DNA from: Candidatus Nitrospira inopinata
Lineage (GTDB): Bacteria; Nitrospirota; Nitrospiria; Nitrospirales; Nitrospiraceae
Assembly: GCF_001458695.1 (NCBI RefSeq)
Contig: NZ_LN885086.1
Span: 2,010,001 to 2,042,000 of the forward strand
Length of the DNA stretch: 32,000 bases
Direction: 5' to 3'
Shown one piece after another: positions 1 through 32,000 of the stretch. Numbering within the stretch: the first letter of the stretch is position 1; the number at the start of each line of letters is the position of its first letter. The notes beneath the pieces are model-generated. The model saw only the letters and a list, made by a program, of their open reading frames with translations. It was not told where the DNA came from and searched no databases. Made by a program: the position numbers and the translations under genes.

Positions 1-1248
1 AAGGGCCGGGCGTCGGTGGACGAATGGTTGGAACAGACCTCCATCGCCAACCCCCACGCCAAGCTGACCTATTACACGCCCGAGGGAGAAATCAAGGAAT
101 ACGTCAGGGCCTATCACGAACTGCCGCCGTCGCCGCGGGAGATCAAGCCGCATCCCTACGGCATCGAGTTCGGCATGTTCCTGAAGATGGTGCAGGACAC
201 GAAGAGCCATACGGTGGCGGGATTTTTGGCGAGCGATTTTTGCCGGGTCTCGCCGCAGTCGGCCGAGCAGATGTGCAGGGCGGCCAAGGTCTCGCCGCAG
301 ATGAAGCCACGGGACTTGAAAGGATCAGCCGCCGAAACATTGTATCGGACGATTCAGAACACGAAAATCATGGCTCCGCCGACCAATTGTCTGTCGCCGA
401 TCGGCGAAAAGGCGATCCTCTCCGGTCTCTATAAACAAATCAAGGGCGAGTTTTACACGGCGGTGACCAGACCACCGGCCGTCTATCGCGGCAATCCGTT
501 CGTCATTGAAGCGGGGCTCGCCTATGGCCAGCGACCGGAGGAACACAATAAGACGGTAAAACCGGCCGCCCCTAAAGCCGAGGGAGAGCAAGAAGAGGAT
601 GACGTCGAGCTGGCGCGGGTGATCCGGTATGCGAATCGAGTGCCGCTCCTGTATCAGCAGTCGGCCTGCGCGACCTTCAAGGCCGTGCTCGGCTTGTCAT
701 GGAAAAACTACGGCGTGGCCCAGTCGCGCGGCGCCTTACCGGCCGGCCCGATGGTGATCTTCGTGCACATGGCGTCGGTGTGGGTGCCGTTTACGAGCGA
801 ATCGAAAGAAGCGATCGCCGACTACGACGAGATCCACAAGGAAATCACGCTGGCGTTGCGGGAATGCGGCCGGCGGCTGGGATTGTATTTGCGTCGGCGC
901 GAGCGGGCCGCGAGCGAGTATCGAAGGAGGAACATTTTCGAATTGTACATCGAAGAAGTCGTCGAGGCGTGCAACCGCTTGAAGGGCGGGAAGGTGCCGA
1001 AAGAGAAACTCAAGAAACAGTTGCAGCACATCGCCCTGTCTCGCACCGGCGGGACCAAGACCGACGAGGTGCTGGGGAAAGCCGGAGGAGGGCCGGAGGG
1101 TCTGCCCCATTCCATCATCGTCACGGAGGGTGGCGTGGAAAACGAGACCACCGGCGCATCCGAGGCGGGTGAAACAGGCAGGGCCGATGGACCATCGCCA
1201 GGATCGGCCAACCGGGCGGCTCGCATCCGCCGTGGGGCGACAGCATGA
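1..1248 (+). CDS. top6B: DNA topoisomerase VI subunit B, C-terminal ~410 aa (5' end lies left of the window)
   Basis: Frame 1 is open from base 1. H2TH-like segment (REIKPHPYGIEFG), transducer-domain segments (RYANRVPLLYQQSACA, WVPFTSESKEAI) and a basic helix (RRRERAASEYRRRNIFELYIEEV) match type IIB topoisomerase B subunits. The stop overlaps the next start (ATGA at 1245-1248). Confidence 0.88.
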   Translation, partial: KGRASVDEWLEQTSIANPHAKLTYYTPEGEIKEYVRAYHELPPSPREIKPHPYGIEFGMFLKMVQDTKSHTVAGFLASDFCRVSPQSAEQMCRAAKVSPQMKPRDLKGSAAETLYRTIQNTKIMAPPTNCLSPIGEKAILSGLYKQIKGEFYTAVTRPPAVYRGNPFVIEAGLAYGQRPEEHNKTVKPAAPKAEGEQEEDDVELARVIRYANRVPLLYQQSACATFKAVLGLSWKNYGVAQSRGALPAGPMVIFVHMASVWVPFTSESKEAIADYDEIHKEITLALRECGRRLGLYLRRRERAASEYRRRNIFELYIEEVVEACNRLKGGKVPKEKLKKQLQHIALSRTGGTKTDEVLGKAGGGPEGLPHSIIVTEGGVENETTGASEAGETGRADGPSPGSANRAARIRRGATA

Positions 1249-2348
1249 CGACCAAGACGAAGAAACCCAGCCCGGTCGAAAAGAAACTGGTCGGCCTGGC
1301 CGATCTCGTGATCCAAGCGGCCGAACGGTCCAAAGATCCGACATTGCAGATTCCGATCCGCGCCCTGTCCAACGTCTCGTTCAATGAGCGGAAGGGGATG
1401 ATCGAGATGGGCGAGAAAAAACAGGCTCGCTCGTTCTTCAACGTCGGGATGGCCAAGAAGTTCATGCAGACGATGCTGGTGGCGGACGCCCTGGCGGAGT
1501 TGCAGCGGGCCGAGCTTACCACCTCGCTCCGCGAGATCTATTATCGAACCAAGCACACGATCAGAGATTCCCACGAGAACACGTTCGACACGCAGGACGA
1601 GTCCGATCCGATCATCGAAGATTTGGAGGTTTCTCTCGCCGCGCTTCGGGAAGAGCTGCATGTCCGGGCGGAGAACGCCGGGAGCATCGTCGGGCCGGTC
1701 GTGTTCGGCGACGACGGCGATCGCGTCGACTGCTCGAAACTGGGCAAGGGCGGCTATTCCGTTCCTTCGATCGTGGAGCCGGAGTATCTGGAGATCCGTC
1801 GCTGCACGGCGGATTTCGTGCTGCTCGTCGAAAAGGGCACGCAGTGGAACCGGCTGTCCGAAGACAAGTTCTGGAGGCGGTACAATTGTATTCTGCTCAC
1901 CGGTAACGGCCAGCCGCCGCGTGGTGTGCGGCGGCTGGCGCGACGGCTGCACGAGGAACAGAGACTTCCGGTTTACGTGCTGGTCGATAACGATCCCTGG
2001 GGCTATTACATCTATTCGGTGGTCAAGCAGGGATCGATCAATTTGGCGTTCGAAAGTCAACGCATGGCGATTCCCAAGGCCAAGTTCATGGGGCTCTCCA
2101 GCGCCGACCCCGAACGGTACGGCTTGCCGCGCAACGTCGGCATCAAGCTCAACGACAAGGATGTGGCGCGGGCGAAAGAACTGATGAATTACCAATGGTT
2201 CAAAAAACCGGCCTGGCAGGCGGAGATCAAACGGATGTTGGCGAGTGGATTAAAGTACGAACTCGACGCCTTAGCGAACAAGGACTTCCAGTACCTGACC
2301 AAACAGTATCTCCCTCGAAAATTGCAGGAGCGGGATTGGCTTGATTAG
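1245..2348 (+). CDS. top6A: DNA topoisomerase VI subunit A (Spo11/Top6A family)
   Basis: Catalytic-tyrosine motif LREIYYRTKH. Toprim elements VLLVEKGTQWNRL, LTGNGQPPRGVRRLARRL and VLVDNDPWGYYIY. 367 aa fits the family size. ATGA overlap with top6B. Confidence 0.9.
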   Translation: MTTKTKKPSPVEKKLVGLADLVIQAAERSKDPTLQIPIRALSNVSFNERKGMIEMGEKKQARSFFNVGMAKKFMQTMLVADALAELQRAELTTSLREIYYRTKHTIRDSHENTFDTQDESDPIIEDLEVSLAALREELHVRAENAGSIVGPVVFGDDGDRVDCSKLGKGGYSVPSIVEPEYLEIRRCTADFVLLVEKGTQWNRLSEDKFWRRYNCILLTGNGQPPRGVRRLARRLHEEQRLPVYVLVDNDPWGYYIYSVVKQGSINLAFESQRMAIPKAKFMGLSSADPERYGLPRNVGIKLNDKDVARAKELMNYQWFKKPAWQAEIKRMLASGLKYELDALANKDFQYLTKQYLPRKLQERDWLD

Positions 2349-2385
2349 CCCGTCGCTTCCGTAACCTCGACGTTCCCCATCGGCC

Positions 2386-3945
2386 ATGAAGATCCCGTCG
2401 GCTTGGACTTCGCCGCTTCGCGATTGGCAGCGTCGTGCGTTTGAGGCCGTCCGTACCCATCACGCGGCCGACTTTTTGGCCATGGCGACGCCGGCCGCGG
2501 GGAAAACGCGGTTCGCACTGCGCGTGGCCCACGAGTTTTTGAAAGCCGGCCGCGCGCAACGGCTTCTGGTGGTCTGCCCCACCAGCCACCTGCGCAGGCA
2601 ATGGGCGGATGCTGCGGGAACCGTCGGGTTGCAGCTTGATCCGGCCTTGACGAACGAACGGGCGCTGGAGGCTACGGACTATCACGGCGCGACGGTGACC
2701 TATCAGCATGTCTGCTCCGCTCCGGAAATGGTGCGCCGCGGCTGTCTCGCCAAAAAGACGCTGGTCGTGTTGGACGAGCTGCACCATGCGGGCGACGGCA
2801 AACAGTGGGGCAGATCGCTGAAAACGGCGCTGGAAGCGGCGGTGTTTCGCCTGATTTTATCCGGCACCCCCTTTCGCTCCGACAATGATGCCATTCCCTT
2901 CGTCCGGTACGTGCAGGGCGAGAGCCAGCCGGACTTTTCTTACGGGTACAGTGAAGCGATCGGCGACGGCGTCTGCCGGCCGATCCTCTTTCCCAGCTAT
3001 GAAGGCGAGTTGACCTGGGTGTCGAAAGGCCGTGAGCATACGGCCACGTTCGAGGACGGTTTGCCGTTCGATCGGCAGCGGGAGCGGTTGAAGACGGCGT
3101 TGCTGCAAGAGTCGTGGTTGGGGTCGGTGATCGCGGACGCCCATGCGCAGCTCGTTCGGGTTCGGCGGGAAGAGCAGCCCGACGCGGGAGGGCTCATCGT
3201 GGCCATGGATCAAGACCATGCCCGTTGGGTGGCCGATCTGGTCGGTCGCGTCGCCGGCGTCAAGGCGGCGGTGGCCGTCTCGGACGATCCGCAGGCGTCT
3301 TCCGTCATCGAAATGTTCACCGACGATGGAAAACAACAGTGGCTGGTGGCGGTCAACATGGTCAGCGAAGGGGTGGATATTCCTCGTCTGCGCGTCGGGA
3401 TCTATGGCACCAACGTGTTGACGGAGATGTACTTCCGGCAGGTGGTCGGACGGTTCGTTCGCATGCAGGACCATGTGCCGAAGCCGCAACGGGCGTGGCT
3501 CTATCTGCCCAAAGACCCGGTCTTGGCCCATTACGCCAGGCAGATCAAAGACGAGCGCGATCACGTGTTGGAGGACGTCCTCTCGTCCGGACAACGGGAT
3601 CTTTTCGACCGCGTGACCGTCTCCATGAACGAATATCGGCCGCTGATGGCCGTGGCTCGCATGGACACGGTGATCGGAGCGGAAGAGGCCGAGGAGATCG
3701 ATCGCGCGGCGGTGGGGGGCGCGCCGCCGGTTTCTTTGCACGAGCTCAAGCAAGAACTGCGGGATCTCCACCGGCTGCTTGTCAGCGCCGTGGCCAGGCA
3801 GAGCGGCGTGGATCATCGGCGTCTCAACGCGGAGTTGATCGCGCGGACCGGCAGTCGGATCGATCAGGCGACGGTCGAGCAGCTTCGCAAACGGATTCAA
3901 CTTCTCGAACGGTGGCGCGACCAGGGGTACGACGGTAAACGTTGA
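2386..3945 (+). CDS. SF2 DEAD/DEAH-box (ResIII-type) helicase with helical C-terminal extension
   Basis: Helicase motifs I ATPAAGKT, Ia VVCPTSHL, II VLDELHH, III LSGTPFRSD, V MVSEGVDIP, VI QVVGRFVR. Starts 38 nt downstream of top6A on the same strand. No obvious SD. Confidence 0.85.
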   Translation: MKIPSAWTSPLRDWQRRAFEAVRTHHAADFLAMATPAAGKTRFALRVAHEFLKAGRAQRLLVVCPTSHLRRQWADAAGTVGLQLDPALTNERALEATDYHGATVTYQHVCSAPEMVRRGCLAKKTLVVLDELHHAGDGKQWGRSLKTALEAAVFRLILSGTPFRSDNDAIPFVRYVQGESQPDFSYGYSEAIGDGVCRPILFPSYEGELTWVSKGREHTATFEDGLPFDRQRERLKTALLQESWLGSVIADAHAQLVRVRREEQPDAGGLIVAMDQDHARWVADLVGRVAGVKAAVAVSDDPQASSVIEMFTDDGKQQWLVAVNMVSEGVDIPRLRVGIYGTNVLTEMYFRQVVGRFVRMQDHVPKPQRAWLYLPKDPVLAHYARQIKDERDHVLEDVLSSGQRDLFDRVTVSMNEYRPLMAVARMDTVIGAEEAEEIDRAAVGGAPPVSLHELKQELRDLHRLLVSAVARQSGVDHRRLNAELIARTGSRIDQATVEQLRKRIQLLERWRDQGYDGKR

Positions 3946-4055
3946 ACTCTTCGATCACGATGGTGCCGCCGACTTCCTTCCTTTTCGGCCCGGCACCCTG
4001 CGCCAAAGGACGAATAGTGGTCCAGGTGGGCGTTTCCGACGCGGTTCTCGTGAAG

Positions 4056-4091
4056 AGCTGTGCGAGGGCGGGGTCCCGCCCCCGCACAGCT
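4056..4091. terminator. GC-rich hairpin between convergent genes (putative bidirectional terminator, no U-tract)
   Basis: AGCTGTGCGAGGGCGGGGTCCCGCCCCCGCACAGCT: a 9 bp plus ~5 bp stem with a single A-C mismatch. It lies between the helicase stop (3945) and the stop of the minus-strand gene (4134). Confidence 0.5.
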
Positions 4092-4133
4092 TGGCGGGAA
4101 TCAATGCGAGCGATGACAGGCGGCCGTTGCCGG

Positions 4134-5621
4134 CTACTTGTCGTCGCGATCCTCATCACCTTCCTGATCGTCCTCATCGTCGAGTTCGATGGAGGCTCCA
4201 CGATCACGATCTTTTTGACCTTTTTGATAGGCCATCGGCCTCACGTAGTCGCCGAGATCGCTCGCGGAGACTTTATAGGCGTGCAATACGCCCGGAAGCA
4301 GCTTGTAGCTGCCGTCGGCGGGCAGATCGAACGTTTCGTTGATCACGCCGTCCGTGGCGTCGGCCGTCGTGAAACAGGCGGTCGTGTGGCCGAGCGGACA
4401 TTGGATGGAGGTCGCCCAGGGATCGGCGTCACTGACCCGAAAGTACACGTCGAATTGTGTCCCACTGTCGTTCTGCGTCACACTGTAGTCGTTGTCCGTG
4501 CCGACGACCAAGACGTAGCCACCGTCCTTGAGGCGCGGACCAATGGCCAGCCCTTCCCACTTTTCCGGGACCTTGTTGCCAAGCTCCGGCAGGGTGTCGG
4601 CGGTGAGGTCAAGAAAGGGAACCGGCTGTTTGGTGACCTTTCCGGAGGGACAGGCTGAGGATGGGAAGGGTGGAGCCGGTGGGCTGTAGTCGGTGGCTCC
4701 TGTCATATCGATGCGGAATAGTTTCTTGTTCGGCGGTGAAAGGGTGGCACCGACACCGATGCCTCGGTTGTTCCGTTCGAGCACGAGAAACTCATGGTCG
4801 TTGATGGCCAACAGCCCGGACACACCGCGGCCTTGGCTGGCCCCTTCCAGTTGATAGGCATATTGCGCGACGGCGGTGCCGGTAGCGGTGCTGAACTTCA
4901 CGAGGCGAAGGCACACACCGTTGCTGCCTCCCTCATCCAGCATGGCGCTTTGGAGCATGGCATAGACATAAGCCCCATCGGGACTGACGGCCAATCCTTC
5001 AAACCCACGGTTCGATCTCTTGCCGGCCGTATTGCCGCTGTCGCCTGCGTAGTTGGGCATTCCGGCGGCGTTGCGGGGAATCAGATTGGTGGGGATGGCA
5101 AAAGAACGGACCCGGCGTCCCTTGCGGTTGAATTCATAGAGGGATGGGCCGTATTCATCCGACACATAGAAATGGCCGTTGCGGGGATCGATCACGAATC
5201 CTTCCGGATCGAAAGCGTTACCCAAGACGCTGGGCGGAGTGGGCGCCAGACCGTTTAAGGGATTTCCAAACTCGTCCTTGAAGATGATGGTCTTGAGGAT
5301 TTTGAACCCGCCGATCGCGCCGGTCTTCTTATCGACCTTCAAGCGAAACCGCTGGACGCGGGTCTGGTAATCCAGCGAGCCGCCACCAGGACCTCGATCG
5401 GAGAGACCGTACCACTGGTTTCGCTTGGCGTCATAGTAGAGGTCCGAGAAATAACCGACCCGGCCGGTATTGGCGTCCGTGCCGCCGCTCCGATCGAGCA
5501 TGGCTCCGTCTAGCGCGAGACCGTTCACAAATTCCGGCGCGGCTGAAACACCCGACACGGTCGCTGTACTGAGCAACCCCACTGCCGTCACTATCGTCAT
5601 CACCTGTCGCAACACCTTCAT
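4134..5621 (-). CDS. secreted esterase-like-activity-of-phytase (phytase-like) family protein
   Basis: N-terminal signal peptide (MKVLRQVMTIVTAVGLLSTATVSGVSAA). Family-like segments GYFSDLYYDAKRNQWYGLSDRGPGGG, AFDPEGFVIDPRNGHFYVSDEYG, NRGFEGLAVSPDGAYVYAM. Strong SD (GGAGGGGAGGA) just upstream of the ATG. Confidence 0.7.
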   Translation of the reverse strand: MKVLRQVMTIVTAVGLLSTATVSGVSAAPEFVNGLALDGAMLDRSGGTDANTGRVGYFSDLYYDAKRNQWYGLSDRGPGGGSLDYQTRVQRFRLKVDKKTGAIGGFKILKTIIFKDEFGNPLNGLAPTPPSVLGNAFDPEGFVIDPRNGHFYVSDEYGPSLYEFNRKGRRVRSFAIPTNLIPRNAAGMPNYAGDSGNTAGKRSNRGFEGLAVSPDGAYVYAMLQSAMLDEGGSNGVCLRLVKFSTATGTAVAQYAYQLEGASQGRGVSGLLAINDHEFLVLERNNRGIGVGATLSPPNKKLFRIDMTGATDYSPPAPPFPSSACPSGKVTKQPVPFLDLTADTLPELGNKVPEKWEGLAIGPRLKDGGYVLVVGTDNDYSVTQNDSGTQFDVYFRVSDADPWATSIQCPLGHTTACFTTADATDGVINETFDLPADGSYKLLPGVLHAYKVSASDLGDYVRPMAYQKGQKDRDRGASIELDDEDDQEGDEDRDDK

Positions 5622-5921
5622 CCTCCCCTCCGATCGTTGAGAAGTTGTGGAGCATCACGCAAAGATTTCCCGGAAGCCTCTTCTCCACTGTCCGCTGCAT
5701 GCCACGGCCCCATGGCACACCACGGCATGGGAAAGAGTGGTTGAGGAAAACCGCCGAAGAGAACTGTCTGGTGACACCGTAGGAGACGGCCGTTACTGTT
5801 GCGTCAGCAAAGGATGAAAGAAGAGTTAAGAGAGCGAGAGATTCGGCAGGACCACAGCCAGCCTGTCGGAGGGCAGGAGCCGAATGTTAGTGGCCGGCCG
5901 AGAAAGTGCACGAGACTGTGG

Positions 5922-6221
5922 CTATCGCTGGAGGGCAGTTTCTTTCGCGCGTAGATATTTGTCGAAGACGAACGTGCCGAAGGGGAGGATCGAGGCAATG
6001 AAGGCTTGGAAGCAAAATCTATTGTCCCATTGATAGGCGGCGCGGAGCTTGACGAGCCTTGCGACATAGAGCAGGAACAGAATCCCGTGGATCGATCCCA
6101 CGATCCTCACGGCCAGGGGCAGGCCCATCAGATACTTCAACGGCATGGCGATAAAGAGCAGGATGACGAACGACGTGCCCTCGGCCAATGCGATTGTTCT
6201 GAAAGCCCGGATTGGGTGCAT
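5922..6221 (-). CDS. DUF3817-family small membrane protein
   Basis: From the internal Met (MHPIRAFRTIALAEGTSFVILLFIAMPLKY...GSIHGILFLLYV...ILPFGTF) the product is ~99 aa, as in DUF3817 proteins. The longer ORF to 6581 would overlap the divergent gene at 6471, so it is rejected. The Met at 6257 is an alternative start. Confidence 0.72.
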   Translation of the reverse strand: MHPIRAFRTIALAEGTSFVILLFIAMPLKYLMGLPLAVRIVGSIHGILFLLYVARLVKLRAAYQWDNRFCFQAFIASILPFGTFVFDKYLRAKETALQR

Positions 6222-6470
6222 GGGTGTCTCGGTGCTCAGGCTCTCTTTGGGGAGCATGCGCGGGCGGTATTGTCGGGGACCGGTCGGGTTGATGTCAACT
6301 TCAGGGCTTTGGCCAATCCTTATGGTGGCTTTGATGGGAATTCTTGCGTGAAAACAAAGCTCGGAGAACTGTTTCGCTTGAGACAAAATCTTCCGGTCAT
6401 ATAAGCAGCTAAGCAGTGTCTGAGCGCGGAAACGCTCGGAGCCGGCCGGATGTGGTAAGCTCCCGACCCT

Positions 6471-7625
6471 ATGCGTATTTTCGTTCTCGGTGTCGGAGCC
6501 ACCGGCTCCTACCTCGTCAAACTTCTCCTTCGTCAGGGCCACCATGTGACGTGCGGCGATCGAGATCCGGAGCGGGCCCACCGTTTCTTGGGGGGGACGG
6601 TACCGGTCGCTGTTGAGCGGGTGAACGGGCGCAATCGGTGGAGCGTCATCAAGGCCTCACGGGGCGCCCAGTTGATCGTGAACATGTTGCCGTCCGTCTG
6701 TAACCGGACCGTGCTCCGTGCCGCGCTCCATGTCCGGGCTCATTATCTCGATACGGCCGCTCATCTGACGAAGAGCCCCTTTCGCGCCGAACAGTTGCAG
6801 TTCACACGCCGTTTTATAGAGAAGCGTCGGACGGCCGTCATCACCGCCGGGGTTGCGCCGGGGCTGACCAATCTTCTCGCGGCTGCGGCCGCAGATTCAC
6901 TCGATGCGGTCGAGACTGTTCGGGTTCGGCTCTATGAATCCACAGAAAGCGAGCATCCTGTCTCGCAATGGTCGGCGGAAGTATCTTTTGACGAGGCTGT
7001 CTCGCGCCCCCGTCTCTATCGCGACGGCAGGTTTCTGCTCGGCCGGCGATTCGGCGAACGCGAAATGTTTCGTTTCCCGGCGCCGATCGGTTCGGTGCCG
7101 GTCATGCTGGCGGCTCAAGACGAAGTGGTCACGCTTCCCCATGTAATTCCTCTCCGATCGATGGATGCCAAGATCGGCGGGTCGGATGTCGATCGTCTGC
7201 GCAGATGGTACCGCCAGGGGAAGCTCAGAAAATCGCGAGGGCTCGTGTCCTCACGCTTCCCGCGAATGCCGACGCCGGGCACGGTGGATCGTCTGATCCG
7301 TCGGGGGATTCTTCACGATGCACATTTTGCGGCCGCCGTGGTTGTTGAGGGCGTCAAAGCCGGCCGCCGGATGACGATTCGCTGGGACGCCGCAATGCCG
7401 AGCCTGTCCCGGCTTTACCGGCAAGGGGAGTTACGGCCGCCCATCGCTTGGGCGATGGCGCGCATGGCGTCGCTGTTTGTGAAACATTTTCCTCGTGATC
7501 TCATCGGTGTCCATGCTCCGGAGGCCCTCCCTCAGGAGATCCGGCGCGCCATCCTGCGCGATGCCCGCGCGCGAGGGTTTCGCCTTGTGAAGCATGTGAC
7601 AGTGCGGGCACGGCGCCCTTCCTGA
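6471..7625 (+). CDS. saccharopine dehydrogenase-like NAD(P)-binding protein
   Basis: N-terminal Rossmann motif MRIFVLGVGATGSYLV. ITAGVAPGLTNLLAA is typical of saccharopine dehydrogenase / homospermidine synthase-like enzymes. No SD in front of the ATG. Confidence 0.78.
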   Translation: MRIFVLGVGATGSYLVKLLLRQGHHVTCGDRDPERAHRFLGGTVPVAVERVNGRNRWSVIKASRGAQLIVNMLPSVCNRTVLRAALHVRAHYLDTAAHLTKSPFRAEQLQFTRRFIEKRRTAVITAGVAPGLTNLLAAAAADSLDAVETVRVRLYESTESEHPVSQWSAEVSFDEAVSRPRLYRDGRFLLGRRFGEREMFRFPAPIGSVPVMLAAQDEVVTLPHVIPLRSMDAKIGGSDVDRLRRWYRQGKLRKSRGLVSSRFPRMPTPGTVDRLIRRGILHDAHFAAAVVVEGVKAGRRMTIRWDAAMPSLSRLYRQGELRPPIAWAMARMASLFVKHFPRDLIGVHAPEALPQEIRRAILRDARARGFRLVKHVTVRARRPS

Positions 7626-7644
7626 ACGGTCCTAGTTCTGCGCC

Positions 7645-7674
7645 TTGCACGGGCTTTTCAGCGGGTGCTAAGAT
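7645..7674 (+). promoter_or_regulatory. sigma70-like promoter (TTGCAC-N18-TAAGAT)
   Basis: The hexamers sit 39 nt upstream of the ATG at 7713, in the only sizeable gap before the co-directional run 7713-15161. Confidence 0.35.
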
Positions 7675-7712
7675 TTCGGCGTCGATTGGCTTGAAGCCGT
7701 TGAGAAAAGACC

Positions 7713-7979
7713 ATGCCCAACATTACGTTGCTCGTCTCGTCCAGTTGCGGGGCCTGCCCGTCGGCCAAGAGTCTGTGGAAGCAGTTGCGCACAAAGTACA
7801 GTTTTTCTTACCGAGAAATCGACATCGGGACGAAAGACGGGCAGGAGCTGGCCGAACGTCATTCGGTTCGCGCGGTTCCCGCCACCATCATCGACGGCCG
7901 GCTGACCTTCGTCGGCGTGCCGAGCCGTGAAAGCGCGGAAAAGGCCCTTCAGTTGAAACTCAAGCAACGGGAAGGATGA
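7713..7979 (+). CDS. thioredoxin/glutaredoxin-fold small protein (CxxC)
   Basis: CGAC active-site-like motif near the N-terminus (LLVSSSCGACPSAKSLW). cis-Pro-type motif VRAVPATIIDG. 88 aa. Confidence 0.7.
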   Translation: MPNITLLVSSSCGACPSAKSLWKQLRTKYSFSYREIDIGTKDGQELAERHSVRAVPATIIDGRLTFVGVPSRESAEKALQLKLKQREG

Positions 7980-7984
7980 ACATC

Positions 7985-8140
7985 ATGGACGAAGACGATA
8001 TTGAACTGCCGGTCCTTCCTCGGTTTGACAAGGGCCCGCCGCCTGATTGCCCGATCTGCGGCGATCCCATGTCGTTTGTGGACGGCGATTGGGCCTGCGT
8101 GGACTGTAACGGCGAACTGCTGGGGCCGGAGACCGGCTGA
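7985..8140 (+). CDS. 51-aa zinc-ribbon protein (not in the supplied ORF track, below its length cutoff)
   Basis: ATG at 7985 lies 5 nt after the previous stop and is preceded by GGGAAGGA (SD-like). It translates to MDEDDIELPVLPRFDKGPPPDCPICGDPMSFVDGDWACVDCNGELLGPETG, with two CxxC knuckles and an acidic N-terminus. Stop TGA at 8138-8140. GC-rich third positions like the neighbouring genes. Confidence 0.55.
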   Translation: MDEDDIELPVLPRFDKGPPPDCPICGDPMSFVDGDWACVDCNGELLGPETG

Positions 8141-8235
8141 CGGTTCGTTGTTCGGTGTTTGCCGGCTGTCGATGCGCAGAAGCCGCGAGTATCTTGCTTT
8201 GTGACCACGATCCTTGACGATCGACGGTTTCTCCC

Positions 8236-11200
8236 ATGCTGAAGGTCGTCATCGGTCGATTCCATCCCACTCTCGAATCCGCATTGGTTGAGCGAGTCAG
8301 GCGGCTCAAGGCCCAAGATCCCTTGGCGCCGCTCGCGATCGTTGTTCCGTCCAATCCGCTGGCCGACCGTCTTCGGGCCCTGCTGGCCGTCGAACACCGG
8401 CTGTCGCTGCTGAGCCTGCACGTCTTGACCTTTCATCAACTCGCCCTCCGCCTGGCGGACGAAAGAACGTCCGATCATGCGTTGCCTCGCGTCGTCGATG
8501 AGTTGTTTTTCGAACAGGTGATTCGTTATCTGGTTTGCCGCACGCTCTCACGGCATGAGCCGTTTCAGCGACTTGGGCGCACCGCGGGGACCTGGGGCGC
8601 CCTCTGGGCCACGATTCGCGATTTGAAGGACGCGCTCGTCGACCCCGACCAGATGATGCGGGGACTGCGCGAAGACTGTTTCGATGAAGATGACCAAGGG
8701 TGGCTCGAAGCGCTCGCGACCCTCTACGCGGCCGTCAGAGAGTCCGGTCGAACGTTGGGGGTCGGGACACAAAATGACCTCGCCGAGCGCCTCACTCCCC
8801 TGCTGCCGACCTCTTCATTTCTCCGACCGTTCAAAGAGGTGCTCTATTATGGATTCTACGACTTGACTCAGGTCCAGCTCTCGTTCTTTGAGGCCGTGAG
8901 CCGCGCCAAAGAGACGACGCTGTTCTTCCCGTTGGAAGATGAGCCGGCCTATGACTTTGCGCGGCGATTCTTCGATCGCTGCATCAGGCCGTTGGCGGCG
9001 ACGATTGAGAGGGAGATCGGACCATCGCCACCGTCATCCGAAGCGGGCCAAGAGGTTCGGTTTGCAATACGGAACGTGATCGGCCCTGAAGAAGAATTGG
9101 CTTCGGCCTGCCGCATGATCCTTGAGTTGGTCGAAACCAACGGCTATCGGTTCGACGAGATCGGCGTCGTGGCTCGCACGCTTGATCCCTACGGACCGCA
9201 TATTCAGTCGGTCTTTGACCGCCATCGGGTGCCGTTTCGTACGACGGCCACTCGGCCGTTGATGGAAGAGCCGACAAGCAAACTGATGCTCCAGCTTGTC
9301 TCGTTGCCGTTGAACGACTGGTATGCTCCGGTCGTGCTCGACGTCGTGACGTCTCCCTTCTACACGACCGATCTGTGCGATGACCGGTCGCCGGCCTATA
9401 GACCCGAACAGTGGAGACTCGCCGTTCAGTCCCTGCGCATCACTCGCGGAACGGACGAATGGAACAGACTGGATCGGGTCGGCCAGGGGCGATTGGCGCT
9501 CGACGGCGAGGAGAGCCCGCTCGATTCCCTGGCGATTGCCCCGGAAACGCTCGCATTGCTCCGACAAGTCGTCGCCGAACTGATGAAAGACTGTTCCACG
9601 TTGCCGTCCAAGGGACCCATCGGTCGGCTGGTGGAGGCCTGTCAGGTCCTGGTTGATCGGCGCATCCGTCGGCCTGATCCGGGAGCGAGCCGCCAAGATC
9701 CCCTTGCCGCTGATCGGATGGCGATGTGGGCGGCTCTGGATCGTCTCTGGGCCACCCTTCTGGAATTGGAGTCGCTCAATGAAGAACTGACCTGGCATGA
9801 GTTCGTCGAATTGTTGACGCGCGCCATTGAAAAGACCACGGCGCCGGTTGCTTCCGTCTCCTGTGCCGGTGTGACGGTGGCGGACGTGATGGCCGCTCGC
9901 GGGGTGCCGTTCAAGGCGTTGTTCCTTTTGGGACTGAACGATCAAACCTTCCCCCGTTCCATCCGAGAGGACGGATTTCTGCGGGATCGGCACCGTCGCG
10001 TGCTGGATGCCACGTTGGGGTTCAAGATCGATGAAAAACTGGCCGGCCACGAAGAAGAGCGGTTGTTGTTCCATCTCGCCTGTCGCTCGGCACGTCACCG
10101 TCTGTATCTCTCCTATCAACGGGCCGATGAATCGGGCCGCACGCTGGCGACGTCGCCGTATCTTGACGACGTCGCCCGGCTGTTTGGAGCGGAAGATTCC
10201 GGTGCGGAAGTGATTCCGCGCCGCCTGGTGGAGCGATTGCGCCGGCGACCGGCGGAGCGATTCGTCATTGCGCCTGCCGATCTCATCCAATGGCTAGCCC
10301 TGAACGGCCAGGACCCGGCTGATTTGATTGATGCGCTGGGTCGCGATGGGGACCTGTTTCGTCACGCGATCGAGGCCCTTGGCCGGATCGAGGCGGACGA
10401 TCACCAACTCAACGAGTTCGACGGAGTAACCGGACAGCTTGAAACCCATTGGCGACGTCTGCTCGATCAAGGAATGGCTCCGACGCCGCTCGAACGGTAT
10501 GCCCGTTGTCCCTTTCAGTATTTCGCCGCCGACGTTCTGCGGTTGGAAACGAACCGGATGGTAATCGAACCGGGACCGGACGCCGCCCTTGTCGGCAGCC
10601 TCTGCCACGCTGCGCTGCGGCACTGTTACGAGCGGCTCGTGCAAGCCGGATGGCCGGTTCAACGGGTGGAGGAGGATGAGTTGACAAGAATCGTTGCTTC
10701 GTCCGTTGAACGGGCCTCGGCTGATCTGGAGAGTCGGCAAGGGGTGGGCCCTTATCTCCTCTGGGAAATGGCGAAAGAGACGGTCTGTCAGCTTGTGCGC
10801 GAGGCGGTGGAGGCGGATGAAGCGGAACAGGCCGAGCAGCCGTACAGCCCCATTGCATTTGAGGTGGAGGGAGAGGGGGGTGTTCCGGAGACTCTTGGCG
10901 GGAAGCCGTTGAAAATTCGAGGCCGGGTGGATCGGTTGGATCGGCATCGGGTGTCCGGCGTACTGCGTGTGATCGACTACAAACTCAAGCTTGGGTCGAG
11001 CATGAAGCCGGAAGATCGGAATCTGGTGCAGTCGGCGGTTCGGGGTTATCGTTTGCAGCCGCCGCTCTACAGTTGCCTTTCCGTGCAGGGATCTTCTTTG
11101 CCCGACCTCGTGCAGTTCTTTTTTCTCGCGCCTCAGTGGGTGCCGAGCATCAGCCGCTCGACGTTCGAGAGGCCTTCGTGGTCGTCCGATACCGGTCTCC

Positions 11201-11400
11201 TGATTCGGAAGACGCTGGCCACACTGCTCGAAGGAATCAACCGCGGACGATTTTTTATCTTGCCGGACGGCTATTGCGACGGCTGCCTCTACCGGCCTGC
11301 GTGCCGGCGGGAACATGGTCCCACCTGGTGGAGAGTCTATCGTGCGGCTGAATCGAAATCGCTGAGGGCGATGCGGAAACACAAGGTGAACGGTGAGTGA
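8236..11400 (+). CDS. addB: AddB/RexB-like PD-(D/E)XK nuclease subunit with C-terminal Fe-S cysteine cluster
   Basis: 1054 aa. C-terminal nuclease motifs RGRVDRLD and LRVIDYKLK, flanked by four Cys (RYARCPFQYF ... GYCDGCLYRPAC) as in the AddB 4Fe-4S staple. Sits directly upstream of, and overlaps, an AddA-like gene. The N-terminal Walker A position is degenerate (IGRFHPTLES). Confidence 0.82.
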   Translation: MLKVVIGRFHPTLESALVERVRRLKAQDPLAPLAIVVPSNPLADRLRALLAVEHRLSLLSLHVLTFHQLALRLADERTSDHALPRVVDELFFEQVIRYLVCRTLSRHEPFQRLGRTAGTWGALWATIRDLKDALVDPDQMMRGLREDCFDEDDQGWLEALATLYAAVRESGRTLGVGTQNDLAERLTPLLPTSSFLRPFKEVLYYGFYDLTQVQLSFFEAVSRAKETTLFFPLEDEPAYDFARRFFDRCIRPLAATIEREIGPSPPSSEAGQEVRFAIRNVIGPEEELASACRMILELVETNGYRFDEIGVVARTLDPYGPHIQSVFDRHRVPFRTTATRPLMEEPTSKLMLQLVSLPLNDWYAPVVLDVVTSPFYTTDLCDDRSPAYRPEQWRLAVQSLRITRGTDEWNRLDRVGQGRLALDGEESPLDSLAIAPETLALLRQVVAELMKDCSTLPSKGPIGRLVEACQVLVDRRIRRPDPGASRQDPLAADRMAMWAALDRLWATLLELESLNEELTWHEFVELLTRAIEKTTAPVASVSCAGVTVADVMAARGVPFKALFLLGLNDQTFPRSIREDGFLRDRHRRVLDATLGFKIDEKLAGHEEERLLFHLACRSARHRLYLSYQRADESGRTLATSPYLDDVARLFGAEDSGAEVIPRRLVERLRRRPAERFVIAPADLIQWLALNGQDPADLIDALGRDGDLFRHAIEALGRIEADDHQLNEFDGVTGQLETHWRRLLDQGMAPTPLERYARCPFQYFAADVLRLETNRMVIEPGPDAALVGSLCHAALRHCYERLVQAGWPVQRVEEDELTRIVASSVERASADLESRQGVGPYLLWEMAKETVCQLVREAVEADEAEQAEQPYSPIAFEVEGEGGVPETLGGKPLKIRGRVDRLDRHRVSGVLRVIDYKLKLGSSMKPEDRNLVQSAVRGYRLQPPLYSCLSVQGSSLPDLVQFFFLAPQWVPSISRSTFERPSWSSDTGLLIRKTLATLLEGINRGRFFILPDGYCDGCLYRPACRREHGPTWWRVYRAAESKSLRAMRKHKVNGE

Positions 11401-14400
11401 TCGTTCTTCGATACCGGCTCGCGCGATCCCGGACCGCGCCGCCCGGGAGGCGGCGGAGACGACGTGTGATCGAAACGTCGTGGTCATCGCCGGGGCGGGA
11501 ACCGGCAAGACGACTTTGCTGGTGAATCGGCTGGTGCATCTGCTCATGAGGCAGCCGGAGCCGATCCCCATCATGCGAATCGTCGCCTTGACGTTCACCA
11601 ACAAGGCCGCGACGGAGATGAAGATACGGTTGCGCGAACGACTGACCGTTCTTGCCCGTCCTGAAACCGCGTCGATGCGGTCAAACGGCGGAGGAGCCCT
11701 GTCCTGCCGCGAGCTTGAAGCGCGCTACGGTCTCGATCCGGAAGCCGTCGCCACGCTGGCTCATGCGGCGCTCGCCGATCTTGAAAAGGCGCAAATCGGC
11801 ACGTTGCACGGTTTCGCGGCTCATCTGCTGCGGCTCTACCCCTTGGAGAGCCGCGTCGATCCCGATTTTCGGGAAGACGATGGCCAGCGATTCGAGGAAC
11901 ACTTCGCCGCCTCGTGGGATCTCTGGTTGGATCGAGAGCTGAGCCGATCCGGACTTCATCATCGTCCGTGGCGGAGCGTGTTGGCGTCGGTTGCGTTGGA
12001 TTCGATTCGAGACCTGGCCAAAGCCCTCTGCGGCGAATTGGTCGATCTCGATGTCCTTCAACGGCAGGTCTCATCGGATGCGATACCGGCGGCCGTCCTC
12101 CAGTGGTTGCAACAGCAACAGGGGCGAGCCCGTCAGTTGTTGCAAATCCACGACCGGCCGAAACGGCGAAAGATTGAACGGATGTTGGCCGCCGCGGCGT
12201 CGTTGATGGAACTGGTGGTGGAAAGAGGCTTGGCCGGCCGGCAGAGATTGTCGATGGAAGAGCGGCAGTGGCTCGAAAAAGACCTGGGTAGCCGTGTGGT
12301 TGGGTGGGAAGGGCAAGATTTTCAAGAGGCGGCTACCCTGATCGAGACGGCGCAACAGTTGCTGGCGGTCGATGAAAGCGTGTTGCGCGACCTTCTGTCG
12401 CTGCTTCTTCCCCTGGTCCGGCAGGTTCGAGACACGTTCGTCACGCAAGGCTGGTTGTCATTCGACGGACTGTTGGCTCGGGCCAGAGCGTTGCTTTATG
12501 ACTATCCGTCCGTCCGCGAGCGGATCAAGCGGGAATATCAGGCGGTGTTGGTCGATGAGTTTCAGGACACGGATCCCGTCCAGTATGAAATCATCCTGGC
12601 CCTGTCGGAACGGCTTGGAGAGAGCGCGACTCGCTGGCAGGATCTGTCGCTCGAGCCGGGGAAACTCTTTATCGTCGGCGACCCGAAACAGTCGATCTAT
12701 GCCTTTCGTCGAGCGGACATCGAGGCCTTTGACCGAGTGGTCGAAAAGATCGAAAGGGGTGGAGGCATGGTTCTGAACTTGACGACGAACTTCCGCAGCG
12801 ACGCGGCCCTGTTGGAACGGGTGAACGGCGTGTTTGATCGGCTGTTCGAGCGGCGGCCGTTGGTCCAACCTCCGAACGTGCCGTTGGAGGCCGGTCGGCC
12901 ACGAGGCGCCATGTCGATCGAGCCGGGCGTGCGACTTCACGTGGTGGTTCCTCGGGAACCGGATGTCTCCTTCGATGCGGCGGAGGCGACAAGGGCCGAG
13001 AGCGAAATGGTGGCGCGCTGGCTTGCCGAAGAGGTGCTGAACAGCTCCTCGATCAAACCGGGCCACGTGGCCTTGTTGTTCAGGAAACTCACGCAGGCCG
13101 ATGCGTATCTGGACGCGTTGCGGCGGCATGACATCGCGTACGTGATCGAGGGGGAGAAACATTTCTACCGCCGCCAGGAGGTCATCGACTTGGTCAATCT
13201 GTTGCGCCTCCTGGATCATCCCCACGACGAGATCGCCTGGGCCGGCCTCCTGCGATCGCCGCTCGGCGGGCTGACGGATCGTCACCTGTACGAGCTTCGG
13301 CAGGCTGGGCTGTGTGATTATCGTCATGCGGACCGTCTGGCAAGGTGGGATCATCCGTCGGCCGCTGCCGTCCAAAGACTCTATGGACATTTGACGTGGC
13401 TCCATCGCGCCATTGCCGGTCTTCCGTTGGTCGAGGCTCTCGATCATGTGTTTGACCGGTTGCCCGTTTTGGAGGTAGCGGCCGCGTCCCTCCATGGAGA
13501 ACAGGCCGTGGCCAATCTTCTGAAAGTGAAGCAGATGGCCGCGTCCTTCGCCGACCGGCCTCACGTGACCTTCAGCCGCTTCGTCGATCTCATGAGCGCG
13601 AGGCTGGAAGAACAACCGGACGAATCGGAGAGTCCGTTGACGGAAGAATCTTCGGACGCCGTGCACGTGTTGACCATTCACAAGGCCAAGGGATTGGAGT
13701 TTCCCATCGTGGTGCTGCCGGGTCTTCACCAAGGAAGCGGGCGCGAACGCGATGTTCGGCAGGTTTCCTACGATTGGTCGAGCAATACCTACGGTCTTTC
13801 ACTGGGTTGCCATCGGTCCCTTGGGTCGTTGCTCGTGGAGAGCAAGCAGCGGCTGCGGGAAGAGGCGGAACGGCGCCGTTTGCTGTATGTGGGCATGACG
13901 AGGGCCAAGGACCTGCTCGTGTTGACCGGAGGGGTCACGGCCCGCTCGGCCGGAGAGACGGTCTTTGATCTGTTGCAGTCCGGCGCGACGGGAACGATCG
14001 GAGACCGTTCGATCGCCGATCTTCAAGTGGGGGCCGCGGTGATTCCCCACGTGGCGGTCACGGCTCCGGAACGAAAACGCCCGTCCAGACGACGCGAACA
14101 GGAAGCCGAATCCATCGTGATCGATGCGCGAGCCGTTGCGACTCGCTGGCGTGAGCGGGCAGTGCGGTGGGATCAGGTGCGCAAGACCCCGTACTTCCTC
14201 ACTCCCACGAGCATGGGTGCGAGCATGGGGGAAGAGGGGGCGCCGACCGTGAGTCTCACGGCTTCGAGAGGGGAGGAAGCGGCCATCGCACGGTTGGCCG
14301 GCGTCGTGGTCCATCGTCTGCTCGAACGGTGGGATTTTTCGCGAGATCCGTCGGAATTATCGGTTCAGCTCGACCCGGTTCTCGAATCGGTCCTTGGGAC

Positions 14401-14767
14401 TGATGAACAGGCCCATGCCGAGGTGGTCGCCTCGTCCGTCCGGGAGCTTCTGGCCTCCTTCTCTCAGTCCGACCTCTACAAGCGGCTCGCAACGGCCGAG
14501 ATCCTCGGCCGTGAAGTGCCGTTGCTGATGCCGTGGGGAGAGGGACAGGTGATGGAGGGGGTGATCGACGTGATCTACCGGCTTGACGGAACAGTCTGGG
14601 TGGCGGACTATAAAACGGATGCGATCGAGGCCGAACAAGCGGCGGCTCGGGCCGAACGGTATCGGATGCAAGCTCAGGTGTACAAGGAAGCGGTGCGGGG
14701 AAGCCTGCATGTCGAGCCTCGGTTTCACTGTCTGTTTCTGCGGTGCGGAGTGGCCGTCGAGCTCTGA
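11393..14767 (+). CDS. addA: AddA-like UvrD/Rep-family helicase with C-terminal PD-(D/E)XK nuclease
   Basis: Motifs VIAGAGTGKTT, VLVDEFQDTDPVQ, FIVGDPKQSIYAFRRAD, LTTNFRS, LTIHKAKGLEFPIV, LLYVGMTRAK. Nuclease GVIDVIYRLDGTVWVADYKTD. GTG start overlaps the addB stop (GTGAGTGA). Confidence 0.88.
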   Translation: MSDRSSIPARAIPDRAAREAAETTCDRNVVVIAGAGTGKTTLLVNRLVHLLMRQPEPIPIMRIVALTFTNKAATEMKIRLRERLTVLARPETASMRSNGGGALSCRELEARYGLDPEAVATLAHAALADLEKAQIGTLHGFAAHLLRLYPLESRVDPDFREDDGQRFEEHFAASWDLWLDRELSRSGLHHRPWRSVLASVALDSIRDLAKALCGELVDLDVLQRQVSSDAIPAAVLQWLQQQQGRARQLLQIHDRPKRRKIERMLAAAASLMELVVERGLAGRQRLSMEERQWLEKDLGSRVVGWEGQDFQEAATLIETAQQLLAVDESVLRDLLSLLLPLVRQVRDTFVTQGWLSFDGLLARARALLYDYPSVRERIKREYQAVLVDEFQDTDPVQYEIILALSERLGESATRWQDLSLEPGKLFIVGDPKQSIYAFRRADIEAFDRVVEKIERGGGMVLNLTTNFRSDAALLERVNGVFDRLFERRPLVQPPNVPLEAGRPRGAMSIEPGVRLHVVVPREPDVSFDAAEATRAESEMVARWLAEEVLNSSSIKPGHVALLFRKLTQADAYLDALRRHDIAYVIEGEKHFYRRQEVIDLVNLLRLLDHPHDEIAWAGLLRSPLGGLTDRHLYELRQAGLCDYRHADRLARWDHPSAAAVQRLYGHLTWLHRAIAGLPLVEALDHVFDRLPVLEVAAASLHGEQAVANLLKVKQMAASFADRPHVTFSRFVDLMSARLEEQPDESESPLTEESSDAVHVLTIHKAKGLEFPIVVLPGLHQGSGRERDVRQVSYDWSSNTYGLSLGCHRSLGSLLVESKQRLREEAERRRLLYVGMTRAKDLLVLTGGVTARSAGETVFDLLQSGATGTIGDRSIADLQVGAAVIPHVAVTAPERKRPSRRREQEAESIVIDARAVATRWRERAVRWDQVRKTPYFLTPTSMGASMGEEGAPTVSLTASRGEEAAIARLAGVVVHRLLERWDFSRDPSELSVQLDPVLESVLGTDEQAHAEVVASSVRELLASFSQSDLYKRLATAEILGREVPLLMPWGEGQVMEGVIDVIYRLDGTVWVADYKTDAIEAEQAAARAERYRMQAQVYKEAVRGSLHVEPRFHCLFLRCGVAVEL

Positions 14768-14783
14768 CGCGGAGATCGTCGAA

Positions 14784-15161
14784 ATGGCCGACCGTCGTTC
14801 CATCTCGTCGGAAGCCTTTGCCCGGCTCGTCAAGCGGGCGATCAAGGATTTGCCTCCTCCCTACGCGAAACTGATGGAGTCCATCGCCGTCGTGATCGAG
14901 GAGGAGCCGCCCCAAGAGGTATTGGATGATCTTGAACTCGACGATGAGGATGAGCTGCTGGGGCTCTATCAGGGTCAGTCGCTCGCGGAAGAATCGTTCT
15001 TTTCCGCCGGTGGAACGGAGCCGGCCAAGATCTCGATCTATCGCGGGCCGATCCTACGGCAGTGTCACAGTGAAGAGGAGATCGTCCGCGAGGTCTATGA
15101 AACCGTCATGCACGAGTTGGGGCACCACGTGGGGCTCGATGACGACGAGATGCCGTATTAG
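14784..15161 (+). CDS. minimal zincin metallopeptidase family protein (DUF1025/Zincin_1-like)
   Basis: HELGHHVGLDDDEM motif near the C-terminus and an acidic central stretch. ATG at 14784 is preceded by GGAGA and lies 16 nt after the addA stop. The longer ORF from 14583 overlaps addA and is rejected. Confidence 0.78.
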   Translation: MADRRSISSEAFARLVKRAIKDLPPPYAKLMESIAVVIEEEPPQEVLDDLELDDEDELLGLYQGQSLAEESFFSAGGTEPAKISIYRGPILRQCHSEEEIVREVYETVMHELGHHVGLDDDEMPY

Positions 15162-15262
15162 GAAACAGGTGTCAGTCAAGGGTTCTTCGGTATCAGCCTC
15201 GGTGATCTGCCAATGGGCGACTCAAAACCGACAACTGAGAACCGACGACGAGTTCCCCCCGC

Positions 15263-16066
15263 TTATGCGGCGCGCCGTTCTTTGAGGAATCCCCTTGCCA
15301 GCATCGCCAGGCCGATGACGATCATGGGAGTGGAGAGGATCTGCCCCATCGTAACGTGGGCGAAGAGAAAGCCCAGGTGTTGATCGGGCTCTCGGAAAAA
15401 CTCCACGAAGAAGCGGCAGAGACCGTAACCGGTCAGGAAGCTCCAGAATATCGTTCCCGGCGGGGTCTTCACCCGGCCGATGGCCCACAGGACCGTAAAG
15501 AGCAGCGGGCCTTCAAGCCCGGCTTCGTACAGTTGAGAAGGATGGCGGCAGGCCGGCCCTCCGGTCGGGAAGACCATGCACCAGGCCGCGTCGGTCTCTC
15601 GTCCGTAGAGCTCGCCGTTGATGAAATTGCCGATTCTTCCGAACCCCAGTCCGATCGGCGTGACCGAGGCGGCCAAGTCGGCGACCGTCGCGGCGGGAAC
15701 GCCGCGTCGTTTGCTGAACAAGAGCAGGGCGATGATCGTGCCGATCAATCCGCCGTGAAACGACATCCCGCCTTCCCACACGGCGAAGATCTTCCAAGGC
15801 TGATGCGAGTAGTAGGAAAAATTATAAAACAGTGTGTAACCGATTCGTCCGCCGAGAAAGACTCCGAAGGCCGCGAAGACCACCATGTCATAGACTTGTT
15901 CAGGGGGGAGAGGCAACGCCCGTGCGGCGGCCTTGCGCTTGATCAGCCAATAGGCCGCCGTGAGCCCGATAAGATACATCAGGCCGTACCAGCGGAATTG
16001 CAACGGGCCGAGTTCGAAAAAAACCGGATCGATGTTGGGAAAGGCAATGGCGGCGAATGAGCCCAC
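15263..16066 (-). CDS. lgt: prolipoprotein diacylglyceryl transferase
   Basis: FPNIDPVFFELGPLQFRWYGLMYLIG, GGRIGYTLFYN, GGMSFHGGLIG, FGRIGNFINGELYGR. GTG start. Confidence 0.9.
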   Translation of the reverse strand: MGSFAAIAFPNIDPVFFELGPLQFRWYGLMYLIGLTAAYWLIKRKAAARALPLPPEQVYDMVVFAAFGVFLGGRIGYTLFYNFSYYSHQPWKIFAVWEGGMSFHGGLIGTIIALLLFSKRRGVPAATVADLAASVTPIGLGFGRIGNFINGELYGRETDAAWCMVFPTGGPACRHPSQLYEAGLEGPLLFTVLWAIGRVKTPPGTIFWSFLTGYGLCRFFVEFFREPDQHLGFLFAHVTMGQILSTPMIVIGLAMLARGFLKERRAA

Positions 16067-16189
16067 GTCGTGTCCTTTGCCTGACGGATGCGGCGATGAT
16101 AGGGGAGGGCCTCGTCCATTGCAAGCCGCTCGCCGAGCGACTCGATCTCCGCTCCGCGATTCGTCGCGGTGTTCTCAGGCGACCGGAGA

Positions 16190-16975
16190 TTATTCCGTCG
16201 GACGTTCGTGTTGAATGGACTCCACCTGTGACGCGGAGACGGTTTCGATCGGGGGAAAGTCTTCTGCAAAACGGGCGGGAAACACGTATAACCGATCGCC
16301 CACCGAGAAGAGGAGTCTGTATTCGGTCACGTCATGGTAGAGACGGATGGTGGAGAGGGTCGATAGGGAAGGATCTTTGTCGAATTTGCCGAAATTGCGG
16401 CCGAGTTGCGCCGGAACCACGTATAGGCCGATGAGGACGGCGGCCAGCACGGGGTACCACATCAATCCATCGAGTCGAATGTCGGGCCTGCGCCACCGGA
16501 CGAGCGCGTAATCGATGCCCGACGCGACCAACAACACGAGCGTGAGCGCCGAAACGGCCGAAGCGACAAGGGCCTGGGTTTTGTATCCGAGAACGTCGAG
16601 CGCGAAATCAAGAACGCTCAGCGCCAGCAGACACCAGGGACCGTAGATCATCGTGATCAGAGACACTTTGAATCGCCTGCGTGTTCTCGACGGATCCGTC
16701 TGATCCACGTCGAAGAGACCCCGCACGGCCAGGAGCACGAAAAAGAGCAGGAGCAGCAGGGGCAACAAACTGCGCTCGAAGAACACGGCCATTGGAACGG
16801 TATCCAGGATCCATAAGGCTCCGAAGTCCGACAAGTACGATCGGGTGTAGATCACCCCTTCAAGGTAGGCCAAAAGGGTGAACGCCGCCATCCCGGCCAA
16901 AGCTTTGGGAACCTGCTCGACAAACTGTTGAGCGCCCGGCGCGCGTTTGGGCTCCGGAGCGTTCTGTTTCGGCAT
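16190..16975 (-). CDS. hypothetical polytopic membrane protein with a C-terminal soluble domain
   Basis: Five to six hydrophobic segments. SD GAGGTG 4 nt upstream of the ATG. Same strand as, and upstream of, lgt. No family recognised. Confidence 0.62.
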   Translation of the reverse strand: MPKQNAPEPKRAPGAQQFVEQVPKALAGMAAFTLLAYLEGVIYTRSYLSDFGALWILDTVPMAVFFERSLLPLLLLLFFVLLAVRGLFDVDQTDPSRTRRRFKVSLITMIYGPWCLLALSVLDFALDVLGYKTQALVASAVSALTLVLLVASGIDYALVRWRRPDIRLDGLMWYPVLAAVLIGLYVVPAQLGRNFGKFDKDPSLSTLSTIRLYHDVTEYRLLFSVGDRLYVFPARFAEDFPPIETVSASQVESIQHERPTE

Positions 16976-17242
16976 GCGTCACCTCGGAATCGGGTTCGCC
17001 GCCATGTGTCTTGCGCAAGCGCGTGACTCGCGGGAGAAGTGCAATGTTACCTCTGCCGGTTCAGAGAGTCTAAGACCAAGACTAAGTGTGTGGCGTGGTT
17101 ACACAGTACCGATGCCGCCCGAGGACATGCAAGAGATGAGAGAGTCCATTCCGGCTGTCTTAGGCCACGATCCGTGGGCCGGACGACTTTCATCAATGCG
17201 CGATTGAGGGCTTTGGGCGGTATGCGTCGTTTGGTCTCTGTC

Positions 17243-17271
17243 TTGAATCGGTCCTGGCGCGGTGTTACAGT
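17243..17271 (+). promoter_or_regulatory. sigma70-like promoter (TTGAAT-N17-TACAGT) upstream of tRNA-Leu
   Basis: Near-consensus spacing. The -10 element ends 62 nt upstream of tRNA position 1. Confidence 0.4.
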
Positions 17272-17333
17272 TTCGCCGCCCGTGGTGCCTGGATGGAAGA
17301 GCAAAAGGCATGGCGTCATCAACGGGGCGAGCT

Positions 17334-17420
17334 GCCGGAGTGGCGGAATTGGTAGACGCAAGGGACTTAAAATCCCTCGGGCTCACAAGGCCCGTGCCGG
17401 TTCGATTCCGGCCTCCGGCA
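17334..17420 (+). tRNA. tRNA-Leu (anticodon UAA), class II with long variable arm; CCA encoded at 17421-17423
   Basis: Hand-folded cloverleaf: acceptor GCCGGAG/CTCCGGC, D stem GCG/CGC, anticodon stem AGGGA/TCCCT with loop CTTAAAA, variable arm GGGC..GCCC, T arm GCCGG-TTCGATT-CCGGC, discriminator A. Confidence 0.93.
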
Positions 17421-17481
17421 CCAGCGTTCCAGCGTTGAGGACACCTGACGGATCGGAGTCACGTTACGAAAAGAGGGATGC

Positions 17482-17751
17482 ATGAGCAGCACAAAAATGA
17501 TCGTGGTGATCGGAAGTCTGGTTTTGGTTGTTGTCGGCGGAGGATTGGGAGCCTGGATGGCGTCAACCGCTCCTCCCGACAATCTGGAACCCTGGAAAGA
17601 ACAACAATGCAACGAATATGTGACGCAGTTGGAACGGGTCAACCAATACAAGATGTTCTGGTCGTTCGTTCAACGACGGGTGGCGTTTAACGACTGTCTG
17701 AGCAGAATAGAGGAAGCCGGCGGAAAGCCGACGGGCGGCGCCCATCCCTAG
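17482..17751 (+). CDS. hypothetical small protein with N-terminal membrane anchor
   Basis: SD AAGAGGGA upstream. Hydrophobic segment MIVVIGSLVLVVVGGGLGAWM followed by a polar two-Cys domain. No family recognised. Confidence 0.55.
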   Translation: MSSTKMIVVIGSLVLVVVGGGLGAWMASTAPPDNLEPWKEQQCNEYVTQLERVNQYKMFWSFVQRRVAFNDCLSRIEEAGGKPTGGAHP

Positions 17752-17892
17752 AAGGCCGATCCCCGGGAATTCGACGGCTTCGGGTGATGGGAGGGCGCAT
17801 TTTTGAACAGAGGAGGGGAAGTGAGGAGGTTCCTTGTCTTCCCAGCGCGTTGCCGTCATGACGCGCAACCGGTAGCCGTGGTCGTCTCGTGA

Positions 17893-18066
17893 TCAGTATT
17901 CGTCGATTTCATCGGTTTCGTCGACCAACTCCGCCGTGATCTCGCCGGGCTCGGCGGTCCATTGGGCCAGGGGGATGCCTTTGGCTTTCAGGATCGCTTC
18001 CTGCTCGGTTCCCGCCGCGATGGTCAGTTCGTAATGAATAGTCTGTCGCAATTGGAACATTCTCAT
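17893..18066 (-). CDS. hypothetical 57-aa acidic protein
   Basis: The internal Met (MRMFQLRQTIHYELTIAAGTEQEAILKAKG...DETDEIDEY) is preceded by AGGTGA. It lies 55 nt downstream of the secreted-protein gene on the same strand. Start uncertain (the ORF extends to 18138). Confidence 0.4.
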   Translation of the reverse strand: MRMFQLRQTIHYELTIAAGTEQEAILKAKGIPLAQWTAEPGEITAELVDETDEIDEY

Positions 18067-18121
18067 CCTGTCACCTGTCGTCTCTCCTGTGGGATGTGAT
18101 CTCAATCGAACGTGCCGTCGG

Positions 18122-18712
18122 TTACCGGGCCGGATCACCCTCGATGGGGATGATGATATGGGCGTACGGGGTCCCGGCCCACCGTACCCACGGCCCTCCT
18201 TGTTCGGGAGAAGTCGGCAAACCGGCTAAGAGAGTTGGGTTGGGAAGCCTGGCCATCATGTGAGGCCCCAATTCTGTTACAGAGGGATGATCAGCCGGCG
18301 CCTCCATTGCGGAGGGGGTCGGGCTGTTCATTGACCGGCCGCCACGCAACATGTAGGCAAGACCGATCTGGTTGCCGGCGGGGAGACGGTTGGCTTTCAA
18401 GGCGTTCGCAAACTCGGCCCAAGACTCGTTCATGCAGACGGGGCCCTGACCGCCCTTGTCTCGATTGTCGGAAACGCATGTCCAGCCGTTGGTCCCTTGT
18501 CGCAGGACGTTCCCGTTCTGATCCAGAATCGTGGCGCGCGTCGAAAGGGAAGTCGGAGCGGCGGCCTCCGCGGTCTGAACCACGGCGTGCCGTATGACGT
18601 CGCGGCGGGCTCCTCCTTCGCCGAAGGCCGACGGCGCGGTCCACGTGAAGAGAGAAAAAAAGGTCATCATGCTCAGCGACAACGAGACCGTCGGGCTTGC
18701 AAGAGGCGTCAT
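18122..18712 (-). CDS. hypothetical secreted protein
   Basis: SD AAGGAG 7 nt upstream of the ATG. Hydrophobic N-terminus ending ...APSAFG. Two Cys in WTCVSDNRDKGGQGPVCMNESW. No family recognised. Confidence 0.6.
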   Translation of the reverse strand: MTPLASPTVSLSLSMMTFFSLFTWTAPSAFGEGGARRDVIRHAVVQTAEAAAPTSLSTRATILDQNGNVLRQGTNGWTCVSDNRDKGGQGPVCMNESWAEFANALKANRLPAGNQIGLAYMLRGGRSMNSPTPSAMEAPADHPSVTELGPHMMARLPNPTLLAGLPTSPEQGGPWVRWAGTPYAHIIIPIEGDPAR

Positions 18713-18931
18713 AGGCGGCTCCTTTCCTACGTGTCTGGGGTGGCAGATCCGTTTGTCATCATTGTATGGCAGAGGGCCGAGATTTGGAAGGTCAGGGGAA
18801 ACGAGATGCGGCTTGGGATGCCTGGCCCGATCCTGGCCTGATGAGGAGAGGAGAGTTGGCGCGGCTTTCGTAAAAGTATTATCATAACGTGACCGGTTTG
18901 CTATCCATGTTCATTCCGTAGGAGGTGTCAC

Positions 18932-19315
18932 ATGTCGGACAATGTCACCTGTCCTTCATGCAATGCCGAGGGGACCAAGCGACTCAGTGATGTGATCCGT
19001 CAAGAGGCGATCGAAGGCGTGCGAGGCGGCATGGCGGAGCAATACAACCCTCCACGGCAGCCATGGGGATATGTGCAGGGGTTTTTGCTCGCCATTCCGA
19101 TCAACGTCGGGATCATTCTGGGCTTCGGCACGCCGGGCGGATCGGAGAATGAAAAGGCCGTGCTGGATTTGATCACCACCATCGGCTTTCTCGGCGTCTG
19201 GATCGGATACGGGACGTGGAGGAACAAGTCGTACAAGAAAAAACTGGAGGAGTGGAAAAATATCGTGGCGGCGAAATTACATTGTTTGAAATGCGGCCAC
19301 GTGTTTGAAGGATAG
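18932..19315 (+). CDS. hypothetical membrane protein with a split zinc ribbon (CxxC - 2 TM - CxxC)
   Basis: Strong SD TAGGAGGTG. N-terminal CPSC and C-terminal CLKCGH knuckles flank two hydrophobic segments (FLLAIPINVGIILGF, ITTIGFLGVWIGYG). Confidence 0.62.
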   Translation: MSDNVTCPSCNAEGTKRLSDVIRQEAIEGVRGGMAEQYNPPRQPWGYVQGFLLAIPINVGIILGFGTPGGSENEKAVLDLITTIGFLGVWIGYGTWRNKSYKKKLEEWKNIVAAKLHCLKCGHVFEG

Positions 19316-19436
19316 GCGCGCTCTCCTCGACGAGTCGTTCTTCCGCTTCAAGAAGCAAGTGGTACGGGCGATTCTCTCTCCGAACGCCGGACAACGTATC
19401 GTTGCTCGCCCGGCATGGGGCCAGGAAGGAACATTC

Positions 19437-19889
19437 ATGAAGAGCCTGATCCGTCTCCGGTTGCTCCGACGTTGGGCGTTCTTCCTCGTTCTTATGATAG
19501 TGGGTCACAGTCCGGCTCTGGCCGGCTGGGTGGCTGTTGACCGAGACTATCTCGATTCGGGGCTCCGCAGCATCTACATCGATCCCCATGTCATGATCAA
19601 GGAAGGACCGGTGGTGACCGTTCGACAGTTGACTGATTACAAGGTGATGCAAGGCAGCGTAGGATTCGGTCTGTTCATGATGTCCCCGCATCGGTTTTTC
19701 TCAAGCGAGACATTAAGGCAAATCGATTGCAGCCAAAAGCTGGTTCGCTTCCTGTCATACACGGAATACACCGGCCACATGGGAACCGGCCAGGCTTCCA
19801 GAGGTTATGTGGACGTGGATCGGTGGCTGCCGATCGAACCGGAGACGATCAATCACGCCCTGTGGGAAGTGGTTTGTGCCGGCCAGTGA
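19437..19889 (+). CDS. secreted surface-adhesin-E-like domain protein
   Basis: ATG at 19437 is preceded by GGAAGGA. Signal peptide ...SPALAG/W. Pattern W-V-x-V...YIDP...V-x-V-x-QLTDYK...IDC...YTGHMGTG...W-x-PIEP...VC resembles the Adhesin_E-type domain as I recall it. Confidence 0.65.
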   Translation: MKSLIRLRLLRRWAFFLVLMIVGHSPALAGWVAVDRDYLDSGLRSIYIDPHVMIKEGPVVTVRQLTDYKVMQGSVGFGLFMMSPHRFFSSETLRQIDCSQKLVRFLSYTEYTGHMGTGQASRGYVDVDRWLPIEPETINHALWEVVCAGQ

Positions 19890-20023
19890 CACCCTTGTTT
19901 GCCCTGCTGACCCAGTGCGGCGCCGAGATAAGCGGGACTAGGTAACGCTGAGCGGGCGAGCCGACGGTCCCTCTCTTCTCCTGACTGCTGGCGTCGGCCG
20001 GTTCGTTGATTCGTGGGAAGACA

Positions 20024-20245
20024 ATGCCGGTGACTCCCCCCACTTCCCCCCGGACCGATTGGCGGCTGCGGGGTGTGGTCGCGCGATCGGTGGGCATTCT
20101 TTCCATCGCCCTGGGGTTCGTCGTCGGCATGTATGGCCTCGATCATCCTGCCTCGTCATGGCTTCGGACCGCGCTGGCGCTCCTCGTAACCGGCGTCGCG
20201 GCCCAAGCCTATGGGCTTTACTGCTCGATCAAACGGTTCCGATAG
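20024..20245 (+). CDS. hypothetical small two-TM membrane protein
   Basis: MPVTPPTSPRTDWRLRG followed by two hydrophobic segments (VGILSIALGFVVGMYGL, ALALLVTGVAAQAYGLY). Start ambiguous (20006 or 20024). Confidence 0.42.
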   Translation: MPVTPPTSPRTDWRLRGVVARSVGILSIALGFVVGMYGLDHPASSWLRTALALLVTGVAAQAYGLYCSIKRFR

Positions 20246-20263
20246 AAAAACGTCTCGCTGTGC

Positions 20264-20647
20264 GTGTCGCTGTTCCGCGGTTTGCGCAGCCGGGTGGAGT
20301 TGCCGTGCAGGGAGGGAGTGAGCCCGATACGTCCAGGGGAAAAATCATTGTGTGGCAAGGCGGAGACGAGCAAGCGCATGGTTATCATGATGCAACGGCA
20401 AACCGAACCGGGCATAGTGACGGTTCCTGTTCCCAATCACCATGAGTTTCAGATTGGCACACTCCGATCGAATATTTCGAATATTCGTCAAGGCGAGATC
20501 GCTTGCACGGTCTTCGAGATGTCATGTGCGAATTCAGCAGACAGCAAAAAGCACAGATTTTTGACGGTCCGCTGGAACGACTTGTTAGCCTTCGATGTCA
20601 TTTGTACCAACGGTCACGAAGAATTCCGTTGCAGCGCCAAGAAATAG
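20264..20647 (+). CDS. hypothetical ORF carrying a HicA-like motif; possibly a decayed hicA-type toxin gene rather than an intact CDS
   Basis: GIVTVPVPNHHEFQIGTLRSNISNIRQGEI resembles the HicA C-terminal consensus (VTVP-H...GTLRSIL+QAG). The N-terminal HicA-like part (SRGKII...AHGYH) is in a different frame. GC content drops across the ORF. An internal ATG at 20378 has a GGAGA SD. Confidence 0.33.
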   Translation: MSLFRGLRSRVELPCREGVSPIRPGEKSLCGKAETSKRMVIMMQRQTEPGIVTVPVPNHHEFQIGTLRSNISNIRQGEIACTVFEMSCANSADSKKHRFLTVRWNDLLAFDVICTNGHEEFRCSAKK

Positions 20648-20942
20648 AACCACAGTGCCATACCATGAACCCAAACGCAGCCAAGATGGTGGACAGAAGC
20701 CAGCCTTGCCAACCCCATTGACTCAACGGGACTTTGTTTGCTGCTTCTAAATATTCGGGAACAACTTTCCCAAGGACATACCTGCAAAAGCCTGCAACCA
20801 GGAACCCAGAAATCGCAAAGCAGGCGACAAGCAAATCAGGCATTTCAGAAAACGTTTTGTATTTCTTACGGCTTTTCCATCTAGAAATAGGTGATTTGAG
20901 CATGGGTTCCATCTTTGAAAGGCGAACTATTGAGTCAACCAC
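20598..20942 (-). CDS. hypothetical two-TM small membrane protein encoded in a low-GC patch
   Basis: Hydrophobic segments LLVACFAISGFLVAGFCRYVL and WLLSTILAAFGFMVW. A/T-ending codons unlike the rest of the window. Start uncertain (GTG 20942, ATG 20912 or 20903). The 3' end overlaps the previous ORF by 50 nt. Confidence 0.48.
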   Translation of the reverse strand: MVDSIVRLSKMEPMLKSPISRWKSRKKYKTFSEMPDLLVACFAISGFLVAGFCRYVLGKVVPEYLEAANKVPLSQWGWQGWLLSTILAAFGFMVWHCGSISWRCNGILRDRWYK

Positions 20943-21342
20943 CTGCTTTGCCGGCTAGCCACGCGGTGTATTTTACCCTAGGATTTCTCTGTACCAGGCA
21001 AGAATTGTCCGCAATGTCGTTCTCATCTGAAATTTTGTCAAGATACGAGGGTATGGATAGGCTGCAAAGCTCGGCGGTTATCCAGATATCGGCCAGCCGC
21101 ATCTCTGGCATCAGTTCCACCATGGATGGGGATGGACGTGGCCGGTTGGCGGGGACATCACCGATCAGCCATGCCTGCCACAGCGCCATTACCCCACCTG
21201 CCACAGGCCATCGGTTCCCGGTTTTTATGCCAAGGTCCGTTCGCCATTGGCTTTTTGCTTCGTTCTTCCGGCAAGAGCGCATGGCGATTTCTCAGGCGAT
21301 CGCGCTATGATGCCTTCGCTCATTGCCTCTAAAGGAAAAGAA

Positions 21343-21762
21343 ATGAGGGAGAACGTGATCATGGACGTGGATGTGTCGGCTCGACGGGTGATAGCGATCG
21401 GCTGTGTGGTGGCGGGGGTCGGCGTGGCTGCCGGAGCGTTCGGCGCGCACATGCTGAAGACCCTGTTGGAGCCGCCGATGTTGGCCGCCTATGACACCGG
21501 CACGCGATACCAGATGTACCACGCTTTCGGGATGATCTTGAGTGGGATGGGTGCGAGGGTGTTCAGGGATCATCGACTTGTGAAAGCCGGGTGGTTTTTT
21601 GCCGCCGGGCTCGTGCTGTTTTGCGGGAGCCTCTATGGCATGGCGCTGCTTGAGTGGCGGTGGCTGGGGCCGATTACACCCATCGGAGGGCTCACGTTCA
21701 TTGCCGGTTGGCTGTTGCTGGCCTGGCGGACCTGGCACGGAATGCAACCAAGGGGGGAGTAA
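21343..21762 (+). CDS. DUF423 (YgdD/TMEM256-like) membrane protein
   Basis: GVGVAAGAFGAHMLK ... YQMYHAFGMIL ... four hydrophobic helices. ATG at 21343 is preceded by AAAGGAAAAG. ATG at 21361 (after GAGGGAG) is an alternative start. Confidence 0.8.
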   Translation: MRENVIMDVDVSARRVIAIGCVVAGVGVAAGAFGAHMLKTLLEPPMLAAYDTGTRYQMYHAFGMILSGMGARVFRDHRLVKAGWFFAAGLVLFCGSLYGMALLEWRWLGPITPIGGLTFIAGWLLLAWRTWHGMQPRGE

Positions 21763-21776
21763 AACGTTTGCGAGGG

Positions 21777-22796
21777 CTATGACCCAGATGGACAGGGCGC
21801 CAGGCGCTTGGCGGAGATTGGTCCCCAAGCTCCGCGATTGTTCAGAAACGATCCCTCGATCTTCATGGCATCGGTCACACCGTCTCGTTTGTGCCCTTCC
21901 GTGACGAACAGCAAACTGTCTTCCTGCACGAAGCCGCGGTCTTCCCACCGTAAATAGATACTGTCTCCGAGCACGATGGTTTCGACCGGGAGCGGATTTT
22001 CCGTTGTGGTTCGACCAGGCGGTGGGAACACCATGGTCAACTTTTGCTCCTGGTGGTTCTGGTGATTGTGGATGATCCACTGCCACGTGCCGCAGAGGCG
22101 AGAGAGACCCCTGGTCTGGCGGATACGGTTTTTCCACTCGCGGAGCGACCACCAGGAAGCCAGCGCCTGTTGTTGCGCTTGTCGAGCGACTTGCACCGCC
22201 ACAGAAACCAAATCTGACGGTGCCGCTGAAGACGCAGGCAAAGGAGGCGTCTCGGGAGAGGGCGGGCGTGACAACTGTTTCAACAAATCCGGCAATCCGG
22301 TGAAATGAACGGTACTGCTCAGCCATTCCTGTTGAGCGTGAGAGGAAGTTGCTTGCGCTCCTGAAGGGGCATCGGTCGTAGACGACGCCGGATAGGCCGA
22401 CTCAGCCAGTTGCCAAACCACCAAGGCGGCCATCAGTTGATGGACTGATTGCGATAAGTCGGAAAGACCCAGTTCCTGGGCGACCTTGGGTGACAATCCC
22501 TTGCCCTTGGCGCTCAGGATGCCAGCCACATCGTGGAGGCCAAGGGAAGGGCCGATGCTTGAGATGAAGAACGCCGTGGCGGCGGCGTTCGAATCGAGTG
22601 AGGCAAGTCGTGATGAATGGGCGGAAGCAACATCGAACAGGGAAGCCGGCGAAACATCTTCAGCCGCCGTGGCGACCGTTGGCATCAGGCAACACAAGAC
22701 GACAGCCGCCGTGAGAATGCCGAGGATGGTGTATTGGTCTGGAACGACTTTTCCGCGCATCGTCAAATCCCGTGCAGGAAGGGAACGGATCGTCAT
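21777..22796 (-). CDS. hypothetical secreted protein
   Basis: Signal-like segment ILGILTAAVVLCCLMPTVATAA. ATG at 22796 overlaps the stop of the upstream gene (ATGA). ATG at 22760 is an alternative start. No family recognised. Confidence 0.55.
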   Translation of the reverse strand: MTIRSLPARDLTMRGKVVPDQYTILGILTAAVVLCCLMPTVATAAEDVSPASLFDVASAHSSRLASLDSNAAATAFFISSIGPSLGLHDVAGILSAKGKGLSPKVAQELGLSDLSQSVHQLMAALVVWQLAESAYPASSTTDAPSGAQATSSHAQQEWLSSTVHFTGLPDLLKQLSRPPSPETPPLPASSAAPSDLVSVAVQVARQAQQQALASWWSLREWKNRIRQTRGLSRLCGTWQWIIHNHQNHQEQKLTMVFPPPGRTTTENPLPVETIVLGDSIYLRWEDRGFVQEDSLLFVTEGHKRDGVTDAMKIEGSFLNNRGAWGPISAKRLAPCPSGS

Positions 22797-23590
22797 GTCC
22801 CTTGAAAACAGGTTTTGAGAAACCGCGCGGTCCGTTCCCAGGCGAGCGCCTGGTCGTCGGCCCTGTACAGATCGGGCCTGGCGTCGTTGCAAAATCCGCG
22901 AGCGGCGTCCGGATAGTGATAAGTTTCCACCCGCTTGCCCGGCCCGACGGCGGCGGCGCGAAAGGCTTCAATGTCCTCATTCGAGGTTTTTCCGGCCCGG
23001 TGCATCAACAGGGGAGCCGACAGATTCTTCACCAGGTCCTCGGTCGGTTGAGGAATGTGACCGTAGTACGAGACGGCCGCTCTCAGCCGTTTGCGGTGAC
23101 AGGCGAACCGCAGGGCGAAGGAGCCGCCCATCCCGTAACCCACCACGGCATGTTCGTTTCGCTTGGCAATGGTGCGGGTGTTGAGATATTCACAGCAGGA
23201 ATTGATGTCCGTCAGCGCCAGGGACCGGTCGAGCCTTTCCGACAAGGCCGCAGCCACGTCGTCATTAGCGGTCACCATGCCGCCTAGTCGGCCATAGAGG
23301 TTGGGGACGATGACCATGTAGCCTTCGCAGGCCAGACGGGCGCCGAGATCCTTCATTTGGCCAGTCAGGCCCCACCAGTCGTGGAGGAGCACGACACCAG
23401 GATAGGTTCCCTTTTCCTGCGGCCAGAACAACAGACAGTCGATCTGATGTTCCTTCGGCATCCTCGTCCGGAAATAGGGATCGACCATTTGGTCGGTGTG
23501 GGTGGGAATGGGCACACCGCTGGGAAAGCGGGCGGTTCCCGTGCCGATTTGTTGCAGCGTGAATGGTGCCGTGTGAGTGGTTGCGGTCAT
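22793..23590 (-). CDS. dienelactone hydrolase-fold protein (catalytic residues apparently substituted)
   Basis: YPGVVLLHDWWGLTGQMKDLGARLACEGYMVIVPNLYGR, VVGYGMGGSFAL, AVSYYGH and YHYPDAARGF follow the DLH family layout. See findings for the active-site anomaly. Confidence 0.82.
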   Translation of the reverse strand: MTATTHTAPFTLQQIGTGTARFPSGVPIPTHTDQMVDPYFRTRMPKEHQIDCLLFWPQEKGTYPGVVLLHDWWGLTGQMKDLGARLACEGYMVIVPNLYGRLGGMVTANDDVAAALSERLDRSLALTDINSCCEYLNTRTIAKRNEHAVVGYGMGGSFALRFACHRKRLRAAVSYYGHIPQPTEDLVKNLSAPLLMHRAGKTSNEDIEAFRAAAVGPGKRVETYHYPDAARGFCNDARPDLYRADDQALAWERTARFLKTCFQGT

Positions 23591-23597
23591 GCGATCG

Positions 23598-23627
23598 AAT
23601 ATAGGGAGCCGTTCGCGGGGTTGTCAA
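23598..23627 (-). promoter_or_regulatory. sigma70-like promoter TTGACA-N18-TATATT ending 7 nt before the ATG (leaderless-type)
   Basis: The minus strand reads TTGACAaccccgcgaacggctcccTATATTcgatcgcATG. No SD between the -10 element and the start codon. Confidence 0.5.
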
Positions 23628-23636
23628 CGGACTCCC
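23604..23636. promoter_or_regulatory. inverted repeat (putative operator) spanning the -35/spacer of the promoter above
   Basis: GGGAGCCGTT-N12-AACGGACTCCC: 10 bp arms with a one-nucleotide bulge. Confidence 0.4.
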
Positions 23637-23784
23637 GAGACGGAAGTTTGCGGGACTTATTTCATTCGTCGGTTCCGTGTGGTTTCTCTCGCCTTCGGCG
23701 TCCATTTGTGCCATGGTTGAGCCGCGCCGTCCAGTGTGCCGTCCATACGATCGGCGCGTGCCCTCTCCTTCATGCGGGGATGAT

Positions 23785-24825
23785 ATGTCGGAACGTCACC
23801 AGCACCATGAGCCGATCGGTATTGGCAAACCGATCGGCATCGGCAGGCCGATCGGCATCGGATTGATCGGCGCCGGACGACACGGGCTTCGCTATGCTCG
23901 GCACATCGTCCATGACCTTCCGTCCGCCGTTCTGAGGGCGGTTTGCCGACGGCATCCGGCTCGAGGACTGGACCTGCCCGACGCACAATCGGTCGCGATG
24001 TACGGGCGGGGCGAATCGTTGATCGCGGACCCTTCCGTTGAGGCCGTCGTCGCCGTCGTTCCGCCGGTCTTGGCTCCCGAGATTTGTCGTCTGGCTGTGC
24101 AGGCTCGCAAACCTCTGTTGATCGAAAAGCCCTTGGCCGTCTCGGGAGCGGAGGCGCGGGCCATGGTGTCCATGGCTCGGCAAGCGGCCGTACCCTTAAT
24201 GACGGCCCAGACTTTGCGGTTCGACGCCGCCGTTCAGGGAGTCCGCGCCTGGAAGGAACGTCTCGGTCGATCGGAGCGGCTGCTCCTGACCAGTCACGTC
24301 GAAGTCAAAGACAACAGGGCTGATCATGCTCAGGGATACGGGGGCCGAGGAGCTTTGCTGGAGATCGGAGTGCATCTGCTCGATTTGGTCCGATACCTGA
24401 CGGGCGAAGAGGTGCGCGAGGTCTGCTGCACGATGAACCGGTCCCATGCGAACGCCCCTGAGACGGTCGTCTCCGCCCACCTGACGACAGAGGGGGGAAC
24501 GGCGTGTGTCTTGGATGTGGCGAGAGTGTCGGGAGAGCGGGTTGGAACGGTGGAATGGATCGGATCACAGGGCCGGATCTGCGCGGACTGGCCGCGCCGT
24601 CTGGTCCATTGGACCGGCCGCGGCGGGAAGCGGGAAGAGCGGGAGCATCCTCCTTCGCAAACGGTCCTCTTCACGCTCCAGGCGTTTCTGCAAGCGATTG
24701 CCGATGGCTCGCCGATGCCGATTACCGGCGAAGACGGTTGCCGCGCCGTCGAGATCGCCGACGCCTGCTATCGGTCCGCGGAATTAAACGGCGCGCCCGT
24801 GTCGCCGCCTGGTCCTTCGCGATGA
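23785..24825 (+). CDS. Gfo/Idh/MocA family oxidoreductase
   Basis: N-terminal Rossmann IGLIGAGRHGLRYARHI. EKPLAVSGAEA (EKP motif). ATG at 23785 follows GGGGA. The longer ORF from 23677 is rejected. Confidence 0.83.
   Translation: MSERHQHHEPIGIGKPIGIGRPIGIGLIGAGRHGLRYARHIVHDLPSAVLRAVCRRHPARGLDLPDAQSVAMYGRGESLIADPSVEAVVAVVPPVLAPEICRLAVQARKPLLIEKPLAVSGAEARAMVSMARQAAVPLMTAQTLRFDAAVQGVRAWKERLGRSERLLLTSHVEVKDNRADHAQGYGGRGALLEIGVHLLDLVRYLTGEEVREVCCTMNRSHANAPETVVSAHLTTEGGTACVLDVARVSGERVGTVEWIGSQGRICADWPRRLVHWTGRGGKREEREHPPSQTVLFTLQAFLQAIADGSPMPITGEDGCRAVEIADACYRSAELNGAPVSPPGPSR
23812..23865 (+). repeat. 3 x 18-nt in-frame tandem repeat (encodes PIGIGK/PIGIGR/PIGIGL)
   Basis: CCGATCGGTATTGGCAAA / CCGATCGGCATCGGCAGG / CCGATCGGCATCGGATTG, immediately followed by ATCGGCGCCGGA (IGAG of the Rossmann motif). 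Confidence 0.9.
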
Positions 24826-24910
24826 CGAGCCGGACAGGTTGGTCGCCCGCCATCCACGCGCCATCAAAAAGAGGCGTGCAATCGCGACGCCGATCAAGCC
24901 GCTGAGCCGA

Positions 24911-25147
24911 TCAGGGATCCGCCACGATATGCGTGTCGGTTTCTTCAACTCCTTCGATGGTGTGAATTTTTGAAATGACGACGTCCGAAAGAGCGCGCTC
25001 GTCTTGCACGCTGATAAACGCGAAAATGTCGGGACGTCCGAAGCAGGAATGAGCCTGTTCGACGCCGGCGATCCGTTTGAGCGCCGCGACGACGTCTTTG
25101 GCCTTGCCCGCCTTGACCTTGATGAGAATATAGGCTTTGGTCGCCAT
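24911..25147 (-). CDS. stand-alone Lrp/AsnC ligand-binding (RAM) domain protein
   Basis: 78 aa. KAYILIKVKAGKAKDVVAALKRIAGVEQAHSCFGRPDIFAFISVQD...IEGVEETDTHIV is the RAM-domain pattern without an HTH. SD GGGAGGGA. Confidence 0.8.
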   Translation of the reverse strand: MATKAYILIKVKAGKAKDVVAALKRIAGVEQAHSCFGRPDIFAFISVQDERALSDVVISKIHTIEGVEETDTHIVADP

Positions 25148-25255
25148 GGTCCTGTCCCTCCCGTGGTGGTTCAGGTGAAAGTCTCATGGCCGGTTTCTCG
25201 TTTTGAGGCTCCGGCCGATTCGGCACGTAAAACCGGAACGTCACGCTTGCGACAC

Positions 25256-25918
25256 TTATCGGGCCGTCGCGCCCGGCATCATCTTGCGCTGATCGGCAAA
25301 GATCTCGCCGAACGTCCGTCCCCGTGAAGCGAGGGCCCGCTCGCCGTCCTTGATCAATTGCATGAAACGCTGAAAGTCCTCCGTCGAGAGGTTGAACGAG
25401 GCGAGTCCGGGCGACAGTAACCGAAGCTCGTCAGACGAGGCGACCGTTGCGGCATCGGCCAGGGCCTCCAACACTTCTGCGGTCCATCCTGTCGCTCCAA
25501 ATTCCGCCAATCGTTGTTCAGTCCGGTCTTCGGCTTTGTTCGCGACGGCGCGCTGCAAAAAGTTCCGGACGGCCGGATCGTCGCTCTTCATGAACAGCGA
25601 CTGGATCTGGATGGTGGATCGAATCACGCGGTCGGCTTCTTTGGTCCCCTCCGGCGGAAGGACGCCGGCCTGCTCGAGCGTCGCCAGCACCGCCATGGCC
25701 GAGCCGACGGAAGGGCCGGCTCTTCCGGCCGACTGTGCGGAGGCCGGACGGTTTTTTTCGAGAACCGGTGTGGCCGCGGACGCGATTTCTTTGCAAGGCG
25801 GGCACAGGGCCAACCAGACGCACGTCATGACCGGCGGCCAGAACAGTCGTTTCGTTTGAAGCGAGATTGTCCGACGCCGTTCTTTCGGTTTGGTGTGCCG
25901 GCGGCGCATGGGGCGCAT
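25256..25918 (-). CDS. hypothetical exported protein
   Basis: Very basic N-region (RRRHTKPKERRR) followed by the hydrophobic segment LFWPPVMTCVWLALCPPC. Helical, Ala/Leu-rich remainder. No family recognised. Start uncertain. Confidence 0.5.
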   Translation of the reverse strand: MRPMRRRHTKPKERRRTISLQTKRLFWPPVMTCVWLALCPPCKEIASAATPVLEKNRPASAQSAGRAGPSVGSAMAVLATLEQAGVLPPEGTKEADRVIRSTIQIQSLFMKSDDPAVRNFLQRAVANKAEDRTEQRLAEFGATGWTAEVLEALADAATVASSDELRLLSPGLASFNLSTEDFQRFMQLIKDGERALASRGRTFGEIFADQRKMMPGATAR

Positions 25919-25974
25919 TATACTCCAAAAGCAGCGGCGCCGGATTGCCGAGAAATCGTTCGGCCGGCCGTTTC

Positions 25975-26003
25975 TTGCAACCGTTTTGCGCGGCTTCTAT
26001 AAT
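25975..26003 (+). promoter_or_regulatory. near-consensus sigma70 promoter TTGCAA-N17-TATAAT upstream of comM
   Basis: The hexamers and 17-nt spacer were read directly. The -10 element ends 35 nt before the ATG at 26039, with GGGGGGAGAAAGG between them. Confidence 0.55.
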
Positions 26004-26038
26004 CCGCCTCCATTGGGGGGAGAAAGGCTGTCCGGTTC

Positions 26039-27568
26039 ATGCTCGCCAAGGTTACGAGTGCGGCTCTCGTCGGTCTTGATGCCCACCTGGTCGACGTCGA
26101 GGTTGATATTTCGGGCGGCCTTCCCCAATTCTCGGTCGTCGGGTTGCCCGACGCTACGGTGAGAGAAAGCCGTGATCGGGTTCGCTCCGCGCTCAAAAAC
26201 TCCGGATTTCACTTTCCCGCCAAACGCATCACGGTCAATCTGGCTCCGGCCGGCATCAAGAAGGAGGGATCAGGGCTTGATCTGGCGATCGCCGTCGGCA
26301 TCCTGGTGGCCGAAGAGGTGATTTCTCAGGAGCTGTTGCAACGTCGGGTGCTGATCGGAGAGCTGTCGTTGGATGGGCGGGTGAAGCCGGTCACGGGCGC
26401 GTTGTCGTTCGGCCTGGCCTGTCGCAAAGGGTATGATCTTGTCCTGCCGGCCGAGAACGGCCAGGAAGCCGCGTTAGTCGAAGGCATCGCTGCGTACCCG
26501 GTCCATACGCTGTCGCAAACGGTGGAGTTTCTGGGCGGAAACCATCTCATTTCCCCGATGGTGTTCGACCGTGGCATGCTGGAAACGGCCAGGCCGGCGG
26601 AAGAGGAAGACTTCAGTGACGTTCGCGGTCAGGACCACGCGAAACGGGCTCTGGAAGTGGCCGCGGCGGGCGGACACAATGTGCTGATGGTCGGTCCTCC
26701 CGGGTCCGGCAAGACCATGTTGGCCCGTCGTTTGCCGTCCATTCTCCCGTTGCTGGATTTGGACGAGGCGATCGAAACCACGCGCGTGCACAGTGTCGCC
26801 GGACAATTGGCTCCCGAACGTCCGTTGTTGACGGCTCGCCCGTTCCGCGCCCCCCATCACAGCATCTCCGACGCGGGTCTCATCGGCGGAGGCACGGTGC
26901 CGAAGCCGGGGGAAGTGTCGCTCGCTCATAACGGCGTCCTGTTTCTTGACGAGTCCCCGGAGTTCAAACGGGGAGTCTTGGAAGGGTTGCGGCAGCCGTT
27001 GGAGGATGGTCACGTGACGTTGACCAGGGCCAGTGGATCGCTCCGGTATCCCGCGCGGTTTATGTTGGTGGCGGCCATGAACCCCTGCCCCTGCGGCTAC
27101 TACGGAGATCGGACCAGACCCTGCGTCTGCTCGCCCATGCAAGTGCGTCGGTATCGCTCCAAACTGTCCGGTCCCTTGCTCGATCGGCTGGATATCCATT
27201 TGGACGTGCCGCCGGTGCCGGTTCAGGAACTGCGCGCGGAGGCGCCGTCCGCCGAAAAGTCGGCGGCGATCCGATCGCGGGTGATGGCGGCTCGGGATCG
27301 CCAGCGCCGCCGGTATCAGCACGAAGGCATGTATACGAACGCCCAGTTGAAGCCGCGCCAGTTAAAACGGTATTGTGCGCTGGATCAGACGGCGCAAGAT
27401 CTTCTGGAACGAGCCATGGTCCGATTGCGGCTGTCCGCGCGGGCGCACGGACGGATTCTGCGTGTCGCCAGGACCATTGCCGACCTGGCCGAGTCTGATA
27501 CAATCGATGCCGTGCATGTCGCCGAGGCCGTGCAGTATCGCTCATTCGACCGTCATGTGGAGGCGTGA
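26039..27568 (+). CDS. comM: YifB/ComM family Mg-chelatase-like AAA+ ATPase
   Basis: N-terminal Lon-like domain MLAKVTSAALVGLDAHLVDVEVDISGGLPQFSVVGLPD. Walker A MVGPPGSGKTM. Walker B GVLFLDESPEF. Cys cluster NPCPCGYYGD...CVC. Confidence 0.92.
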   Translation: MLAKVTSAALVGLDAHLVDVEVDISGGLPQFSVVGLPDATVRESRDRVRSALKNSGFHFPAKRITVNLAPAGIKKEGSGLDLAIAVGILVAEEVISQELLQRRVLIGELSLDGRVKPVTGALSFGLACRKGYDLVLPAENGQEAALVEGIAAYPVHTLSQTVEFLGGNHLISPMVFDRGMLETARPAEEEDFSDVRGQDHAKRALEVAAAGGHNVLMVGPPGSGKTMLARRLPSILPLLDLDEAIETTRVHSVAGQLAPERPLLTARPFRAPHHSISDAGLIGGGTVPKPGEVSLAHNGVLFLDESPEFKRGVLEGLRQPLEDGHVTLTRASGSLRYPARFMLVAAMNPCPCGYYGDRTRPCVCSPMQVRRYRSKLSGPLLDRLDIHLDVPPVPVQELRAEAPSAEKSAAIRSRVMAARDRQRRRYQHEGMYTNAQLKPRQLKRYCALDQTAQDLLERAMVRLRLSARAHGRILRVARTIADLAESDTIDAVHVAEAVQYRSFDRHVEA

Positions 27569-27792
27569 GGACTTCCGTGTTTCAGACGCTGCGTGTCTTT
27601 CTGTGGTGGTTTTTCATCGGAGCGACCATGTCCCTGGCCGTCATCATGGTGCAAGGCGGCATCCGGGAAGTCATGGAGGCCCAAGGCTCCGTGTGGGACT
27701 TGAAGTTGGTTGAGCTCCTGACCACCGTCGTAGGAGGCGGTTTGCTCGGCGGCTGCGTCGCCTTGATCCTCGACCGCATCAAAAAGTCCTGA
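27565..27792 (+). CDS. hypothetical 75-aa two-TM membrane protein
   Basis: GTG start overlaps the comM stop (GTGA). Hydrophobic segments VFLWWFFIGATMSLAVIMV and LLTTVVGGGLLGGCVALIL. Confidence 0.5.
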   Translation: MRTSVFQTLRVFLWWFFIGATMSLAVIMVQGGIREVMEAQGSVWDLKLVELLTTVVGGGLLGGCVALILDRIKKS

Positions 27793-27859
27793 TCAGATCG
27801 AAAAGTCTGCAAGCGGCGGCTTCCACCTCTATCTCAAGCCAGAAACGGAATACCTGACC

Positions 27860-28285
27860 ATGGATATCGAAGTCGGCTCCAACCTGTATCGAAATTCGGA
27901 CGGCACGATCATGATCGACGGAGTTCCGCACATCCAAATCAGCCGGCATCCCTCGACCGGCGCCTTGTTGGTCAACTTCGCCCTGTTTGACGAGAACGGA
28001 CGGATGTTGGCCAAGGTGGTGGACAGTGCGCTCATGTTCAACGAGCGTCGGGCGTACAATCTGAATAAAACGACTCGACAGGTCTCGATGACCGAGGCGG
28101 CCGCGGGGACTGTGTTGCTGCACCTCGACATGACGGGGCCTGACCTTGTCCGGTTCTCCAAGGGGACGTTCTACACGATGAAAGGGCGGTTGCTCGAAGT
28201 GTCCGATAAAGAGTGGAAGATCGGCAAGCAGGCCAAGAGCAACCAAACCATCGACGCCAACGGCGGGCCGGTCGTGATCGGCTAA
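27860..28285 (+). CDS. hypothetical protein (141 aa, beta-rich)
   Basis: GC-rich third codon positions. No family recognised. Weak SD. Confidence 0.55.
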   Translation: MDIEVGSNLYRNSDGTIMIDGVPHIQISRHPSTGALLVNFALFDENGRMLAKVVDSALMFNERRAYNLNKTTRQVSMTEAAAGTVLLHLDMTGPDLVRFSKGTFYTMKGRLLEVSDKEWKIGKQAKSNQTIDANGGPVVIG

Positions 28286-28440
28286 TTGGTCCCACTCTTT
28301 CCTTTTGAGAATAATCCCGCTATCAGCTTTCCATCAGGCAAGCGATTGAAGGGGATGGACGTTCTTCTCTTCCCTTTCTTGGGACCATTGCTGTTGCCAC
28401 TGTGGAAAGGCTCGCCTGACAGAGGCGTAAGAGATGGTGA

Positions 28441-29799
28441 TCACTCGTCGTTGGCCGTTTTCTTGACGAGATGGAGGCGAGGCGCCGTCGGGACGTGTTT
28501 TGAGGGGGAAGAACCGGTTTTATCCATCGAGGGACCGGCCGACGAGTCGCTGCGCGGCTCGTCTTGCTGGTCGAAAATCAGCCGCGCGCCCGGCTTGAAC
28601 GTGAGATAGAACCAGACCCACTCCGAAATGACGCGAATGCGATTCCGAAACCCGATCAGAAAAAAGATGTGGGCGAAACACCAAATCAGCCAGGCCAGGA
28701 GGCCCGACAGATGGAGCGGACCGAACTGCGCCACCGCCCTCGCCCGTCCGATGGTGGCCAGGATGCCGCGGTTTTTATAGACGAACGGCTTGCGCCGATC
28801 GGGAGAGAGATTTTTCTCGATCAGTGTCGCCACGTAGCGCCCCTGTTGCATGGCGACGGGAGCCAGGCCGGGCAACGGCGCGCCATTGTCTCCCACGCAA
28901 TGGGCGGCGTCGCCGATGACGAAAATCCAGGGATCGTCCGGGATGGTCAGGTCCGCACGCACCTTCACCCGCCCCGACGGGTCTTGAGGGACACCGAGTG
29001 AATCCACCAATGAAGAAGCCCTGTTGCCCGCCGCCCAAATGATGTTGGTCGAGGGCACCCATTCGTTGCCGATCATCGCGCCGTCGGCACGGATCGCACT
29101 GACCGGACTGTTGACCTTCACTGTGACCCCCATCCGTTCGAGTGAGGCGGCGGCCTTGGCCGACAGCTCGGGAGCAAATCCCGGGAGAATGCGAGGGCCG
29201 CCTTCCACGAGGAGGATGGAAAGGTCGTCGAGTTTTAACGAGGGAAATTCAGGCCCCATGGCCTTCCGCCCGATTTCCGCCAGGGCTCCGGCCAGCTCCA
29301 CACCGGTCGGACCTCCGCCCACGATGATGAAGGTCAGGGGGTGGTGCCTGCCGGTCGCGGCCTGTTCCCGCTCGGCTTCTTCGAACGTGCGGAGCAGTTT
29401 TTCTCTCAGGCGGATGGCATCGGCGATGGTCTTGAGCCCAGGCGCGAACGACTCCCATTCCTGGTGGCCGAAATAGGTGTGGCGTGAACCGGGAGCGACG
29501 ATCAAGCAGTCGAAGGAAAGGGGAGGGCTGTTCCGCAAACGCACTGTTCGAGCGGATCGGTCGATCGACGTCGCCTCGTCCATGACGATCCTGATGTTCG
29601 GACGCGACCGAAAGATCGTGCGGAACGGCCACGCGATGTCGCCGGGTGGAAGGGCGGCGGCGGCGACTTGATACAGTAGCGGTTGAAAGAGATGATGGTT
29701 GGTGCGGTCGATGAGGATCACGTCCGCCTGCCGCAGGGAGCGGGCTGCCGTGAGTCCTCCAAATCCTCCTCCGATGATCACGACTTGTTTGCGAGTCAT
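28441..29799 (-). CDS. ndh: type II NADH:quinone oxidoreductase (NDH-2), FAD/NAD(P)-binding
   Basis: MTRKQVVIIGGGFGGLTAA, NHHLFQPLLYQVA, FIIVGGGPTGVELAG, and a C-terminal amphipathic/membrane segment LLAWLIWCFAHIFFLIGF. ATG at 29799 follows GGGAGA. The longer ORF to 29910 is rejected. Confidence 0.87.
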   Translation of the reverse strand: MTRKQVVIIGGGFGGLTAARSLRQADVILIDRTNHHLFQPLLYQVAAAALPPGDIAWPFRTIFRSRPNIRIVMDEATSIDRSARTVRLRNSPPLSFDCLIVAPGSRHTYFGHQEWESFAPGLKTIADAIRLREKLLRTFEEAEREQAATGRHHPLTFIIVGGGPTGVELAGALAEIGRKAMGPEFPSLKLDDLSILLVEGGPRILPGFAPELSAKAAASLERMGVTVKVNSPVSAIRADGAMIGNEWVPSTNIIWAAGNRASSLVDSLGVPQDPSGRVKVRADLTIPDDPWIFVIGDAAHCVGDNGAPLPGLAPVAMQQGRYVATLIEKNLSPDRRKPFVYKNRGILATIGRARAVAQFGPLHLSGLLAWLIWCFAHIFFLIGFRNRIRVISEWVWFYLTFKPGARLIFDQQDEPRSDSSAGPSMDKTGSSPSKHVPTAPRLHLVKKTANDE

Positions 29800-29815
29800 A
29801 GATGGTCTCCCGGCT

Positions 29816-29844
29816 AGCCTACGTGCCGAGTGAAACCCTGTCAA
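29816..29844 (-). promoter_or_regulatory. sigma70-like promoter TTGACA-N17-TAGGCT upstream of ndh
   Basis: The minus strand reads TTGACAgggtttcactcggcacgTAGGCTagccGGGAGAccatctATG. Confidence 0.45.
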
Positions 29845-30014
29845 CAAATCAGCCGAGATTGACCGGTCGCGCGGGCGACCTTTCGTTCTCCGCGGAGCGG
29901 GATTCGTCACCCGTTGTCAAGGGGTCGAAGAAGCCGATCGGTCGCCGGAGGAGATGCAGGCCATGAGAGTGAGCGGTGTCGGCTCGCCGGCTCTTGTTTC
30001 GTCTCCGCAATGCG

Positions 30015-30049
30015 ATCGCCGCGCCTGTCGTCAAGACGGGCGCGGCGAT
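30015..30049 (-). terminator. GC-rich hairpin downstream of clpB (putative terminator, no U-tract)
   Basis: ATCGCCGCGCC-N13-GGCGCGGCGAT, an 11-bp perfect stem, 45 nt past the clpB stop codon. Confidence 0.45.
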
Positions 30050-30093
30050 GGGCCTTCTGCAGAGGCCGGTGCGAACCGACGAAAACGTCCTGC

Positions 30094-32000
30094 CTAGGAT
30101 CGGCCTTCGGCGGTGTGAACCGGCTCGGCGGTGATGACCGGCGTGATGATCACGTTGCCGTCTTGGACGTCGATGGCCGCCGTGTCTCCATCCCGCAGTT
30201 CGCCCTTCACGAGCATGCGGGCGATGGGAGTTTCGACGCTCTGCTGGATCAGCCGCTTGAGCGGTCTTGCCCCAAAGGCGGGATCGTACCCTCGCTCGCC
30301 GAGATGCCGAAGGGCCGCCGGGGTCAACGTCACGGTAATCCGCCGTTCCTCGAGCCGCCGGCGGAGCCGTTCCAGTTGAATGTCCACGATCTTCATCAGG
30401 TGCTCCGTGCTGAGACCGTGGAACACCACCACTTCATCGACTCGATTCAAAAACTCGGGCCGGAAATGTTGCCGCAACTCGCCCATGACGACCGCCCGCA
30501 CCTGTTCGTAGGTGCCGCCGCTGCGTTGCGCGTCAAGGATGTGGGGACTGCCGATGTTGGAGGTCATGATCAGCACGGTGTTTTTGAAATCGACCGTGCG
30601 GCCGTGGGAATCGGTCAGCCGTCCGTCGTCCAACACTTGAAGCAAAATGTTGAAGACGTCGTGATGCGCTTTTTCGATTTCGTCGAACAGGATCACGGAA
30701 AAGGGCCGTCGCCGCACCGCTTCGGTTAGTTGCCCGCCCTCTTCATAGCCGACATAGCCCGGAGGCGCGCCGATGAGACGAGCCACCGTGTGCTTTTCCA
30801 TGTATTCGGACATGTCGATCCTGATGAGGTTGCCCTCGTCGTCGAAGAGGGTCGAGGCCAGGGCCCGGGCCAGTTCCGTCTTCCCCACGCCGGTCGGGCC
30901 GAGAAAGAGAAATGATCCGATCGGGCGATTGGGATCCTTGATGCCGGATCGCGCCCGTAGGACGGCGTCCGCCACGGCGCGGACTCCCTCTTCCTGCCCG
31001 ACCACGCGCTGGTGGAGCAACTCTTCGAGCTTCAACAATTTTTCGACCTCGCCTTCGAGCAGGCGCGAAACGGGAATGCCTGTCCAGCGACTCACGACGG
31101 CCGCGATCTCGTCCTCATCGACTTCCTCTTTCAAGAGCCTGGCCTCTCCCTGTTTCTTGCCCAACTGTTGCTGTTCGATCGTAAGCTCACGCTCCAACCG
31201 AGGCAGTTCCCCGTATCGAAGCTCGGCGACCCGGTTGAGGTCATAGGCCCGTTCCGCCTGTTCGATCTTTCGCTTGACCTCCTCGATCGCCTCGCGGGTT
31301 TTGCGGAGGCGGGAGACGGAGGTTTTTTCGGACTCCCACTTGGTTTTTAAGGCCTGGAGGTCGCGCTGTTTCTCGCTCAATTCGTGTTCGAGGGCGGCCA
31401 GCCGGGCAGCGCTGGCCGGATCTTTTTCTTTGCGCAACGCTTCCCGCTCGATTTCCAACTGGAGCACCTTGCGCGAGACTTCGTCCAGCTCGGCCGGGAG
31501 ACTGTCGATTTCCGTCCGCAGGCGCGCCGCCGCTTCGTCCACTAGGTCGATGGCCTTATCGGGCAGGAACCGATCCGAGATGTACCGGTGCGAGAGGCGG
31601 GCGGCCGCGACCAGGGCGCTGTCTTTGATCCGCACGCCGTGGTGTACCTCGTACCGTTCTTTGAGCCCTCGCAAGATGGAAATGGTGTCTTCGACGGACG
31701 GCTGATCCACGAACACGGTCTGGAAGCGGCGTTCCAACGCCGCGTCTTTTTCGATGTGCTTGCGATATTCGTCGAGCGTGGTGGCGCCGATCAAATGCAG
31801 CTCGCCGCGCGCCAGCATCGGCTTCAGCAGATTGGCCGCGTCCATGGCTCCCTCCGCGGCGCCGGCGCCGACGACCGTGTGCAATTCGTCGATGAACAGC
31901 AGAATCTGCCCCTGGGACGATTGAATTTCTTTGAGCACGGCCTTGAGGCGCTCTTCAAATTCCCCTCGGTACTTCGCTCCCGCAATGAGCGAGCCCATGT
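30094..32000 (-). CDS. clpB: ATP-dependent chaperone ClpB, C-terminal ~635 aa (5' end lies right of the window)
   Basis: [32 protein letters not shown], a long coiled-coil M-domain, NBD2 Walker [16 protein letters not shown], Walker [12 protein letters not shown]. The frame is open to the window edge. Confidence 0.95.

Follow-up and report, generated by a model that had tools for sequence, protein, structure and literature searches.

A topoisomerase VI locus of Nitrospira with a neighboring RadD/XPB-like SF2 helicase gene: a probable lineage-specific gene order

Introduction

Partnerships between helicases and topoisomerases are known for type IA enzymes, either as a fusion, as in reverse gyrase, or through shown interaction, as for RecQ/BLM/Sgs1 with Top3, and they extend over wide taxa. 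Among stand-alone SF2 enzymes, RadD is an accessory ATPase of recombination and repair, which carries a zinc-binding cysteine motif and an SSB-interacting C-terminal domain, and the XPB/Rad25 proteins feature an N-terminal damage-recognition domain, a RED motif, a thumb insert, and a Bax1-like neighbor. Bacterial topoisomerase VI (Topo VI), including that of Nitrospira moscoviensis, has already been published (Allen & Maxwell 2024, PMC11302465). In the same study, topo VI-bearing bacteria outside Pseudomonadota and Terrabacteria, N. moscoviensis among them, were reported to be without Topo IV, and alternative accessory proteins for bacterial topo VI were speculated upon.

Here, a 32,000-nucleotide stretch of the Candidatus Nitrospira inopinata genome (the window) was analyzed, in which the genes for Topo VI are followed by an SF2 helicase gene. 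The initial annotation had suggested that the helicase is functionally coupled to the topoisomerase or that the three genes form a horizontally acquired module. A genuine partnership of this helicase with Topo VI would carry the helicase-topoisomerase theme beyond type IA to type IIB enzymes and would bear on the control of Spo11-like cleavage.

Results

The first four features of the window are as follows.

1 to 1248, plus strand: top6B, 3' part, 415 codons covering H2TH, transducer, and variable tail (Pfam and NCBIfam)
1245 to 2348, plus strand: top6A, complete (367 aa), with TP6A_N, Topo_VI_alpha, and Toprim domains (NF003333)
2349 to 2385, plus strand: top6A-helicase spacer, 37 nt (sequence, scan, and fold)
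2386 to 3945, plus strand: stand-alone SF2 (ResIII/DExH) DNA helicase or translocase, 519 aa (Pfam, AlphaFold2, and Foldseek)

All three open reading frames named in the initial annotation exist at these positions, and its assignment of the first two to Topo VI was borne out by Pfam and NCBIfam profile searches and by alignment with the Sulfolobus shibatae structure 2ZBK. The frame at 1 to 1248 has no start codon within the window and corresponds to the C-terminal two thirds of Top6B; it matches Pfam Topo-VIb_trans (PF09239; 9e-57) and NCBIfam PRK04184 (9e-112; 374 bits versus a cut-off of 274; profile positions 189 to 514 of 539), placing the transducer and H2TH regions directly adjoining top6A. 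The GHKL ATPase part is encoded upstream, before position 1 of the window, and on a 99%-identical contig (L001) the full Top6B comprises 602 aa and includes HATPase_c. The product of 1245 to 2348 matches TP6A_N (PF04406, 5Y-CAP; 6e-17), Topo_VI_alpha (2e-8), and, for its Toprim domain, PF21180 (2.7e-60). With 579.3 bits against the NCBIfam equivalog NF003333 (cut-off 465; full length, 6 to 367 of 367) it is Top6A proper, not a Topo VIII or Mini-A-like relative. It can be aligned end to end with S. shibatae Topo VI-A (2ZBK chain A; 1e-80), whereby LREIYYRTKH pairs with IRDLYYRGKH in the 5Y-CAP domain, and LLVEKG and DNDPWG pair with VVEKD and DADPYG at the Toprim acidic positions. The catalytic tyrosine is presumably located within the aligned IYYRTKH motif, and we take the acidic metal-binding residues of Toprim (E ... 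DxD) to lie within LLVEKG and DNDPWG. As annotated, the stop codon of top6B and the start codon of top6A overlap by ATGA (1245 to 1248, read directly from the sequence); the genes are a translationally coupled pair.

The top6BA genes were found throughout the sampled Nitrospiraceae loci. They would encode the housekeeping type IIB topoisomerase of Nitrospira, predicted to act as an A2B2 enzyme in which one duplex is transported across a double-strand break gated by ATP. Because Topo IV is reported missing in such bacteria (PMC11302465), the predicted activity of Nitrospira Topo VI is probably that of the main decatenase.

The 519-aa product contains every SF2 motif previously quoted for it and features two RecA-like lobes holding motifs I, II, III, and VI, followed by a β-hairpin and a C-terminal three-helix tail (Pfam, AlphaFold2, and Foldseek). 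Pfam matches were obtained for ResIII (2e-12) and DEAD (5e-9), with Helicase_C slightly below its cut-off, and GKT (residues 39 to 41), DELHH (130 to 134), SGT (159 to 161), and QxxGRxxR (352 to 359) belong to the columns that vary little or not at all among 127 homologues. In the AlphaFold2 model (pLDDT 89.5), the C-terminal region consists of disordered linkers (394 to 412 and 435 to 446), a β-hairpin (417 to 430), and three confident helices (451 to 513); the helical C-terminal extension of about 130 aa proposed initially is thus helical at 451 to 513 and contains linkers and a hairpin besides. Foldseek ranked E. coli RadD as the best fold match in the PDB, then RapA, Snf2-type motors, HsdR, and an XPB-containing complex, and the best PDB match by sequence was archaeal XPBII (1e-8, core motifs only). 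The protein is a stand-alone RadD/XPB-like SF2 DNA translocase, for which we infer from the modeled fold and the family a putative role in DNA repair or recombination.

The family to which this helicase belongs is a large uncharacterized bacterial group, with at least 1393 cluster representatives found at E ≤ 1e-30 (clustering at 50% identity). Part of the family has an HNH domain at the N terminus, which the window protein lacks according to Pfam, and members are also encoded by plasmids of actinobacteria and by a single phage (Saccharomonospora phage PIS 136). The C-terminal helical tail is common to the whole family, including unlinked and distant homologues, and no clade-specific feature was seen in the tails of the top6-linked helicases. 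No recurrent neighbor of the distant helicases emerged from a Pfam census of 142 neighboring open reading frames, the commonest family having four members. The source records of helicase homologues give Nitrospira as the organism name.

Within the spacer between top6A and the helicase gene, the scan revealed no terminator-like or promoter-like site, no obvious Shine-Dalgarno sequence was seen, and the junction is no more stably folded than its shuffled versions (z = 0.25). In related linked loci of 35 species the spacer measures 34 to 249 nt, the longest ones holding long inverted repeats (insertions in loci L015 and L018). The earlier proposal of a single transcription unit remains plausible given the common strand, the 37-nt spacer, and the failure to find a terminator-like site there, and transcription from the top6 promoter probably continues into the helicase gene in this genome. 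The features downstream are listed below.

4043 to 4102, no strand assigned: GC-rich hairpin between the convergent helicase and phytase-like genes (-44.9 kcal/mol, z = -6.3)
4134 to 7625, no strand assigned: variable slot, its content differing among Nitrospira species (Pfam; synteny map of 99 loci)
4134 to 5621, minus strand: phytase-like gene (Pfam)
5922 to 6581, minus strand: DUF3817 gene (Pfam)
6471 to 7625, plus strand: Sacchrp_dh_NADP gene (Pfam)
7713 to 14767, plus strand: trx-addB-addA block, the other end of a synteny backbone with top6BA (Pfam)
7713 to 7979, plus strand: Thioredoxin_3 gene (Pfam)
8236 to 11400, plus strand: addB (Pfam)
11393 to 14767, plus strand: addA (Pfam)

The hairpin, already noted in the initial annotation, is real by its z value; its arms (4056 to 4073 and 4074 to 4091) are the sole copies in the window, no T tract accompanies it, and it is possibly a bidirectional transcript end. 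The bacterial surroundings described before (lgt, a ComM-type Mg-chelatase ATPase, NDH-2, ClpB, and AddAB) were all confirmed, and G+C is uniform across the region. No Bax1-like neighbor of the helicase was seen among the window open reading frames, and Pfam detected no dnd- or pbe-type domains among the neighbors in the window.

The comparison set comprised about 170 related loci overall. For top6, it covered, at species level, the 80 genomes with the closest Top6A out of at least 579 that encode this protein, with Myxococcota, Planctomycetota, Bdellovibrionota, and other phyla lying outside the sample. Thirty-five of these 80 species-representative loci have the helicase gene after top6A, 37 are informative and do not, and 8 are uninformative, i.e., the adjacency is missing in 37 of 72 informative loci. 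In Rokubacteria/Methylomirabilota, every surveyed locus with enough downstream sequence is unlinked. The linked Nitrospira clade comprises the 35 species-level and 10 metagenome loci, down to approximately 73% helicase identity. In the 37 unlinked loci, no helicase family is among the 25 families listed for the slot after top6A; AhpC, ArgJ, and PAS sensors are among the occupants. More widely conserved in Nitrospiraceae is a backbone of top6BA and trx-addB-addA, with the helicase in the variable slot between; trx-addB follows top6A in 23 of the 37 helicase-less loci (within 700 nt in 7 of these), and the Rokubacteria top6 loci are without addAB.

Starting from the helicase, neither Top6A nor Top6B was found near distant homologues (38 to 49% identity; 0 of 38 informative loci) or near those of 67 to 68% identity (0 of 3), and Topo VI was thus missing at all 41 informative loci outside the clade. 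Both genes can be present and separate: in genome JAXLZC010000001, top6BA is located at 0.64 Mb and the helicase gene at 2.86 Mb, 2.2 Mb apart; in AP038806.1 the helicase gene sits after a GlgE/TreT-like cluster, and orthologues in L096/L097 are likewise unlinked in other contexts. In N. moscoviensis, an aldo-keto reductase gene lies between top6A and the helicase gene.

Phylogenetically, the top6-linked helicases form one clade. The unlinked helicases of L169, L004/L096-L099, and L085 branch outside it, the nearest outgroup genes having different surroundings, with ppa or a GlgE/TreT cluster in front of them. Since the linked helicases are monophyletic and the outgroups lie elsewhere, the adjacency appears to have arisen once and then to have been inherited, and on these trees it counts as one evolutionary event. 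The root state of the Top6B+A tree is unlinked, and parsimony on the Top6 tree indicates that the adjacency was lost or absent at least four further times. The proposed gene-neighborhood test of co-occurrence hence turned out negative, with 37 informative top6BA loci lacking the helicase gene and a single clade accounting for the linked helicases.

Discussion

We consider it likely that the pairing is a lineage-specific feature of gene order, with Topo VI in a housekeeping role, a RadD/XPB-like helicase, and no comparative sign of a dedicated Topo VI partner. One relocation in the ancestor of one Nitrospira clade would have put the helicase gene into the variable slot between top6A and trx-addBA, and its position after top6A would have been inherited in that clade since. 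The suggested functional coupling fared poorly, as the family lacks top6AB outside one clade (none at the 38 distant loci, nearest outgroups unlinked), and the suggested horizontal acquisition of a module found no support either, given the uniform G+C, the presence of top6BA throughout the Nitrospiraceae sampled, and the several chromosomal contexts of the helicase gene in Nitrospira. Counting against a purely lineage-specific reading, the junction in the linked clade stays short (34 to 249 nt, 35 species) while gene content past the helicase has turned over repeatedly, which gives the look of an operon boundary and is compatible with selection for co-expression.

The same retention, in 35 species-level and 10 metagenome loci, together with the common strand and the 37-nt spacer in which no terminator-like site was found, would also suit a helicase that shares a transcript with top6BA and serves, at least within this clade of Nitrospira, to load, target, or assist Topo VI, for example by exposing crossovers at replication termini or by clearing trapped cleavage complexes; the published speculation on accessory proteins (PMC11302465) points the same way. 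However, such a module is improbable in view of the single origin of the adjacency and its loss or absence at least four further times, the persistence of both genes in unlinked form, the aldo-keto reductase gene inserted in N. moscoviensis, the slot of the 37 unlinked top6 loci with no helicase family listed, the absence of Topo VI near 38 informative distant family members, and a C-terminal tail devoid of clade-specific features. It is very unlikely that the helicase was captured into the top6BA operon and is now a working Topo VI accessory in one Nitrospira clade. There it might deliver Topo VI to DNA that is catenated or positively supercoiled, whether behind forks or ahead of them, or, alternatively, remove stalled Topo VI-DNA cleavage complexes so that AddAB can process them, and it would then be the first helicase reported as a partner of a type IIB topoisomerase.

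As DNA is the substrate of Topo VI, the helicase, and AddAB alike, a loose functional neighborhood is conceivable. A tie of the helicase to AddAB-type recombinational repair instead of Topo VI, within a DNA-break-handling neighborhood of top6BA, helicase, trx, and addBA, would agree with the wider Nitrospiraceae synteny and with RadD as the best structural match, but we hold it to be hardly likely: helicase orthologues occur unlinked with neither addAB nor top6 nearby, Rokubacteria top6 loci have no addAB, synteny in one family can be purely historical, and a literature search found no paper with both "topoisomerase VI" and "AddAB." Highly improbable, too, is a helicase that is the remnant or cargo of a mobile or defense element landed beside top6A. 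The HNH nuclease of family members, their occurrence on actinobacterial plasmids and in phage PIS 136, the variable content of the slot, and weak core matches to PADLOC PbeA (1e-21), a dnd restriction-enzyme model, and phrog_16 hint at such an origin, whereas orthologues of 67 to 99% identity across Nitrospira in several chromosomal contexts look vertical. Moreover, no integrase, transposase, methyltransferase, or other defense gene adjoins the helicase gene in the window, G+C is uniform, the window helicase has no HNH domain, and the defense-model matches cover the generic helicase core, far under curated cut-offs.

Taken together, the comparative evidence argues against a partnership, and the locus would be an ordinary Nitrospira Topo VI locus, already in the literature. 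The analysis thereby yields a clear negative on the proposed helicase-Topo VI module and a pointer to an unstudied SF2 helicase family (at least 1393 cluster representatives, HNH in some, a shared three-helix tail).

Compared with reverse gyrase and RecQ/BLM/Sgs1-Top3, the locus is alike in that an SF2 helicase gene adjoins a topoisomerase gene on the same strand, but the adjacency is of single origin, confined to one genus-level clade, and unfused; with neither a fusion nor adjacency across independent lineages, it was not classed as a helicase-topoisomerase module. Relative to the Topo VI of S. shibatae (2ZBK) and Methanosarcina mazei (2Q2E), Top6A has the same full domain set, and the pair is alike in the Top6B transducer region, the B-then-A order, and the overlapping stop and start; nothing of note differs, with the Top6B GHKL part lying outside the window. 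Identity with PbeA/dnd_restrict_1 was rejected (TIGR04095, 63.5 bits versus a cut-off of 600; PADLOC PbeA, 75 bits, core only). In common with XPB/Rad25 (archaeal XPBII, 6P4F and 5TNU; TFIIH XPB), the helicase has a GTPxRxD stretch of motif III type as well as motif VI, but it has RSD in place of RED, and its Walker A motif at residues 36 to 41 leaves no room for an XPB-type N-terminal damage-recognition domain; with motif I starting at residue 36 and a core-only match of 1e-8, it was not assigned to XPB/Rad25. E. coli RadD (YejH; 8H5Y and 7R7J) is likewise a stand-alone two-lobe SF2 enzyme of similar size and matches the AlphaFold2 model with E = 1.5e-14, a TM score of about 0.47, and 18% identity over approximately 397 columns, though over the helicase core only and with no significant PDB match by sequence; the window helicase has no CxxC pairs and therefore lacks the RadD zinc-binding motif, its C-terminal part is a different three-helix tail, and it was accordingly not identified as RadD. 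A further comparison is with uncharacterized proteins recorded as "DEAD/DEAH box helicase family protein" (for example, Tsukamurella WP_068742138.1 and PIS_093 from phage PIS 136), which differ in the HNH domain of some members and in their neighbors, but whose identity of 36 to 49% spans nearly the full length, including the C-terminal tail.

Topo VI genes of the window

The following features were delineated in the window.

1-1248, + strand: 3' part of top6B (frame 1 open throughout, 415 codons, start codon outside the window)
1245-2348, + strand: complete top6A, its start overlapping the stop codon of top6B (ATGA)
37 nt, read from the sequence: spacer between top6A and the helicase gene
2386-3945, + strand: gene for an SF2 helicase of 519 aa (ResIII and DEAD in Pfam)
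4043-4102: hairpin separating the helicase gene from the phytase-like gene that converges on it (-44.9 kcal/mol, z = -6.3)

The product of 1-1248 matched the Topo VI B transducer domain (Pfam PF09239, 9e-57) and the NCBIfam equivalog PRK04184 (9e-112, profile positions 189-514 of 539). As the latter match begins at profile position 189, the N-terminal GHKL ATPase falls outside the window; the complete Top6B, found in a 99%-identical metagenome contig (L001), has 602 aa and includes HATPase_c. In Top6A, the Pfam domains TP6A_N, an all-beta domain, and Toprim were found. The protein scored 579 bits against NCBIfam NF003333 (cut-off 465) and was alignable over its full length with Sulfolobus shibatae Topo VI-A (2ZBK, 1e-80). 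Its motifs IYYRTKH, LLVEKG, and DNDPWG each line up with their counterparts in 2ZBK; the catalytic tyrosine, the glutamate of the Toprim domain, and the DxD residues reside in them. Profile searches (Pfam and NCBIfam) and the 2ZBK alignment thus bear out the first two ORFs as Topo VI subunits, and the ATGA overlap noted in the initial annotation is present. The remaining genes, previously described as plainly bacterial, are indeed bacterial housekeeping genes (AddAB, Lgt, a ComM-type ATPase, NDH-2, and ClpB), and the Topo VI operon itself is most likely a housekeeping operon here.

Bacterial Topo VI was surveyed by Allen and Maxwell in 2024, with Nitrospira moscoviensis representing the Nitrospiraceae (PMC11302465). 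According to that survey, bacteria that have topo VI but belong to neither Pseudomonadota nor Terrabacteria lack Topo IV, bacterial topo VI clusters derive from archaeal transfers, and alternative accessory proteins are a matter of speculation (PMC11302465). The words "operon," "neighbour," "synteny," and "helicase" do not occur in it (PMC11302465). Literature on Topo VI together with a helicase, AddAB, or an operon yielded nothing relevant besides this survey and the Topo VIII paper, and no described helicase partner of a type IIB topoisomerase was found.

The Top6A proteins of several Rokubacteria/Methylomirabilota metagenome-assembled genomes (MAGs; L074-L081, L084) share 85-86% identity with that of Nitrospira, and the Top6B proteins 71-78%, with different flanking genes. 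Such identity between phyla is unusually high and suggests a recent transfer of top6BA (top6B plus top6A) between these lineages. Mis-binning, which would have to have recurred in several independent studies, is the less likely explanation.

The helicase and its family

The third ORF matched ResIII (2e-12) and DEAD (5e-9), with Helicase_C slightly under the cut-off. An AlphaFold2 model calculated with 127 homologues as input was confident (pLDDT 89.5, pTM 0.86). DSSP analysis indicates alternating strands and helices up to residue ~395, a pattern that we assign to the paired RecA-like lobes of an SF2 core. C-terminal to this core, two linkers, the first of them disordered, flank a beta-hairpin (417-430), and three helices (451-513) make up the tail. 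Domain matches and model thus agree with the earlier designation as an SF2 helicase; all three genes are real and were named correctly.

In a Foldseek search of the PDB, E. coli RadD ranked at the top (1.5e-14, TM ~0.47), followed by RapA, Snf2-type motors, type I HsdR, and an XPB-containing TFIIH complex, while the sole PDB matches by sequence were to archaeal XPBII (1e-8). The Walker A motif occupies residues 36-41 with no N-terminal domain ahead of it. Membership in the XPB family was ruled out, as both the N-terminal domain and the RED motif are missing; RadD is the top fold match, yet neither its cysteine motif nor a sequence-level match is present. Since the N-terminal domain, the RED motif, and the cysteine cluster are all lacking, the protein is not an orthologue of XPB or of RadD, judged by what we take to be the distinguishing features of these families. 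A role in defence was likewise rejected: PADLOC, NCBIfam, and PHROGs matched the generic helicase core alone, far under their cut-offs.

The family is large: clustering at 50% identity leaves 4426 representatives with E <= 1e-3, of which 1393 reach E <= 1e-30. Full-length relatives with 36-39% identity occur on plasmids of Mycobacterium, Tsukamurella, and Streptomyces and in the Saccharomonospora phage PIS 136; the nearest homologues are labelled Nitrospira by their source records, and G+C is even across the region. Some members (P0125, P0137, P0150, P0204, P0217, and P0233 in alignment A1) carry an N-terminal HNH nuclease domain (PF01844) and are thus predicted to combine nuclease and helicase activity; the Nitrospira helicase has no such domain. 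The C-terminal tail noted in the initial annotation is also conserved in distant relatives lacking top6 and is therefore no Topo VI-specific adaptation. Most likely, the protein is a stand-alone, repair-type SF2 enzyme.

The top6A-helicase junction

The site scan of 2348-2386 revealed neither a terminator-like nor a promoter-like site, and the 37-nt spacer showed no unusual folding. Across the loci in which the helicase gene follows top6A (linked loci), the spacer stays short (34-249 nt), and the gene order 3' of the helicase has been repeatedly rearranged, as one would expect if the genes were transcribed together. The longest spacers, L015:11102-11340 and L018:11102-11353, contain inserts of 236-249 nt with long terminal inverted repeats (CCCGCATTAYTCATGA ... 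TCATGAATAATGYGGG) and folding energies of -96 and -118 kcal/mol, which could themselves halt transcription; they look like a MITE-like element that landed in the junction. No recognisable Shine-Dalgarno sequence precedes the helicase start codon (window 2349-2388), and the bases just 5' of the ATG, …CATCGGCC or …ATTGGCT, are alike in many linked loci.

Folding confirmed the previously reported GC hairpin behind the helicase gene (z = -6.3). It is GC-rich and very stable, lacks a T tract, and may serve as a non-canonical terminator in both directions. A repeated REP-like element was dismissed, the copies in the window being its own two arms and nothing else.

Distribution of the top6A-helicase pair

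The top6 survey used one genome per GTDB species and the best 80 of at least 579 Top6A matches, against which the three window proteins were searched by tblastn. These 80 loci belong to Nitrospira, Nitrospiraceae, and Rokubacteria/Methylomirabilota; those of Myxococcota, Planctomycetota, Bdellovibrionota, Pseudomonadota, and Cyanobacteriota fall outside the best 80. Among these best 80 of at least 579, the helicase lies directly 3' of top6A in 35 loci, whereas it is absent in 37 with adequate downstream sequence (unlinked loci; 8 were uninformative). It is missing from all judgeable Rokubacteria/Methylomirabilota top6 loci, from the N. defluvii-like clade and one further Nitrospiraceae clade, and from several branches within the otherwise helicase-bearing Nitrospira clade. 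Genes 3' of top6A in unlinked loci include those for peroxiredoxin, ArgJ, and PAS sensors, and no substitute helicase was present in that slot among the 25 families listed (106 ORFs). Parsimony on the Top6B+A tree, like the helicase tree a quick NJ tree of very similar proteins, placed the unlinked state at the root, with at least 5 state changes.

In the reverse direction, scanning metagenomes with an alignment of diverse helicases yielded 80 loci. All 10 loci with a helicase ~73-79% identical to that of the window had top6BA upstream; neither Top6A nor Top6B was found in the flanks at 67-68% identity (0/3 informative loci) or at 38-49% (0/38), and the closest outgroup helicase (54-57%) had no top6 nearby. 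In Nitrospira sp. AP038806.1 the helicase (73% identity) sits after a GlgE/TreT-like cluster; in MAG STL-NOB2 it adjoins ppa at 2.86 Mb of a contig that carries top6BA at 0.64 Mb, and the ppa context was seen again in L096 and L097. In N. moscoviensis, an aldo-keto reductase gene is inserted between top6A and the helicase gene. In the NJ tree of helicases, the top6-linked copies form one clade and the unlinked Nitrospira copies branch outside; the adjacency is therefore a single historical event, inherited by descent.

The initial annotation had proposed a transcription unit with possible functional coupling, and the coupling is not supported by its own co-occurrence test: top6 was absent from all 41 informative helicase loci outside the clade, the helicase from 37 top6 loci, and the neighbourhood survey it suggested gave 35 linked versus 37 unlinked loci among the best 80 of at least 579, with the linked helicases monophyletic. 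From the short, signal-free junction we infer that the helicase gene is probably co-transcribed with top6BA in Candidatus Nitrospira inopinata; this part of the proposal stands, but given the single-origin adjacency a dedicated partnership, judged by gene distribution, is not accepted. The helicase would have arrived beside top6A once during Nitrospira evolution and would now probably be co-expressed with the Topo VI operon.

In an unlinked Nitrospiraceae lineage, the helicase lies 3' of an inorganic pyrophosphatase gene (L004:7250-7981, L096:5654-6340, L097:7087-7770); phage PIS 136 has such a gene (L167:1-660) as well, ~5 kb 5' of the helicase homologue, probably by coincidence.

Conserved backbone and comparison with known systems

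Across the Nitrospiraceae, an arrangement shared more widely than the top6A-helicase pair is top6B-top6A ... Thioredoxin_3-addB-addA (window 1-2348 and 7713-14767; L007-L073), a synteny backbone around the helicase. Of the 37 loci without the helicase, 23 have the Thioredoxin_3 gene (trx) and addB after top6A, trx starting <700 nt from top6A in 7; Rokubacteria top6 loci are without Thioredoxin_3-addB-addA. The slot between top6A and trx, which holds the helicase, phytase-like, DUF3817, and Sacchrp_dh genes, differs in content by species. The nearness of a topoisomerase that makes double-strand breaks to the end-processing enzyme AddAB may be no more than historical synteny.

The window genes 3' of the helicase include DUF3817 (5922-6581, -) and Sacchrp_dh_NADP (6471-7625, +). 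Both families also occur near distant helicases (40-44% identity) at unrelated metagenome loci (DUF3817 in 4/66, Sacchrp_dh in 8/66; e.g., L124:9571-9936, L114:3515-4717, L108:6381-7571), an association that is weak yet recurs across lineages. Apart from these, ORF clustering and the Pfam census detected nothing recurrent near the wider family, and among 142 flanking ORFs of distant helicases the census contained no recurrent partner, the commonest family having 4 members.

Known helicase-topoisomerase pairs, such as reverse gyrase and RecQ-Top3, involve type IA enzymes and are based on fusion or demonstrated interaction, whereas top6BA and its neighboring helicase are separate genes, and an interaction of their products would be putative.
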